Shown here: positions 1 to 64,000 of the stretch, piece after piece | Position numbering within the stretch: the first letter of the stretch is position 1 | Layout of the letters: the number at the start of each line of letters is the position of its first letter | Assembly: GCA_044225365.1 (NCBI GenBank) | Contig: JBGAIQ010000014.1 | Span: forward strand, 64,001-128,000 | Direction: 5' to 3' | DNA length: 64,000 bases | From: Planctomycetota bacterium | GTDB taxonomy: Bacteria > Planctomycetota > B15-G4 > JADJEK01 | Program-made: the position numbers and the translations under genes | The notes under the pieces: model-generated | What the model saw: only the letters and a program-made list of their open reading frames with translations | Databases searched by the model: none | Told to the model about the DNA's origin: nothing

Positions 1-308
1 CGTGCAAGAAGGTGAGCAAGAGCGACGCGAACTTCGTCTGGATCGACGCGCAATTCCTCGCCGATCACAAGGTGCAGGCGTGGGCCGATCTCCCCGACTG
101 GTTCCCGCCGCCCGAAGGCAAGGACGAAGTCGCCGTGCTCAGCTCGGAGAAGGCGATTGCGAACGGCCTGAAGTTCCGCCCGCTCGAAACGACGATCGAG
201 GACACGCTCGAATTCCACAAGAGCCGCGGCGAGTCGTACAAGCCCACGTGGCGCCTCACCCCCGAGCGCGAAGCCGAGGTCCTGAAGGCGTGGCGCGAGA
301 AGGGTTGA
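1..308 (+). CDS. NAD-dependent epimerase/dehydratase family protein, 3' end only (runs off the window start)
   Basis: C-terminal sequence (W.D..FL..H.V..W.DLP.W.P...A...GL.FRP...T...L.PERE.E) aligns by eye with the C-terminus of the paralog at 48392-49471. Confidence 0.8.
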   Translation, partial: CKKVSKSDANFVWIDAQFLADHKVQAWADLPDWFPPPEGKDEVAVLSSEKAIANGLKFRPLETTIEDTLEFHKSRGESYKPTWRLTPEREAEVLKAWREKG

Positions 309-360
309 GAGCGACGAGAAGGGCTTCGATTTCGCGATCGGCTGATACGCTGGTCGCCCG

Positions 361-1353
361 ATGAAAGCGCTGAAGCGACTTCTGATCCTCGCCGTCTCGT
401 TCGTCCTCGCTCTCCTCGCCGCGGAGTGCGTCTGTCGCGTGCTCCCCGGCGCGAAGAGCGCGGATTTCTTCGAAGTCACGCCGTGGTTGAAGGCGGACTT
501 CTATCGCCTCGCCGAGAAGGTCGGCTACGAGATCATCCCGAGCGTGAGCGAGCAGGTGAACTCGCTGGGCATGCGCGGCGCCGAGCGGCCGGCGACGAAG
601 CCGAAAGGCGGTTTTCGCGTCCTCGTCCTCGGCGATTCGGTCGCCTACGGCGTGGGCGTCGGCCCGAACGACACGTTCTCCGCAAAGCTCGAGGCTTTGC
701 TGAAGGGCAAAGCGAGCGGCCGCTACGTCGACGTCCTGAATGCCGGCGTCTCCGGTTACAACACGCTCCAGGAGCTCGAAGTCCTGGAGAAGCGACTTCC
801 GCTCGAACCCGATGTCGTCGTCCTCTCGTATTGCCCGAACGACATCAGCTCGACGCCGATCCTCTTCAAGCAGGGCGATGCGTTCTGCTTCTACTCCGCG
901 GGCTCGGAGCCGCGAACCTACTCCTCGTTCCTGATCGAACACTCGGCCTTGTTCCGCCGCCTCGTCGTGGCACGCGAAGCCGCATTCCGCGTGGCCGCCG
1001 ACGGCGAGCTCTCCCGACAGAACAATCTCGACGCGCTCCGCCGCCTCGCCGCGTCGCTGCGAGCGAAGAAGATCCCGCTGCTCGTCGTCATCTTCCCCTA
1101 CCTCCTCGAGGAGTTGACGAAGTATGCGCCCACGAACGCGCGACTGCACGAAGACGTTCGCAAGATCATCGGCGACGAATTGAAGGGGGATGAAGGCGGC
1201 GTGATCGACCTGCTCGAAGTGTGGCGCAACCGCGACTACAAGAGCCTGCGCAATCGAATCGACCCGAGCGATTACGTCCATCCCAACGAGGATGGGCACC
1301 GTGAGGCGGCCGACCTCATGTCCGGCTGGATCTCGCAACACGCGTGGAAGTGA
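361..1353 (+). CDS. SGNH/GDSL hydrolase family protein with N-terminal membrane anchor
   Basis: Motifs LVLGDS, VLNAGVSG, YCPND and DYVHPN; hydrophobic N-terminus. Confidence 0.88.
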   Translation: MKALKRLLILAVSFVLALLAAECVCRVLPGAKSADFFEVTPWLKADFYRLAEKVGYEIIPSVSEQVNSLGMRGAERPATKPKGGFRVLVLGDSVAYGVGVGPNDTFSAKLEALLKGKASGRYVDVLNAGVSGYNTLQELEVLEKRLPLEPDVVVLSYCPNDISSTPILFKQGDAFCFYSAGSEPRTYSSFLIEHSALFRRLVVAREAAFRVAADGELSRQNNLDALRRLAASLRAKKIPLLVVIFPYLLEELTKYAPTNARLHEDVRKIIGDELKGDEGGVIDLLEVWRNRDYKSLRNRIDPSDYVHPNEDGHREAADLMSGWISQHAWK

Positions 1354-1380
1354 ACCCCGCTCGCGGTCCTCGATTCTTGA

Positions 1381-2427
1381 TCAGGGCCCGATTCGTTTCG
1401 TAGCGACGAACCAATCGAAGATGCGCTTCGCCGCGTAAGCGTGGCCCTTGGCATTCGGATGGACGAAGTCGTCGGCGGCTTCGGGTCGCTTCCAGATGCG
1501 GTAGTCGGTGTCCTTCCACTCCGCGAGCAGATCGACGAGCGGGACCTTCAACTCGTTCGTGACCTTGATGAGACCGCGCTCGGTATTCCAGTCGACTTGC
1601 AGGTACTGATCGAAGGGGCCTTGCAGATAGGGAAAGGCACACACGATCAGCGCTAGGTTCTTCTCGGTCGCGAACTGCGACAGCTTGGCGAGCGACGCGA
1701 ACTGCGAATCCGGATCGAACAACAATCCGAATTTCAGGTCCGCATTCGCGCGATACGTGCCGCTCTCCTTCATGTGTGAGATCTCACGCGCCGCGAGGAA
1801 GGTCCGATACAGCGCGGAGTGCTCGATCAGGAACGGGCTGTAGAGCGCACGCCCCGAACCCTGGCGGAAGTAGCGGAGATGGTCGCCCTCGCGGAAGACG
1901 ATCGGCGTCGAGTGCACGTCGTTCGGGCAGTGCGCGACGACGACCGCATCGGGTGCGAGCGGCATGCCGCGATGCACCAACCAATCCCATTCCTGCTCGG
2001 TGTTGTAGCTGATGACACCGGCATTGAGGACCTCGATCGTCCGGTCCGGATAACGCTGCCGCAGCAGCGTCTCGAGCACGGAGGACATCGTCTCCTCGGG
2101 CTTCACGCCGATGCCGTAGGCGATCGAGTCTCCGAGCACGATCACGCGATACGCGCCCGCGGGCTTCTCCACCCGAATCTCGCGCATGCGCATCCCGAGG
2201 GAGTTGATCTCTTCGGTCGCGTGCGGCCGGATCTCGAAGCCTCGGACGGAACCGTCGACGAGCTGATAGAAGTCCGTCCGCATGTTCAACTGATCGTCGA
2301 ACTGCGCCTGCGCGAACTTGCCGAGACGAACTCGACACACCCACTCGGCGAGCAGGAGGACGACGACGAACGATCCCGCGCCGAGCGCGAGTCGCTGGAG
2401 GAGGCTCGATCGTGCCTTGCCCGTCAT
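1381..2427 (-). CDS. SGNH/GDSL hydrolase family protein, paralog of 361-1353
   Basis: Motifs IVLGDS, VLNAGV, HCPND and DFVHPN; ATGA overlap with the kbl stop. Confidence 0.88.
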   Translation of the reverse strand: MTGKARSSLLQRLALGAGSFVVVLLLAEWVCRVRLGKFAQAQFDDQLNMRTDFYQLVDGSVRGFEIRPHATEEINSLGMRMREIRVEKPAGAYRVIVLGDSIAYGIGVKPEETMSSVLETLLRQRYPDRTIEVLNAGVISYNTEQEWDWLVHRGMPLAPDAVVVAHCPNDVHSTPIVFREGDHLRYFRQGSGRALYSPFLIEHSALYRTFLAAREISHMKESGTYRANADLKFGLLFDPDSQFASLAKLSQFATEKNLALIVCAFPYLQGPFDQYLQVDWNTERGLIKVTNELKVPLVDLLAEWKDTDYRIWKRPEAADDFVHPNAKGHAYAAKRIFDWFVATKRIGP

Positions 2428-3614
2428 CGCACGACGCCGAGCTTCCTTCCCACCTTGGTGAACGCCGCGACGGCCTGCTCGACCATGTCGGGCGTGTGTG
2501 CCGCGGAGAGCTGGACACGAATTCGGTCCTGCTTCTTCGGAACCACGGGATACGTGAATGCGATCACGTAGACACCCTCACCGAGCAGCTCTTCCGCCAT
2601 CTTCTGGGCGACCTTCGGGTCGTAGAGCATCACCGGCACGATCGGATGGAACCCCGGCTTGATGTCGAAGCCCGCGGCCGTCATGCCCTCACGGAATCGT
2701 TTCGCGTTCTTCTCGAGCCGGTCGCGCAGCTCGGTCGACTTCGAGATCAAATCGAGCGCGGCGATCGAACCACCGGCCACGGCCGGCGGCAACGTGTTCG
2801 AGAACAGATACGGTCGCGAACGCTGGCGCAGGAGGTCGATGATCGGCTTCTTCCCCGTCGTGAATCCACCGACCGCGCCGCCGAGCGCCTTGCCGAGCGT
2901 CGACGTGATGACGTCGATCCGCTTCATGACACCGAAGTGCTCCGGCGTACCGCGCCCGGTCTTGCCGATGAAGCCCGTCGCGTGCGATTCGTCGACCATC
3001 ACCATGGCGGAGTGCTTCTCCGCGAGGTCGCAGATCTTGTCGAGCGGCGCGAGATCGCCGTCCATCGAGAACACACCGTCGGTCACGATGATCTTGTCGC
3101 GGAGCGACGCGGCGTCCTTCAGCTTTGCCTCGAGATCGCTCATGTCCGCGTGCTCGTAGATGAAGCGCTGCGCCTTCGCGAGGCGTACGCCATCGATGAT
3201 CGACGCGTGGTTCAGCTTGTCCGCGACGATCGCGTCCTCGGCGCCCAGCACGCATTCGAAGATGCCGCCGTTCGCGTCGAAGCAGCTCGTGTAGACGATC
3301 GTGTCCTCGGTCCCGAAGAACTCGCAGATCTTCTTCTCGAGCGCCTTGTGCACGTCCTGCGTGCCGCAGATGAAGCGCACCGACGACAAGCCGTAGCCAC
3401 GCTCGTCGAGGGTGCGATGCGCGGCGGCGACGAGTTCCGGATGCGAGGAGAGGCCGAGATAGTTGTTCGCGCAGAAGTTCAGGTACTCGCGTCCACCGAC
3501 GCGGATCCGCGCGCCCTGCGGCGACTCGATGATGCGCTCGTTCTTGAAGACGCCGTCGGCCTTGATCTGCTCGAGGGTGGATTCGATACGAGCGCGGGCT
3601 TGATCGCTGAACAT
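2424..3614 (-). CDS. kbl: Glycine C-acetyltransferase (2-amino-3-ketobutyrate CoA ligase)
   Basis: NFCANNYLGL, SSVRFICGTQ, SCFDANGG, LNHASIIDG, TLGKALGG (PLP Lys), LRQRSRPYLFSN, RIRVQLSAAH; GGAG RBS. Confidence 0.95.
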   Translation of the reverse strand: MFSDQARARIESTLEQIKADGVFKNERIIESPQGARIRVGGREYLNFCANNYLGLSSHPELVAAAHRTLDERGYGLSSVRFICGTQDVHKALEKKICEFFGTEDTIVYTSCFDANGGIFECVLGAEDAIVADKLNHASIIDGVRLAKAQRFIYEHADMSDLEAKLKDAASLRDKIIVTDGVFSMDGDLAPLDKICDLAEKHSAMVMVDESHATGFIGKTGRGTPEHFGVMKRIDVITSTLGKALGGAVGGFTTGKKPIIDLLRQRSRPYLFSNTLPPAVAGGSIAALDLISKSTELRDRLEKNAKRFREGMTAAGFDIKPGFHPIVPVMLYDPKVAQKMAEELLGEGVYVIAFTYPVVPKKQDRIRVQLSAAHTPDMVEQAVAAFTKVGRKLGVVR

Positions 3615-3698
3615 GTTCGGACTCCTCTCGGAATCCGGCGATCATACGACGTCTTGCCGCAAAACCGAATGGGGTCGCGATCGCTCGCGGCCAGGTCG

Positions 3699-4778
3699 TC
3701 AGGGTCGCGGAACGACGACGAAGCGGGGGAAATACAGTCGGTCGTCCGCGACGAGCTTTCCGAAGTCGAGATGATTCGAACAGTAGGTGAGCACGAGACC
3801 GCCGGTGTCACCGCGCAGCTCCGGATGGGCCTTGCCCTGGTAGAGCAGCACGCGATCGATCGCCTTCTCCGGCGGCGAGTAGACTTTCTCGAGCTTCGAC
3901 CACGGCCCCTCGAGCGCGGGGGCGTGACGCGTTTCGATGTCGGTCGCACCGAATCCGGTCGCCTGATATTGCACGAACTCCTTCGACCCTGGATCGCGAT
4001 GCACCGTGAACTCGGGGGACGCCGCTTCGAACACCGGCTTCGCGAGCGCCCGACACTGCTCGAGATCCCGCTCGTTCGTGACTCCGAGAAATCCCTTCTC
4101 GCCCGCCCACCATTCGATGCCCGTGAGATCGCCGTCGCGCGCCTTGGCGAGCGGAAAGCGCGCGAGGAAGACGTTCGTGCCGCCCGGATCGCGCGGCGCG
4201 TAGGCCCATACGTACTCGCCCTCGACGACCACGGCGCAGGCGCCGACGATGAACTCGGCGCTGTTCCGCGGCGTATCGGCCTTGCGGATCTTCCACGCCT
4301 TCGGATCGGAGTCGAGGCCCTCGACGATTACCGCGCCCCACTCCGTCACCTTGAATCCGAGGCCTTCCTTCACCGCGTGGACGCGCATCAAGAATACGAG
4401 CAGTCGGTCGCCGAGCTTGACCGCATCGCCAGGCCAGAACCGATCGCCATCGACGTCCGGGAAGAACGCCCGCGGTGTTCCATCCTCCGCGCGTCTCCAA
4501 TGGAATTCGATCGAGGCATGACTCGGGTCGCGGCCCTTCTCGATCGCGATCGTGTTGCCGACGATCGTCGCACCCTCGCTACGACGCGAGCCCTTGCCGG
4601 TGGGGTCGATGAATGTGTCGGCGAAGAGCCAAAGTATGCGGTCGTCCCCGAGATCGACGGAATACGCCCCATCGGCGCCCACCCAGAATTGGTCGTGACG
4701 AAAGAGCTCGTCCGCCGCGGGCCACGCCTTCGCTTCGTCGGAGGCTTGGACGTGCGGGACGAGGAACGCGAGGAACAT
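3699..4778 (-). CDS. Secreted DUF4185/DUF5005-like beta-propeller protein (start uncertain)
   Basis: W.GADG.YS.DL.D.R.LWLF.DTF N-terminal motif and Y..KAHP..Y.PRF C-terminal motif; short hydrophobic leader. Confidence 0.65.
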   Translation of the reverse strand: MFLAFLVPHVQASDEAKAWPAADELFRHDQFWVGADGAYSVDLGDDRILWLFADTFIDPTGKGSRRSEGATIVGNTIAIEKGRDPSHASIEFHWRRAEDGTPRAFFPDVDGDRFWPGDAVKLGDRLLVFLMRVHAVKEGLGFKVTEWGAVIVEGLDSDPKAWKIRKADTPRNSAEFIVGACAVVVEGEYVWAYAPRDPGGTNVFLARFPLAKARDGDLTGIEWWAGEKGFLGVTNERDLEQCRALAKPVFEAASPEFTVHRDPGSKEFVQYQATGFGATDIETRHAPALEGPWSKLEKVYSPPEKAIDRVLLYQGKAHPELRGDTGGLVLTYCSNHLDFGKLVADDRLYFPRFVVVPRP

Positions 4779-5165
4779 GCCCAGGATTCCGGACCAACGT
4801 GCTCGCCAGTGCGGCCGTGGATCGCCGGGAACATCTCTTCGTTCGATCAAGCGCTCTCCGTGGCTGAGAGACCCAAGAATGGAACCGATCGGACCGAACG
4901 CGTGGTGACGGACTCCATGGTATTCCAACGCGTGGTCCATGCAAGCGCTCCCGACCGACCGCTCGGTCCATCGAACCGGCAACTTTGGATTTCCTGACGA
5001 TTCGATGTCGCAGTCGCGGCTGTTCCGACGTCCGCATCTTCGATGATGCGCCCGTCACCTGAAATTGGCTGCTCGCGGTACGAGAAACTCGCGAACGGAC
5101 ATTCGTCTCGAGGCGGGCTGCGATCGAGGACCATCCAATCTCAACGTCATTCTCAGGAGGTCGGC

Positions 5166-6512
5166 ATGCGCGCTGCGATTCGTAGATTCTATCTCCACTC
5201 CGTCGTATGGCTCGTCGTGACCATCCCCATGGTCGATTCGCGAGCAGGGGGCCATATCGACACCGGTACGCTGGTCGCGGTTTCGCAAGGAACCTACGGA
5301 GCGATCCAATACATGCGTTACGAAGCGATGTTCGCCGGAGCGACGGCGGCAGGGCATTCGTATCGAGTGCCCTGCCAGATCATCGCTCCACTGAACCCCG
5401 AGAAGGGGCAAGGCCTGCTCTTGTTCGACTGGCTCGTGCCGAGTCTGATTCCAACGGCCGTAGGCCAGGAGCAAGCCGATGCGAGGTACACGCTGACCGA
5501 CGAATTCCTCTTCGGCCTCGGCGCTTCCTACGCCACGGTTCGGTGCAACCCGGCGGGTATTGGCAAGAAGTCTCCGGTGGCCAATCCTGTTCGCCCGTGG
5601 TCGGACGGGTTGCTCGACACGAGCGGCGAGTTCATTTCCTCCGCCGGCGACGAGTTCGACATCGTGGTCGACTTCGTGAACGCACTCCGGACGGACCCCG
5701 CTGCGATCCAACGCCTGGGAAACGTCCAGCGTACGGCGGCCTTCGGCTACTCTGCATCCGGATATCGATTGCGGGGTTTGTTACGAACCGGCTCGGGCAA
5801 GGGTCTCTTCGACTTCTCGCTCGTCGGAGGCACGGGAAACGGTTTCGACAAGCCCGCCGGAAACAAGATCGGATTCTCGAACGCTGAGAAACCGCCCCTC
5901 GCGGGAGCTGGACTGGAGATCGATTTCCAGTCGGAGACCGATGTCGTCGCCTTGGGGGCGCACAAGACGAGGCACGAGGAGCCGAACTATCGCGCGTATC
6001 AATTCGCCGGCGCTTCGCACCTTCGGGGCGTCGACGTCGCGGAATTCGGTCTGCCGGATCCGGAACTGGCGAATTCCGCGGACTGGGTACCTTTCTTCCG
6101 CGCGCTATTCGTCGCCGGGTACAACTGGTGCGACGGAATCGCTCCGCCCCCCAGCATTTGGCTCGGGGCTCCCAATGACCCGACGATCGCCCGCGACGCC
6201 AAGGGAAACGCGCTCGTGCGCTACGTCGGAGCCAAGCCGTCGGTCACCGCCGCGTTTCGCCTCCCGGAAGTCGCGGTCGGCGAGAATCAGTACATTCCAG
6301 TGGCCACGGCCTACGACGACGGAACGTTTCTAGGCACCCTCCGCGTACTCGCGGGAGGACATGTCGACCTCGCGAGCACCTTTGCCAGCCACGCTCAATA
6401 CGTCAGCGACGTGACACTGCATGCGAGCGGCCTCGCCGCCCAGGGCTACCTCTTGCAGGCGGATGCCGATGCGATCGTTCAGCAAGCCATCCAGTCGGAC
6501 ATCGGAAACTGA
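5166..6512 (+). CDS. Secreted alpha/beta hydrolase domain protein (Abhydrolase_10-like)
   Basis: AGGAGG RBS; signal-like N-terminus; GYSASG nucleophile elbow, QSETD, AGASH, RD..GNA, GYLL.AD motifs. Confidence 0.7.
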   Translation: MRAAIRRFYLHSVVWLVVTIPMVDSRAGGHIDTGTLVAVSQGTYGAIQYMRYEAMFAGATAAGHSYRVPCQIIAPLNPEKGQGLLLFDWLVPSLIPTAVGQEQADARYTLTDEFLFGLGASYATVRCNPAGIGKKSPVANPVRPWSDGLLDTSGEFISSAGDEFDIVVDFVNALRTDPAAIQRLGNVQRTAAFGYSASGYRLRGLLRTGSGKGLFDFSLVGGTGNGFDKPAGNKIGFSNAEKPPLAGAGLEIDFQSETDVVALGAHKTRHEEPNYRAYQFAGASHLRGVDVAEFGLPDPELANSADWVPFFRALFVAGYNWCDGIAPPPSIWLGAPNDPTIARDAKGNALVRYVGAKPSVTAAFRLPEVAVGENQYIPVATAYDDGTFLGTLRVLAGGHVDLASTFASHAQYVSDVTLHASGLAAQGYLLQADADAIVQQAIQSDIGN

Positions 6513-6590
6513 GGCCAGACGGCGATCCGGGACGCAACCGAACTGGTAGCCTCTCATTCGACGCGACCCCTCGTGGTCGGCGAATTCGAC

Positions 6591-8906
6591 ATGCTGAGGC
6601 CCGCCATCGACCCGGTTCCCATCGAGCAGCAAGTGCGATCGCGCGTCGATCTCGCGATCGAAGGCATGACCTGCAACGGCTGCGCACTGAAGGTCGAAGG
6701 CGGGTTGAAGCGGCAGCCCGGCGTGCTGAGTGCCGCGGTGAACTTCGCGACGTCGCGAGCGACGATCGAGTTCGATTCGAGCGCGACCGACCCCAAAGCG
6801 CTCGCGACGGCCGTCCACGAGCTGGGTTACTCCGTGCCGGACGCGAGCCTCGTCGCGGCCGAGGAGCGACTTCTCGGCCACGACGACCTCGCCCTCGCGC
6901 AGGCCGAGGACGCCGCCCTCGAACAGGAGCGCACAGCGGAGATCGCGCGCACGAAGAATCGGTTCGTCGTCTGCCTCGTCTTCACGCTCCCCTTGCTCGT
7001 GCTCGCGATGAGCCACGGGGCGATCCATCTCGCACGGATGCACGAGATCCAGTTCCTGCTTGCGACGCCGGTCGTCGTTTACGGCGGCCGGCCATTCCTC
7101 GTCGCGACAATGAAGGGTCTCGCGCATCGCACCGTCGACATGAACACGCTGGTCAGCGTCGGCACGCTCGCGGCCTACGGCTACTCGATCGCGAGCCTGT
7201 TCCTCGGCATGACGACGCCCGTCTACTTCGAGGCCGCCGCATCGATCGTCACACTCGTGCTCTTCGGTCGACTCCTCGAATCCGGCGCGCGCGGCCGAAC
7301 GACCGCCGCACTCCATGCACTCGCTCGGCTTCAGGCGAAGTCCGCCTGCGTCGTCGAGAACGACGTCGAACGCGCCGTTCCCATCGACGAAGTGCGCGTC
7401 GGCGACTTCGTGCGAGTTCGCCCCGGCGAGCGAATCCCCGTCGATGGAGATGTCGTACGCGGCGGCTCAGCCGTCGACGAATCGATGCTCACGGGCGAGA
7501 GTCTCCCGGTCGACAAGATCGCCGGCGACCGTGTCTACGGCGGCACGCTGAACGCCTCCGGTTCGTTCGATCTGCGCGCCACGAAGGTCGGCGCTGCGAC
7601 CGCACTCCAGCGCATCGTCCAACTCGTTCGCGACGCGCAGGGCGGAAAAGCGAAGATTGCGCGTCTCGCCGATCGCGTGAGCGGTGTCTTCACGCTCACC
7701 GTCATCGCCATCGCGATCGTCGCCGCCATCGCGTGGCTCGTTCTCGATCCGAGCCCCGGGCTACAGGAACGCCTCCAGCACGCACTTCTCGCCTTCGTGT
7801 CGGTACTGATCATCGCGTGTCCCTGCGCACTCGGTCTCGCCACTCCGACAGCGATCCTCGTCGCGACCGGTCGCGGCGCCGAGCGCGGGATCCTCTTCAC
7901 GAGCGGCACCTCTCTCGAGACGGCGAGCACGATCGACACCGTGCTGCTCGACAAGACCGGAACCGTGACGACGGGCCGCCCTGAAGTGACGAACGCACTT
8001 CCCAATGCGGGATTCGACGAAGCAACGCTGCTCGCCCTCGCGGGTGCCGCCGAGAAGGGAAGCGAACATCCGATCGGCGCTGCGATCGTCCGCGCAGCGA
8101 CCGATCGCGCGGGAAGCCCCGCGTCGCCCGAGGAGTTCGAGGCCCTCGCGGGCCATGGCGTCGTCGCGACGGTCTCGAAGAAGCGCGTCGTGGTCGGAAA
8201 CGCGAGACTGCTCGCCGAGCGCGGGATCGCGTTCGAAGAAGGCGCTGGAATCGAGGCCGAGTACGAATCACTCGGAGACGACGGCAAGACCGTGATCTTC
8301 GTCGGTGTCGACGGTCGATTCGCCGGCCTGCTCGCCGTCGCCGACGTCGAGAAGCCCGAGGCGAAGGGCGCGATCGCTCGGCTCGTCGCGCTCGGCCTGC
8401 GAGTCGTCATGGTGACCGGAGACAACTCCCGGGCGGCGGGAGCGATCGCGCGTCGAGTCGGTATCCCGAACGATGATGAGACCGTCTTCGCGAACACCTT
8501 GCCGGAGGGCAAGGTCGACGTCGTGCGGTCCCTGAAGGCCGCAGGCCGCAACGTGGCGATGGTCGGGGACGGCGTCAACGACGCCCCCGCGCTCGCCGCA
8601 GCGGACCTGGGAATCGCGATCGGGACGGGCGCCGATGTCGCGCTCGCGGCCGCCGATGTCGCGCTCGTGCGAAGCGATTTGAACGGTGTCGCGGAGGCCA
8701 TCGAACTCGGTCGCGCGACTCTGCGCACGATTCGCCAGAACCTCTTCTTCGCGTTCTTCTACAATTGCCTCGGGATCCCGATCGCGGCCGGTGCGTTGTA
8801 TCCATTCACTGGCACGCAGCTCTCGCCGATGCTCGCGAGCGCAGCAATGGCGCTGTCGAGCGTGTCGGTCGTGAGCAACAGCCTGCGCCTCCGGCGCGGG
8901 CGATGA
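6591..8906 (+). CDS. copA: Cu(I)-translocating P1B-type ATPase
   Basis: [43 protein letters not shown] and MALSS motifs. Confidence 0.92.
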
Positions 8907-8936
8907 GTGGTATCGCACCGCACGAGGAATCGGCAC

Positions 8937-9287
8937 ATGGCCTTCGAAGATCGCTCGAAACCGCTCCTATCTCGATCGGCTTTCGTCCTACGAGTTCTGC
9001 GGAACTTCAGTATTGCGTCGGCGATCGTCGCCGTCTCGCTGCTGCTAGGAATGATCGGCTATCACCACTTCGAACAGTTGAATTGGATCGACGCCTTCGC
9101 GAACGCGTCGATGATCCTGTCGGGAATGGGACCCATCTGCGTGATGCACTCCGACGGCGGCAAGATCTTCGCGGGTTGCTATGCCCTCTACAGCGGACTC
9201 GCCCTCGTCACGACGACGAGCATCGTGCTCGCGCCGTTGATCCATCGACTCCTGCATACTTTTCACGCCGAAGTCGCGGACGATTGA
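8937..9287 (+). CDS. Small membrane protein resembling a pore-only potassium-channel (Ion_trans_2-like) module
   Basis: TM helix, GY..FE..WIDAF, pore-like SGMGP, GKIF, TM helix; GAGGA RBS. Confidence 0.65.
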   Translation: MAFEDRSKPLLSRSAFVLRVLRNFSIASAIVAVSLLLGMIGYHHFEQLNWIDAFANASMILSGMGPICVMHSDGGKIFAGCYALYSGLALVTTTSIVLAPLIHRLLHTFHAEVADD

Positions 9288-9293
9288 GCCCCG

Positions 9294-11357
9294 TCACTTC
9301 GACTTGTATTTCTCGAACCACGCGAGGATGTGCGCGATCTTCGTCATCAATTGCGATGGACGCGCGTCCATGTTGTGCGACGCCTCCGGGATCCGAACGA
9401 GCGCGGTGTCGATCTTGCGAAGCTTCAGCGCCGAATAGAATTCCTCGGACTGCGAGATCGGCGTTCGATAGTCCGATTCACCGGTGAGGAGCATCGTCGG
9501 CGTCTTCACGTTGCCGACGTAGGTGAGCGGCGATCGCTTCAGATACTGTTCGGTGTTCTCCCACGGGGGACCGGGGAACCAGTAGTTCGAGTAGAAGCCG
9601 ACATCATCCGAAGTGAGTGCGAAGCTGTACCAGTCGATCACGGGCTTCGCCGAGACGGCGGCCCGGAAGCGATCGGTCTTGCCGACGATCCAAGCGGTGA
9701 GCACTCCGCCACCGCTGCCGCCTGTCACGAACAGGTTCTTCGGATCGATGAATCCTCGCGCGATCACTGCGTCGACGCCCGACATCAAGTCGTCGTAATC
9801 GTGATTCGGATAATCATGATGGATGAGATTTCCGAATTCCGCGCCGTAGCTCGTGCTTCCCCGCGGATTGGCATACAGCACGACGTAACCCGCGGCCGCA
9901 TAGAGCTGGAATTCCGACGCGAAGCGATCGCCATAATCCGCGAACGGCCCGCCGTGGATCTCCAGGATCAGCGGGTACTTCTTCGCGGGATCGAAGTCCG
10001 GTGGCTTCACGATCCAGCCCTGGATCTTCTTCTTGTCGAACGATGACTCGAACCCGATCTCCTCGGTCGTCGCCATCCTCTTGGTAGCGAAGAGGTCGTC
10101 GTTGAGGCGAGTGAGGCGGACGACCTGCGGCGACTTCACCCTCGTCTCGACGAGCGCGACGTCCGCCGGGAATTCCGGGCGCGAATACGTGAACGCGATC
10201 GCACCGTTCGCGTCGACCGAGAAACTGCCGCCGTTGTAGGGTCGCCCCGCGGAGAGACCGCCGACGTCCTTCACGAGTGTCATGACCGTTCCATCGAGCG
10301 TCGCGAACCCGATCTTGGTGTTGCCCTGGTCGTCGTATTGGAAGTAGATGCCCGAGCCATCCGCGCTCCAGCGCGGTTGCTCGACATCGCGATCGAACTT
10401 CTCCGTGATGCACTTGGCGGCGCTGCCGTCTCGCTTCATCACGTAGAGATGCGTGCATTGATATCCCTGGCGGCGATCGTCGAATCCCGTGTAAGCGATC
10501 CATCGTCCATCGGCCGAGAGCGCCGGAGATTGGTCGGGTCCGCGCCGATTCGTAAGGTCCTTGATCGCGTTCAAGGCGCCGCTCTCGAGCGAGACCTCGC
10601 AGATCTCGGTGTCGAGACCGTCGTATTCCCACTCCGCGTGGCGATTCCCGCTGAACACGATGGACTTGCCGTCGGGCGCGAAGCACAAAGGCCCGCCGTG
10701 ATGGAACGCTTCATTCGTGAGTTGAAGCGGTGTTCCCCCTTCCGCGGGCACGATGAAGAGCTGCTCGAAACCATCCTCGAGATAACCCGCGCCGTCGGCT
10801 CGATATTGCACTCGCTGGATCACGCGCGCCGGCTTCGCCCACTCTGCACCTTCGGGCTTCGCGGGGAGCGTCGCGATCGGCGGCACCTCCACGGGCACGA
10901 ACATCGTGAACGCGATGAACTTGCCGTCCGGTGACCACGCGAGATCGCCCGGTCCACGCTGCAGACTCGTGATCTTGGCCGTGCGATTCGTAGCGAGATA
11001 CCGCACGTAGATCTGGGCCGTGCCGTCCGCTGCGGAAACGAATGCGATGCGCGACTGGTCGCGCGACCAACGCGGCGACGAATTCCCCGCGCCGTCGCTC
11101 GTCAGCGCTTCGAGGTTCCTGCCATCGGCGTCGACGATCCAGAGATCCGATCGGAAGCGGTCCTTCATGATGTCGCCGAAGACGCGCGAGAAGACGACCT
11201 TCGTGCCATCCGGAGCGATCTGTGGATCGGTCGCGAGTTCGAGGTCGAAGAGATTCGTGAGCTCGAATCGATCACCGGGTCGAGCGAGCTTGATCTCGTC
11301 CGCGGCAATCGCGTTCGAGGCGACGACGCTCAGGGCGAGCGCGACGACGTACTTCAT
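9294..11357 (-). CDS. S9 family peptidase (prolyl oligopeptidase/acylaminoacyl peptidase) with signal peptide
   Basis: PD40-like propeller repeats, IHGGP, NPRGS, GGSGGG catalytic Ser, D.RTP and ASH. Confidence 0.93.
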   Translation of the reverse strand: MKYVVALALSVVASNAIAADEIKLARPGDRFELTNLFDLELATDPQIAPDGTKVVFSRVFGDIMKDRFRSDLWIVDADGRNLEALTSDGAGNSSPRWSRDQSRIAFVSAADGTAQIYVRYLATNRTAKITSLQRGPGDLAWSPDGKFIAFTMFVPVEVPPIATLPAKPEGAEWAKPARVIQRVQYRADGAGYLEDGFEQLFIVPAEGGTPLQLTNEAFHHGGPLCFAPDGKSIVFSGNRHAEWEYDGLDTEICEVSLESGALNAIKDLTNRRGPDQSPALSADGRWIAYTGFDDRRQGYQCTHLYVMKRDGSAAKCITEKFDRDVEQPRWSADGSGIYFQYDDQGNTKIGFATLDGTVMTLVKDVGGLSAGRPYNGGSFSVDANGAIAFTYSRPEFPADVALVETRVKSPQVVRLTRLNDDLFATKRMATTEEIGFESSFDKKKIQGWIVKPPDFDPAKKYPLILEIHGGPFADYGDRFASEFQLYAAAGYVVLYANPRGSTSYGAEFGNLIHHDYPNHDYDDLMSGVDAVIARGFIDPKNLFVTGGSGGGVLTAWIVGKTDRFRAAVSAKPVIDWYSFALTSDDVGFYSNYWFPGPPWENTEQYLKRSPLTYVGNVKTPTMLLTGESDYRTPISQSEEFYSALKLRKIDTALVRIPEASHNMDARPSQLMTKIAHILAWFEKYKSK

Positions 11358-11378
11358 GAGTTGCTCCCGGAATCGGAT

Positions 11379-12437
11379 TCAGCGCGGGTCAGCGGTCGTG
11401 ACGAGGCGGCGACTCATCACGAAATCATTTTGCCGATCCGATCCGAGGACGAATACGGCGCGCCCGACTTTTGCGAAGCCACATTTCTCGTAGAACGCGA
11501 TCGCCCGCGGATTCTTCTCCCACACACCGAGCCACAGCACTCCGCGGCTCTTTGATCGGGCGAACTGCTCCACTTCGTACATCAGTCGTTGCGCGACGCC
11601 CTTGCCGTGCCACTCATGATCGACGTAGAAGCGCTGGATCTCGAGAGGCGCGTCGCCTTCCACTTCGGGCACCGCTTCACCGATTCGCAATTGGGCGTAG
11701 CCGAGGATCGTCTCGCCACTCGTCGCGAGCAGGACGGTGATCGAAGGATCTCGCAGCGCTCTTCCCTGATGCTCTTCGCCGAACGTCTTCGCGAGGTACT
11801 CCTCGACGTCCTTGGGATCGTTCTGGGCGCCGAACGTGACGACGAAGACGCGCTGTGAGAACTCGGCGTACGCTCGAGCGTCGGAAGGGACTGCCGTTCG
11901 CACGCTCATGGTTGCGAAGCCATGGGAGCGGAACTTCTCCGTGAGCCGCGGATAGAGCGATTCGAGGTCGCCGTCGTCCCACGGATTCCCCTTCGGCGTG
12001 TCGGGATGGGAGATCGGCTCGGCGCGGCGCACCGAATTCCCATCGTTCATGAACGCCCCGTCGACGCCATCGACGACGGCGTATGCGTACCCCTCGAAGA
12101 ACCACAGGTCGTCGTCGAAATACTCCGCGGCGAGGCCGTCCGGATCGGAGAGTGCCCGCTCGAACGCGGTGCGTCCCCGCGAGATCAGGGACGATCGAAA
12201 GTCGTTGAACGAATCGTCGCCGCAACCGCCGTGCATCACATACGCCGCACCCCACAGGCGATAGTCGTAGGCCTCGATCATCTTCGCGTCGAAGATCCGA
12301 CCGAATTCGGCCGCCTCCGTCGCCGGCAATGCGCCGACCAGGTCGCGAATCTCGTCGCACTTCCCATCCATGTCTTCCGGCGAGGCGTCGTGGGCGCGTT
12401 GGATCAGGTGCCAGAATCGGTCGTCATCCATCGCCAT
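11379..12437 (-). CDS. DUF4240 domain fused to a PaiA-like GNAT acetyltransferase
   Basis: N-half DRFW.LI, LWGAAYV..GGCGDDSF.DFR..LI..G and YPRL; C-half EIQRFYV...HGKG, LWLGVWEKN.RAIAFYEK.GF. Confidence 0.8.
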   Translation of the reverse strand: MAMDDDRFWHLIQRAHDASPEDMDGKCDEIRDLVGALPATEAAEFGRIFDAKMIEAYDYRLWGAAYVMHGGCGDDSFNDFRSSLISRGRTAFERALSDPDGLAAEYFDDDLWFFEGYAYAVVDGVDGAFMNDGNSVRRAEPISHPDTPKGNPWDDGDLESLYPRLTEKFRSHGFATMSVRTAVPSDARAYAEFSQRVFVVTFGAQNDPKDVEEYLAKTFGEEHQGRALRDPSITVLLATSGETILGYAQLRIGEAVPEVEGDAPLEIQRFYVDHEWHGKGVAQRLMYEVEQFARSKSRGVLWLGVWEKNPRAIAFYEKCGFAKVGRAVFVLGSDRQNDFVMSRRLVTTADPR

Positions 12438-12551
12438 CGATCGCCTTCCGTCGTCGTCCAGCAGCGTCCATCGTTGCGGGCATTGGCTTGGAGCCTACAC
12501 CGGAATCTCGTAATCTCGATCTCAGGAGCACACCGACATCGGGGGGATCCA

Positions 12552-14918
12552 ATGCGCCATCGCAAGGCTCGTCTGCGCGTCTCGATCTGCTCCCTCCTCG
12601 TCGCTTCGTTTTCATCGATTCCCGGCGCGCGGCCGGCGAAGGCGGAGCAGCTTCACTACCTCTCGAGCTGGCCCTTCGTCGCGACCAAGGCGATCGCGAC
12701 CGACCCCTATTCGAATCCGCCGATCTGCTTCGAGGGGAGCGGCGGCGGCATCATCGCCCTCGACGTCTCTTCGGTCGCAAAGCCGCATCCGGTCGCTCCG
12801 AACGCTTACATCCGAACGGGCGGATTCGTCTTCGACGTCGACTTCACGTCGAGCCAGGTCTTCGCAGCCGCGGGTTCCGCCGGGCTCGTCCGTATCGATC
12901 GCGGCACCCTCGCGGTCGATGCCAGTCTCGGATCGATCGGCGACGCGCGCGTCGTGGCTGCGTTCCGAGTCGTCGACGCCTCGTACGTGCTCGTCGGCAC
13001 CGAGTTCGGCAAGCTCCTCCTCGTGAAGTCGAGTAAGGCCGGCAGTTCGATTCCGGTGCCGCTTTCGATCGAAGCGGAGACGTTTGTCCCCGGAAACGTG
13101 AGTGCGCTCGCGGTTACGCAGGGCGCGCGCGCGGGCCACACCACGTTCCTCGTCGGCACCAAGTGCGGCGGCCTCCTGCGGTTCGACGTTCCGGACGCGG
13201 CGTTCGGGTCCCGCCATGCCGTGCTCGCCCACCTCCTCCAGTCGACCTCGACCTGGGCGCCCGTCAACCCTCACGGCAATCAGTCGTTCGTCCGATCGGT
13301 CGTCATCGACGACGATCTGCCGTCGCCGGCCGTTCTGCCCCGCGCGTTCGTCGCGACGCATTCGGATGGAGTGTTCGCGATCGATCTCGGGCCGAAAGGA
13401 GCGCTCCTCCCCGTCAGTTCACCGAACTGGCCGATCCATCCTCCCGGAATCTCGTACGCGCACGGACTCGCGCTCGACGAGCACGACGATCGTCTCGCCG
13501 TTGCGAACGGTCCGAAGTTCGACGACGAATGGAATTGGTGGGGCGATTGCGAATTCCCGTGGCCATGCGACGGTGCACCTTCGATCGAGCCCACCGCACC
13601 CGGGATCCGGATCTACGAGCAGACGAGTTCGATGCAGCCCGTCGAGGTCGGATTCGTCGGAGTCGATTACCTCGGGCCGCCGTTCCTGAACACGGCACCG
13701 GTCGACATCGCGATGCGCAAGGTCGGCCCGAACGAGTTGCGCTTCGACATCGCATCGGAGTACCTCGGATTCCACGTCGCTCGCGCCACGCGTCCGGCAT
13801 CGCAAGGCGGAGTCGGACCGTGGACGATCGGCGAGACCGGCGGCTTCGACGCCGACGACGGGATTCCGGTCGGGTCGATGTACGACGTGCTCGTTCGTCC
13901 GGACGTCGCGATCTACACCGCGAACGGGCCGACGTTCGCCGCGTTCAAGAACGACGCATCGAGCCCCCTCATGGCGCCGCCGAAAGTGGTGATGCCCGGC
14001 TGCATCTCTCTCGCGTTCGACGGGGCGACGACGCCGAGGATCTTCGGCGCGCGCAAGATCGATGGAATCGTGTTCTACGACGTCGCCGGCGCGAACTCTC
14101 TCGCCCCCGTCTACCTCGGCCTCATGTCGACGAACGGCAAGCCGAACAGTTGCCGAGTGATCCCCGGGCTCTCCGGGCCGGGTCATCCGTGGCTCTACGC
14201 GCCCAATACGTTCACGTTCGGACTCCCGCAGCCGTCGCCGGGCTCGTTGTTCATCTTCGACGTCGCCGCGGCATCGCCGGCTGCGGCCGTTCCCGTCGCA
14301 TCGTGGATCGATTCGACTCCTCGAACGTACGCGGACGTGGCGGTCGCGAAGACGGCGCCGGATCGCCATGTGGCATGGATGTGCTACGGACCCCACGCCT
14401 ACGGCGATCCTTCGTTCGGCATCGTGACCCTGCGCGCGCAATACGTGGCGGCGACGGGCCAGACTTCGCTCACTCCGCTCTCGATCCTCCCCGTCGCGAG
14501 CCCAGGGTCCACGGGCAATGGCGAGCCCGCGGGACGGATGTGCTACGACGCGACGACGAAGCGTCTGTACGTCGCGTTCGGATGCAACGGAGTTTCGATG
14601 TTCGACGTCAGCAATCCGGAATCGCCGGTCCTCCTCGGATCGCGCGCGATCCCAGCGCGAACGGCGCTCACGGTTCGCGTCGCGCCGTGGGACTCGCATC
14701 GATTGCTCGTCACGCTGATCGGCTACGGGAGCAACGCCGGTCTCGGCGTCCTCGACTGCACCGACAGTGCGAGCTTCCTCGGAGCGAACTCGATGCAGAT
14801 CCTGCCGACGCGATTCCAGTGTCAGAGCATCGACTTCCCGCCCGACTCCGCGGTGAAGCACACCTTGTTCCTCGCCGATGGTCGCGGCGGGGTGCATTTC
14901 CTCGAGGTCACGCCCTGA
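12552..14918 (+). CDS. Large secreted beta-rich protein with LVIVD-like repeats
   Basis: Signal peptide ending AKA; repeats such as LYVAFGCNGVSMFDVSNPESPVLLG and LFLADGRGGV. Confidence 0.65.
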   Translation: MRHRKARLRVSICSLLVASFSSIPGARPAKAEQLHYLSSWPFVATKAIATDPYSNPPICFEGSGGGIIALDVSSVAKPHPVAPNAYIRTGGFVFDVDFTSSQVFAAAGSAGLVRIDRGTLAVDASLGSIGDARVVAAFRVVDASYVLVGTEFGKLLLVKSSKAGSSIPVPLSIEAETFVPGNVSALAVTQGARAGHTTFLVGTKCGGLLRFDVPDAAFGSRHAVLAHLLQSTSTWAPVNPHGNQSFVRSVVIDDDLPSPAVLPRAFVATHSDGVFAIDLGPKGALLPVSSPNWPIHPPGISYAHGLALDEHDDRLAVANGPKFDDEWNWWGDCEFPWPCDGAPSIEPTAPGIRIYEQTSSMQPVEVGFVGVDYLGPPFLNTAPVDIAMRKVGPNELRFDIASEYLGFHVARATRPASQGGVGPWTIGETGGFDADDGIPVGSMYDVLVRPDVAIYTANGPTFAAFKNDASSPLMAPPKVVMPGCISLAFDGATTPRIFGARKIDGIVFYDVAGANSLAPVYLGLMSTNGKPNSCRVIPGLSGPGHPWLYAPNTFTFGLPQPSPGSLFIFDVAAASPAAAVPVASWIDSTPRTYADVAVAKTAPDRHVAWMCYGPHAYGDPSFGIVTLRAQYVAATGQTSLTPLSILPVASPGSTGNGEPAGRMCYDATTKRLYVAFGCNGVSMFDVSNPESPVLLGSRAIPARTALTVRVAPWDSHRLLVTLIGYGSNAGLGVLDCTDSASFLGANSMQILPTRFQCQSIDFPPDSAVKHTLFLADGRGGVHFLEVTP

Positions 14919-15066
14919 TCTCCGCGCCTGGAACGAAGGAGCGGCAGAGCGCAATATGAAGTAGAATGGGGCGTTTCCCGCGTCGGCCCATGCCCTACGG
15001 CATTCGACCCGCACGCGACTCCCGTTTTCGTCCGGCCCCCTCCCGCAGACTCTGGAGACACGCTCG

Positions 15067-18771
<3,705 letters not shown>

Positions 18772-18775
18772 CGCC

Positions 18776-20257
18776 ATGGTCGATTCGATGAAGCCGAGAG
18801 ATCCCATCGAAGAACGCCAGCTCGCATTCACGCGACGGCGCTTCTTCTCGAAGACGCTGAAGACGGCGGCGAGCGGGCTCGGCGCTGCCGCGCTGTCGTC
18901 GCTCCTCGTTCCGTCGCTGGCTCGCGGCAAGGAACTCGACGGAACATTGCGGGGCCCCCACTACAAAGCGCGGGCGAAACGCGTGATCTACCTCCACATG
19001 GAGGGCGCTCCGAGTCAGCTCGACCTCTTCGACTACAAGCCTCGGCTTCGCGATCGATTCGACGAGGATCTCCCCGATTCGATTCGTCAGGGTCAACGCC
19101 TCACCGGGATGACGAGCGGACAAGCGCGCTTCCCGATCGCGCCGTCGATGTTCCGATTCAGCCGTTACCCGAACGCGCAGGACGGCGCGTGGGTCAGCGA
19201 ATTGATGCCGCACACCGGTGCGATGGCGAAGCACCTCTGCTTCATCCACTCCATGCACACCGACGCGATCAATCACGAGCCGGGCATCACCTTCTTCCAG
19301 ACCGGCAATCAGCAGCCCGGACGACCGTCGTTCGGCGCGTGGGTGAGTTACGGCCTCGGCAGCGCGAACGCAAATCTGCCGACGTTCGTCGTCCTGATCA
19401 CGCAAGGCGTCGGCAACATGCAAGCGCTCTCCGCGCGCTTCTGGGGCAGCGGATTCCTGCCGAGCGAGCATCAGGGCTGCAAGCTGCGCAGCGCCGCCGA
19501 CCCGGTGCTCTATCTCCACGATCCCGCGGGCGTCTCCCGCGAGGATCGAAGGCGCTTCCTCGACGTCGTCGCGAAGATCAACGAGCGTGAAGCCGCGCGC
19601 GAACTCGATCCCGAGATCGACACGCGCATCGCGCAAGCCGAGATGGCGTATCGCATGCAGATGTCCGTGCCCGAGCTCACCGACTTCTCGAGCGAGGACG
19701 ACGCGACGCTCGACATGTATGGCCCCGACGTACGGAAGCCGGGCACGTTCGCCGCGAACTGCCTGCTCGCGCGACGACTCGCCGAACGCGGCGTGCGATT
19801 CATCCAGCTCTACATGCGCGGCTGGGATCAACACGGCAATCTGCCGAACGAGATCCGCGCGCAGGCGGGATTCGTCGACCAGCCACAGGCCGCGCTCGTC
19901 GAGGACCTGCGCCGCCGCGGGCTGCTCGACGACACGCTCGTCCTGTGGTCCGGCGAGTTCGGCCGCACGGTCTACAGCCAGGGCACGCTGACCAAGGACA
20001 ACTACGGTCGCGATCACCACCCGCGCTGCTTCAGCAATTGGCTCGCGGGCGGCGGTATCAAGCCGGGGATCTCGTACGGCAAGACCGACGACTACGGGTA
20101 CAACATCGTCGAGGATCCGGTCGACGTGCACGATCTCCACGCGACGTTGCTGCACCTCCTCGGGTTCGACCACGAGCGACTCACGTATCGATATCAGGGC
20201 CGCGACTTCCGCCTCACGGACGTGTTCGGCAAGCCGTTGAAGCCCCTCCTCGCCTGA
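18776..20257 (+). CDS. DUF1501 domain protein (Tat substrate)
   Basis: TRRRFF Tat motif, AKRVIYL.M.G.PSQLDLFDYKP, GWDQH, GEFGRT, GRDHHP, GRDFRLTDV. Confidence 0.93.
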   Translation: MVDSMKPRDPIEERQLAFTRRRFFSKTLKTAASGLGAAALSSLLVPSLARGKELDGTLRGPHYKARAKRVIYLHMEGAPSQLDLFDYKPRLRDRFDEDLPDSIRQGQRLTGMTSGQARFPIAPSMFRFSRYPNAQDGAWVSELMPHTGAMAKHLCFIHSMHTDAINHEPGITFFQTGNQQPGRPSFGAWVSYGLGSANANLPTFVVLITQGVGNMQALSARFWGSGFLPSEHQGCKLRSAADPVLYLHDPAGVSREDRRRFLDVVAKINEREAARELDPEIDTRIAQAEMAYRMQMSVPELTDFSSEDDATLDMYGPDVRKPGTFAANCLLARRLAERGVRFIQLYMRGWDQHGNLPNEIRAQAGFVDQPQAALVEDLRRRGLLDDTLVLWSGEFGRTVYSQGTLTKDNYGRDHHPRCFSNWLAGGGIKPGISYGKTDDYGYNIVEDPVDVHDLHATLLHLLGFDHERLTYRYQGRDFRLTDVFGKPLKPLLA

Positions 20258-20266
20258 CGAGCCACC

Positions 20267-21838
20267 ATGAACTCGAGCGCTCTTTCCATCGTGGGCGATG
20301 TCTTCGGCCGGTTCCACCCACTCGTGCTGCATCTGCCGATCGGTTTGCTCGCTGGCCTCGCCCTTCTCGAACTGCGCGCGTTCGTGACTCGCACCGCGAC
20401 ACCGCGAAGCATGTTTCGATTCGTCGCCGCAGCGAGCGCGCTGTTCGCCATCGCATCCGCGGGGACGGGCCTCCTACTCGCGCGTAGCGACGAGATGACG
20501 AACACGCTCTATCTCCATCGAGCGCTCGGCATCGCAGTCGCCGCGCTCGCGAGTACGCTCGCCCTTGCCGCGCGCGCACGGACCGGTGAGATCGCGCCCC
20601 GCGGATTCGGGCTCGAACGAGCGCTCCTCGCGGTCACGCTTCTCGCACTCGTTCCTGCGGGACACCTCGGCGCCACGCTCACGCATGGTGAGAATTTTCT
20701 GTTCGCGCCCTTCTCTGCGCCGACTCGCGCCGAATCCTCCCTCGCCGAGGCAAAATCCGACGGGCCGAAGACACTCGTTCACGCCGACATCGCCCAGCTC
20801 CTCGACAAGTACTGCGTCGAGTGCCACGGTGGATCGAAGAAGAAGGGCGGGCTGCGACTCGACACGCACGAATCGATCGAGAAGGGCGGCAAGCATGGCG
20901 CCGTCGTTTTGGCCGGCGATGCCGAGAAGAGCGAACTCGTTCTCCGCATGCGAATTCCCTCGAGCGACGACGATCACATGCCGCCGCCCGAGAAGCCGCA
21001 ACCGAAGCCCGAGGAAATCGACGCGATCGCCGCGTGGGTGAAGGCGGGAGCCCGGTTCGGCGGCGAAGTCGCGGTCGTGGCGACGCAGGGGAAGGCGAAG
21101 CCGTCCCCCGACGTGAAGAAGGCTCCCGACGCAGGAGCGATCGCGGCGCTGCGCGAGCGCCTCGTCCACGTCGAATCGGAAGGCGAGGGCGATCCGCTCA
21201 TCAGCGTCGACTTCGCCGCCATCGCGGAAAAGATCACCGACGCCGATTTCACGGCGCTGATCTCTCCGCTCGCGGACTCCATCGCGGACCTCTCGATCGC
21301 ACGAACCAAGGTGACGGACGCCGCGATGACCCTCGTCGCGCGCATGCCGAACCTGGAGCGCCTCGACCTGCGGGGCACCGCAATCACCTCCGCCGGCCTC
21401 GCCGCGCTCTCCAAGCACGAGAAGCTCTCGGAACTCATCGTCGCGCAAGGCAGGCTCGACGACGCCGCGAACGCAACGCTCCTCGCCATGCCGGCGCTCC
21501 GCACGGTCCATCTCTGGAAGTCCGGAATCTCGGACGACGCCGTTTCGAAGCTCCGCGCCGCGCGCCCGGATGTCGCCTTCGATGCGGGCGACGGCGGTCC
21601 CGTCGCCGCGGCCGAAGTCGAACCGCTCGTCGAACTCGGCAAGAAGCCGGAGAAGAAGCCGATTCCCGAACCCGTCGCTGCGTTGATCGCGATCAACGCC
21701 ACGTGCCCGGTCTCGGGCGCTCCGGTCGACGCCAATTTCCGCGTCGTGTACGACGGCAAGGTCGTGGGCTTCTGCTGCGAGAAGTGCGCCGCCAAATTCC
21801 TCGCCGACCCGAAGGCGTACGCGGCGAAGCTGCAATAG
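20267..21838 (+). CDS. Membrane protein: DUF2231-like TM domain, planctomycete cytochrome c, leucine-rich repeats and a YHS-like C-terminus
   Basis: GRFHPLVLHLPIG, GHLGATLTHG, CVECHG, HMPP, L..LDL.GT.IT repeats, CPVSG...FCCEKC. Confidence 0.85.
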   Translation: MNSSALSIVGDVFGRFHPLVLHLPIGLLAGLALLELRAFVTRTATPRSMFRFVAAASALFAIASAGTGLLLARSDEMTNTLYLHRALGIAVAALASTLALAARARTGEIAPRGFGLERALLAVTLLALVPAGHLGATLTHGENFLFAPFSAPTRAESSLAEAKSDGPKTLVHADIAQLLDKYCVECHGGSKKKGGLRLDTHESIEKGGKHGAVVLAGDAEKSELVLRMRIPSSDDDHMPPPEKPQPKPEEIDAIAAWVKAGARFGGEVAVVATQGKAKPSPDVKKAPDAGAIAALRERLVHVESEGEGDPLISVDFAAIAEKITDADFTALISPLADSIADLSIARTKVTDAAMTLVARMPNLERLDLRGTAITSAGLAALSKHEKLSELIVAQGRLDDAANATLLAMPALRTVHLWKSGISDDAVSKLRAARPDVAFDAGDGGPVAAAEVEPLVELGKKPEKKPIPEPVAALIAINATCPVSGAPVDANFRVVYDGKVVGFCCEKCAAKFLADPKAYAAKLQ

Positions 21839-21841
21839 AAA

Positions 21842-21874
21842 CGCGCGGAGGCGACGAGATGCCGCCTCCGCGCG
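21842..21874. terminator. GC-rich hairpin between convergent genes, possible bidirectional terminator
   Basis: CGCGCGGAGGCG (21842-21853) pairs perfectly with CGCCTCCGCGCG (21863-21874); U-tract present only on the minus strand and weak. Confidence 0.6.
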
Positions 21875-21892
21875 CTGCCTCTCATGCGTCGG

Positions 21893-23827
21893 TCAGAACT
21901 TGCTGGCCTTGAGGTAACTCCCCGCCTGAACCGTCGTCGTCGTTCCGGCGGACGCAGTGTTCTGCGCCCACTGCATACGAACCGTGCCCGCCGTCGCTCC
22001 GGTGACCACCATTCCGCGGATCAGGCCCATGTCCGCAGGTAGGCCGCCGAACAGGTACATCGGGATCGCCGAGCCCCCGGCGGCAACGACGAACTGATCG
22101 AATCCGTTGTTGTCGTTGGTCCCGACGAGGGACCATTTGATCGTCGCGCCGGCCGGAATGGTGAAGGCGATCTTGAGGTTCGGGGTCGCGTTCGAGGCAA
22201 AGGCAGAGACGAACACGTCGAATCCCCAGGCCTCATTCGCACCGACCGCGAACGACAGCTCGTCATCGTTTTGGAGTGCGGCACTGTTCGCGACCACTTC
22301 ATCCACGGTCTTGCGGACCTTCGTGTCGCCCGGACCCGCTGGACCCTGAGGCCCCTGCGGACCTTGCGGGCCCACTGGGCCTTGCGGACCCGTCGCGCCG
22401 GTGATGCCCTGTGGGCCTTGCGGACCTGCGGGGCCCGTTGGACCCGTCGCCCCGGTCGCTCCGGTCAAACCGATCGGACCCACGTCGCCCTGAACTCCCT
22501 GCGGACCCGTCGCTCCTTGCGGGCCTTGCGGTCCAGCCGCGCCTGCGGGGCCCACGTCACCTTGCGGACCTTGGGGGCCTTCCGGACCTTGCGGGCCGAC
22601 CGAACCCGTTGCTCCGGTGTCGCCCTGCGGGCCCTGTGGGCCTTGCGGGCCGGCTGCGCCTGCGGGGCCCACGTCACCTTGCGGACCTTGGGGACCGGCT
22701 GGACCTGTCGCACCCGTCGCGCCCGTATCGCCCTGCGGGCCCTGTGGACCTTGCGGTCCGGCTGCGCCGACGGGGCCCACGTCACCTTGCGGACCTTGGG
22801 GACCGGCTGGACCCGTCGCGCCCGTCGCGCCCGTGTCGCCCTGCGGGCCCTGTGGACCTTGCGGTCCGGCTGCGCCGACGGGACCCACTTCGCCTTGCGG
22901 ACCTTGAGGGCCGGCTGGACCTGTCGCACCCGTCGCGCCCGTGTCGCCCTGCGGGCCTTGCGGACCCTGCGGTCCAGTTGCGCCGACGGGGCCCGCTTCG
23001 CCTTGGGGACCTGTCGCACCCGTCGCGCCCGTGTCGCCCTGCGGACCTTGCGGACCCGTCGCGCCGGTGTCGCCCTGCGGACCTTGCGCACCCGTTGCGC
23101 CGGTGTCGCCCTGCGGACCTTGCGGACCCTGCGGTCCAGTTGCGCCGACGGGGCCCACTTCGCCTTGGGGACCTGTCGCACCCGTCGCGCCCGTGTCGCC
23201 CTGCGGACCTTGCGGACCCTGCGGTCCAGTTGCGCCGACGGGGCCCACTTCACCTTGCGGCCCCTGGGGACCCGTTGCCCCAGTTGCGCCGGTGTCGCCC
23301 TGCGGACCCTGCGGACCCATCGGGCCGATCGGGCCCTGCGGACCCTGCAGCCCCGTCGCACTACCGACCCAGTTGCCGTTCTCGTCGATCACGAGCAGGC
23401 CATTGATCGAGACGCTCTTCGGGTGGATGTCGCCGCAGACGTCGCGCGCGAAGAGGGCGTACGGGACCGAGCCGATGAGCTGGCGCGGAGACATCTCGGG
23501 GTCCGTGCCGATCGTCAGGCCGAGCCACAGATCATTTCCGCTGCCGAACAAATTGCTCGGGAACGTGGTGATGGAACCGAGGAACGTATTCACGACGCCG
23601 TTCAGGGCCGTGACCGACTGGGTCTCCGTCCAAACCGGCGATCCGCCGGACGGCGAGTAATAAAGACTCGCCTTGAGCGAGATCCCCGGACCGTTGAGAG
23701 GCTGACCCGCGCCGTTCTTCAATCGCGCCTGGAAGTAGAGAACATCCGGCGATCCTCCGTAGGCCACAGCGCACAGGGAGAGAGTGGTGGCGAGCGTCAA
23801 GCTCGCGATCAAGGACTTCAGGTTCAT
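21893..23827 (-). CDS. Secreted collagen-like protein
   Basis: Signal peptide, ~135 aa N-domain, about 113 Gly-X-Y triplets ([12 protein letters not shown]), ~144 aa C-terminal beta domain. Confidence 0.92.
22337..23353 (-). repeat. Coding tandem repeat (9-bp Gly-X-Y units with higher-order blocks)
   Basis: Near-identical blocks encoding [28 protein letters not shown](D/E)VGP(V/A)GAA. Confidence 0.9.
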
Positions 23828-23903
23828 GACGCATTCTTCCTAGTCATCGGCGTTCCGTCGCGAGCGACGGTCGTCGAGTTGTTCTTATGATCTTGGTTTG
23901 GTT

Positions 23904-24770
23904 TCAGAGAATCGCGGTCGTCGATGCGTTCGTTAGCTTTCCCGGCGGGAAACCGGACGCGAAGATCGAGAGCGATTGGAAGTGCACGACGAGGCCCGAC
24001 AAGATCGGGGCGACCGGCACGAAGATGTCGATGGAATCCACGCCCAGCGGACCAGGGTACGGCGTCGGCGGAATGAGTTGCAGGAACGGCACAGGGCCGA
24101 TCAGCAACGTCCCGTAGGGCTTGGCGAGGATGGAGGTCGTCGACGTCGAAACGAACGTCGTATACATATCCCCGAGTGAGCCGTAGTTCGTGATATTGAG
24201 CGTCCCACCGAGCATCACGGTCGGCGACGTCGTGATCGCCGGCGTGTAGATGAAGCCCGTGGGATCGGTCACGGAACCGAAGCTATTCACCATTTCGACG
24301 GGCCGCTCGCCGACGAGACCCGGAGGGGTCGTGAACGTCGCAAGCGTGTTGGAGAGCACCTGCACGTCCGTCGCCGGTTCGCCGCCTACGAGCACCTGCA
24401 TCGTTGGACCCGATCCGAACTTGTCGAAGTTCAAACCCGAGACGACAACGGGTGTACCTCCCGCGGTTCCACCGAAATTCGGCGTGATGCTGAAGATCAC
24501 GAGGCCCGCCGGAAGATCCGGATCGAAGCTCTCGAGGAACCCAACCCCCGCCATCGAATTCGTAGCGCTGAACGTGCCGCCCGAGACCTCTCCGACGGTC
24601 GAATACGCAATCCCATCGACGGAACACGTCCCGCCTCCGGTCGTTCCGAGACCCAAACCATCGAGTTGATAGTTTGGGCTCTGCGAGACCTGAGCGAGCG
24701 CGCTCGCCGTGATTCCCAAGGTCAATGCGAGCATCTGCAAGCCTCGCCTCGACCGACTCCTCGACTTCAT
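23904..24770 (-). CDS. Secreted IPT/TIG domain protein
   Basis: GAGG RBS; signal peptide ending ALA-Q; ITPNFGGTAGGTPVVVSGLNF...TTPP IPT/TIG motif. Confidence 0.8.
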   Translation of the reverse strand: MKSRSRSRRGLQMLALTLGITASALAQVSQSPNYQLDGLGLGTTGGGTCSVDGIAYSTVGEVSGGTFSATNSMAGVGFLESFDPDLPAGLVIFSITPNFGGTAGGTPVVVSGLNFDKFGSGPTMQVLVGGEPATDVQVLSNTLATFTTPPGLVGERPVEMVNSFGSVTDPTGFIYTPAITTSPTVMLGGTLNITNYGSLGDMYTTFVSTSTTSILAKPYGTLLIGPVPFLQLIPPTPYPGPLGVDSIDIFVPVAPILSGLVVHFQSLSIFASGFPPGKLTNASTTAIL

Positions 24771-25038
24771 GCTGACCTCACTTTCAAGGAAACAAGCTCG
24801 ACGAACGTGGTCTCTCCCGCCGACGGTTTCGTCCGCCGTTGAATCGTTCCCACTCGTCTCGCCATCGCACCCGAAACCCACGACGCCCGCCCGAGTCACG
24901 GCGCGTCGTTCAACGAACTCCTCCGGAATCGCCGAAGGAGGTCCCCTCCGTCGTGCATTCGCGATGCTCGAAAGAGCGATCGTCCGGCACGACGGGATCC
25001 GCTCCTCACGAAACGACCCACGCGGTGTCGCCGACTAC

Positions 25039-25054
25039 AGCAGTTCCCATGCCG
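25039..25054 (-). promoter_or_regulatory. Candidate sigma54 -24/-12 promoter for the IPT/collagen genes
   Basis: Minus strand CGGCATGGGAACTGCT: GG-N10-GC spacing with GGCA and TGCT. Confidence 0.4.
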
Positions 25055-25154
25055 CGCGGCGCGTTGCCCCTCCACCTGCGCCGATTCACGAATACGATCG
25101 TTCTCCGCCGCTCGAATTCGATTTGAAACGCGACTCGGTCAGCGGACCCATCGT

Positions 25155-25181
25155 TGGAAAATCACTTTCCACTTTGGAAAG
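25155..25181. promoter_or_regulatory. Overlapping AT-rich palindromes, candidate transcription-factor (enhancer) sites
   Basis: TGGAAA-ATCAC-TTTCCA-CTT-TGGAAAG in a high-GC background, 100-130 bp upstream of the candidate sigma54 site. Confidence 0.45.
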
Positions 25182-25211
25182 GAACTGAACAACGCGTGTC
25201 CCCAACGCCGT

Positions 25212-25601
25212 TCAACCGCGCTCGATTCGATCTTCTTCACGCGGACCGGACTTCCAGGTCGTTCTTCGCTCGAGATGATGGCGCACGATCTTCTCGCGCA
25301 GTGTCGGACGACTGATACCGAGCAAGGCGGCCGATCGCGCCAGGTGCCCACCGGTCTTCGTCAGAGCTTCGACGATCAACGCGACGTCGAGTTGTTCGAT
25401 GATCCAACGATGCGCATGCATCGGCGCCGAGTCGAGGCTCGTCCTCGCGAGCGCCCGCAGCGTCTGTCGTATGTCGAGATCCTCGGTCCGCGGGGCGCCA
25501 GCTTCCGATTGGAATGAAACGGAGTGCCCGAGCGCGGACATCATTCTCTCGAGTTCCAAGGTCGTTTCTTCGTCGCCGTCGACGATGACGATTCGAGCCA
25601 A
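25212..25601 (-). CDS. Small Fis-type HTH protein with a partial receiver N-terminus
   Basis: AGGAGG RBS and TTG start; RIVIVDGDE...LG receiver beta1-alpha1; LIVEAL..TGG....AALLGISR.TLR.K HTH_8. Confidence 0.75.
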   Translation of the reverse strand: MARIVIVDGDEETTLELERMMSALGHSVSFQSEAGAPRTEDLDIRQTLRALARTSLDSAPMHAHRWIIEQLDVALIVEALTKTGGHLARSAALLGISRPTLREKIVRHHLERRTTWKSGPREEDRIERG

Positions 25602-25721
25602 TCTCCCTCCTTGAAGTGCGTGGGGCGCGGCGGGTGTAGCGCGGCTACATGTACCGACGCGCGCGACCGACGAATGAAGAGCAATCGTCGGGCCACGACC
25701 ACTCTTCGTGGCGACGAGCGC

Positions 25722-27578
25722 TCAGGCCGGAGCGGTCGGAGTGATCGAATCGAGAACCGCCCGCACTTTCGAAGTCATTCCGCGCGGCGTGACCGGCTTT
25801 TGTAAGAAGAACTCGCTGGAATGCAGGATGCCGTGACGAAGGATGGCGTCGTCGGTATAGCCCGACATGAAGAGTACTTTGGCGTGGGGCTGAGCGTCAC
25901 GCACCCTTGCGGCGAGCTCTCGACCGTTCATCTTCGGCATCACGACATCGGTGAGCAGGAGATCGATCGGGATCGACGAGTCGGAGCAGAGTCGAAGCGC
26001 CTCCGTCGGATCCCGCGCTTCGATGACTCGATACCCCGCGCGGCTCAAGATCGATTTCGATACTCCTCGCAAGCTCTCGTCGTCGTCCACCAATAGAATC
26101 GTCTCGCTCCCGGATGCCAGGCTGGGCGCCCCGACGGGAGCGGGCTCCGCGGTGCGGCCTTCACCGCGCGGCAGGTAGATCTTGAAGGTGGTGCCAACTC
26201 CCACTTCGCTATAGAGCCAGATCGCTCCCCCGCTTTGAGCGACGATGCCGAAGACCGTCGACAGGCCGAGTCCTGTGCCCTTTCCCTTGTCCTTCGTCGT
26301 GAAGAACGGCTCGTAGATCCGCGCCTGCGTGGCTTTGTCCATGCCACCGCCCGTATCGCTCACGACCAACACGGAATAGTCGCCGGGGACCATTTTCACG
26401 TGATCGATCGTGTACTCCTCGTCGAGGTGCGCCGTCGAAGTCGAAATCGTGAGCGTGCCACCGTTCGGCATCGCATCGCGCGCATTCACCACGAGGTTCA
26501 AGATCACTTGCTCGACCTGACTCCGATCGACCAGCACGCGCCACGATGTCGGATCGAGACGGAAATTCAATTCGACGTCTTCGCCGACGATCCGCTCGAG
26601 GATCTTCCGCAAGTTGGTGATGACGTCGTTGAGATCGAGGACGCTCGGTGCGAGCACTTGCTGGCGACTGAAAGCGAGGAGTTGGCGCGTGAGGTCTGCG
26701 GCACGGGTTGCGGCCTTCAACACCTCTTCGAGGGCGCCCCGATGACGATCGGCTGCGGGCAGGTCGTCGAGCACCAGATCGGCGTAGCTCATGATGACGG
26801 AGAGGATGTTGTTGAAGTCGTGAGCGATTCCTCCCGCGAGGCGCCCGATCGACTCCATCTTCTGCGCCTGACGGAATTGCTGCTCGGTTCGCTCGAGTTT
26901 CTCGACGGTCCGTTGACGGGCCTGGATCTCGCTCTCGAGTTGCTTCCTAGCGACGTCCGCGGCCTCGGAACGTTCCTGCAGCTTCGACTCGAGCTCGGTC
27001 TTCAGCTCCTGCAGTTCTCGATTCGCGTCCTGGACCTCCCTGGCTCGTTGCAACACGTCGACCGCCATGTGTCGGGTCGCCGCCGACTGGCCCTCGTCCG
27101 ATGCGCCGCGTTCGAGGAGGCGAATGTACTCCGTGACGTCTTCGACTCGGTGGATGATGAAATCAACCGCGCCCCTCTCGTCGAGCATGGGGCAATTGAT
27201 CGGGCTCCAGTATCGCTCCTCGAAACCTCCGCCCTCTGTTTCCGCCCGCTCGATGTCGTACTTCTGAACCGCCATCGTGTCCGGGCGACCCGTCGCGAGA
27301 ACCCGCTCGAGAGAAGCACGAAGCGTGGCGACGCCCGTCGCGTGAGCGTCTTCGGGATTGTCGGGAAACGCGTCGAAGATCTCGCGGCCCAGGAGATCGG
27401 CGCGGGTCCGCATCGTCGCGTCGAGGTAGGCATCCGTCACCGCCACGATCTCGAATCGTCGATTCAAGACCAGGAAGCAACCCGGCGCCGACTCGAAGAG
27501 TCGCCGATAATCCACGCCAGGGCTCTGCGGATCGGAAAGCAAATCGGAACCTACTTCTCTCGCCGGACTCGGACGCAA
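25722..27578 (-). CDS. PAS-domain hybrid sensor histidine kinase/response regulator (CckA-like architecture)
   Basis: PAS_4, QAQKMESIGRLAGGIAHDFNN, NLVVNARDAM, FFTTK..GKGTGLGL, receiver LLLTDVVMP; start uncertain. Confidence 0.92.
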   Translation of the reverse strand: MRPSPAREVGSDLLSDPQSPGVDYRRLFESAPGCFLVLNRRFEIVAVTDAYLDATMRTRADLLGREIFDAFPDNPEDAHATGVATLRASLERVLATGRPDTMAVQKYDIERAETEGGGFEERYWSPINCPMLDERGAVDFIIHRVEDVTEYIRLLERGASDEGQSAATRHMAVDVLQRAREVQDANRELQELKTELESKLQERSEAADVARKQLESEIQARQRTVEKLERTEQQFRQAQKMESIGRLAGGIAHDFNNILSVIMSYADLVLDDLPAADRHRGALEEVLKAATRAADLTRQLLAFSRQQVLAPSVLDLNDVITNLRKILERIVGEDVELNFRLDPTSWRVLVDRSQVEQVILNLVVNARDAMPNGGTLTISTSTAHLDEEYTIDHVKMVPGDYSVLVVSDTGGGMDKATQARIYEPFFTTKDKGKGTGLGLSTVFGIVAQSGGAIWLYSEVGVGTTFKIYLPRGEGRTAEPAPVGAPSLASGSETILLVDDDESLRGVSKSILSRAGYRVIEARDPTEALRLCSDSSIPIDLLLTDVVMPKMNGRELAARVRDAQPHAKVLFMSGYTDDAILRHGILHSSEFFLQKPVTPRGMTSKVRAVLDSITPTAPA

Positions 27579-27675
27579 CCGAAACCGTGCGTCGCAGGGA
27601 TCTCTCCGCCGCGCCGCACGGTCATTATGGGATTCGATCCCTGCCGTTTCGAGAGTCGTCCGAACTTTCGAGCGA

Positions 27676-30600
27676 TTAACGTCGATCCGTCGGGTAGAGC
27701 ACGACCTTCATCGTCTCGTTCCTGCGGAAGCGGGCCATCGCGTCGGGGAATTCATCGAGGCTCGCCTCGTGCGTTACGAGGTGCGAGACGTCCAGGCCGG
27801 CGCGGAGCAGCCCGAGCATCTGGAACCACGTGTCGTACATCCGGCGCCCGATGATGCCCTTGATGTTCTTGCCTTTGAAAACGACCTCGCCGTTCCAATC
27901 GTGGAGCGTGAGCGCCTTCTCCTTGCCGATACCGAGTTCGACGAGATCGCCGCCCCAGCGCGTCATCTCGAGCGCGTCGTTGATCGCGTCGGGATGACCC
28001 GAGATCTCGAGTGCCGCGTCGACGCCCTTCCCATCCGTCCTCCGCTTGATCTCCGTCATCGCGAGCTTGCGCTTCTCGAGGCTTCCGGTATCGAGCACCA
28101 CGACGCGCTCGAGTCCCCGCGGGTGCTTGGCATTGATCCCTGCGGCCCACTTCTTGGCGTGCGCAACGTTGAAGGGATGCACCTCGGTCACGAAGACCTG
28201 TGCAGCGCCCATGAACTCGACGACGGCCGCGGCCATCGCACCGATCGGGCCGTACCCGATCACCGCGATGTCACGGCCCGAGACGCTCGTCGCCTGCGCG
28301 CAGTGCATCGCGTTGCCGAGCGCATCGAGGAATGCACCGACCTTGAGCGGCACCGCCGCGCGATCGAGCTTGATGACGTTCGTCGCCGGAACGACGACGT
28401 AATCCGCAAAGCTGCCGTCCTGATGCAGGCCGCAGATGACGGTACGCTCGCAGGCGTGACCATTGCCGGTCTGGCAAGGGACACAACGCCCGCAGACGAC
28501 GTGCATCTCGGCCGTGACGTAGTCGTCGATCGCAAAGCCGAACCCCTCGGCACCCGGGCCGAAAGCGTCGATCTCGCCGCAGAACTCGTGGCCGAGCGTG
28601 CGCGGCGGTTTCGCCTTCTCGATCACCGTCGCATCGCCGGCGCAGAGATGTTTGTCGGTGCCGCAGATGCCGGCCGCGAGGACCTTGATCCGGACCTGGC
28701 CGGGCCCCGGCTCCGGAATCGGCACGTCGCGCAGGAGCTTCGCCTCACCGACGCCCATGAGCCGAACGGCACGCATCACGCCGCCCGAGACACTCGGTCG
28801 CGGTGCCGCGGGAGTCGCGGCGCCGTCGGCCGAGGGCTGAGTGATCGGCTCGAGGACACTCGTGAGCGAACGGCTCGCGACTTCGCGCTTCAACGCGTTG
28901 ATCACGCTGTCGACGCCCATCGTGCCGATGTTGACGCCGTCGCGTCGGCGAACGTTGACCTGCCCGTTCTCGGCTTCCTTGTCGCCGACGACGAGCACGT
29001 AGTTGACCTTCTTCATCGAGGCATCGCGCACCTTGGAGCCGAGCTTGCCGCCGCCCATGTCGACGCTCGCGCGGATGCCCGCCGCCTTCAGTTTGGAGAG
29101 CGCGATCTGACAGGCAGCCTCGTGACGATCGGTCGCAACGGGGACGATGCGCACCTGTTCGGGCGCGAGCCAGAGCGGGAACGCGCCGCCGAAGTGCTCG
29201 ATGAGGATCGCGAACATGCGCTCCATCGAACCCAGGATCGCGCGATGCACCACCACCGGACGAGTCCGGCCGCCTTGCGCGTCGGCGAAGTAGAGATCGA
29301 ATTTCTCGGGGAGGGAGAAGTCGACCTGGATCGTCGCGAGCTGCCATTCGCGCTTCAGCGAATCGAGGACCTTGAAGTCGATCTTCGGGCCGTAGAACGC
29401 GCCATCACCGGGGGCGACCTCGTAGGCCGCGCCGAGTCGTTTCAACGACGTTGCGATCGCGGCTTCGGCGTTGTCCCACATCGCTTCGCTGCCGGTTCGC
29501 GATTCCGGACGCGTCGCGAAGAACAGCTTCACGTCCTCGAATCCGAAGACTCCATATACCTCGCGCACGAATGCCACGAGCGCTTCGATCTCGTCCTGGA
29601 GTTGTTCCGGGGCGCAGTAGATGTGCGCGTCGTCCTGCGTGAACGATCGCACGCGCGTGAGGCCACTCATCACGCCGGCCTTCTCGAAGCGATGGCAGAG
29701 CCCAAACTCCGCGAGACGCAGCGGTAGATCGCGATACGAGCGGATGTCCTGCTTGAACACGAAGGCCGAGCCGGGGCAATTCATCGGCTTCATGCCGATC
29801 CGTGGCTCGTCGAGCACTTCCTTCGGGTCGCCGTCATGGTGCACGAAGAACATGTTCTCGCGGTAATGCGTCATGTGGCCCGTCGTGCGCCAGACGCTCG
29901 TGTCGAGGACGACCGGGGTCTTCACCTCGACGTAGCCCTTCGCCTTCAGCTTCTCGCGCATCATCTCTTCGATGGCGTTGCGGCACACCATGCCGTTCGG
30001 CAGCCAGATCGGATGCCCGGGGGCTTCGGGGATGATGTGGAACAGAGCGAGGTCCTTGCCGAGCAGGCGATGATCGCGCTTCTTCGCTTCTTCGCGATTC
30101 TTCAGAAACTCATCGAGTTCCTCCTTCTTGAAGAACGCGGTCGCGTAGATGCGCTGCAACGACTCGCGCTTCTCGTTTCCCCGCCAGTACGCGGCGGCGA
30201 CCGAGAGCACCTTGAACGCCTTGCCGACCTTGCCAGTCGAGGGAAGGTGCGGACCGCGACAGAGGTCGGTGAATTCGCCCTGCGAGTAGAAGGAAATCGG
30301 TGCGTCGTCGGGCAATTCGTTGACGAGTTCCTTCTTCAGCTTCGCTCGACCCGCGCCATCGAGTCGCGCGCAGGCGTCGGCCTTGCTGTCGGCGATGAAG
30401 CGCGAGAGTTGCAGGTCCTCGTCGACGATCTTCTTCATCTCCGCTTCGACTTCATCGAGGAACTCGGGAGTGAAGGCTTTGTCGACCTCGAAGTCGTAGT
30501 AGAAGCCGTCGTCGATCACGGGGCCGATCGCGAACTCCACCTTGTCGCGGCCGAGCTTGCGCGCAACTGCCTGAGCGAGGACGTGCGCCGCGGTGTGGCG

Positions 30601-30819
30601 GAGGACCTCTAGGCCTTCCTTGGTGCCCGGATTCACGATCGCGAGCGCGCCGCCGGAATAGAGCGGAGTGTGAAGGTCGAAGATGCGGCCATCGACCGTG
30701 ACCGCGAGCGTCTTCTTCGCGTCGGGGATCTTGGACAACAGCTCTTTGATCGTTCGGCCCGCCGCCAGGGTGAGCTTCGATCCGTCGGCCAGGGTGAAGG
30801 TCAGCTCGCTTCCGCTCAT
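27676..30819 (-). CDS. thrS: Threonyl-tRNA synthetase fused to L-threonine 3-dehydrogenase (ThrRS-Tdh)
   Basis: Residues ~1-650: TGS, RHTAAH, DLCRGPH, LQRIY, RDHR, KPMNCP, SYRDLPLR, RVRSFTQDDAH, GAFYGPKID, HRAILGS.ER, WLAPEQV, anticodon domain. Residues 682-1047: GICGTD, GHEF, C.RC..C...H.C, D.LGNA, GYGPIG, GI.GR.M..TW. Confidence 0.93.
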   Translation of the reverse strand: MSGSELTFTLADGSKLTLAAGRTIKELLSKIPDAKKTLAVTVDGRIFDLHTPLYSGGALAIVNPGTKEGLEVLRHTAAHVLAQAVARKLGRDKVEFAIGPVIDDGFYYDFEVDKAFTPEFLDEVEAEMKKIVDEDLQLSRFIADSKADACARLDGAGRAKLKKELVNELPDDAPISFYSQGEFTDLCRGPHLPSTGKVGKAFKVLSVAAAYWRGNEKRESLQRIYATAFFKKEELDEFLKNREEAKKRDHRLLGKDLALFHIIPEAPGHPIWLPNGMVCRNAIEEMMREKLKAKGYVEVKTPVVLDTSVWRTTGHMTHYRENMFFVHHDGDPKEVLDEPRIGMKPMNCPGSAFVFKQDIRSYRDLPLRLAEFGLCHRFEKAGVMSGLTRVRSFTQDDAHIYCAPEQLQDEIEALVAFVREVYGVFGFEDVKLFFATRPESRTGSEAMWDNAEAAIATSLKRLGAAYEVAPGDGAFYGPKIDFKVLDSLKREWQLATIQVDFSLPEKFDLYFADAQGGRTRPVVVHRAILGSMERMFAILIEHFGGAFPLWLAPEQVRIVPVATDRHEAACQIALSKLKAAGIRASVDMGGGKLGSKVRDASMKKVNYVLVVGDKEAENGQVNVRRRDGVNIGTMGVDSVINALKREVASRSLTSVLEPITQPSADGAATPAAPRPSVSGGVMRAVRLMGVGEAKLLRDVPIPEPGPGQVRIKVLAAGICGTDKHLCAGDATVIEKAKPPRTLGHEFCGEIDAFGPGAEGFGFAIDDYVTAEMHVVCGRCVPCQTGNGHACERTVICGLHQDGSFADYVVVPATNVIKLDRAAVPLKVGAFLDALGNAMHCAQATSVSGRDIAVIGYGPIGAMAAAVVEFMGAAQVFVTEVHPFNVAHAKKWAAGINAKHPRGLERVVVLDTGSLEKRKLAMTEIKRRTDGKGVDAALEISGHPDAINDALEMTRWGGDLVELGIGKEKALTLHDWNGEVVFKGKNIKGIIGRRMYDTWFQMLGLLRAGLDVSHLVTHEASLDEFPDAMARFRRNETMKVVLYPTDRR

Positions 30820-31029
30820 CGATCAGGTCTCCGGTGTCTCGCGCCCGCCCGAACTCTCGGGCCTGGCCGAATCGGAACAGGATATCGGGTCGCTGCCGCA
30901 GGACATAGGGCATGGGTGCCCGTCGCTCCGACATCGTGAATTGCGGGCGATTCCGAGGATTCCGCGGGACACCCGGGATGACACCTGGATCTGTACTGCG
31001 CACCTCGTTCCTCGAACCGGATCCTCGTC

Positions 31030-32334
31030 ATGCGCCCTTCGATCCTCACCGCCCTGTTCTCTGCGTTCTTCCTCACCACGAATGGGTTTGCGACCATCGA
31101 AGCGATCGATGTGAAGCCCGGGAAGCCGTTCGTCGACCCGCCCGGGAAGCCGCAGCCGAACGCCGGCTGCGGCAGCATCTCGGCATCCAAGAATGGTCGC
31201 TACGTCGCGTTCTTGTCGGGTGCGACGAACCTCGTGAAGGGACTGCATCCGAACAAGACGCAGGCCTACCGCACCGATCGAGTGACGAACACGACGATCT
31301 GCATCTCGCTCGCGAAGAACCACGCACCGGCGAATGACGACGTGCTCGATGTCTCTCTCTCGGGCAACGGGCGCTACGCTGTGATCGTGACGCGTGCGTC
31401 GAACCTCGGGACGCCGTTCAACGGATTCGTCCAGGCGATCTTCGAGGACCTGAAGACCGGAAAGCGCCTCACCGCATCGCTCGCGGCATTCCAGCCGTAT
31501 TTGAATCTCGACTGTGATCGGGCGTTCATCAGCGGCGATGGCTCGACGGTGGTCTTCGAGACGGCGGCCTCGAACGTCCTTGCGGTCGGCAACAACGGGA
31601 AGAAACAACTCTACGCCTGGGATCGCTTCTCGAACGATGTCGATGCGTTGTCCTTCAGCCCCCAGGGTCAACCCGGCAACGCGGACACCCATGGATCGAG
31701 CGGTGTCGGAATCTCGAAGGACGGCAAGTTCGTGACCTTTGCCTCCGACGCGACGAACCTAGTGTCCGCGAACCCCGGCAACCCGTCGTACCTCGACGTC
31801 TTCGTGCGCGACCGCGCGGTCGGAACGACGGAGCTCATTTCGAGGAACTTCTCCGGAGGCGCCGCCAACAAGGCGAGCACCCATCCGTCGATCTCCGAAG
31901 ACGGTCGGTACGTCGGCTACGTCTCGACGGCGAGCAACATCACCACGGACGACAACGATGGCAATGACTACGACTGCTTCTTCTACGATCGCCAGTTGAA
32001 TCTGAGCTCGCGCATCGATGGGTACAACGATGGCGATGCCTTGATGACTTTGCTCTCGACGACCATTTCGGCAGATGGACGGTATCTCTTCGCGCTCGGA
32101 ACGAAGATGCATCCGACCGATTCGAATCTCCATATCCAGAATGCGCGCCGCTACGACCGGCTGACGGGCGAGACGGTGGTGTACCAAGTCGCGGCTCCGC
32201 TGTTCGTTCAGCAGTACGACTGGTTCTATGAGATCGCGATCTCGGGCAACGCCAAGAAGCTCTTCTTCGTATCGGCGAGTCCGATCCTGCCGAAGGCCTC
32301 GGACACCTATCAGATCTACGCAACGAAGCTGTGA
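31030..32334 (+). CDS. Secreted TolB/PD40-like beta-propeller protein
   Basis: Signal peptide; repeated IS.DGR(Y/F)V.F.S.A.NL and DVFVRDR motifs. Confidence 0.82.
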   Translation: MRPSILTALFSAFFLTTNGFATIEAIDVKPGKPFVDPPGKPQPNAGCGSISASKNGRYVAFLSGATNLVKGLHPNKTQAYRTDRVTNTTICISLAKNHAPANDDVLDVSLSGNGRYAVIVTRASNLGTPFNGFVQAIFEDLKTGKRLTASLAAFQPYLNLDCDRAFISGDGSTVVFETAASNVLAVGNNGKKQLYAWDRFSNDVDALSFSPQGQPGNADTHGSSGVGISKDGKFVTFASDATNLVSANPGNPSYLDVFVRDRAVGTTELISRNFSGGAANKASTHPSISEDGRYVGYVSTASNITTDDNDGNDYDCFFYDRQLNLSSRIDGYNDGDALMTLLSTTISADGRYLFALGTKMHPTDSNLHIQNARRYDRLTGETVVYQVAAPLFVQQYDWFYEIAISGNAKKLFFVSASPILPKASDTYQIYATKL

Positions 32335-32401
32335 GCGGTCGCCGCTTCGACATCGATCGGTAGAGTGCTTTCGCCTTCGATTCGATGGACCGGACCCGCG
32401 A

Positions 32402-33079
32402 ATGCCACTACCTCTCGACACGATCCTGTCCCGACTGGCTGACCGCTACGGCAAGATCCCGGAGCCGCCGCCGAAGACCGCATTCGAGTCGATCCTCCAC
32501 GAATGCGCTTGCTACTTGGTGGACGACGAGCGACGGGATGCGGTCTTCGAAGAGCTGAAACGGCGCGTCGGCTGCTCGCCTCGCGAGCTGCTGCGGGCCG
32601 ATCGAGGTGAACTCCTCGCGATCCTGGAGCCCGGCGGCATGCGCCCGCCGATGCGACTGGAGAAGGTGATCGACGCAGCAACGATCTGCATCGAAACGCA
32701 TGGGGGCGATCTCGATTCGGTACTCGGATTGCCCGTGAAGGCCGCCGTCAAGGAACTGCGCCGCTATCCCGGCATTGGCATCCCGAGCGCACAGCGAATC
32801 CTGCTGTTCCACGCCAAGGTACCCTCGCTCGCTCTCGAGTCGAACGGCCTACGAGTTCTGTTGCGATTGGGACACGGCCGCGAGGATCCGCGTTACGACG
32901 TGGCCTACAAGTCGGTTCAGACCTCTCTGGCGGCCGAGGTCGGCACCGACTGCAAGCGCCTGACCCGCGCCCATCTATTGTTGCGCCATCACGGGAAGGT
33001 TACCTGCAAGCGCAGCGAACCGTGCTGCGACGAGTGCCCGCTCGCGAAGGATTGCCCATCGCGAGCAACTTCGCGTTGA
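32402..33079 (+). CDS. HhH-GPD (endonuclease III-like) DNA glycosylase family protein with 4Fe-4S motif
   Basis: L..YPGIG HhH; C.......C..CPL...C C-terminal cluster motif. Confidence 0.8.
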   Translation: MPLPLDTILSRLADRYGKIPEPPPKTAFESILHECACYLVDDERRDAVFEELKRRVGCSPRELLRADRGELLAILEPGGMRPPMRLEKVIDAATICIETHGGDLDSVLGLPVKAAVKELRRYPGIGIPSAQRILLFHAKVPSLALESNGLRVLLRLGHGREDPRYDVAYKSVQTSLAAEVGTDCKRLTRAHLLLRHHGKVTCKRSEPCCDECPLAKDCPSRATSR

Positions 33080-33080
33080 C

Positions 33081-33425
33081 GGCGGCGGCTGCGATCCGTA
33101 TCCGCCAAAGTTGGCGGCGGCGGACGCGGTCCGTAACCGCCGCCAAAATTCCCAGGGTCGGCGGCGGCGGCTGCGATCCGTATCCGCCGGTTGCGGCGGC
33201 GGCGGCTGCGATCCGTATCCGCCGGTTGCGGCGGCGGCGGCTGCGATCCGTATCCGCCGCCAAAATTCCCAGGGTCGGCGGCGGCGGCTGCGATCCGTAT
33301 CCGCCGCCAAAATTCCCAGGGTCGGCGGCGGCGGCTGCGATCCGTATCCGCCGGTTGCGGCGGCGGCGGCGGCTGCGATCCGTATCCGCCGGTTGCGGCG
33401 GCGGCGGACGCGGTCCGTGACCGCC
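33081..33425 (+). repeat. Mosaic tandem array of nine REP-like palindromes
   Basis: Unit (GGC)nGG-CTGCGATCCGTATCCGCC, with two variant GACGCGGTCCGT units; linkers GGTTGC, AAAATTCCCAGGGTC and one AAAGTT. Confidence 0.85.
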
Positions 33426-33517
33426 GGGAGGAGATCGGAGGATTGCGATTCAGTCGGCGCGGTTGGATTCCGATGAAAGGGCACCTTGCCCAAGGTGCTC
33501 ACGCGTCGGAGTTGGCG

Positions 33518-34903
33518 ATGGCGATCGACTGGAATGCGGAGAACGCCGCACACCTGCTACGGCGAGCAGGTTTCGCGGCGCCGGAGAAGAGCGTTACGAA
33601 GGCCGTGAAGAAGGGGCTCGGAAAGACGATCCAGGGTCTCTTCAAGGTCGACAAATCGAGCGACCAATGGAAGGGGACGAAGCAGGAGCCCTTCCCGGGC
33701 GGGACGGGTGAGATCCAGGGCTTCTGGATGCGTCGCATGTTGCGCACGAGCAGCCCCCTCGTCGAGAAGCTGACGCTGTTCTGGCACAACCACTTCGCGA
33801 CGTCGGTGGCCAAGGTCGAGATGCCGTGGCTGATGTTCAAGCAGAACCGCACGCTGCGCAAGTATGGACTCGGTGAGTTCGGGACGCTCCTTCTCCAGAT
33901 GAGCAAGGACCCCGCGATGATCCTCTGGCTCGACAACGACACGAACACTGCGGCCGACCCCAACGAGAACTACGCCCGCGAGTTGATGGAGCTCTTCTCC
34001 ACCGGCGTGTACGACAAGGACGGCAATCCGAACTACACGGAGACCGACATCCAGGAGAGCGCGCGAGCCTTCACGGGCTGGAGCGTCGACGGTGACTGGC
34101 CGGACTACGTCTTCAACTTCGAGGATTGGAACCACGACTTCGACAGCAAGACGTTTCGCGGACAGACCGGCAACTTCGACGGCGGCGACATCGTTGCGAT
34201 GCTCGCGGCGGATCCCGCGACGGCGCGGCGCATCCCGCAGAAACTCTGGTCGTTCTTCGCGTACGACATCGCGCTCTCGGATCCGCTCCTCGATTCGTTC
34301 CAACAGCTCTACACCTCGACGAACGGCAACATCGCGGCGATCCTCGACGCCATCTTCCAGCACGACGAGTTCTACTCCGACACCGCGAAGAACGCGCACA
34401 TCAAGGGGCCGGTCGAGTTCTTCATCGGAACCCTCACGCTCCTCGACGCCGATCTCCCCGAGAAGAACGACGAATGGGACCAGGTGGGATCGATCACCGA
34501 GCCGCTCGGCCAGGAGATCTTCGCGCCGCCTTCCGTTTTCGGTTGGAAGGAAGGCCTCAACTGGGTCGAGACGCGTGGCCTCATGGAACGGTTGCGACTC
34601 GGAAGCCAGATCGCGACCTCGCGCGGCAAGGACGACCTCATCACCTACAAGCTCGACAAGTTCCTCGGCAAGAAGAAGGAATGGGTGAAGCTCGACGCGG
34701 CAGGCTGCGTCGACCGGGTGTTGTCCCTCCTTGGTCCTCTCGTCGTCGCATCGGCGACGCGTGACGCGCTCATCGCCTATCTCCTCGCCGATGAGAACGG
34801 CAATCCTGGAACCTTCGACCTGCACGATCCCGTGATCTTCGACCGCAAGGTTCGAGGTCTGCTGACGATCGTCCTCGCCCTGCCCGAATTCCAGCGGCAC
34901 TGA
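33518..34903 (+). CDS. DUF1800 domain protein
   Basis: AAHLLRRAGF, EKLTLFWHNHFATS, DPAM..WLD, PNENYARELMELF, ARAFTGW, PEFQ. Confidence 0.93.
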   Translation: MAIDWNAENAAHLLRRAGFAAPEKSVTKAVKKGLGKTIQGLFKVDKSSDQWKGTKQEPFPGGTGEIQGFWMRRMLRTSSPLVEKLTLFWHNHFATSVAKVEMPWLMFKQNRTLRKYGLGEFGTLLLQMSKDPAMILWLDNDTNTAADPNENYARELMELFSTGVYDKDGNPNYTETDIQESARAFTGWSVDGDWPDYVFNFEDWNHDFDSKTFRGQTGNFDGGDIVAMLAADPATARRIPQKLWSFFAYDIALSDPLLDSFQQLYTSTNGNIAAILDAIFQHDEFYSDTAKNAHIKGPVEFFIGTLTLLDADLPEKNDEWDQVGSITEPLGQEIFAPPSVFGWKEGLNWVETRGLMERLRLGSQIATSRGKDDLITYKLDKFLGKKKEWVKLDAAGCVDRVLSLLGPLVVASATRDALIAYLLADENGNPGTFDLHDPVIFDRKVRGLLTIVLALPEFQRH

Positions 34904-34934
34904 TCGAACCGACGAGCACGGAGCAACGACAACC

Positions 34935-36176
34935 ATGGTCCATTCACGACGCGATTTCCTGAAGCGCGGCATGTTCGTCATTCCCGTCGCCGCAACGATG
35001 CCGGGCGTCTTCGTCCGCGCGGCGTTCGGAGGCACCGGATCGTCGACGAAGAATCTCATCCTCCTCGAACTCGAGGGCGGCAACGACGGACTCAACCTCG
35101 TCGTGCCGTATGGCGTGAACGGCGGCGCCTACTACAGCGAGTTCCGCCCCACGATCGGCATCCCCGCGAACTCCGTCCTCCAGCTCAACGGCTCGATCGG
35201 ACTCAATCCTTCGTGCCTGAAACTGAAGCAACGCTACGACGCCGGCCAGGTCGCGATCGTCAACGGCGTCGGCTACCCGCAGCAGAACTTCTCGCACGAG
35301 ATCGCGCAGCAGATCTGGGCGAAGGGCGATCCCTCGCTGCTCTCACCGACCGGCTGGCTGGCGCGACTCCTCAATCAGTTCCCGGCCGCCTCCTTCCCGA
35401 ATTCGATGACCGCGGAGGATGGAACGGAACGGGCGTATCAGGGAATCAACGAGTTCTCACCGGCCTTCGGCTGGCTCGGCGCATTCGACTTCCCCTACGA
35501 CTACGATCACTGGGAGGATCAAGGGAACGTGCGCGCGGCGTACGAGGCCATCGTCACCGCGCAGACGCAGGCAGCGGGCTCGATCGGCACGATGAGCTCG
35601 ACTTCGAAGAGCCTGCTGCAGCTCATCGACACGATCAACGCGATGCCGAATCTGAATTACGCCGGAACCTACACCGACGACTACTTCGGCGATCGCCTCA
35701 AGATGATCGCGCGGTTGATGAATGCAAACCTCGGCCTGCATGTCTTCCACGTCACGCAATGGGGCTTCGACACCCACAGCGAGCAGGAGACGGACGCTTA
35801 TCACTCGACGCTGCTCGGCGACGTGTTCAACTCGGTCGACGCGCTGATGGTCGACCTCGCGGCGATGGGCAAGCTCCAGGACACGGTGATCGTCGTCTAT
35901 TCGGAGTTCGGCCGCACGGTGTACGAGAACGGCAGCGGCGGTACCGACCATGGCACGATCAACCCCGTGATCGTCGTCGGCGGCGGCGTGAACGGCGGCG
36001 TGAAGAACGCGCACGCACCGATGGACCCGAATCAACTCGACGAGAACGGCGAACTGCCGCGACAAGCGGACTTCCGCGACATCTTCGGCGAGATCGGCAG
36101 CAAACTGTTCGGAGTGACGAAGGCGTCGCTGTTCCCGGGCTACACCCCGGCGCAGACGTACGGCGTCCTGCCCTGA
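34935..36176 (+). CDS. DUF1501 domain protein (DUF1800 partner, Tat substrate)
   Basis: SRRDFLK, GGNDGLN, GFDTH, SEFGR, ENGSGGTDHG, DFR. Confidence 0.92.
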   Translation: MVHSRRDFLKRGMFVIPVAATMPGVFVRAAFGGTGSSTKNLILLELEGGNDGLNLVVPYGVNGGAYYSEFRPTIGIPANSVLQLNGSIGLNPSCLKLKQRYDAGQVAIVNGVGYPQQNFSHEIAQQIWAKGDPSLLSPTGWLARLLNQFPAASFPNSMTAEDGTERAYQGINEFSPAFGWLGAFDFPYDYDHWEDQGNVRAAYEAIVTAQTQAAGSIGTMSSTSKSLLQLIDTINAMPNLNYAGTYTDDYFGDRLKMIARLMNANLGLHVFHVTQWGFDTHSEQETDAYHSTLLGDVFNSVDALMVDLAAMGKLQDTVIVVYSEFGRTVYENGSGGTDHGTINPVIVVGGGVNGGVKNAHAPMDPNQLDENGELPRQADFRDIFGEIGSKLFGVTKASLFPGYTPAQTYGVLP

Positions 36177-36199
36177 CGGGGCGCGGCGAAAGGCGACCT

Positions 36200-36880
36200 T
36201 CAGGAAACCGTGTCGCCGTCGATGGAATCGTCGGAGTCGTCCCGGCTCTCGCGCTCCAAGTTCGCCTTCGCTCTCGCGGTGACCTCGGCGACGAAGAGTT
36301 CGACGCGCTCGAGCGGGATCTTGGTCTCGATCGAGATCTCGTCGAGCGATCGCCGATCGATCCACATCATCCAGCCGATGCGACGCGCTTCGAACGGCAT
36401 GTCGTTGACGATCGCGCAGATCTCCTGAAGCGCCTTCTCGCGCATGGTGCTGCCCTCGTGCGCCTTGAAGTAGAGGACATCGGCGTTCACCCGCGAGTAG
36501 TGGATCGAGCGCCCGACGGCATCCATCATCCACGTGATGAGCGGGCGGAGACGCCGTCCCGACACGAGGTCGTTGTAGAGCCGCGCCATCGCGTCCTCGG
36601 CGAGCGTCTCGGGATGCAGCATGTGACACTCGGACACGATGGCGTCGAGGACGAGACGATCCATCGTCGGCATCAAGAGGCTCCACATCGCACGCAGGAG
36701 CTTCGTGCCGTCGACGCCAGGGGCGTAATCGAAGAGGACTTCGGCGAGCGCTTCCGGATCGGACGCGGTCTTGCCATCGACGACGATCGGAGGCGTCAAC
36801 GAACGAAGCAGCTGGATCGCGGCTGCGGTCCCGCCGGGTTCGACGTGCTTTCGCTGAGTGCCGCGCTTCTCCTGCGGCAT
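36200..36880 (-). CDS. Divergent ECF-type sigma factor-like protein
   Basis: GGAG RBS; AED....L...TW region-2-like segment; MP...R.......SLDEIS....IP...V region-4-like segment. Confidence 0.55.
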   Translation of the reverse strand: MPQEKRGTQRKHVEPGGTAAAIQLLRSLTPPIVVDGKTASDPEALAEVLFDYAPGVDGTKLLRAMWSLLMPTMDRLVLDAIVSECHMLHPETLAEDAMARLYNDLVSGRRLRPLITWMMDAVGRSIHYSRVNADVLYFKAHEGSTMREKALQEICAIVNDMPFEARRIGWMMWIDRRSLDEISIETKIPLERVELFVAEVTARAKANLERESRDDSDDSIDGDTVS

Positions 36881-37034
36881 TCGTACGCTCCGTTTTCCTT
36901 GGAACTCACAACAACGCCCGCGCGGGGCGATCGACCCACTGCCTAGTTCGTGGACCAATCCTACCCGATATTTCGTCGAATCGTGTGGGGCGTCTGGAGT
37001 CGACCAACGACTCGATGCGTTTCTTCGGTCGACT

Positions 37035-38156
37035 TCAGCGCGCGAGGAATCGCGAGAGGCGCAGGATGCCCTCTCGGATCTGTTCCGGGCTCGCTCCGAA
37101 ACTGAGACGAGCGTAGGGTCGCCCCCGCTCGCCGAATCCGTGACCCGGGATGATCACGACCTTGCCCTCGTCGCGCAGACGCAGGCAGAACGCCATCGGA
37201 TCGGCGTGCGCGGAGTCCGGCAGTCGCATCCAGTGGTAGAACCCGCCATCGGGCGGATCGATGTTGCGATCCATCAATTCGCGCATCGCGGCCTTCAGCG
37301 CGTCGAAGCGGACTCGGATCTCCCGCCGCGAGTTCTCGAGGATCGAATCCGCATGTTCGAGCATCGCGATCGCGGCGCGCTGCGCGGGCCAGGCGGCGGC
37401 GGTCACATTGAACGAATGCACGATGCGCGCGGGTGCCACGAATCGCGGGTCGCCGCAGATCCACCCGACGCGCAGACCGGGCGCCGCAAATCCCTTCGAC
37501 AGCGACGAGATCACGACGCCGTACTCCGACGCATCGCGCAGACTCGGCACCATCGTCCCGAAGTGGAGTTCGCGATACACCTCGTCCGAAACGAGGAGCA
37601 CGTCGCGTTGGCGACAGGCCTCCGCGACCTTCTTCAGCTCGTCGAGCGTCGTCCCCGCGCCCGTCGGATTCGAGGGGTGATTGATGATGACCGCGCTCGT
37701 CCGTGGATTCGCGTCGAGCGCTTCGATCAAGAGATCGGCGCTCAGCCGGAAACGATCGTCCTCTCGCAAGCGGTAGGACGCGGGCGTCGCCTCAGCGAGC
37801 CGCGCGAGAGTGCGATACGCCACGAAACCCGGATCGGGAACGAGCACGGTGTCGCCGGGATTGACCCAGGCCTGGATCAACGAATAGAGGGCTTCTTGCG
37901 ATCCGTTCGTGACGACCGTGCCCTCGAACGGCACGCGATGGCGAGTCGCGATCAGCTTGCGCAGCTCGTCCACTCCAGCGTTCGGTCCATAGGGGCAGCG
38001 TGCCTCGGAGAGTGCGAGTGCGTTGCGCGCGAACTCGGGAAAAGGCCAGGTCGGTTCGCCGAGGCCGAACGGAATCGCATCCTTCGGAGCGCCGTCGCTC
38101 ACGATGCGGATGTGGGACTGGCCGATGTCACGGACGCGAGTTGCGGGAAGGCGCAT
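37035..38156 (-). CDS. Class I/II PLP aminotransferase, probable succinyl-diaminopimelate aminotransferase by context
   Basis: GEP, NGSQEAL, PSNPTG, SDEVY, SLSK...PGLRVGW; last gene of the dap operon. Confidence 0.8.
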   Translation of the reverse strand: MRLPATRVRDIGQSHIRIVSDGAPKDAIPFGLGEPTWPFPEFARNALALSEARCPYGPNAGVDELRKLIATRHRVPFEGTVVTNGSQEALYSLIQAWVNPGDTVLVPDPGFVAYRTLARLAEATPASYRLREDDRFRLSADLLIEALDANPRTSAVIINHPSNPTGAGTTLDELKKVAEACRQRDVLLVSDEVYRELHFGTMVPSLRDASEYGVVISSLSKGFAAPGLRVGWICGDPRFVAPARIVHSFNVTAAAWPAQRAAIAMLEHADSILENSRREIRVRFDALKAAMRELMDRNIDPPDGGFYHWMRLPDSAHADPMAFCLRLRDEGKVVIIPGHGFGERGRPYARLSFGASPEQIREGILRLSRFLAR

Positions 38157-38176
38157 GAGGATCTCCGAGTGTGGAT

Positions 38177-38995
38177 TCAGCGTAGCGCACCCTCGAGCGC
38201 AGTTGCAGCATCGGTCTTCTCGTCGCGGTACTTCACGATGCAGGGCGCCGCGAGCAGGAGACCATTCTGCTTCGCGTAGTCGCCCTTCGCAGGGCGCGCG
38301 CCCGGGACGACGACGGCGCCCTCCGGGACCTCGCGTACGAACTCGCGACCGTTCACGAGATCGTAGATCACGCTCGATCCCGTGAGGACGACGCCGCCCG
38401 CGAGCACGGCTCGACGCCGGACGATCACCCCCTCGAACACTCCAGAGAGTGCGCCGATGAAGGCGTCGTCCTCGACGATCACGGGCCGCGCACCGATCGG
38501 TTCGATGACGCCGCCGAGCTGTGCCGCGGCCGAGAGATGAACGCGCTTCCCGACCTGCGCGCAGCTCCCGACGAGCGCGTGGCTGTCGACCATCGAGCCC
38601 TCGTCGACGAACGAACCGACGTTGACGTAGGCGGGCGGCATCACGACGACGCCCTTTGCGAGGTACGCGCCACGCCGCACCGCACTGCCGCCCGGGACGA
38701 GCCTGACGCCATCGTCGAGCGTGAAGCGTCGCGGCGGATAGGCCGTCTTGTCGATCGCCGGGGCGCCAAAGCCCTCGACTGGAGCGAGGCCGGTTCGTTT
38801 GAAGCCGGCGAGGATCGCCGCCTTCACCCATGTGTTCGGGACCCACGAGCCATCGCTCTCACGGACCGCACTGCGCACGCGCCCGTGCTCCAGCGCATCG
38901 AGGAGCGCCTCGTGCATCGCCGCCGCTTTGGAATCGCCGACGACCGAATCGATCGGCCGCGAATAGAACTCTCGTAACGTCTCGACCTCGATCAT
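38177..38995 (-). CDS. dapD: Tetrahydrodipicolinate N-succinyltransferase
   Basis: W.KAAIL..F, VRLVP...VRRGAY, YVNVG..VD.G.MVD....GSCAQ.GK.VHLS, GGV.EP..ARPVIVED, KYRDEKT. Confidence 0.93.
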   Translation of the reverse strand: MIEVETLREFYSRPIDSVVGDSKAAAMHEALLDALEHGRVRSAVRESDGSWVPNTWVKAAILAGFKRTGLAPVEGFGAPAIDKTAYPPRRFTLDDGVRLVPGGSAVRRGAYLAKGVVVMPPAYVNVGSFVDEGSMVDSHALVGSCAQVGKRVHLSAAAQLGGVIEPIGARPVIVEDDAFIGALSGVFEGVIVRRRAVLAGGVVLTGSSVIYDLVNGREFVREVPEGAVVVPGARPAKGDYAKQNGLLLAAPCIVKYRDEKTDAATALEGALR

Positions 38996-39008
38996 CGGTC
39001 TCTCTTTG

Positions 39009-39102
39009 GGACCGCCGGGCTCCAGCCCGGCTCCGGATGGATGCTGTGCTGGATTAGGGTGTCGTGTCGCAAGAGAAGAGCCGGGCTGGAGCCCGGCGCT
39101 CC
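39009..39102. repeat. REPIN-like inverted pair of 25-bp palindromic elements
   Basis: GGACCGCCGGGCTCCAGCCCGGCTC (39009-39033) and, on the minus strand, GGAGCGCCGGGCTCCAGCCCGGCTC (39078-39102); one mismatch. Confidence 0.8.
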
Positions 39103-39120
39103 TTGAAGAAATCACTCGCG

Positions 39121-40017
39121 TCAATTCAACGTGCGCAGGATCTCGGCGAGGCGCTGCTTCGTCGTGGGCTCCGCGGGCGTGAGCGGCAGGCGGACCACAT
39201 CGGTGCAGATCCCGAGGATCTCGAGTGCAGCCTTCAACGGGATCGGATTGCTCTCGATGAAGAGTGCGTCCATGAGCGGCAGGAGGCGATGATGCATCGC
39301 GCGAGCACGCGCGACGTCGCCTTCGCGAGAGGCCGAGATCAGCTCCGTCATCTCCTTCGGCACGGCGTTGCCGATCACCGAGATCAGCCCGACTCCACCG
39401 AGCGCGATCGTCGCGAGCGCGAAGTTGTCGTCGCCCGAGAGCAGTTGCTTGCCCTTCGGCAGCGTGCGCGCGATCTCGCCGATCTGCGCGAGGTTGCCCG
39501 ACGACTCCTTCAGCGCCACGACGGCCGGGTTGTACCAGAGCTTCTCGAGCGTCTTCGGCAGGAGGTTCTGGCCCGTGCGACCGGGGACGTTGTACGCGAT
39601 GAGCGGGAGTTCTGGTGCAGCCTCGGCGATCGCCGCGAAGTGCGCGAGGATGCCGGCCGGCATCGGCTTGTTGTAGTAGGGAGTGACGACGAGAGCGCCC
39701 GCGGCGCCGAGATCGCGTGCACGGCGCGTCCAGATCGCGGCCTGCCGCGTCGAATTGTGACCCGTGCCGACGATCACGTTCGCCTTCTTCGTCCCGGCGC
39801 GCGCTTCGTCGAGACACGCGTTGATGAGCTGATCGCGCTCCACTTCGGTGATGGTCGCGGCCTCGCCGGTCGATCCGAGCACGACCACGTTCGACGCGCC
39901 GCCATCGACGACGTGGCGGATCAGCTTCCGGAACGAGACGAGATCGATGTCCTCGTTCTTCAAGAACGGCGTTGCGAGCGCGACGGTGAGTCCCGAGAAG
40001 TCGAAGCTACGAGTCAT
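39121..40017 (-). CDS. dapA: 4-hydroxy-tetrahydrodipicolinate synthase
   Basis: ALATPF, GSTGE, VTPYYNKP, YNVPGRTG, LKESSG, SGDD, ESNPIP.K. Confidence 0.95.
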   Translation of the reverse strand: MTRSFDFSGLTVALATPFLKNEDIDLVSFRKLIRHVVDGGASNVVVLGSTGEAATITEVERDQLINACLDEARAGTKKANVIVGTGHNSTRQAAIWTRRARDLGAAGALVVTPYYNKPMPAGILAHFAAIAEAAPELPLIAYNVPGRTGQNLLPKTLEKLWYNPAVVALKESSGNLAQIGEIARTLPKGKQLLSGDDNFALATIALGGVGLISVIGNAVPKEMTELISASREGDVARARAMHHRLLPLMDALFIESNPIPLKAALEILGICTDVVRLPLTPAEPTTKQRLAEILRTLN

Positions 40018-40766
40018 GATTCTTGTCCCTCGATGTTCTTGAACAGCGGAGCGATGCGATGGCGAGCGACGTCGTCCATCGTGAATACGCCCTTCTTGCC
40101 CTCGATGAAGCGTGCGGCCTCGAGCGCGCCTTCTGCGTACGGCCGCGCGCTGCGAGCATGGTGATGGATCTCGACGACCTCGCCGGGCGAATCGACGCCG
40201 ACGACGTGACTCGAATACGTGAATCCGGCGCGCACGGACGCCACCGACAACTGATGGGGAGCGACGGCACCGCCGATCGCGGGGATCGTCCATTCGGTCT
40301 TGCGCGGGCAACCCTGCTGCACGATCGCCGCGAGCTTCGCGGCCGTCCCCGACGGCGCGTCCTTCTTGCGAGCGTGATGATGCTCGATGATGTAGGGATC
40401 GCGGTCCTCGGCCTGCGCAGCGAAGCGCGCGAGCACGAGAGTGAACCGCGAATACAAAGCGACCGTGAGCGAGAAGTTCGGCGCCACGACGACGCCGATG
40501 CGATCGCCGACCCGATCCTTCAGATCCGGCAACGACCATCCCGTCGAGCCGATGAGCAGGTTCGCACGATGTTCGAGGGCCCAATCGACGCGCTGGGCCA
40601 CGACCGAACCGCTGCTCGCATCGATCGCGACGTCGACGCGTTGTTCGCTCGCTCCGCCCGGCGGTCCGTCACGGCCGACCTGCCAGGCGACGTTCACGCC
40701 CGCGCTTCGCATCACGTCGCCGATCGCGGAACCGAGGCGCCCGCGCCCGAAGATGCCGACTCTCAT
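40014..40766 (-). CDS. dapB: 4-hydroxy-tetrahydrodipicolinate reductase
   Basis: G.GRLG, GSTG, APNFS, EHHH..KKDAPSGTA. Confidence 0.92.
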   Translation of the reverse strand: MRVGIFGRGRLGSAIGDVMRSAGVNVAWQVGRDGPPGGASEQRVDVAIDASSGSVVAQRVDWALEHRANLLIGSTGWSLPDLKDRVGDRIGVVVAPNFSLTVALYSRFTLVLARFAAQAEDRDPYIIEHHHARKKDAPSGTAAKLAAIVQQGCPRKTEWTIPAIGGAVAPHQLSVASVRAGFTYSSHVVGVDSPGEVVEIHHHARSARPYAEGALEAARFIEGKKGVFTMDDVARHRIAPLFKNIEGQES

Positions 40767-42154
40767 GACCTGACCTCCGCAGTCTTGCGCTCATCCAGAT
40801 CGCGCTCGATGAGCGCGCGGTGCAGCCGTCGCACGACTTCCTTCTCGATCTTCTGCTCGACGACGAGACTGAGGTTGATCTCGTTCGCCCCCATCGAGAT
40901 GAGCTCGACGTTGAGGTCGGCGAGCGCTTCGAACACGCGAGCGCAGACGCCGGGCGTCTGCCGCAATCGCTCCCCTACGACCGATACGATCGATCGCGAG
41001 TCGCTGACCTTGAGCGTCGCGAACGACGAGATCTCGTCGGACAAAGCCGCGAGCGGCGCGTCCTGCTCGACCGTGAGCGAAACGCTCACCTCGGCCGTGG
41101 CGACGATGTCGACCGAAACGCGTCGGCGTGCGAACACGTCGAAGAGTCGCGACAGGAAGCCGCTCTGATTGAGCATGCGCGGCGAGGCGACGGTGAGCAC
41201 CGTGATCGGTCCGCGACTCGCGATCGCGGCGACGGGTCGCCCCGACGCCGCCTCCGCCGTGATCGTCGTGAAGCTGCCGTTCGGTCGCTGCGTGTGTCGC
41301 ACGGTGACCGGGATGCGTGCGTCGACCGCAGGTTGGATCGTCGCGGGATGGAGGACCTTCGCGCCGAACGCCGCGAGCTCACCCGCTTCGGCCGACGACA
41401 GCACGCGAATGGGCTGCGCCTCGGGCACGATGCGCGGATCCGCCGTCATCACGCCTTCGACATCGGTCCAGATCTGCACCTCGCTGGCATCGACCGCGGC
41501 GCCGAGCAGCGAAGCGGAGAAGTCGGAGCCGCCACGCCCGAGCGTCGTCGTCTCGCCGCTCTCGGTGGCGCCGATGTAGCCCTGCATGACGACGGCGCGC
41601 CCCGCGGCGAGGCGCGGCATCACCGCCACTCGCGCGCGCTCCTTGATCTTCTCCGGCTTGGGGGCCGCGGATCCAAACGCGTCATCCGTCACGACGACGG
41701 AGCGCGAATCGACCAAGTCGTTTGCGATGCCGTCGCTCTCGAGGAACCGCGAGAAGATGAGCGACGAGAACCGCTCGCCGAGGCTCACGACCGAATCGGT
41801 GAAACGGGCATCGAACGCGCGCTTCCTCGCGATGTTCTCGATGCCGGCATCGAGCTCCGCGATGAGCGCCTTCATTCCGCGATCGAGCGACTCGGGGATC
41901 TGGCCGCCGAAGAGCTCCGCGATGCACACTCGATGGCGCTCCTCGAGCCGCCTGCGAATGTCGGACACGGCTCCCGGATCGCCGGCACTCGCGACCCTCG
42001 TGATCGCGAACAACTCGTCGGTGACCTTCGCCATCGCGGATAGCACGACGACGGGAGAACGGGGCAACGCCTCGCGCACCACCGACGCGACCTGGCGCAT
42101 GCAGCCGGCGTCGCCGACCGAGGTGCCGCCGAACTTCATCACGAGCGCCTTCAC
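40763..42154 (-). CDS. lysC: Aspartate kinase with two ACT domains
   Basis: MKFGGTSV, TTLGRGGSD, WTDVEG..TADPR, FGAKVLHP, ACT repeats. Confidence 0.94.
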   Translation of the reverse strand: MKALVMKFGGTSVGDAGCMRQVASVVREALPRSPVVVLSAMAKVTDELFAITRVASAGDPGAVSDIRRRLEERHRVCIAELFGGQIPESLDRGMKALIAELDAGIENIARKRAFDARFTDSVVSLGERFSSLIFSRFLESDGIANDLVDSRSVVVTDDAFGSAAPKPEKIKERARVAVMPRLAAGRAVVMQGYIGATESGETTTLGRGGSDFSASLLGAAVDASEVQIWTDVEGVMTADPRIVPEAQPIRVLSSAEAGELAAFGAKVLHPATIQPAVDARIPVTVRHTQRPNGSFTTITAEAASGRPVAAIASRGPITVLTVASPRMLNQSGFLSRLFDVFARRRVSVDIVATAEVSVSLTVEQDAPLAALSDEISSFATLKVSDSRSIVSVVGERLRQTPGVCARVFEALADLNVELISMGANEINLSLVVEQKIEKEVVRRLHRALIERDLDERKTAEVRS

Positions 42155-43215
42155 GAAGAGCCTCCGAGCCGCATCATCAATTCCGCGTTGAGGACCGAGG
42201 CGCCCGCCGCGCCGCGCTCCGCGTTGTGACCGAGCAGGCTGAACTTGATCCCGAGGACGGGGCAGGTCCGGATCCGCCCGACGTGCACCATCATGCCACT
42301 TTCGGTCTCCGCATCACGCCGCGGTTGTGGTCGATCGGCGGCCTCGTGCACGAAGATCGCGCGGCTCGGCGCGGAGGGCAGGCCCTCGGTCGAGGCCGGA
42401 CGCCATTCCGTGAAGGCGCGCTTCACGTCGCTGGGCGAGGGATCGCCCTTCAAGCTCACGCTCACGGCTTCGGTATGACCGTCGAGGACGGGCACGCGAT
42501 GGCAGAGCGCCGAGACCATGAGCTTGGCCGGCTCGATGGCGCTGCCGAGCAGCCTTCCCAACATCTTCGGCACCTCCTCCGCGACCTTGTCCTCCTCGTC
42601 CCGGATGAAGGGGACGACGTTGCCGAGGATGTCGAGGCTCGCGACGCCGGGATATCCCGCACCCGACGTCGCCTGCATCGACGTCATGATCACGGCTTCG
42701 ATGCCGAAAGCGTGCTGGAGCGGCGCGAGGGCCACGGTGAGCATCGTCGCCGTGCAGTTCGGATTGCACACGATCCCGCCCTTCCAGCCGCGACGCTCGT
42801 GCTGCACGTCGAGGAGCGCGAGGTGGGCCGCATTCACTTCCGGAATCAGCAAGGGCACGTCGGGCGCCATGCGAAACGACGACGCGTTGGAGAACACGAG
42901 CGCGCCGGCCTCCGCGAACGCCGGCTCGATCTCCTTCGCCGCCGCCGAATCGAGCGCGCTGAACGCGAAGTCCGCCATCGCGTGGGTGGGATCGCACGGC
43001 AGGACGATCTTGTCGCCGAGCCCTCCGTACGGTTCGCCGTCGAGGCGCCAATCGCAGGCCCGATCGTAGGGCAAGCCCGCGCTCTTCTCCGACGCCGCGA
43101 GGTGCTGGATCTCGAACCACGGGTGATTCGCGAGGCGGCGCACGAAGCGCTGGCCCACGACGCCGGTGGCACCAAGAACGGTGACGGGGAGCTTCTGAAG
43201 GGACTCTCGGCTCAT
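42151..43215 (-). CDS. asd: Aspartate-semialdehyde dehydrogenase
   Basis: LGATG.VGQR, NPNCT, QA.SGAG, EE.K...E..K, RVPVLDGH, HN..RGAAG. Confidence 0.95.
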   Translation of the reverse strand: MSRESLQKLPVTVLGATGVVGQRFVRRLANHPWFEIQHLAASEKSAGLPYDRACDWRLDGEPYGGLGDKIVLPCDPTHAMADFAFSALDSAAAKEIEPAFAEAGALVFSNASSFRMAPDVPLLIPEVNAAHLALLDVQHERRGWKGGIVCNPNCTATMLTVALAPLQHAFGIEAVIMTSMQATSGAGYPGVASLDILGNVVPFIRDEEDKVAEEVPKMLGRLLGSAIEPAKLMVSALCHRVPVLDGHTEAVSVSLKGDPSPSDVKRAFTEWRPASTEGLPSAPSRAIFVHEAADRPQPRRDAETESGMMVHVGRIRTCPVLGIKFSLLGHNAERGAAGASVLNAELMMRLGGSS

Positions 43216-44282
43216 GATGATGGAACGCCTGAATGGCTTGACGAAAGGAAGTACTCGCCGAGCGCGACGAGTCGGTCGATGCCGACCTCGAGCTCGCGAA
43301 GATCGATGTGCTCGTTGGAGGTGTGCGCGACGTCGATGCTGCCCGGACCCACGAGCACGACGACGCCCCCTTTCGCGAGGTGACGCAAGCGCGGCGCATC
43401 GGAGCCGAAGGGCACCGGCTTCCTCGCATGGCCCGGGATCGCGGGGAATCGGTCGAACGTGGTCTCGTGGAAGACTTCGCAGCGCCCCGAGCGCGGCGCG
43501 AGACGCTTCACCCGCGCGGAGAACTCCGAGCCGGGAACGGTCCGGGCCATGATCTTCGCTTCGGCGTGAGCCGGGATCACGTTCAGCGCGCCGCCGCCCT
43601 GGATGAATCCGACGTTGAAGACTTCAGGCCCGAGCTCGGCGTCGACGGGCGAGCCTTCGGCGCGGAGTCGAGCGATCCAGTCGATGAGATCGAGGATCGC
43701 CGAGCGACCTTTCTCGGGACGCCCCGAATGCGCCGGTATGCCATCGCACTGGAGACGCATCTGCACGATGCCGCGCTGACCCGTCGCGAGTTCGTTGTCG
43801 GTCGGCTCGCCATCGATCACCGCCACGAGCGACGGCAGCTTCTTGGAGAGTTCTCTCGCCTTCTGCGCGCCGATGCTGTCGGTCTCTTCGCCGATGACTC
43901 CGAGCCAGGCGATGTCGTGGTGCCCACTTTCGAGCAATCGCCGAATCGCCGCGAACTGCGCGACCATCTGCCCCTTGGCATCGCACGCCCCACGCGCGTG
44001 GACGAAATCACCTTCGAGCCGCGGGGCAAACCACGTCGGAACGGTGTCGAGGTGCGTGCTGAACAGCACCTTCGCGCTTCGAGGGTCGGCGAAAGTGGCG
44101 AGCACGTTGTTGCGTCCGGGCGCGACTTCCTGCAGCTCGACGTCGGCGCCAAGATCCCGCAGAAGGGAGAGCAGCGTGGGGAGTCCGGCATCCTCGCGGC
44201 CGGTGGTCGTATCGTCCCGGCACAGAGCGAGGAGTTGCTCCGCGAGATCACTGCGAGAAGGGGTCGTTCCACGCGCGGCCAT
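43212..44282 (-). CDS. M20 metallopeptidase (ArgE/DapE-like deacylase), probable desuccinylase by context
   Basis: HLDTVP, RGACDAKG, GEE, GEPT, AHS..P..G, GPGSI..AH..NE; first gene of the dap operon. Confidence 0.82.
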   Translation of the reverse strand: MAARGTTPSRSDLAEQLLALCRDDTTTGREDAGLPTLLSLLRDLGADVELQEVAPGRNNVLATFADPRSAKVLFSTHLDTVPTWFAPRLEGDFVHARGACDAKGQMVAQFAAIRRLLESGHHDIAWLGVIGEETDSIGAQKARELSKKLPSLVAVIDGEPTDNELATGQRGIVQMRLQCDGIPAHSGRPEKGRSAILDLIDWIARLRAEGSPVDAELGPEVFNVGFIQGGGALNVIPAHAEAKIMARTVPGSEFSARVKRLAPRSGRCEVFHETTFDRFPAIPGHARKPVPFGSDAPRLRHLAKGGVVVLVGPGSIDVAHTSNEHIDLRELEVGIDRLVALGEYFLSSSHSGVPSS

Positions 44283-44362
44283 CGGCACCTCGTTAGAGAT
44301 GAAGGGTGCCGCGACGAAAGCGCCGAGTCCCGCACCGCCAGCGCGAGGCTCATCGCAATTCC

Positions 44363-44548
44363 ATCCGCTGGCACTTCGCGACCACGACGTAGCGGCGCGA
44401 CAGCCGCCGGGTGTTAGCCCGAGCGTCCAAGAGGGCCGCGGACGTGCGCGACACTCCTTCGGCGATCCTCCCCTTTCACGCGGTGTCGTCGGCCCCGTCG
44501 GCCTCGACCGCGTTACAGCGGCTCATGGGGATCGCTCCTCCAAATCGG
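44363..44548 (-). ncRNA. Lysine riboswitch aptamer
   Basis: Minus strand, in order: TGGAGGAGCG...ATGAG...GAAAGG...CGCCGAAG...TGG...CTGTC-hairpin-GAAGTGCCAG; about 185 nt; lies 5' of lysine biosynthesis genes. Confidence 0.88.
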
Positions 44549-44555
44549 TAGGCGC

Positions 44556-44585
44556 ACGATAACCGGAACGTAGGACGTGAATCAA
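44556..44585 (-). promoter_or_regulatory. Candidate sigma70 promoter for the riboswitch/dap operon
   Basis: TTGATT-N18-TATCGT on the minus strand, ending about 7 nt before the aptamer 5' end. Confidence 0.5.
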
Positions 44586-44708
44586 CCGCGGGAATGCGAA
44601 CTACTGGGATTCGCTGCGACGCAGGTCTTCGAAACGGCGCGAGCACGCGTCCCGGGCGAGGCCGGAACGCGTGCTCCTCCAATTCTGCTTTCCTCGGGCG
44701 CTAGGAGT

Positions 44709-46568
44709 TCAGAACTCCGTATCCGCGCCGTCCGATCCCATGCTCGGGGAGGGCGGAGTGAACTCCGCTTCGGGACTGGAGAACGCCTCCGACTCGACGG
44801 GCGCGGCCACTTCGGTTGCGGCCTCCGCGCGCTCCCCCAGCTTGAAGCGAGCGACGAGCTTGCGGAGGGTCTCGGCCTGTCCCAGCAGTGATTGCGCGGT
44901 CGACGAGAGTTCCTCGGTCTGAGCCGCGTTGGATTGAACGACCTTGTCCATCTGCGCCGTCGCGACGTTCACTTCCTCGACTCCCGACGATTGCTCGCGG
45001 GACGACGCCGCGATCTCGCCGATCAGGGAATTCACGGTCTGGAAGGACGTGAGGATCTCTCCGAGGGACTCGCCGGACCGCGTCACGTAGCTCGCGCCGG
45101 TCTCGACTCGAGCGACCGAGTCACCGATGAGCTCCTTGATCTCCTTGGCCGCGACCGCGCTCCGCTGGGCGAGCGCTCGCACCTCCGACGCCACGACGGC
45201 GAACCCTCGACCCTGATCGCCGGCGCGCGCCGCTTCGACGGCCGCGTTGAGCGCGAGCAGATTCGTCTGGAATGCGATCTCGTCGATCGTCGTGATGATC
45301 TCGGCGATGCGACGCGAGGACTTGCTGATCTCCTCCATCGCGGCGATCGCGTCGTGCATCACTTTCCCACCGGTCTCCGCGGCTCTCGACGATTCCGTCG
45401 TCATGTCGCTCGCTCGCTGCGCGTTCTCCGCGTTCTTTCGAGCCGTGACGGTGATCTCCTCGAGCGACGCTGCCGTTTCTTCCAAGGAGGCTGCCTGAGT
45501 TTGCGATCCGCGAGCGAGTTGATCCGTGGCCCTTGCGAGTTCCGACGACGCGTCGGCAGTACTCGTCGATGCCGCCGAGACGGCGCTCAGAGTGGACTGA
45601 AGCTTGTCGAGTGCCCGGTCGAGCGAATGGGACATCTGGCCCACCTCGTCCCGGGAAGCGACACCGACCCGAACCGTGAGATCTCCTTCCGCGACTTCCG
45701 ACAGGACGGATGCGGCGCGTCCCAGCGGTCGACTTACGAGGACCTTCATGAGCAGGGTCAGCAGCGCCAGGATGCCCACGAGAATGAACCCGCCGATCAC
45801 GGCTGCGCGGGTCGTCGCGGCGTCGACTCTTGCCTCGGTGGGGCCGAGATCACAGATGACTTCGAAAGCGCCGTGCATGTCGCCGACACGTTCGTTCTCC
45901 ATCCGAAAGCCGAGCGGGTCGAGACCGTCGCCGTTGCTGTCGTCGGCGGACGTCCCGTGGCACATCATGCAGTTCGGGCTGAGCTTCAGCGGACGAACCA
46001 CGTGCAGGGTATTCGTCGCTTCATCGACTCGCGTCAGCGACTCCCCCTTCGTTCGCATCAACTCGTCGATCAGACCGCGGGTGAATGGGTCGGGTTCGTT
46101 CGCCGGATTGCGCGCCCCGATTCGAGGAGTCTTGAAGACATACCCCGCTTCTTCGGCTCGCGCCTGAGCGATTCGCCATGCAGCGACGACCGGGATCGTC
46201 TGATACATCGGACTGTGGCGGATGACGTCCATCTTCCCCGCGGCGGGAGCGGTGGCGATCTCTGACTGCAGCTTGGCCAGCATCTCCTCGCTCTTGAAGA
46301 TCGAGGAGTCGTCCTGAAGATCGGAGAAATACTCCATCGAACTCTGGGCCTGCTCCGCGACGGCGTGGGCTTTGCCCTCCAGATCGGTGAATGCCTCCGT
46401 ACTGATGCCTTGGCGGAGGCAGTACGTGCTCACGCCGAAACTGATCAGGAATCCGATACCGACGACGAGGAGGATCTTCGTCGCGAGCCCAAGTCCATTC
46501 GCGTTCGTCGCCATGAATCGATTCCGGTCGAGTTGCAGGGTTGGGGCGGGACGAGCCGCCGTCGTCAT
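44709..46568 (-). CDS. Methyl-accepting chemotaxis protein with a c-type heme (DUF3365/Tll0287-like) periplasmic sensor
   Basis: [17 protein letters not shown]...[29 protein letters not shown]. Confidence 0.92.
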
Positions 46569-46583
46569 CGCGGATCGGCTGGC

Positions 46584-48131
46584 TCAGCTTTGGGTGCCGC
46601 TCAATCGGAACTTCTTCAGTTCCGTGAGCAAGCCCGCGGCCTGGCCCGCGAGGTTGCGCGACGTCTGCATCGCTCGATCGGTTCCGGAGTGGGACTCCTG
46701 GACGACGCGATCGATCTCGTTCATCGCGTCTCGGACCTGACCCATCGCGCTCGACTGTTCGCCGGTGGCATTGCTGATGTCGGCGACGATCGACGCCATC
46801 GACTGGATCGATTCGACGATCCGGTGGAGGCTCTCCCCGGAGTGGCGAACGAGACTGCTGCCGTTCTCGATCTTCGCGACCGAGTCACCGATGAGCTTCT
46901 TCACTTCCTGAGCCGCGTTCGCGCTACGCTGCGCGAGCGACTGGACCTCACTCGCGACGACGGCGAAGCCACGACCCTGATCGCCGGCGCGCGCCGCCTC
47001 GACGGCGGCATTGAGGGCGAGCAGATTGGTCTGGAACGCGATTTCGTCGATCGTCGTGATGATCTCGCGGATCTGCTTCGACGCCACCTCGATCTCCTGC
47101 ATCGACTTGACGGCATCGTCGGTGATCCGACCGCCTTCGTCGGCAAGGTGAGAGGTCTTGTCCGCGAGTTCCTTCGCGCGAGCCGCATGATCGGCCGTGC
47201 TCTGGATCGTGGAGGTGATCTCGGTCACCGACGCGACGGTCTGTTCGAGGCTCGCGGCCTGGCTCTGCGCGCCGTTCGCGAGACTCGAGATGCTCTGCGA
47301 GAGATTGCGGGCGCCGGCGTCGACCTGCTCGGACGACTTGCGGCAGCTCAGGAACGCGTTCTGGATGCGAACGAGGCAGGCGTTGAACCATCGGCCCGCC
47401 GTTCCCAGTTCGTCGCCTTCGTGTTCGTCGACGCGCTGCGTCAGGTCGCCGTCGCCCTGCGCGATCTCACGCAAGCGCTCGATCATCTTGTTGAGCGGGG
47501 TCACGATGCTGTGCGTGATCCACCAGCCGCCGACGAGGAGGATCGAGAGGATCGCGACACCGAGCCACAGGATGTCGCGCTGTGCCGTCGCACTCGTCGC
47601 CACGGCCATCTTGCTCTCTTCGTCGGCGAACTTCTCGAGCTGTTCGCTGATCGCCTCGAGCTTGCCTTCGAGCATGGCGAACGTCTTCAGGAAGTCGGCG
47701 CGCATCGTCATCGCGTTCTTGCGGTCCTTCGCGCAGGTCTCGACGACCTTGCGTGCGACTGCCGCGTATTCGTCGACCGCGGGCCTGACTTCGACGAACG
47801 CCCGGGTGAGTTCCGGCGAGAGAGTCGAAGCGGAGAGCTTGGCGATCGTCTCGCTGATCTCCCGGCCATCCGTTTCCACGGCGTCCTTGGCGTCGGCGAG
47901 TTCGGCATCGTTCTCGGAGAGGAGGGCCTGGAAGACGTCGGCGCGGATCGCATCATGGCTCATATCGGCGGCCATGTGCTGTTGGATCGTATCCGCAACG
48001 GTGTTCGTCAATTCGAGCGACGCGGCGAGCGAGTCGATCCTCGACTTCGAGCCGAATCCGAGCGTCGCGACGAGCGCGAAGGTGGCGCCACAGAGCCAGG
48101 TCAGACGGGCGCGAACGGAAAGACGAATCAT
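46584..48131 (-). CDS. Methyl-accepting chemotaxis protein with a helical-bundle sensor
   Basis: TM, ADM.HDAIRADV helical domain, TM, HAMP GDGDLTQR, signalling hairpin. Confidence 0.93.
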   Translation of the reverse strand: MIRLSVRARLTWLCGATFALVATLGFGSKSRIDSLAASLELTNTVADTIQQHMAADMSHDAIRADVFQALLSENDAELADAKDAVETDGREISETIAKLSASTLSPELTRAFVEVRPAVDEYAAVARKVVETCAKDRKNAMTMRADFLKTFAMLEGKLEAISEQLEKFADEESKMAVATSATAQRDILWLGVAILSILLVGGWWITHSIVTPLNKMIERLREIAQGDGDLTQRVDEHEGDELGTAGRWFNACLVRIQNAFLSCRKSSEQVDAGARNLSQSISSLANGAQSQAASLEQTVASVTEITSTIQSTADHAARAKELADKTSHLADEGGRITDDAVKSMQEIEVASKQIREIITTIDEIAFQTNLLALNAAVEAARAGDQGRGFAVVASEVQSLAQRSANAAQEVKKLIGDSVAKIENGSSLVRHSGESLHRIVESIQSMASIVADISNATGEQSSAMGQVRDAMNEIDRVVQESHSGTDRAMQTSRNLAGQAAGLLTELKKFRLSGTQS

Positions 48132-48391
48132 CGACGACTCCGAGGGCTGTTTGCCGAGTGTTTCTTCGAAGGGGCGTACGAAGCGCGCCTTCGTGTCCTG
48201 GAGATCGAGAGATCGCAGTCCGGATCTGTAGTCGATTCGACCTCCGAAGTCCTTCGGACGGACTCGCGATTCTCATTCGAAACACGAGAGGGAGGAACCA
48301 GAACTCGTACCGCATCCGTCCCGACCTATCCCCCTCGAACTTCATTCGTAGAGGAGGAGATGTCGCTCGCCTCGCCTCGGAGTCACTTCAC

Positions 48392-49471
48392 ATGTTCTCG
48401 ATGCTCTGTTCGCTCGTTCTCGCGCTCGCCCCGGGCGATGGCGCCGCACCTCAGACCAAGACCCTACTCGTCTTCGGCGGCACCAACTTCATCGGCCCGA
48501 ACCTCGTCCCGGCCGCGCAGAAGGCGGGTTTCAAGGTCACTCTCTTCAACCGCGGGAAGACGAACCCCCAACTGTTCCCCGACGTGGAGAAGCTGATGGG
48601 CGATCGCGATCCCAAGGTCGGGGACGGATTGAAGGCGCTCGAAGGTCGGAAGTTCGACGCCATCATCGACGACTCGGGTCACGTCCCGCGTCACGTTCGC
48701 GCCGCTGCGCAGATGCTCGCGAAGGACTCAGGCTTCTACGTCTACGTCAGCAGCCTTTCCGCGTATGCCGGTCACGAGACCAAGGACGCGGACGAATCCG
48801 CTCCGCTTGCCCCGCTCGTCGAGGAAACGGAAGACTACAAAGGCGTGGCGTTCGGGCCGCTGAAGGCTCTGTGCGAGAAGGAAGTGCAGGACGCGTTCAA
48901 GGAACGCTGCGCGATCGTGAGGCCTGGTCTCATCGTCGGCCCCGGCGACAAGAGCGACCGATTCACGTACTGGATCGACCGCATGACGCGGGGAGGCGAT
49001 GTCCTCGCGCCGGGAGCAAAAGACGATCCCATTCGGCTCATCGACGTCCGCGACCTCGCGGAATGGCTCGTGCGGCTCGCGGATCAAAAGACCGCGGGCG
49101 TCTTCAATGCGATCGGGCCCGAAGTACCTCTGACGATGGAGCACGTCCTCGACGCCTGTAAGGAGGCCGCGAATCGAGAGGTCACGATCCACTGGGCCGA
49201 CGAGTCCTTCCTCGACGCGAATGACGTCCACGGCTGGACCGATCTTCCGGTGTGGTTGCCGCCGAGCGGCGGGACGGCGGGCTTCCACACCCGCAGCATC
49301 GCCGCCGCGCTGAAAGCCGGGCTCACGTTTCGACCGATCGACGACACTGCGAAGGCCACTCACGACTGGTGGATGACACTGCCCGAGGAGCGACGCAAGA
49401 CGCTGAAGAACGGCCTGAAGCCCGAGCGCGAGAAGGAACTGATCGGCAAGCTCCAACTCCCGGCGAAGTGA
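48392..49471 (+). CDS. NAD-dependent epimerase/dehydratase family protein with signal-like N-terminus
   Basis: GGTNFIG, FNRG.T, FGPLK..CE, RPGLIVGPGD.SDRFTYW, IDVRDLA. Confidence 0.88.
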   Translation: MFSMLCSLVLALAPGDGAAPQTKTLLVFGGTNFIGPNLVPAAQKAGFKVTLFNRGKTNPQLFPDVEKLMGDRDPKVGDGLKALEGRKFDAIIDDSGHVPRHVRAAAQMLAKDSGFYVYVSSLSAYAGHETKDADESAPLAPLVEETEDYKGVAFGPLKALCEKEVQDAFKERCAIVRPGLIVGPGDKSDRFTYWIDRMTRGGDVLAPGAKDDPIRLIDVRDLAEWLVRLADQKTAGVFNAIGPEVPLTMEHVLDACKEAANREVTIHWADESFLDANDVHGWTDLPVWLPPSGGTAGFHTRSIAAALKAGLTFRPIDDTAKATHDWWMTLPEERRKTLKNGLKPEREKELIGKLQLPAK

Positions 49472-49537
49472 AGCCACGCCGCGGCGGTCGCGACGGCGTA
49501 CACTCGACGCGAAGCGACGAGATCACCGGAGCGCGCC

Positions 49538-50206
49538 ATGGATCGATCCCTCTTCACCGCCGTCGATGATTACCTGAGCGAGCGCATCGTTGGGAGCGAC
49601 TCCGCGCTCGATGCCACGCTCCAATCGATCACGAAGAATGGCCTGCCGGAGATCAATGTCACGGCTCCCCAGGCGAAGTTCCTCGCGATCCTCATCTCGA
49701 TCCACGGCAGCAAGCGCGTGCTCGAGATCGGCACCCTCGCGGGATACAGCGCGATCTGGATGGGGCGCGCGCTGCCGAAGGACGGCCGGCTGATCACGCT
49801 CGAGTTCGAGGAGAAGCACGCACGGATCGCGAAGGAGAACATCGCGCGAGCGGGGTTGTCGAGTGTGATCGATGTTCGTCTCGGCGCCGCGCTCGACAAC
49901 TTGCCGAAGATCGAGACCGAGCGCCTCGGCCCGTTCGACTTCTTCTTCATCGATGCCGACAAGGTCAACAACCCGAACTACTTCGAATGGGCGCTGCGCC
50001 TGTCGCGTCCGGGCAGCGTCATCGTCGTCGACAACGTCGTGCGAGCCGGAAAGATCGTCGATGCGAACTCGACCGAGGAAGCCGTGCGCGGGACTCGCGC
50101 ACTCTTCGATCGGCTCGCCACCGAGAAGCGCGTTCGCGCCACGGCGATCCAGACCGTGGGCAGCAAGGGCTACGACGGATTCGTGCTCGCAATCGTGACG
50201 AAGTGA
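49538..50206 (+). CDS. O-methyltransferase (Methyltransf_3 family)
   Basis: LEIGTLAGYS, FIDADK, VVDNV, GSKGYDG. Confidence 0.92.
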   Translation: MDRSLFTAVDDYLSERIVGSDSALDATLQSITKNGLPEINVTAPQAKFLAILISIHGSKRVLEIGTLAGYSAIWMGRALPKDGRLITLEFEEKHARIAKENIARAGLSSVIDVRLGAALDNLPKIETERLGPFDFFFIDADKVNNPNYFEWALRLSRPGSVIVVDNVVRAGKIVDANSTEEAVRGTRALFDRLATEKRVRATAIQTVGSKGYDGFVLAIVTK

Positions 50207-50212
50207 ACTCGT

Positions 50213-51667
50213 TCAGTGCGGATGCTGCATGAACACGAGGAGATGATGGAACGCGACCTGCTGCGCTTGCGTGAGCGGCGCGGCGCCGGGTTTCTTCAAG
50301 TCGTTCAGTTCGAAGGGGTCGACGAGCAGGTCGTAGAACTCGTCGTGCTGGCTGTTCTCGATGACGCGTCGCAGCTTGTAGCGTAAATTACGCGTCGCGA
50401 TCTCGTGACGCACCGCGCCTCCAAAGAGCGGCTTCTCGCATTCGGTGTACACCATGTCCCGCAAGGGCCGCGAGGTCGGGTCGACGAGGTACGGCAAGAG
50501 GCTCACGGAATCGAGCTCTCGAGTGCTGTAGAGATTCGCGAGTGCGACTCGATCGACTCCCTGTAGATCCATCACCGTCGCGAAGACGTCGGTGAGGCTC
50601 ACGAGAGCGTTCTCCTCGCGACCGGGACTCGCGACGATGGGACCATTGATGATGAGCGGCACGTTCACACCGCCTTCGAAGGTGGTCTCCTTGCACTTGT
50701 TCGAACTGAACGGAGCGACGGGAACGCCGATCGGAGTTCCGTTGTCGCCGCAGAAGACGATGATCGCGTCGGGGCTCGCGAGGCGAATCGCTTTGACCAA
50801 GCGTCCGACCTCGTGATCGAGCGCCTCGAGCATCGCCTTGTAGACCGGTCGGATCTCACCGGGCTGCAGGTTCGAGAGGTCGACCGTGAACATCCAGGGC
50901 GGCGGAGTTTGATACGGCGAGTGCGGCGCGTTGTACGCCACGTGCGCGAAGCGCGGACCCGAGGTCTGCGACCACCAGTTGATGACCTGATCCGTGATGT
51001 ACACGGTGTTGTACTTCGAGACCGTCGTCGGGATGCCGTCGACGAGGTTGTAGTCGAGGTAGAAGTACCCGTTCGGCGGAACCTTCCAGAAGCCGAAAAG
51101 CGTGCCGTCGAAGTGCTCGTAGCCTTGCGTGTTCGGCGCGAGATCGACTCCGGGCTGGGTGTTGGGCGTCAGATGCCACTTGCCGAACTGGGCCGTATCG
51201 ATGTGCATCGGTGCGAGCGCCGACAGGACTTCCGGGACGGTCCATTCCGAATCCGGCAGCCCCTTGGGGCTCGACGCATTGATGATCCACTTCATGTCGA
51301 AGCGAAACGGATAGCGCCCGGTCTGCAAGGAGCCGCGCGATGGTGAGCACACGGGGCTCGACCATGCATTGCGGAACAAGAGGCCGGTTTGCGCCAGCTT
51401 GTCGATGTTCGGCGTCGTCGGCAGATCGTTGCCTTCGTGGTAGCAGTTCAGCATGTCGACGCCGAGGTCGTCGGCGACGATGAGCACCACGTTGGGCGGG
51501 ACGAAGTACGGCGGAGTCGTGCTGCCGCCGCCCAGACTCCCGCCCGGACCCGTCGATTGCGCCGCACTCGACCCCATGGTGCAGAGGCCGAGAAACGCGC
51601 AGGTGGATACGACAAACGAAAACGCGGCAAGGCCGCGAGCTCCTGGTCGGAGGCTCTCGAAAGCCAC
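50213..51667 (-). CDS. Sulfatase (formylglycine-dependent)
   Basis: NVVLIVADDLG, TPNID.LA, CSPSR...TG, GKWHL, APH.P, DNG; start uncertain. Confidence 0.92.
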   Translation of the reverse strand: MAFESLRPGARGLAAFSFVVSTCAFLGLCTMGSSAAQSTGPGGSLGGGSTTPPYFVPPNVVLIVADDLGVDMLNCYHEGNDLPTTPNIDKLAQTGLLFRNAWSSPVCSPSRGSLQTGRYPFRFDMKWIINASSPKGLPDSEWTVPEVLSALAPMHIDTAQFGKWHLTPNTQPGVDLAPNTQGYEHFDGTLFGFWKVPPNGYFYLDYNLVDGIPTTVSKYNTVYITDQVINWWSQTSGPRFAHVAYNAPHSPYQTPPPWMFTVDLSNLQPGEIRPVYKAMLEALDHEVGRLVKAIRLASPDAIIVFCGDNGTPIGVPVAPFSSNKCKETTFEGGVNVPLIINGPIVASPGREENALVSLTDVFATVMDLQGVDRVALANLYSTRELDSVSLLPYLVDPTSRPLRDMVYTECEKPLFGGAVRHEIATRNLRYKLRRVIENSQHDEFYDLLVDPFELNDLKKPGAAPLTQAQQVAFHHLLVFMQHPH

Positions 51668-52010
51668 TGCTCATCTCCAGCGGCCCATCCGACGAACGCA
51701 GGACGCACTTCGCGCTCCAGCGAACGGGAGCGCCACGACCGCAAGACCCCTGCGGTCGCGAATGGCGCTGCGGCGTTCGTTACGCCGAATCTCCTGACCT
51801 ATCCGTCAGCGCCGAGTGGTCGAACGTCGCCGGTCTCTCCAGGCCGCGACGACGCAATTCTAGCAGGGTCCCGCCGGCCGGCGTCAAAACTCCACTCCGC
51901 CGATTCTCACCGATTCGGAATCGTGGACGAGGAAATCGTGATGCAGATCGATCGTGGGGTACGCTCTCCCTTCGGCTTGGATCACGCCCCCCACCCCCCT
52001 CGGATCCCAC

Positions 52011-54275
52011 ATGAACTTCAAGACGCTGCCCCTTCGACGAATCGCGTTCGTCGTCGCGATGTTGCCCGCCTCGGTCACGCTCGCAGGGGATTCATCCGCG
52101 GCGCGAGCCGCTCGCATGCTCGGGCACTCGGAACACGGGCCCGAGTTCGACGAGGGCCCGCGCGAGAAGCCCGTGAAGTTGGAAGGCATCGGCTCCACGC
52201 ATTTGCCGATCACGACGAAGGTCCCGGAAGTCCAGCAATGGTTCGACCAGGGGAACACGCTGCTCCATTCGTTCTGGTACTACGAGGCCGAGCGATCGTT
52301 TCGGTGGTGCCTGAAGCTCGATCCCGAGTGCGCGATGGCTTGGTGGGGTCTCGCGCGTTGCTCCGATCGTGACGACAACGGAAAGCGCCTGCGCAAGTGC
52401 CTCTACGAGGCCGTGAGGCGCAAGGACTCGGTCACACGTGCGGAACGGCTCTACATCGAAGCCTGGGAGAATGCCTACCACGACTTCCTCGCTTCGACGG
52501 GCGATACCGAATCCAGCAAGCCGGGCTCGCCGGACGGCGAGATCGCAAAAGGCCTCGAGAAGATCGCGCTCGAATTCCCTAACGACGTCGAAGCCAAGGC
52601 GCTGTACGTGCGCTACACGATGAGCGACGAGTCGAAGCGACTCGGCAACGAGATGATCGTCCGCGACATCCTCGCGAAGGAGCCCGACCATCCCGGCGCG
52701 CACCACTATCGCATTCACAACTGGGACGGGAAGGAAGGCAAGCAGGCGCTCGAGAGTTGCGCGCGATACGGAGTGATCGCGCCGAACATCGGTCACGCCG
52801 ATCACATGCCGGGGCACGTCTACAGCGGCGTCGGAATGTGGCACGAAGCGGCGATCTGGATGGACATCGCGACGCGCGTCGAGAAGCGTTCGATGACGCA
52901 GCGCATGATCTTCCCGTTCAGCGACTGGAACTACCGCCACAATCGGAACTACCTCTGCTACATCCAGGAACAGCTCGGCATCGCGAGTCTTTCCGAGGAC
53001 GGCGCGCGCGAGTTGCTCTCGACTCCGCTCGATCCCCGCTTCAACGACGCCACGAAGGGCGACGAAGCGACGATCTATTCCGAAGGGCTGCGCGCGCTGC
53101 TTCGCAACCTGATCAAGTTCGAACGGTTCGACGACGTGACGCGCGAAGGCGTCGTTCCGTGGAAGGACACGCTCGAATGCCGCGCGTGGCGACCCTATGC
53201 CGAGGCGCTCGCTGCGTTCGCCCGGCACGACGTGGTCACGCTTCGCGAACGCGAGAAGAAGCTCGCCGAACTGAAGGCCGAACAGGGAAAGAAGCCGAGA
53301 GGCGATGAGCGCGACCTCGACATCGGATTGCTCGACGACGAGGTCCGCGGACTCCTCGCGCACGCCGACGGACGCGCCCTCGAGGCCTACGAGATCCTTC
53401 TTCCCGCCGCGAAACACCAGGCCGATGGTTTCGAAGGCGGGAACGACCTGCCCACCCACCCACGATTCCTCTACACCGTGCTCGGCGAACTCTACCTCTC
53501 CGACGGCTGCCCAAAGCTCGCTCGCGAGGCGTTCCTGCGCACGCTCGACTCGGTGAAGAACGACGGCTTCGCGCTCTCGGGGCTCGCGCGAGCGGAACAC
53601 GCGCTCGGCAACATCCCTGCCGCCACCGACGCCGCGGCGCGACTTGCTTTCGTGTGGTCGGCCGCCGATCCGAAGCTGCGCTGGCTCAGTACTGTCAAGG
53701 CGCTCGGCCTGAACGCGACGCCAAAGGACGACTCGCCCGCACCGCAGCGACCTTACGACACGCGAGCGCTCGAGTCATACGGGCCAGGAACGTGGAAGCC
53801 GAATCCTGCGCCGACACTCGCCGTTCTCGATTCGTCCGGCAGCAACGTCTCGCTCGACGCATACCGCGGCAAGAACGTGATCGTCGTCTTCTACCTCGGC
53901 GATCAGTGTCCGCACTGCATCGAACAGCTTCAGAAGTTCGATCAGCGCGCTGGGGACTTCGCGAAGCGTGACGCTACGGTCCTCGCGATCAGTCGCGACG
54001 CACCGGAGAAGAACAAGAAGTCCGAAGCCCTCGGCGCGCTCGCGGTGCGCCTGCTCTCCGATCCGGACCATGCGAATGCGCGGCGCTTCCACTCGTACGA
54101 CGATTTCGAGGAGATGGAGATCCATTCGACGATCTTCATCGATCGCAACGGTGACTTGCGTTGGGCCCGCACCGGCGGCGATCCTTTCATGGACCTCGAT
54201 TTCCTCCTCAACGAGATCGACCGCGTCGACGCCATGCGCTCGAGCGCGCCGGCGCCTGCGGCCCCGCGAGGCTGA
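52011..54275 (+). CDS. Secreted TPR-like helical protein with a C-terminal redoxin (AhpC/TSA-like) domain
   Basis: EAERSF, DP.CAMAWWG, HPGAHHY.IH, H..HMP.H; C-terminal FYLG..CPHC and H.T..ID..G..RW. Confidence 0.8.
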   Translation: MNFKTLPLRRIAFVVAMLPASVTLAGDSSAARAARMLGHSEHGPEFDEGPREKPVKLEGIGSTHLPITTKVPEVQQWFDQGNTLLHSFWYYEAERSFRWCLKLDPECAMAWWGLARCSDRDDNGKRLRKCLYEAVRRKDSVTRAERLYIEAWENAYHDFLASTGDTESSKPGSPDGEIAKGLEKIALEFPNDVEAKALYVRYTMSDESKRLGNEMIVRDILAKEPDHPGAHHYRIHNWDGKEGKQALESCARYGVIAPNIGHADHMPGHVYSGVGMWHEAAIWMDIATRVEKRSMTQRMIFPFSDWNYRHNRNYLCYIQEQLGIASLSEDGARELLSTPLDPRFNDATKGDEATIYSEGLRALLRNLIKFERFDDVTREGVVPWKDTLECRAWRPYAEALAAFARHDVVTLREREKKLAELKAEQGKKPRGDERDLDIGLLDDEVRGLLAHADGRALEAYEILLPAAKHQADGFEGGNDLPTHPRFLYTVLGELYLSDGCPKLAREAFLRTLDSVKNDGFALSGLARAEHALGNIPAATDAAARLAFVWSAADPKLRWLSTVKALGLNATPKDDSPAPQRPYDTRALESYGPGTWKPNPAPTLAVLDSSGSNVSLDAYRGKNVIVVFYLGDQCPHCIEQLQKFDQRAGDFAKRDATVLAISRDAPEKNKKSEALGALAVRLLSDPDHANARRFHSYDDFEEMEIHSTIFIDRNGDLRWARTGGDPFMDLDFLLNEIDRVDAMRSSAPAPAAPRG

Positions 54276-54452
54276 GCGCGGACGCCGCGAGTTTTATCGA
54301 CCGCGACCGATTTCGCAGCGCCGGGGACACCGCGTGCGGCGCCCTCCCCACTGCGGGATCGAAGACTCCCTCGATCTGACGAGAACGTCACCCCACCCTG
54401 CTCCGCGATGGCCTTCTCGTCATCGTCGGGCGACCTTTCACCTCTCGGCATT

Positions 54453-54468
54453 GGGCACCGCGATTGCA
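54453..54468 (+). promoter_or_regulatory. Candidate sigma54 -24/-12 promoter
   Basis: GGGCAC-CGCGA-TTGCA matches TGGCAC-N5-TTGCW except for the first base; 112 bp upstream of the ATG at 54581. Confidence 0.55.
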
Positions 54469-54580
54469 CTCGATCCTCCGGCTCGTGCGAACGGGCACTT
54501 GTTCCACACGCCGCCGTTCTCGCGCTTCGCGGGCGGCGGCGACATCGATTTCAAGTCGATCGAACCCCTCAGGAGGAATC

Positions 54581-55969
54581 ATGCGACGCACCCTCTCCGC
54601 TCTCGCAACGCTCGCTCTCGCCGCGGCCGCTTCGGCTCAGAACTACACCTACACGGTTGTCGATCTCGAGCCCGGCGTGAACACGCTGACGCCGAGCAAG
54701 CCGTGGAGCATCTCCAACGACGGCAAGACGATCGCCGGCACGCGCGGCGGCGTCGCTTTCGTATGGCATGAAGGATCCGGGTTCACGTCGCTGAACAACC
54801 TTCCCGGCTACACCTCTGGCGCAGCGTTCGGACTCGACGCCGCAGGAAATGCCTGCGGCACGTCGACGGGCGCCGCGAATTCGCGAGCCGTCCGCTACAA
54901 CACCAACGGCACGGTCGATTCCCTCGGCACGCTCGGTGGTGCCTCGAGCATCGGCGCCGAGATGAACGCCGGCGGTGCGATCGTCGGTGACGCGATGAAC
55001 GCATCGGGTCTCTGGCATGCGTTCTACTGGACCCAGGCCGGCGGAATGATCGATCTGCAGCCCGGCGCGACGGAGTCCCATGGTTGGGACGTGAGTGACT
55101 TCGGCGCGGTCACCGGCTTCACGGGACCGGGCGGCGCACTCACTACGGATCACGCGTTCCGCTGGACACAGGCCGGCGGGTTCGTCGATCTCGGCGTTCC
55201 GGGCACCTTCAAGAACAGTCACGGCTTCGGCATCAACAAGGCCGGTCAGGTCTGCGGGAACTCGCAGAACAACACGGGCACCGTCCAAGGATGGGTCCGC
55301 TACTCCGACGGCGCAGGCTGGCAGTATCTGTTGACGAATGCCGGCAAGGCGAACACCGCGTGGAAGCTGAACGACTTCGGTCAGGTCGTCGGCGAGACGC
55401 ACCAGGACAGCGGTGGCCTGCATCGCGCCGCGGTCTGGACCGACGGAATCGGCATCCAGGACCTCAACGCCTTGATCGATCCTGCCTCTGGCTGGCTCCT
55501 GCGCGCGGCGTACGACGTCAACGAGCGCGGCCAGATCGTCGGTTGGGGTGAGCACAGCGGTTCATGGCACGGCTTCCGCCTCGACCCGAACTTCTTCGTG
55601 ACGTACGGCAATGCCTGCGCGGGCGGCGCGGGCCACGTCCCGGCACTCGCCGGACACGGCGTCCCTGCGGCCGGAAATACCATCGAGGTGATGATGGCCG
55701 AAGGCACTCCGAATGGCGTCGGCCTGATCTTCCTGTCGGCGAGCGCGGGCAATCAGCCGGTGGCGGGCTGCACGTATCTCCTCGGTGCGCCGCTCGGCTA
55801 CCCGATCGCCTTCAGCTACGACCTGCTCCGCCAAGCGCACCTGGTCGCGACGCTTCCCACCCCGCTCGCCGGCGGTGCATCGCTCTATCTCCAAGTCGCG
55901 AGCCTGGATCCGTCGGCGCCGAACGGCCAGTTCGCCCTCTCGAACGGCCTGCAGATGATCCTGCCCTGA
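54581..55969 (+). CDS. Secreted HAF-repeat protein with a C-terminal beta domain
   Basis: AGGAGG RBS; signal peptide; repeated (H)AF.WT..GGM.DL and IN..GQ.VG. Confidence 0.88.
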   Translation: MRRTLSALATLALAAAASAQNYTYTVVDLEPGVNTLTPSKPWSISNDGKTIAGTRGGVAFVWHEGSGFTSLNNLPGYTSGAAFGLDAAGNACGTSTGAANSRAVRYNTNGTVDSLGTLGGASSIGAEMNAGGAIVGDAMNASGLWHAFYWTQAGGMIDLQPGATESHGWDVSDFGAVTGFTGPGGALTTDHAFRWTQAGGFVDLGVPGTFKNSHGFGINKAGQVCGNSQNNTGTVQGWVRYSDGAGWQYLLTNAGKANTAWKLNDFGQVVGETHQDSGGLHRAAVWTDGIGIQDLNALIDPASGWLLRAAYDVNERGQIVGWGEHSGSWHGFRLDPNFFVTYGNACAGGAGHVPALAGHGVPAAGNTIEVMMAEGTPNGVGLIFLSASAGNQPVAGCTYLLGAPLGYPIAFSYDLLRQAHLVATLPTPLAGGASLYLQVASLDPSAPNGQFALSNGLQMILP

Positions 55970-55997
55970 CGCCCTGACGACCCGCATCGCCTGAACC

Positions 55998-56029
55998 CGA
56001 GCCTGCGCCGGCCCGCCTGCGCAGGCTCG
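55998..56029 (+). terminator. Hairpin downstream of the HAF gene, possible terminator
   Basis: CGAGCCTGCGC pairs with GCGCAGGCTCG; followed by a weak CTCATTT tail. Confidence 0.5.
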
Positions 56030-56037
56030 CTCATTTC

Positions 56038-56162
56038 GGCGGTTACGGATCGCAGCCGCCGCCGCCGCTTTCGGCGGTCACGGATCGCAGCCGCCGCCGC
56101 CGCTTTCGGCGGTTACGGATCGCAGCCGCCGCCGCCGCTTTCGGCGGTTACGGATCGCAGCC
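56038..56162 (-). repeat. Tandem 35-bp REP-like array (three full copies and one partial), same family as 33081-33425 in reverse orientation
   Basis: Unit GGCGGT(T/C)ACGGATCGCAGCCGCCGCCGCCGCTTTC; its reverse complement contains GGCGGCGGCTGCGATCCGTAACCGCC. Confidence 0.88.
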
Positions 56163-56271
56163 AACTCCGCCGGTTTGGGTTGGCGTGGAAAATCGGCCGG
56201 AATTGCTGGTGCAGGGGGGCCCCGTTCTTCGCTCGGGCGGAAGCCAGGCGATGAAAACGCAGGAGCCCGCG

Positions 56272-56547
56272 ATGCGACCCTTCCTCCGTCCACTCGATTC
56301 CAATTCGAAGTCCCATGTCCACTTCGTTGGCGTGTACCCGGGATGCGGAGTCCTCGACGCCCTCCTGGCGGTCTGCGTCCTGGCCGTCGTTCTTGCGACG
56401 GGGATCGCTACCGTCCTCGTCTTTGCGATCGGCATTCGGAGCACGGCCGGGGCCGCAGGCGACGCGTTTGCAACCGCGATCCATGCCATCGATGGGTCGA
56501 TCCAGGGGATCATGGCCACCCTTCGCTCCGTCGCAGCGGGCGCCTGA
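56272..56547 (+). CDS. Small hydrophobic protein, possibly pilin-like
   Basis: AGGAG RBS; G followed by a long hydrophobic helix (VLDALLAVCVLAVVLATGIATVLVFAI). Confidence 0.4.
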   Translation: MRPFLRPLDSNSKSHVHFVGVYPGCGVLDALLAVCVLAVVLATGIATVLVFAIGIRSTAGAAGDAFATAIHAIDGSIQGIMATLRSVAAGA

Positions 56548-56576
56548 CTCCTTCACGCTGAAGGACCGAACGCGAA

Positions 56577-57173
56577 TCAGGAGGAAGGCCTCCCGCCCTC
56601 GAGCGCGCGCCGCAGCCACGCCTTCGCGAACGCAAGCTCTCGCACGACCGTGTTGCGATGCACTCCCAATGTCTGCGCGATCTCACTCCCCGTCATGCCG
56701 GAAAAGAAATGCATCGCGACGATCTCTGCGGCGCGCGAATCGAGCCGCTCGAGTTCGAGCAGCGCATCGCGGAGCGCCGGCAAGTCGTGTTGCGACGTCG
56801 GTTCGACCGCCTCGACGGGAAGCCCGGAGAGCGTGACGCGATCTCGCGATCCGCCGCGCTTCTCGGCGCGTTGCTCCCGGGCGTGATCGACGATGACGTT
56901 ACGCATCGCTCGCGCTGCTACCGCGAGGAACTCGTTGCGCCGCTCTCCCAGCCGTGCGTCGCCCGAAACGAGTCTCACGTACACCTCGTTCACGAGCATC
57001 GTCGACTGGAGCATCATCGCCCCACGTTCGCTCGTCAATGCTCGCTTCGCGATCGCACGAAGCTCCTCGTACATCACGGGCAGGAGCTCCGCGGGCGAGC
57101 TGCTTCCGGCTTGAATCCGCGAGAGGATCTGCGTGACGTCCTCGCTCGGTGTTCCGGTCATCGCCACACTCAC
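56577..57173 (-). CDS. ECF sigma factor, planctomycete TIGR02999-type
   Basis: DVTQIL, LLP.MYEELR.IA, LQ.T.LVNEVY.RL, F.A.AARAMR...VDHAR...A.KRGG, A.AWL. Confidence 0.9.
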   Translation of the reverse strand: MSVAMTGTPSEDVTQILSRIQAGSSSPAELLPVMYEELRAIAKRALTSERGAMMLQSTMLVNEVYVRLVSGDARLGERRNEFLAVAARAMRNVIVDHAREQRAEKRGGSRDRVTLSGLPVEAVEPTSQHDLPALRDALLELERLDSRAAEIVAMHFFSGMTGSEIAQTLGVHRNTVVRELAFAKAWLRRALEGGRPSS

Positions 57174-58600
57174 TTGATCGGGTAGATGATGAAGTCCGCG
57201 TGCTTCTCGATCACGGGCTTGTCGCCCATCGCCGACAAGGCCGCATTCAACTCGAGAAGATGCTCGCGAGTGAGCTGCAGCGGATGCTCGTTCGGATGCG
57301 ACTTCGCCTGCATCGGATAGTCTTCCTGCGGAGTCGTCGTCATTTCGATGTGCGTACCGATCACGAAGGCAACCGGCTTGTCCGCCGTGAAATCGACGAG
57401 CCGTTGAATGCTCGCCTTGAAGACCTCGAACTGCCCATTCCTCGTCGCCCCGTTGATATAGAGTCGACCCGGGTAGAGCGAGTCACCCGTGAAGAGCAAC
57501 GCCGTCCGCCGATCGTAGACGGCGATATGCGACGCCTCGTGACCCGGGATCGGAACGATGTCGACGACGCGACCGCCGAGGTCGTACGACGCGATCTGAT
57601 TCGGCCAATCGGCGATCCCGAAGAACTCCTTCACCTCGGCCACGCCCTTTCCCACGACCGTCGCATCGGGCTTGCCCTTGAATTGCGAGTCCCCTTGCAC
57701 GTGATCGCCGTGCGCATGCAGATGTGCCGCGACGAGATCGATCCGAGCCCTTCCCTTCTTCGCGAGCCAGGCGTCGATCACGCCCTTCACGGTGTCGTAG
57801 ATCGCGACGTTTCCCGCGCCCGTGTCGAGCATCAACACCTTCGACTCGCCGAAGATCAACGTAATGAACGGCGCCTCGAAGTTCGTCCTCACCGATTGGC
57901 GCAGGATGTAGAGATCCTCGTTGTACGCATGGATCTGCATCGGCGGCTCATCCTGTTCCGCAGGCAACCCATTGATCCACGACGACGGAAATACGCCCGG
58001 CTCGACATCCGGCGCACGCGGCGGCGCGACCGCATCACTCCTCACCGCGTTCGCTTGGCGAAACAGGACCGCGCGTTGGAAGCTCGATGGCGGATAGCTC
58101 GTCGCGCCGTTCGCCTCGCTGCTCTTCACGGCGGATCCATCCATCGACGAGACGATCTCGAAATGCAGCACTTCACTCGACATGCCCGCGTCGACGACCT
58201 CCTCGCGCACGAGCAGGCGCGAGCCGCCGATGTCGAACCAGGTGAGCAGCACTCCGTCGATGAGACTCGCCTCGAGGACGAGCCCGCCTTCATCGATCGC
58301 ATATCGACCCTTCGCCGCGTCGCGAACGATGAGTTGATAAGGCCGTTCGGATCGCCCTGCAGCGCCGTCGTAGATCGTCTTCCATTCGTAGCGCAGCGGA
58401 TCGCTCGTCTTCGCGATGGTGAGCTCCATCGAGAATCGATCCTTGGGCCCGGCGCCCTCGCCCCCACCAAAAGCGCTCACGGTCCCCTTCCAGGTCCCGA
58501 GCCACGCCTCCGGAAACGATGTCGCGCCGACCGGAGCGACGGGCTTCGGAGTCGCGGAGCACGAGAACGCTACGACGAAGAGGACGAAGATGCGGCGCAT
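57170..58600 (-). CDS. Probable lipoprotein: uncharacterised N-terminal beta domain plus a metallo-beta-lactamase-fold hydrolase
   Basis: FSC lipobox-like site; WLGTWKG domain; FEAPF..L.FG...L.LDTG, HAHGDH, PGH, TGDSLYPGRL, G.HIE. Confidence 0.85.
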   Translation of the reverse strand: MRRIFVLFVVAFSCSATPKPVAPVGATSFPEAWLGTWKGTVSAFGGGEGAGPKDRFSMELTIAKTSDPLRYEWKTIYDGAAGRSERPYQLIVRDAAKGRYAIDEGGLVLEASLIDGVLLTWFDIGGSRLLVREEVVDAGMSSEVLHFEIVSSMDGSAVKSSEANGATSYPPSSFQRAVLFRQANAVRSDAVAPPRAPDVEPGVFPSSWINGLPAEQDEPPMQIHAYNEDLYILRQSVRTNFEAPFITLIFGESKVLMLDTGAGNVAIYDTVKGVIDAWLAKKGRARIDLVAAHLHAHGDHVQGDSQFKGKPDATVVGKGVAEVKEFFGIADWPNQIASYDLGGRVVDIVPIPGHEASHIAVYDRRTALLFTGDSLYPGRLYINGATRNGQFEVFKASIQRLVDFTADKPVAFVIGTHIEMTTTPQEDYPMQAKSHPNEHPLQLTREHLLELNAALSAMGDKPVIEKHADFIIYPIK

Positions 58601-58643
58601 GCCCCCAACTTAGCGATTGGGTCCACGCCGCGATCCGCCGCTG

Positions 58644-60029
58644 TCACGACGCTTTTCCGTGGCCGCCGGTGGTCGCCGTGTAATGCATTGGCTTCGTCGA
58701 TTTGCCGTGCAGATTGGTCATCCACACCGCGACGTCGATACTCACGCTGGCGTTCGTCGTCGTCGTATTCGTCAAGCCGTCGTCGGAAAGGTCCGTTTGC
58801 AGATCGATGTCCTTCGCGGTGAGTGCGAAGAACACGTTGCCGCCGATCACTTTCTTCGCGACGCGGATCCTCGCGCCGGCTCCGTCGTTGCCCTTTCCCT
58901 TCGCATCGAGCGTGAAGGCGAAGAGCTTGCCACCGACATCGACGATGACGCGCTGGCCTTCGGGTTCGAACGTAGAACCGCCGACTGGAATACTCCCCTT
59001 CATCACGAGTCGATCGTTCGCGACATTCGCGAAGTCGAGATCGATCTTGAGCTTCGTCGCGAGTGCGGGCGCCGCAGTCGCCGTCGGCGCGCCCGAAGCG
59101 GCCGGGAAGGGCGTATCCGTCGACACGTAACGACTCGCGCCGACCAGGTCCTCGATGGCGTTCGGGTAGCCGTCGCAGTCACTGTCCGTAGCGAGTGGAT
59201 CGAACTCGAAGCACAGGTCGAGCGGCCAGTCCGTCCCGGCGGGAAGACTTCCGACGTACGTCGACACGCCGGTGTCGGGATCGACGCGATACATTCGCGA
59301 ATTCGGCTGGAACGTCGTTTGGTATCCCGCGACGTAGAGCATGCCGTTCGGCATCTGCGCGAGCGCGTAGGTCTGCGACGCGTTGATCCCGATGTAGCCG
59401 ATCGTCGACAGCACCGACGGACCCACTCCACCCACTTCTCCGAGCGTCTGATTGAACAGATCGAGCAGGAGGAGCTTCGATGAGGTCGCGCCCGGGAAGT
59501 CGTTCGTGTACACGAAATTCGACGCCCACAACGTCGCGCCGAAATGAACGTCCGACGGGCCATAAGCAACGTCCGGACGCGTCGTCACGACCGTTGCGGT
59601 CAGCGGGTCGATCACCCATTGCTTGTTCAACGCGTCGATCAGAAGGAGATCGCGCGTCACGGGATCGAAGCCGAGATAGTCCGGAGGCGTGGGCGTGATC
59701 CCCAGCGAGCCGACGAGCGTGACGACCCCGGTGTCGGGATCGAGCTTTCCGAGATTCCCGAGCGCGGTCACGGTGAAGATCTGCCCCGTCGTCACGTCGA
59801 CCTGGATCACCTGCGGCAGGTCGTTCGACGCAACGCCACTGATCGAGACCCCGACTCCGGGGTCGGAAGGATCCTCGGGATCGATGCGGTAGATCTTCTC
59901 CGTCGACCCGACCGAATCCCAGGTCAGGAGGAGCATCGGACGCGAGCAATCGAGCGTTCCCGCGCTCGAGGACGAATCGAACGCCATTGCGACGACAGCG
60001 AAGAGGAGAGTGCGAATCGACGGCTTCAT
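58644..60029 (-). CDS. Secreted DUF4394-like propeller protein with a Ca-binding motif and conserved C-terminal domain
   Basis: Signal peptide; D..TGQ, GFDP....L, YTN...GATS; DSDCDGYPNAIE; VDVGG...FTLDAKGK. Confidence 0.7.
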   Translation of the reverse strand: MKPSIRTLLFAVVAMAFDSSSSAGTLDCSRPMLLLTWDSVGSTEKIYRIDPEDPSDPGVGVSISGVASNDLPQVIQVDVTTGQIFTVTALGNLGKLDPDTGVVTLVGSLGITPTPPDYLGFDPVTRDLLLIDALNKQWVIDPLTATVVTTRPDVAYGPSDVHFGATLWASNFVYTNDFPGATSSKLLLLDLFNQTLGEVGGVGPSVLSTIGYIGINASQTYALAQMPNGMLYVAGYQTTFQPNSRMYRVDPDTGVSTYVGSLPAGTDWPLDLCFEFDPLATDSDCDGYPNAIEDLVGASRYVSTDTPFPAASGAPTATAAPALATKLKIDLDFANVANDRLVMKGSIPVGGSTFEPEGQRVIVDVGGKLFAFTLDAKGKGNDGAGARIRVAKKVIGGNVFFALTAKDIDLQTDLSDDGLTNTTTTNASVSIDVAVWMTNLHGKSTKPMHYTATTGGHGKAS

Positions 60030-61429
60030 TCGTGCGCCTTTCCTGATTTGCCCGCGACCGCGTCGTAGGTGATCCCGCGCGTCATGCCGAAGTGATGAGT
60101 CGCCATCCAGAGGTCGACGTCCACGCTGAGCGCGGCGCCCGTGAGGTTCGCATCGACGAGACCTTCGTCGCTGAACGAGCTCGCTAGCGAAGCGTGCTTC
60201 TGCGTGAGCTTGAATTTCACGACGCCGGCCTGCGACGGTTTCGACACGCTGAGGCGAGCCCCCGTCGACGCCGTGGCCTTGCCCTTCGCATCGAGATCGA
60301 ACGTCGAGATCGATCCGCCGACGTCGGCGATGATCCGCATACCGTCGCGATCGAACTCCTCGTTGAGCGGGAGCTGGAAGGAGCCCTTCAGTTCGATCGA
60401 GTCCCGATTCGCATGATCGAACTTGAGCTTGATGCGGAGCCGATCGGAGAGCGTCGTCACGACCTCTTCACTCGGCGCATCGAGCACTCCGGCGAACGGC
60501 GTGATCGTGGGATTGCGCGTGTCGGACCCCGCGCTGACTTCGATCGAATTCGGGAAGCCATCGTCGTCGCGGTCGGCACTGAACGGGTCGTAGTCGAATG
60601 CGATGTCGAACACGTCGATCGACGGTGCGTTGATCTCGCCGTAGAACGTGGCAGCTCCAGTGTCGACGTCGATCGAGTACATCTCCGAGTCGGGACCGCC
60701 AACGCCGCCGAAGGTGACGTGGCTCGCCGCGTACAGCGTCCCGTCGAGATCGAATGCGAGACCGCCGATGCCCCAGAGGAAGTACCCCGTATCACCGACA
60801 GTGCTCATCGCACCGCTGACGGGGTCGGCCACCTTCGTGAAGATCGTGTCGTTCCCGCTCATCGTGTAACCGAGCGTCGACGTGGCCGCGTCGTGGGGAT
60901 TCGAGTACGCGAAGCTGATGATCCCGTTGGCGGAGCCGAAGTGCGTATCACCGGCCTGGAACTCGAGGGAGCCATCGGTGAACATGGTCGTGTTGTCGTT
61001 CTTGTTGATGCGGTAGTTGCCGTGCTGGAGATGCACGAAACGAAGGACTCCGCTCATCGGATCGAAGCGGATCCAGAACCAGGTGGTCCCGCCGTTCATC
61101 GTCGGCAACGAGGTGTTCGCCGATCCGACCTCGTTCGCGACTCCAGTCTGCTTGTCGATCTTGTACAGCCGACGTCCCATCGAGTAGGCGTAGAGCTGAC
61201 CCGTCGTCGGCTCGTTCGCGATCGAGACGAGCAGGTCGCCGCCCGCGACTCCGGTGACCGCGAGTGGGCTCGCGGCGTCACTCGGGTGCTTCGGGTCGAT
61301 CCAATAGAGCGATGCCGGATCGCTGTTCGTGAGCCGACCGAGGACGATCAGACGTTTCTGCGTCGAGCCGAGCGCCGATGCGCCGAGCGCGAGGCAAGCG
61401 CCGACGATTCCGAGAGTGCGTGCCGACAT
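60026..61429 (-). CDS. Secreted DUF4394-like protein, tandem paralog of 58644-60029
   Basis: P.TGQLY....LYKID..TG, FDP....LRFV....NYRIN, AYSN....ATST; DRDDDGFPNSIE; DVGG....FDLDAKGK. Confidence 0.72.
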   Translation of the reverse strand: MSARTLGIVGACLALGASALGSTQKRLIVLGRLTNSDPASLYWIDPKHPSDAASPLAVTGVAGGDLLVSIANEPTTGQLYAYSMGRRLYKIDKQTGVANEVGSANTSLPTMNGGTTWFWIRFDPMSGVLRFVHLQHGNYRINKNDNTTMFTDGSLEFQAGDTHFGSANGIISFAYSNPHDAATSTLGYTMSGNDTIFTKVADPVSGAMSTVGDTGYFLWGIGGLAFDLDGTLYAASHVTFGGVGGPDSEMYSIDVDTGAATFYGEINAPSIDVFDIAFDYDPFSADRDDDGFPNSIEVSAGSDTRNPTITPFAGVLDAPSEEVVTTLSDRLRIKLKFDHANRDSIELKGSFQLPLNEEFDRDGMRIIADVGGSISTFDLDAKGKATASTGARLSVSKPSQAGVVKFKLTQKHASLASSFSDEGLVDANLTGAALSVDVDLWMATHHFGMTRGITYDAVAGKSGKAHE

Positions 61430-61613
61430 GCGAAGATGCCCTCCGAGGATCCGATGGACGTACATCGGATGATTCGAAGGCGAATCCGTAGCGAGCGCGC
61501 GCTCGACGGCGGCAACGCCGCGCAGACTCCCTCAACCATCGCGCGTCGATCGTCGAAGAAGGGTGACAGTGCGCCCGTCGGGGGCGCTTCGGCTTCTCCT
61601 CGGGAACCCTTGC

Positions 61614-63245
61614 ATGCCGCTCCATCGCATCCGTTTCGCCTCGGTCCTCCTCGCTGCCTCGTGCCTCCTCTCGTTCTGCCTTTCCGCTCGAGCCGCGGAG
61701 TTGACCGCTCAGCAGAAGCAGTTCCTGACGAACATCGAGCAACGCCTATCGGAGGTGAAGGCCAACCTCAAGACCGCGCAGGACACGCTCGGAACGGATG
61801 CCAAGAAGCCCACGACATCCCAGACGAAGCTCGCGCTCGTCCGCTCGGGTCAGGCCCGCGCCGATCTCACGGTCGTGAAGGAAGCCGTGAAGAAGCTCCC
61901 GGCCGATGATGCCGCGGTGAAATCGGTCGCGGATCAATGCGACTCGATCGAGAAGTCGCTCGATGAACTCGACGCGAAGATCAAAGGCGACGCTCCGCCC
62001 GCGAAGGCGCCCGCCGCTGGAACCAAGCTCGACTACAAGCAGGAGCAGGCCCTGAAGGACTGCCTCTTCTATCTGCGCGAGATCCAAGGCGCGGCGGATG
62101 CGCTCGCGGGCGTCGTCGATCAAGTGAGGGCGGCGAAGGACGTCGACCGGATCGATCATCGCTTGCTCGCGTCGTCCGAGGCGACGATCGCAAAGGCGAA
62201 GGACCGCAAGAAAGCGATCGACGATCGACTCGCCACTCTGCCCGCCGATGGAACGGGTGTGAAAGAAGCGCGGAGCGACACGGATGCGGCGATGGCACGC
62301 GTCGATTCCGCCGCCGCGAATCTCGGCCCGATCCAAGAGCGCGTAAAGAAGTTGATCGACCCCGCGACGCACCCGACTCTCGACGCCGACGTCAAGCGCC
62401 TTCAAGGACTGGGCCAGATGTTCTCGGATCCTGGGATCCTGGTCGGCGATCGGAAGCACGCGGCGACGATCTGCCTGCAGCGCAAGGCCGCGCACGAGGA
62501 ACTCGATCGAATCGCGCAGGCTTACGACGCACTCGTGAGCCAGCAGACGCCCGACGGCAAGAAGGTCGAGGGCGTCGCGAAGTTCCTCGCAGAGAACCTT
62601 GCGAAGTTCGACGCTGCCGCGAACGCGACCGCATCGGCGCTTCCCGGAGAGATCGAATCCGATATCGCCGCCGTGCTGAAGATGACGGACGACGCCGTCG
62701 CGAGTGAGAAGACCGCGTTCTTCACCGGCGGCATTCCGCAGAGCGTGTCGAACTTGGGAGCGAAGATCGAACTCCTCGCTGCGCTCGATCCCAGGGCTGG
62801 AGAGACCGCGACGGCATCGCTCCAGTCCGCAAAGCGGCAGATCGTCGAGAAGCAGCGGTCGCTACGCGAGAAGATCATCGATCAGAACGACTTGCCACCC
62901 GATCGCTACACCGCAGCCGACCGCCAGAAGCTGGCGGACGCAGCGATCGCAAGATGGGTCGAGCTGGAGCCGAAGGCGAAGATCCTCGCGGTCCGAATTC
63001 CCTCCGACCGCTGGAGCCGCGACGCAATGTGGCGACTCGAGAACCGGACCTGGTACTGGATCGACCGTTCGAAACTCCAGGTCCAGCTCATCGTTCAGCA
63101 GGACGAACAGCTCGCCGCGATCCGACCGATCGACCTCTACATCGATCACGTCGACGGTGACAAGCTGTCCGCGATCCCGTTCCACGACTCGGTCGGATCG
63201 GAGCTGGCTCCGCACGAGATCCTGCGCGTCGCGAAGGTCCGCTGA
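61614..63245 (+). CDS. Secreted, mostly alpha-helical hypothetical protein
   Basis: Signal peptide ending ARA; long Ala/Lys/Asp-rich helical stretches; Trp-rich beta C-terminus; GC3-biased frame. Confidence 0.7.
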   Translation: MPLHRIRFASVLLAASCLLSFCLSARAAELTAQQKQFLTNIEQRLSEVKANLKTAQDTLGTDAKKPTTSQTKLALVRSGQARADLTVVKEAVKKLPADDAAVKSVADQCDSIEKSLDELDAKIKGDAPPAKAPAAGTKLDYKQEQALKDCLFYLREIQGAADALAGVVDQVRAAKDVDRIDHRLLASSEATIAKAKDRKKAIDDRLATLPADGTGVKEARSDTDAAMARVDSAAANLGPIQERVKKLIDPATHPTLDADVKRLQGLGQMFSDPGILVGDRKHAATICLQRKAAHEELDRIAQAYDALVSQQTPDGKKVEGVAKFLAENLAKFDAAANATASALPGEIESDIAAVLKMTDDAVASEKTAFFTGGIPQSVSNLGAKIELLAALDPRAGETATASLQSAKRQIVEKQRSLREKIIDQNDLPPDRYTAADRQKLADAAIARWVELEPKAKILAVRIPSDRWSRDAMWRLENRTWYWIDRSKLQVQLIVQQDEQLAAIRPIDLYIDHVDGDKLSAIPFHDSVGSELAPHEILRVAKVR

Positions 63246-63264
63246 TCTCCAGGGAGCCGAATCG

Positions 63265-64000
63265 TCACTCCTTGTCGGTCGGGTCGTTGAAGAGAATCGT
63301 CAGCAGGATGCTTCCGTGTCCCTTCTGCGGAAACGCCGGATCGCTCGGATTGCCGGGATTCAGATTCGATGCCGTGTCGTCCGGCGGAAACAGGACCAGC
63401 GACTGGAGGAATGCGAGGACCGCGACTTCATCCGTCGCCGAAAGGCCCTGGTAGCGATCACGCGAAAGTCGCGCCTCTCCGCCGTGACGAAGGATGACTT
63501 CACTCAACGTCGCGCTGCGACCATCGTGTCCGTATGGACCGGTCGTGCCCACCCCCCACAGCGGCTCCGTCATGAACTGCTTCGTCGTGGTTCCGTCGAA
63601 GTTGTTCTCGTGGAAACCGGCGCCGAGGTCGTGCCGCTTGAGGTCGGTGAAGACGTTCTTCACGACGAAGGACCCTCCCGCGGGGAGTTTCTTGTCGGGC
63701 AGCCCCGTCCCGTCGTTGACGACGAGGGTCTTCAGCGTCGCGGTCGCGAACAGGCTGTTGAAGTTGCCCGCCGCGAGAACAGGGTCGTAGACCGTTTCGA
63801 CGTCCGCGACGCGCCGGTCGTGCTCGATCGTGAGGTCCGCCACGTGGCAATCGGCGCATCCGATCGCGTCGAACACTTTTCGACCTTGGACGGTCACCGC
63901 GTTCTGCTCGTAGAGTCCGGGCTTGAAGTAGTTCAGCAGGTAGAACTCCATGTAGTCGACGATCGCGACGTCGACTTCGTTGGCGACGCCATCTCCGTCG
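63265..64000 (-). CDS. Di-heme oxidoreductase (DHOR) family protein, 3' part (runs off the window end)
   Basis: G...F..IGCADCH, FTDLKRHDLG, T.PLWGVG.T.PY.HDGR......ILRHGGEA. Confidence 0.85.
   Translation of the reverse strand, partial: DGDGVANEVDVAIVDYMEFYLLNYFKPGLYEQNAVTVQGRKVFDAIGCADCHVADLTIEHDRRVADVETVYDPVLAAGNFNSLFATATLKTLVVNDGTGLPDKKLPAGGSFVVKNVFTDLKRHDLGAGFHENNFDGTTTKQFMTEPLWGVGTTGPYGHDGRSATLSEVILRHGGEARLSRDRYQGLSATDEVAVLAFLQSLVLFPPDDTASNLNPGNPSDPAFPQKGHGSILLTILFNDPTDKE

Follow-up and report, generated by a model that had tools for sequence, protein, structure and literature searches.

The threonyl-tRNA synthetase (ThrRS) of a Planctomycetota bacterium is encoded in one uninterrupted reading frame with a Zn-dependent dehydrogenase of the L-threonine 3-dehydrogenase (Tdh) type. 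We consider it likely, with a probability of roughly 0.7, that this gene specifies a single bifunctional ThrRS-Tdh polypeptide, which arose from an older thrS-tdh-kbl operon and fixes the 1:1 co-expression of its two halves. To our knowledge, fusions of an aminoacyl-tRNA synthetase with an enzyme that breaks down the very amino acid it charges are rare, and since the fused protein is the only ThrRS of the organism, the arrangement does not concern a dispensable paralog. The DNA analyzed, hereafter the window, is a 64,000-nt stretch of the assembly GCA_044225365.1 (contig JBGAIQ010000014.1, positions 64,001–128,000), and the features relevant to this proposal are:

27676..30819, minus strand: thrS-tdh fused ORF (P0001), ATG start, 1047 codons plus stop
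30625..30819, minus strand: TGS-like N-terminal beta-grasp domain, residues 1–65 (Pfam below cut-off, AF2 strands, superposition)
30115..30624, minus strand: N2 editing domain, residues 66–235 (HTAAH, DLCRGPH; tRNA_SAD)
29185..30114, minus strand: class II catalytic core, residues 236–545 (Zn-site motifs KPMNC, QDDAH, HRA)
28870..29184, minus strand: HGTP anticodon-binding domain, residues 546–650 (Pfam)
28780..28869, minus strand: Pro/Ala/Ser-rich linker, residues 651–680, variable in length among fused sequences but always in frame
28777–28779, minus strand: Met681, the retained former Tdh start codon, directly after the linker
27679..28779, minus strand: Zn-dependent MDR dehydrogenase, residues 681–1047, placed in the kbl-linked Tdh clade (ADH_N, ADH_zinc_N, Tdh models, tree)
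2424..3614, minus strand: kbl, predicted glycine C-acetyltransferase/2-amino-3-ketobutyrate CoA ligase (TIGR01822, 644 bits; cut-off 493)

The first-pass annotation had proposed a complete ThrRS, a linker of about 30 Pro/Ala/Ser-rich residues, and a complete Tdh-type dehydrogenase, in this order, within one frame at 27676–30819. The ORF scan and the Pfam and NCBIfam searches bear this out and supply the strand that it had left unstated: the frame is open on the minus strand, and the plus-strand reading of the same interval contains stops. Pfam recovers tRNA_SAD (residues 175–225), tRNA-synt_2b (340–543), and HGTP_anticodon (555–645), followed by ADH_N (705–819) and ADH_zinc_N (858–1005), and the profile matches are far from chance (E = 1e-192 for TIGR00418 and 1e-88 for the Tdh model NF003808). 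In the draft genome (103 contigs, 94% complete), the fused gene is the only one of six thrS matches to exceed the cut-off and also the best Tdh-like gene (299 bits, with the runner-up at 133); hence, the check for further copies that the annotation had advised yields no other thrS and no other close tdh. Both halves are under strong purifying selection, with dN/dS in close pairs at 0.04–0.05 in ThrRS and 0.03 in Tdh.

At the gene level, the fusion is genuine and conserved. The junction, which the annotation had wanted verified across the linker, is spanned from 28300 to 28944 by a 1882-nt contig of a different study, which shows 20 substitutions but no gap. The fusion is also retained in close relatives: the same in-frame arrangement recurs in 5 of 11 genomes of the family (G003, G005, G008, G010, and G011), each of which has no further thrS above the cut-off, whereas none of 49 more distant relatives carries it. 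Of 45 database matches, 10 have both ThrRS and ADH domains, namely the metagenome protein clusters P0002–P0011 (68–92% identity), drawn from the jgi, lgn, and ncbi sources. RNA runs are absent from the listed holders of the sequence. The annotation had known of no described ThrRS-Tdh fusion, and our literature search likewise found none.

The ThrRS half passes the TIGR00418 equivalog cut-off with 641.6 bits against 383.65 over residues 74–646 (644 bits in the genome search), with Pfam E-values of 7e-42 for tRNA-synt_2b, 9e-21 for HGTP_anticodon, and 1e-14 for tRNA_SAD. Its motifs lie at residues 75 (HTAAH), 185 (DLCRGPH), 344 (KPMNC), 395 (QDDAH), and 525 (HRA); the last three contain, by analogy with E. 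coli ThrRS, the Cys, His, and His ligands of the active-site Zn. KPMNC, QDD[AG]H, and HR[AVT] are kept in every fused sequence covering them. The editing motifs HTAAH and CRGPH are found in the window copy; among the 12 sequences that cover the site, 11 have them and P0007 is degenerate. All motifs that the annotation had named are found in the translation, with the TGS domain being marginal by sequence: Pfam gives it 20.2 bits over residues 9–62 (E = 6e-4), under the cut-off of 22.2, and it is absent from the whole-protein Pfam list at E ≤ 0.01. The AF2 model of residues 1–65, with strands at 5–9, 15–19, 39–48, and 57–62 (pLDDT 83–94), predicts a beta-grasp-like fold. The predicted fold superposes on full-length bacterial ThrRS including its N-terminus (1nyq_B, TM 0.91, 657 columns), and catalytic-domain structures of E. 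coli and Salmonella ThrRS reach TM 0.94–0.97 to the model. Compared with the canonical bacterial enzymes (E. coli 1qf6, S. aureus 1nyq; 41% identity, TM 0.83–0.91), the protein shares the editing, catalytic, and anticodon-binding domains and probably a TGS-like N-terminus but differs in the C-terminal tail and the 367-residue dehydrogenase. We infer that the N-terminal 650 residues charge tRNA-Thr, since this is the sole thrS of a 94% complete genome.

The C-terminal 367 residues are probably a Zn- and NAD-dependent L-threonine 3-dehydrogenase. Its motifs are GICGTDKH (residue 717), GHE (743), the four Cys (from 776), GYGPIG (855), and GIIGRRMYDTW (988). Every fused sequence that covers these sites keeps the catalytic Cys/His/Glu, the structural Cys, and GxGxxG; the motifs of the catalytic and structural Zn sites occur in all 15 fused sequences and align to 2dq4. 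The best five PDB sequence matches are all L-threonine 3-dehydrogenases (212–229 bits), the next match scoring 133; the next NCBIfam family is IolM at 152 bits, and the predicted fold matches 2dfv at TM 0.93. In fold, Zn ligands, NAD motif, and association with kbl, this half is like the Zn-dependent MDR Tdh enzymes that work with Kbl (the E. coli kbl-tdh operon; 2dq4, 2dfv, 3gfb), from which it differs in its covalent linkage to ThrRS and in the divergence considered further below. Judged by their retained active-site motifs, both halves look catalytically intact, as the annotation had suggested.

The segment joining them ranges from 24 to 38 residues across 15 fused sequences, with the frame kept in all. 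The AF2 model has no secondary structure in residues 649–680, and pLDDT drops below 50 only at 662–675 (model mean 91.5). Since the linker is predicted to be disordered, is variable in sequence, and evolves almost neutrally, we favor a passive tether over a rigid signaling interface; the allosteric cross-talk that the annotation had raised, with tRNA controlling Tdh or NAD controlling charging, would be a speculative reading. The linker GC3 of 0.81, against 0.85 and 0.86 in the two adjoining halves, matches the mostly G/C-ending codons noted by the annotation. Met681 is present in 15/15 fused sequences and aligns with residue 1 of standalone Tdh. This conservation raises the alternative that free Tdh is also, or even mainly, made, either from an internal start at Met681 or by proteolysis of the linker, with the fusion serving as a translational-coupling device. 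In genus g6, AAGGG precedes the Met681 codon (AAGGGCGG, 6–13 nt upstream), like the GAAGGAGG Shine-Dalgarno of the unfused G169, and a linker of predicted disorder could undergo post-translational cleavage. However, the window copy has no AGGAGG-like element ahead of Met681, the linker has the GC3 of coding sequence, and the frame has been held through several length changes, something that separate products alone would not require. We regard this alternative as unlikely.

The fused gene formed by the merging of neighboring genes in an older thrS-tdh-kbl operon; the annotation had noted neither this descent nor the presence of kbl in the window. Unfused thrS-tdh-kbl operons occur in G043 (family f7), G169 (f38), and G066 (f30), and an unfused thrS-tdh pair in G064 (f28), with a Shine-Dalgarno visible ahead of tdh in G169 and G043. 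These share with the window the ThrRS clade, the Tdh subclade, the gene order, and the strand, and their Tdh begins with MRAV.. in G169, G064, and G066 and with MKAIL in G043. A Pro/Gly/Ala-rich ThrRS C-terminal tail of 20–30 residues is also already in place in unfused relatives of this clade, except in G043, whose ThrRS stops after only a few tail residues; the linker is this old tail, reused. Unlike in the unfused operons, the stop codon and the 1–141 nt spacer are gone in the window, where one chain is encoded. The spacers of 141, 92, 8, and 1 nt in the four unfused families, ending at 0 nt in the fusion, provide a clean stepwise example of the passage from operon pair to fusion with an old tail becoming the linker.

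The trees are consistent with this history. The Tdh of G169 is sister to eight fused Tdh domains (9 rows, 100/99), the f38 ThrRS is sister to seven fused ThrRS domains (12 rows, 100/100), and the unfused-operon and fused ThrRS form one clade (16 rows, 100/100); this fused-type Planctomycetota ThrRS clade is distinct from that of sister genera in the same family. The fusion has a single origin, in one lineage of one Planctomycetota family. As to kbl, it lies directly downstream, within ~120 nt, in the fused relatives G005, G010, and G011, 3.5 kb downstream in G008, and 24 kb from the fused gene in the window; among standalone homologs, 12 of 15 have kbl within the examined stretch. Five genomes of sister genera are without the fusion; kbl reaches the cut-off in none of them (0/5), and a close Tdh is likewise missing, so tdh and kbl travel together. 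Of the 22 genomes with this ThrRS clade, 14, spread over five families, have thrS linked to tdh, to kbl, or to both. This linkage is not strictly Tdh-dependent because four f38 genomes keep thrS adjacent to kbl, and no MDR Tdh was detected in them.

In our reading, loss of the thrS stop codon and spacer joined thrS to tdh, and the pre-existing Pro/Gly/Ala-rich tail became a flexible tether of 24–38 residues, predicted to be disordered. The Tdh product, 2-amino-3-ketobutyrate, would pass via Kbl to glycine and acetyl-CoA. The fusion would then fix the 1:1 synthesis and co-localization of the enzymes committing threonine to translation and to catabolism, and threonine-degrading capacity would scale with the level of ThrRS; we offer the advantage of such coupling as a rationale rather than a result. 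Zn-dependent Tdh is typically tetrameric, and the annotation had raised a mismatch with the ThrRS dimer; this need not exist, for four chains could close around one Tdh tetramer with a ThrRS dimer on either side. An extended version, which we think quite unlikely, is that the fusion, together with the older operon, serves as a homeostat for threonine: within a closed particle of composition (ThrRS2)2-Tdh4, the occupancy of ThrRS by uncharged tRNA-Thr or threonine would alter the geometry or activity of the Tdh tetramer. If true, threonine would be degraded to glycine and acetyl-CoA only once the charging of tRNA-Thr is complete, a direct post-translational coupling of tRNA charging status to amino-acid catabolism. 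If the coupling is only stoichiometric co-expression, the fusion would be a neat but more modest evolutionary case.

The catabolic direction of Tdh-Kbl is itself an inference, and the sequence carries no indication of direction. Tdh-Kbl is reversible in vitro, according to older E. coli literature, and co-expressing a degradative pathway with a charging enzyme looks counter-intuitive; biosynthetic operation, from glycine and acetyl-CoA through 2-amino-3-ketobutyrate to threonine that feeds the tethered ThrRS, would account for the linkage of thrS to both genes across the five families. However, the genome has a canonical threonine synthase of its own (NF006050, 560 bits; cut-off 303), so that the reverse route is not needed, and a flexible tether of ~30 residues offers proximity but no channel. 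We hold this to be improbable.

It is more improbable still that the dehydrogenase half has changed function, acting on another substrate or regulating ThrRS as a sensor of threonine or NAD, and no longer working as a Tdh. It misses both NCBIfam Tdh equivalog cut-offs (297.3 against 380 for NF003808; 278.7 against 458.35 for TIGR00692), diverges most within its subclade, with the lowest Tdh-model scores, and has an insertion of ~18 residues in the cofactor domain that solved Tdh structures lack. The cut-off is also missed by four kbl-linked standalone relatives from this subclade (323–368), while two more distant ones clear it (412 and 443). In view of this calibration, we place this half in the kbl-linked Tdh clade as a divergent member, without calling it a certified equivalog. 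Against a change of function stand the conserved Zn ligands and NAD-binding motif, a dN/dS typical of an enzyme, the adjoining kbl in three fused relatives, and the co-occurrence of tdh and kbl.

An assembly or sequencing artifact, in which a missed stop or frameshift joined two adjacent genes, might be entertained for a draft genome given the unfused adjacent thrS-tdh pairs of other families, but it is effectively refuted, as the junction is open throughout, in independent genomes, in the jgi, lgn, and ncbi protein clusters, and in the other-study contig, and the differing linker sequences exclude a systematic error common to all assemblies.

The bifunctional ThrRS-Tdh reading places the gene alongside other synthetase fusions. 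Mycobacterial LysX is a LysRS fused to lysyl-phosphatidylglycerol synthase, and the metazoan Glu-ProRS is a fusion of aminoacyl-tRNA synthetases. As in these, a linker connects a housekeeping synthetase with another enzyme concerned with the same amino acid or process; in contrast to them, where the partner draws on charged tRNA or is itself a synthetase, the partner here would compete for free threonine and direct it to catabolism. The linkage of thrS with tdh and/or kbl in five Planctomycetota families, ending in fusion, is Rosetta-stone evidence for a functional connection of tRNA-Thr charging with the route through Tdh and Kbl to glycine and acetyl-CoA, of which our literature search found no report. 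With one protein and two easy assays, the fusion also offers a tractable system for asking whether an amino acid is balanced between translation and catabolism by physical coupling. Separately, a Gemmatimonadota protein (P0012) fuses thioredoxin reductase to a Tdh-like domain, and two others join ThrRS to an Aa_trans transporter (P0153) and to tRNA_bind (P0168). Unlike in the window, the partners differ and none joins ThrRS to a dehydrogenase; as in the window, a fusion partner is tolerated at the ThrRS C-terminus and in this Tdh subclade.

The fused gene is one ATG-initiated frame whose uninterrupted translation, P0001, carries a threonyl-tRNA synthetase (ThrRS) followed by a Zn-dependent L-threonine 3-dehydrogenase (Tdh), with the following Pfam domains:

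27676..30819, minus strand: fused thrS-tdh ORF (P0001), 1047 codons
Residues 175-225: tRNA_SAD
Residues 340-543: tRNA-synt_2b
Residues 555-645: HGTP_anticodon
Residues 705-819: ADH_N
Residues 858-1005: ADH_zinc_N

The thrS model TIGR00418 (NCBIfam) matches residues 74-646 at 641.6 bits (cut-off 383.65), and the TGS match of the first 65 residues is sub-threshold (20.2 vs 22.2 bits). Residues 683-1042 are matched by the Tdh models NF003808 (297.3 bits) and TIGR00692 (278.7 bits), each under the equivalog cut-off of the model (380 and 458, respectively); the runner-up dehydrogenase model, IolM, scores far less, at 151.7 bits. All synthetase and dehydrogenase motifs cited in the first-pass annotation were located in P0001 where it had placed them. 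The plus-strand reading of 27676..30819 is full of stops, and the 652-codon plus-strand ORF at 27769-29727 opposite the fused gene is a shadow, expected with a GC3 of ~0.85, and no gene.

We establish here the architecture of this protein, its conservation, its intact sites, selection on both of its halves, its pathway partner and its descent from an operon; it is most likely bifunctional, with a flexible tether between ThrRS and Tdh. Going by its sequence, the fused protein would possess both activities, with the Tdh half probably working in the catabolic direction by converting threonine to 2-amino-3-ketobutyrate, from which Kbl (glycine C-acetyltransferase) would yield glycine and acetyl-CoA. 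The benefit would lie in obligatory 1:1 co-synthesis and co-localisation of the two enzymes. With ThrRS a dimer and Zn-dependent Tdh typically a tetramer, four chains could close as one Tdh4 with two ThrRS dimers.

The tether is the linker of residues 651-680 (window 28780-28869), which across 15 aligned fused sequences varies in both sequence and length (about 24-38 residues) while the frame is never broken. Except in G043, the unfused ThrRS proteins of the tdh/kbl-linked clade already bear a Pro/Gly/Ala/Lys-rich tail of 20-30 residues with a similar '..PVL.PP' start, whereas ThrRS of the other clade ends right after the anticodon-binding domain. The Tdh half begins at the ancestral Met (MRAVRL; Met681), as do the free Tdh proteins of G169 and G064, and in several fused genes the Gly-Gly-Val codons 5' of this Met may be a remnant of the former ribosome-binding site. 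Release of a free Tdh by internal initiation or cleavage is one alternative to the tethered protein, and we consider it unlikely.

An AlphaFold2 model from a 51-row alignment (mean pLDDT 91.5, pTM 0.63) has a single segment with pLDDT <50, residues 662-675, and lacks secondary structure over 649-680. In Foldseek comparisons the fused model resembles full-length ThrRS (1qf6, TM 0.83; 1nyq_B, TM 0.91) and the Pyrococcus horikoshii Tdh 2dfv (TM 0.93), and none of the top matches listed spans both halves. For distant pairs, where dS is saturated, linker dN/dS is 0.6-0.9 (nearly neutral) vs 0.2-0.5 for the domains. Because the linker is predicted to be disordered and evolves fast, we do not favour the proposal of the first-pass annotation that the fusion could allosterically partition threonine between translation and breakdown, and hold it to be distinctly unlikely. 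A complex prediction for the ThrRS core (236-655) with Tdh (681-1047), run without controls, gave a score of 0.00 and a mark of 0.32, which speaks neither for nor against binding. In one fused protein from a Logan contig, P0007, the synthetic site and Tdh motifs are intact and the editing motifs degenerate (RDTTAH for RHTAAH, CGGAQ for CRGPH), so that it may be a fused ThrRS devoid of editing.

A further alternative has Tdh and Kbl running in the biosynthetic direction and feeding ThrRS; it is weakened by the threonine synthase encoded in the genome, and we rate it as improbable. The same gene rules out that a reverse Tdh-Kbl reaction is needed for threonine supply.

As for the identity of the dehydrogenase half, the five PDB sequences that it matches best (2dq4, 2dfv, 2d8a, 5kia, 3gfb; 212-229 bits, the next at 133) are without exception L-threonine 3-dehydrogenases, and the catalytic Cys, His-Glu pair, four structural Cys and GxGxxG are conserved in 15/15 fused sequences. 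The window itself encodes the pathway partner:

2424-3614, minus strand: kbl (644 bits vs a cut-off of 493)

In three fused relatives (G005, G010, G011) kbl starts no more than about 120 nt past the fused-gene end; the downstream distance to kbl in G008 is 3.5 kb. Of 15 fetched loci with a standalone homologue, 12 include kbl, which in 11 lies downstream in the same orientation; none of five same-family genomes devoid of the fusion has a kbl over the cut-off or a close Tdh (best 231 bits). Four kbl-linked standalone relatives, at 323-368 bits, likewise miss the NF003808 cut-off, and two more distant ones pass it; the shortfall of the fused Tdh is thus the mark of a divergent subclade and not of another function. 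Judged by these sequence criteria, the dehydrogenase half belongs with the kbl-linked Tdh enzymes, and a changed function is very improbable. The same Tdh subclade includes a domain, 49% identical to that of the window, in the Gemmatimonadota protein P0012 (704 aa), where it follows an N-terminal thioredoxin-disulfide reductase; the free Gemmatimonadota homologue L114 has kbl downstream.

The fusion is real, and we give practically no credence to an assembly artefact: as the first-pass annotation had reported it, the frame is in-phase across the junction, and a full-length, stop-free reading is kept in 5/11 same-family genomes from a screen of 60 relatives. The fused ORFs of G005, G010 and G011 are 72-73% identical to that of the window and that of G008 (1072 codons) 67%; the frame of G003 passes the junction before reaching the contig end. 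No fusion of this type occurs in the 49 relatives outside the family. The genomes are metagenome-assembled drafts, and the six fused ones, as non-independent kin, represent three genera; the 'Planctomycetota bacterium' records L035-L037 are the same contigs as those of G005, G010 and G011 and add no cases. Residues 560-1047, searched against 5.8 billion clustered proteins, gave 45 matches; 10 of these, drawn from JGI, Logan and NCBI, combine ThrRS and ADH domains (P0002-P0011; 68-92% identity), and seven of the 10 are full length (1033-1049 residues). Part of the window was recovered in 20 public sequencing runs from 12 studies, with no RNA run among those listed. Public-run contigs aligned to 28300-29400 are free of indels: an 820-nt contig from run X1, possibly the source sample, is identical over 28579-29398, and a 1882-nt contig from X4, of another study, has 20 substitutions and zero gaps over 28300-28944. 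Run X5 has no listed contig over about 28789-28859 and X6 has short contigs only, which are holes and not evidence.

Gene order across the phylum points to the origin of the fusion. In a phylum sample of 400 genomes, matches at E<=1e-200 were obtained in 20/401, among which the fusion is confined to the family of the window genome, f1. With G008 and G011 added, this ThrRS type is present in 22 genomes: the gene is fused in six, three (G043, G169, G066) have an unfused thrS-tdh-kbl, one (G064) has thrS-tdh only, and four of family f38 (L131-L134, from G266, G204, G074 and G281) have a direct thrS-kbl link with no tdh between; in the fetched flanks of the other eight, all f59, no linkage of tdh or kbl to thrS was seen. 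A genome-wide search of those four f38 genomes at E<=1e-40 found no MDR Tdh; either an unrelated SDR-type Tdh serves their Kbl or the thrS-kbl link has its own reason. The thrS-tdh gap measures 141 nt in G043, 92 nt in G169, 8 nt in G066 and 1 nt in G064. The G169 gap contains a GAAGGAGG ribosome-binding site for tdh, preceded by a GC-rich hairpin (L130 1440-1475) right after the thrS stop. This hairpin could act as an attenuator or terminator and so set the thrS:tdh ratio of the unfused operon, a control that would disappear upon fusion.

In the Tdh tree, eight fused domains and the free G169 Tdh form a clade (100/99), with the fused ones grouping among themselves at 82/80. In the ThrRS tree, seven fused domains group at 100/98 and have five f38 sequences as their sister group (12 rows, 100/100), nested in a 16-row clade (100/100) that holds the other tdh-linked ThrRS. 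Together, the two trees indicate one fusion event inside a thrS-tdh-kbl module. The ThrRS of the same-family sister genera g2, g3 and g5 belongs to a separate Planctomycetota clade (8 rows, 100/99). A single family thus has two deeply separated ThrRS types (G001, G002 and G004 vs the window genome, G005, G008 and G010), the fused type being nearest to that of f38, a family from another part of the phylum. This pattern suggests that the whole module was transferred or differentially lost; in f1 it either displaced the thrS already there or is itself an old paralogue that was differentially kept. We name no donor because the trees are unrooted on that point.

The window genome (103 contigs, 94% complete) has no other thrS, the fused copy being the single one over the cut-off, and no other close Tdh homologue (299 bits for the fused domain, 133 for the next). 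A single thrS over the cut-off is likewise found in the five fused relatives; on a short contig, G008 has a further fragment that scores 127 bits. Between G010 and both G005 and G011 (dS ~0.2), dN/dS is 0.04-0.05 for the ThrRS half and 0.03 for the Tdh half. By these measures, the fused gene appears indispensable and constrained.

Full-text literature searches found no ThrRS-threonine dehydrogenase fusion or pairing. Papers that name thrS, tdh and kbl together, a transcriptome study of Salmonella and a survey of E. coli promoters, do not appear to deal with such a link, and among the papers listed in broader searches on synthetase fusions nothing concerns ThrRS-Tdh. The fused proteins are already public, named merely 'threonyl-tRNA synthetase' or 'threonine dehydrogenase-like' where the source names them. 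Among the best 150 of 48450 matches in a library of 1.84 billion representatives, the only ThrRS-dehydrogenase fusions were P0005, P0008 and P0011, of the same clade, and none of the seven unfused matches >850 residues has an ADH domain; fusions whose ThrRS part scores under ~389 bits would escape this search. The library also holds ThrRS fused C-terminally to an Aa_trans amino-acid transporter domain (P0153, 1158 aa), which could be a gene-model artefact, and to a tRNA_bind domain (P0168, 1062 aa).

Rfam yielded zero matches at E<=1 over 25000-33000. In the upstream regions of 14 same-clade thrS genes, 3 of 399 columns are fully conserved and no shared fold emerges; by eye, those of f38 have a local motif and promoter-like -10 elements. 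When eight neighbouring ORFs were compared with five relatives' loci, the one match was a weak histidine-kinase match in G008, and no conserved neighbourhood besides kbl is apparent. The flanking features are:

25722-27578, minus strand: hybrid histidine kinase with PAS, HisKA, HATPase_c and receiver domains, just 3' of the fused gene
30823-31692, minus strand: 289-codon ORF abutting the fused-gene start, without a Pfam match and possibly spurious

Further along the minus strand, a protein of 644 residues (21893-23827) that matches collagen triple-helix repeats strongly (Pfam Collagen, 174 bits) adjoins an IPT/TIG-domain protein (23904-24899).
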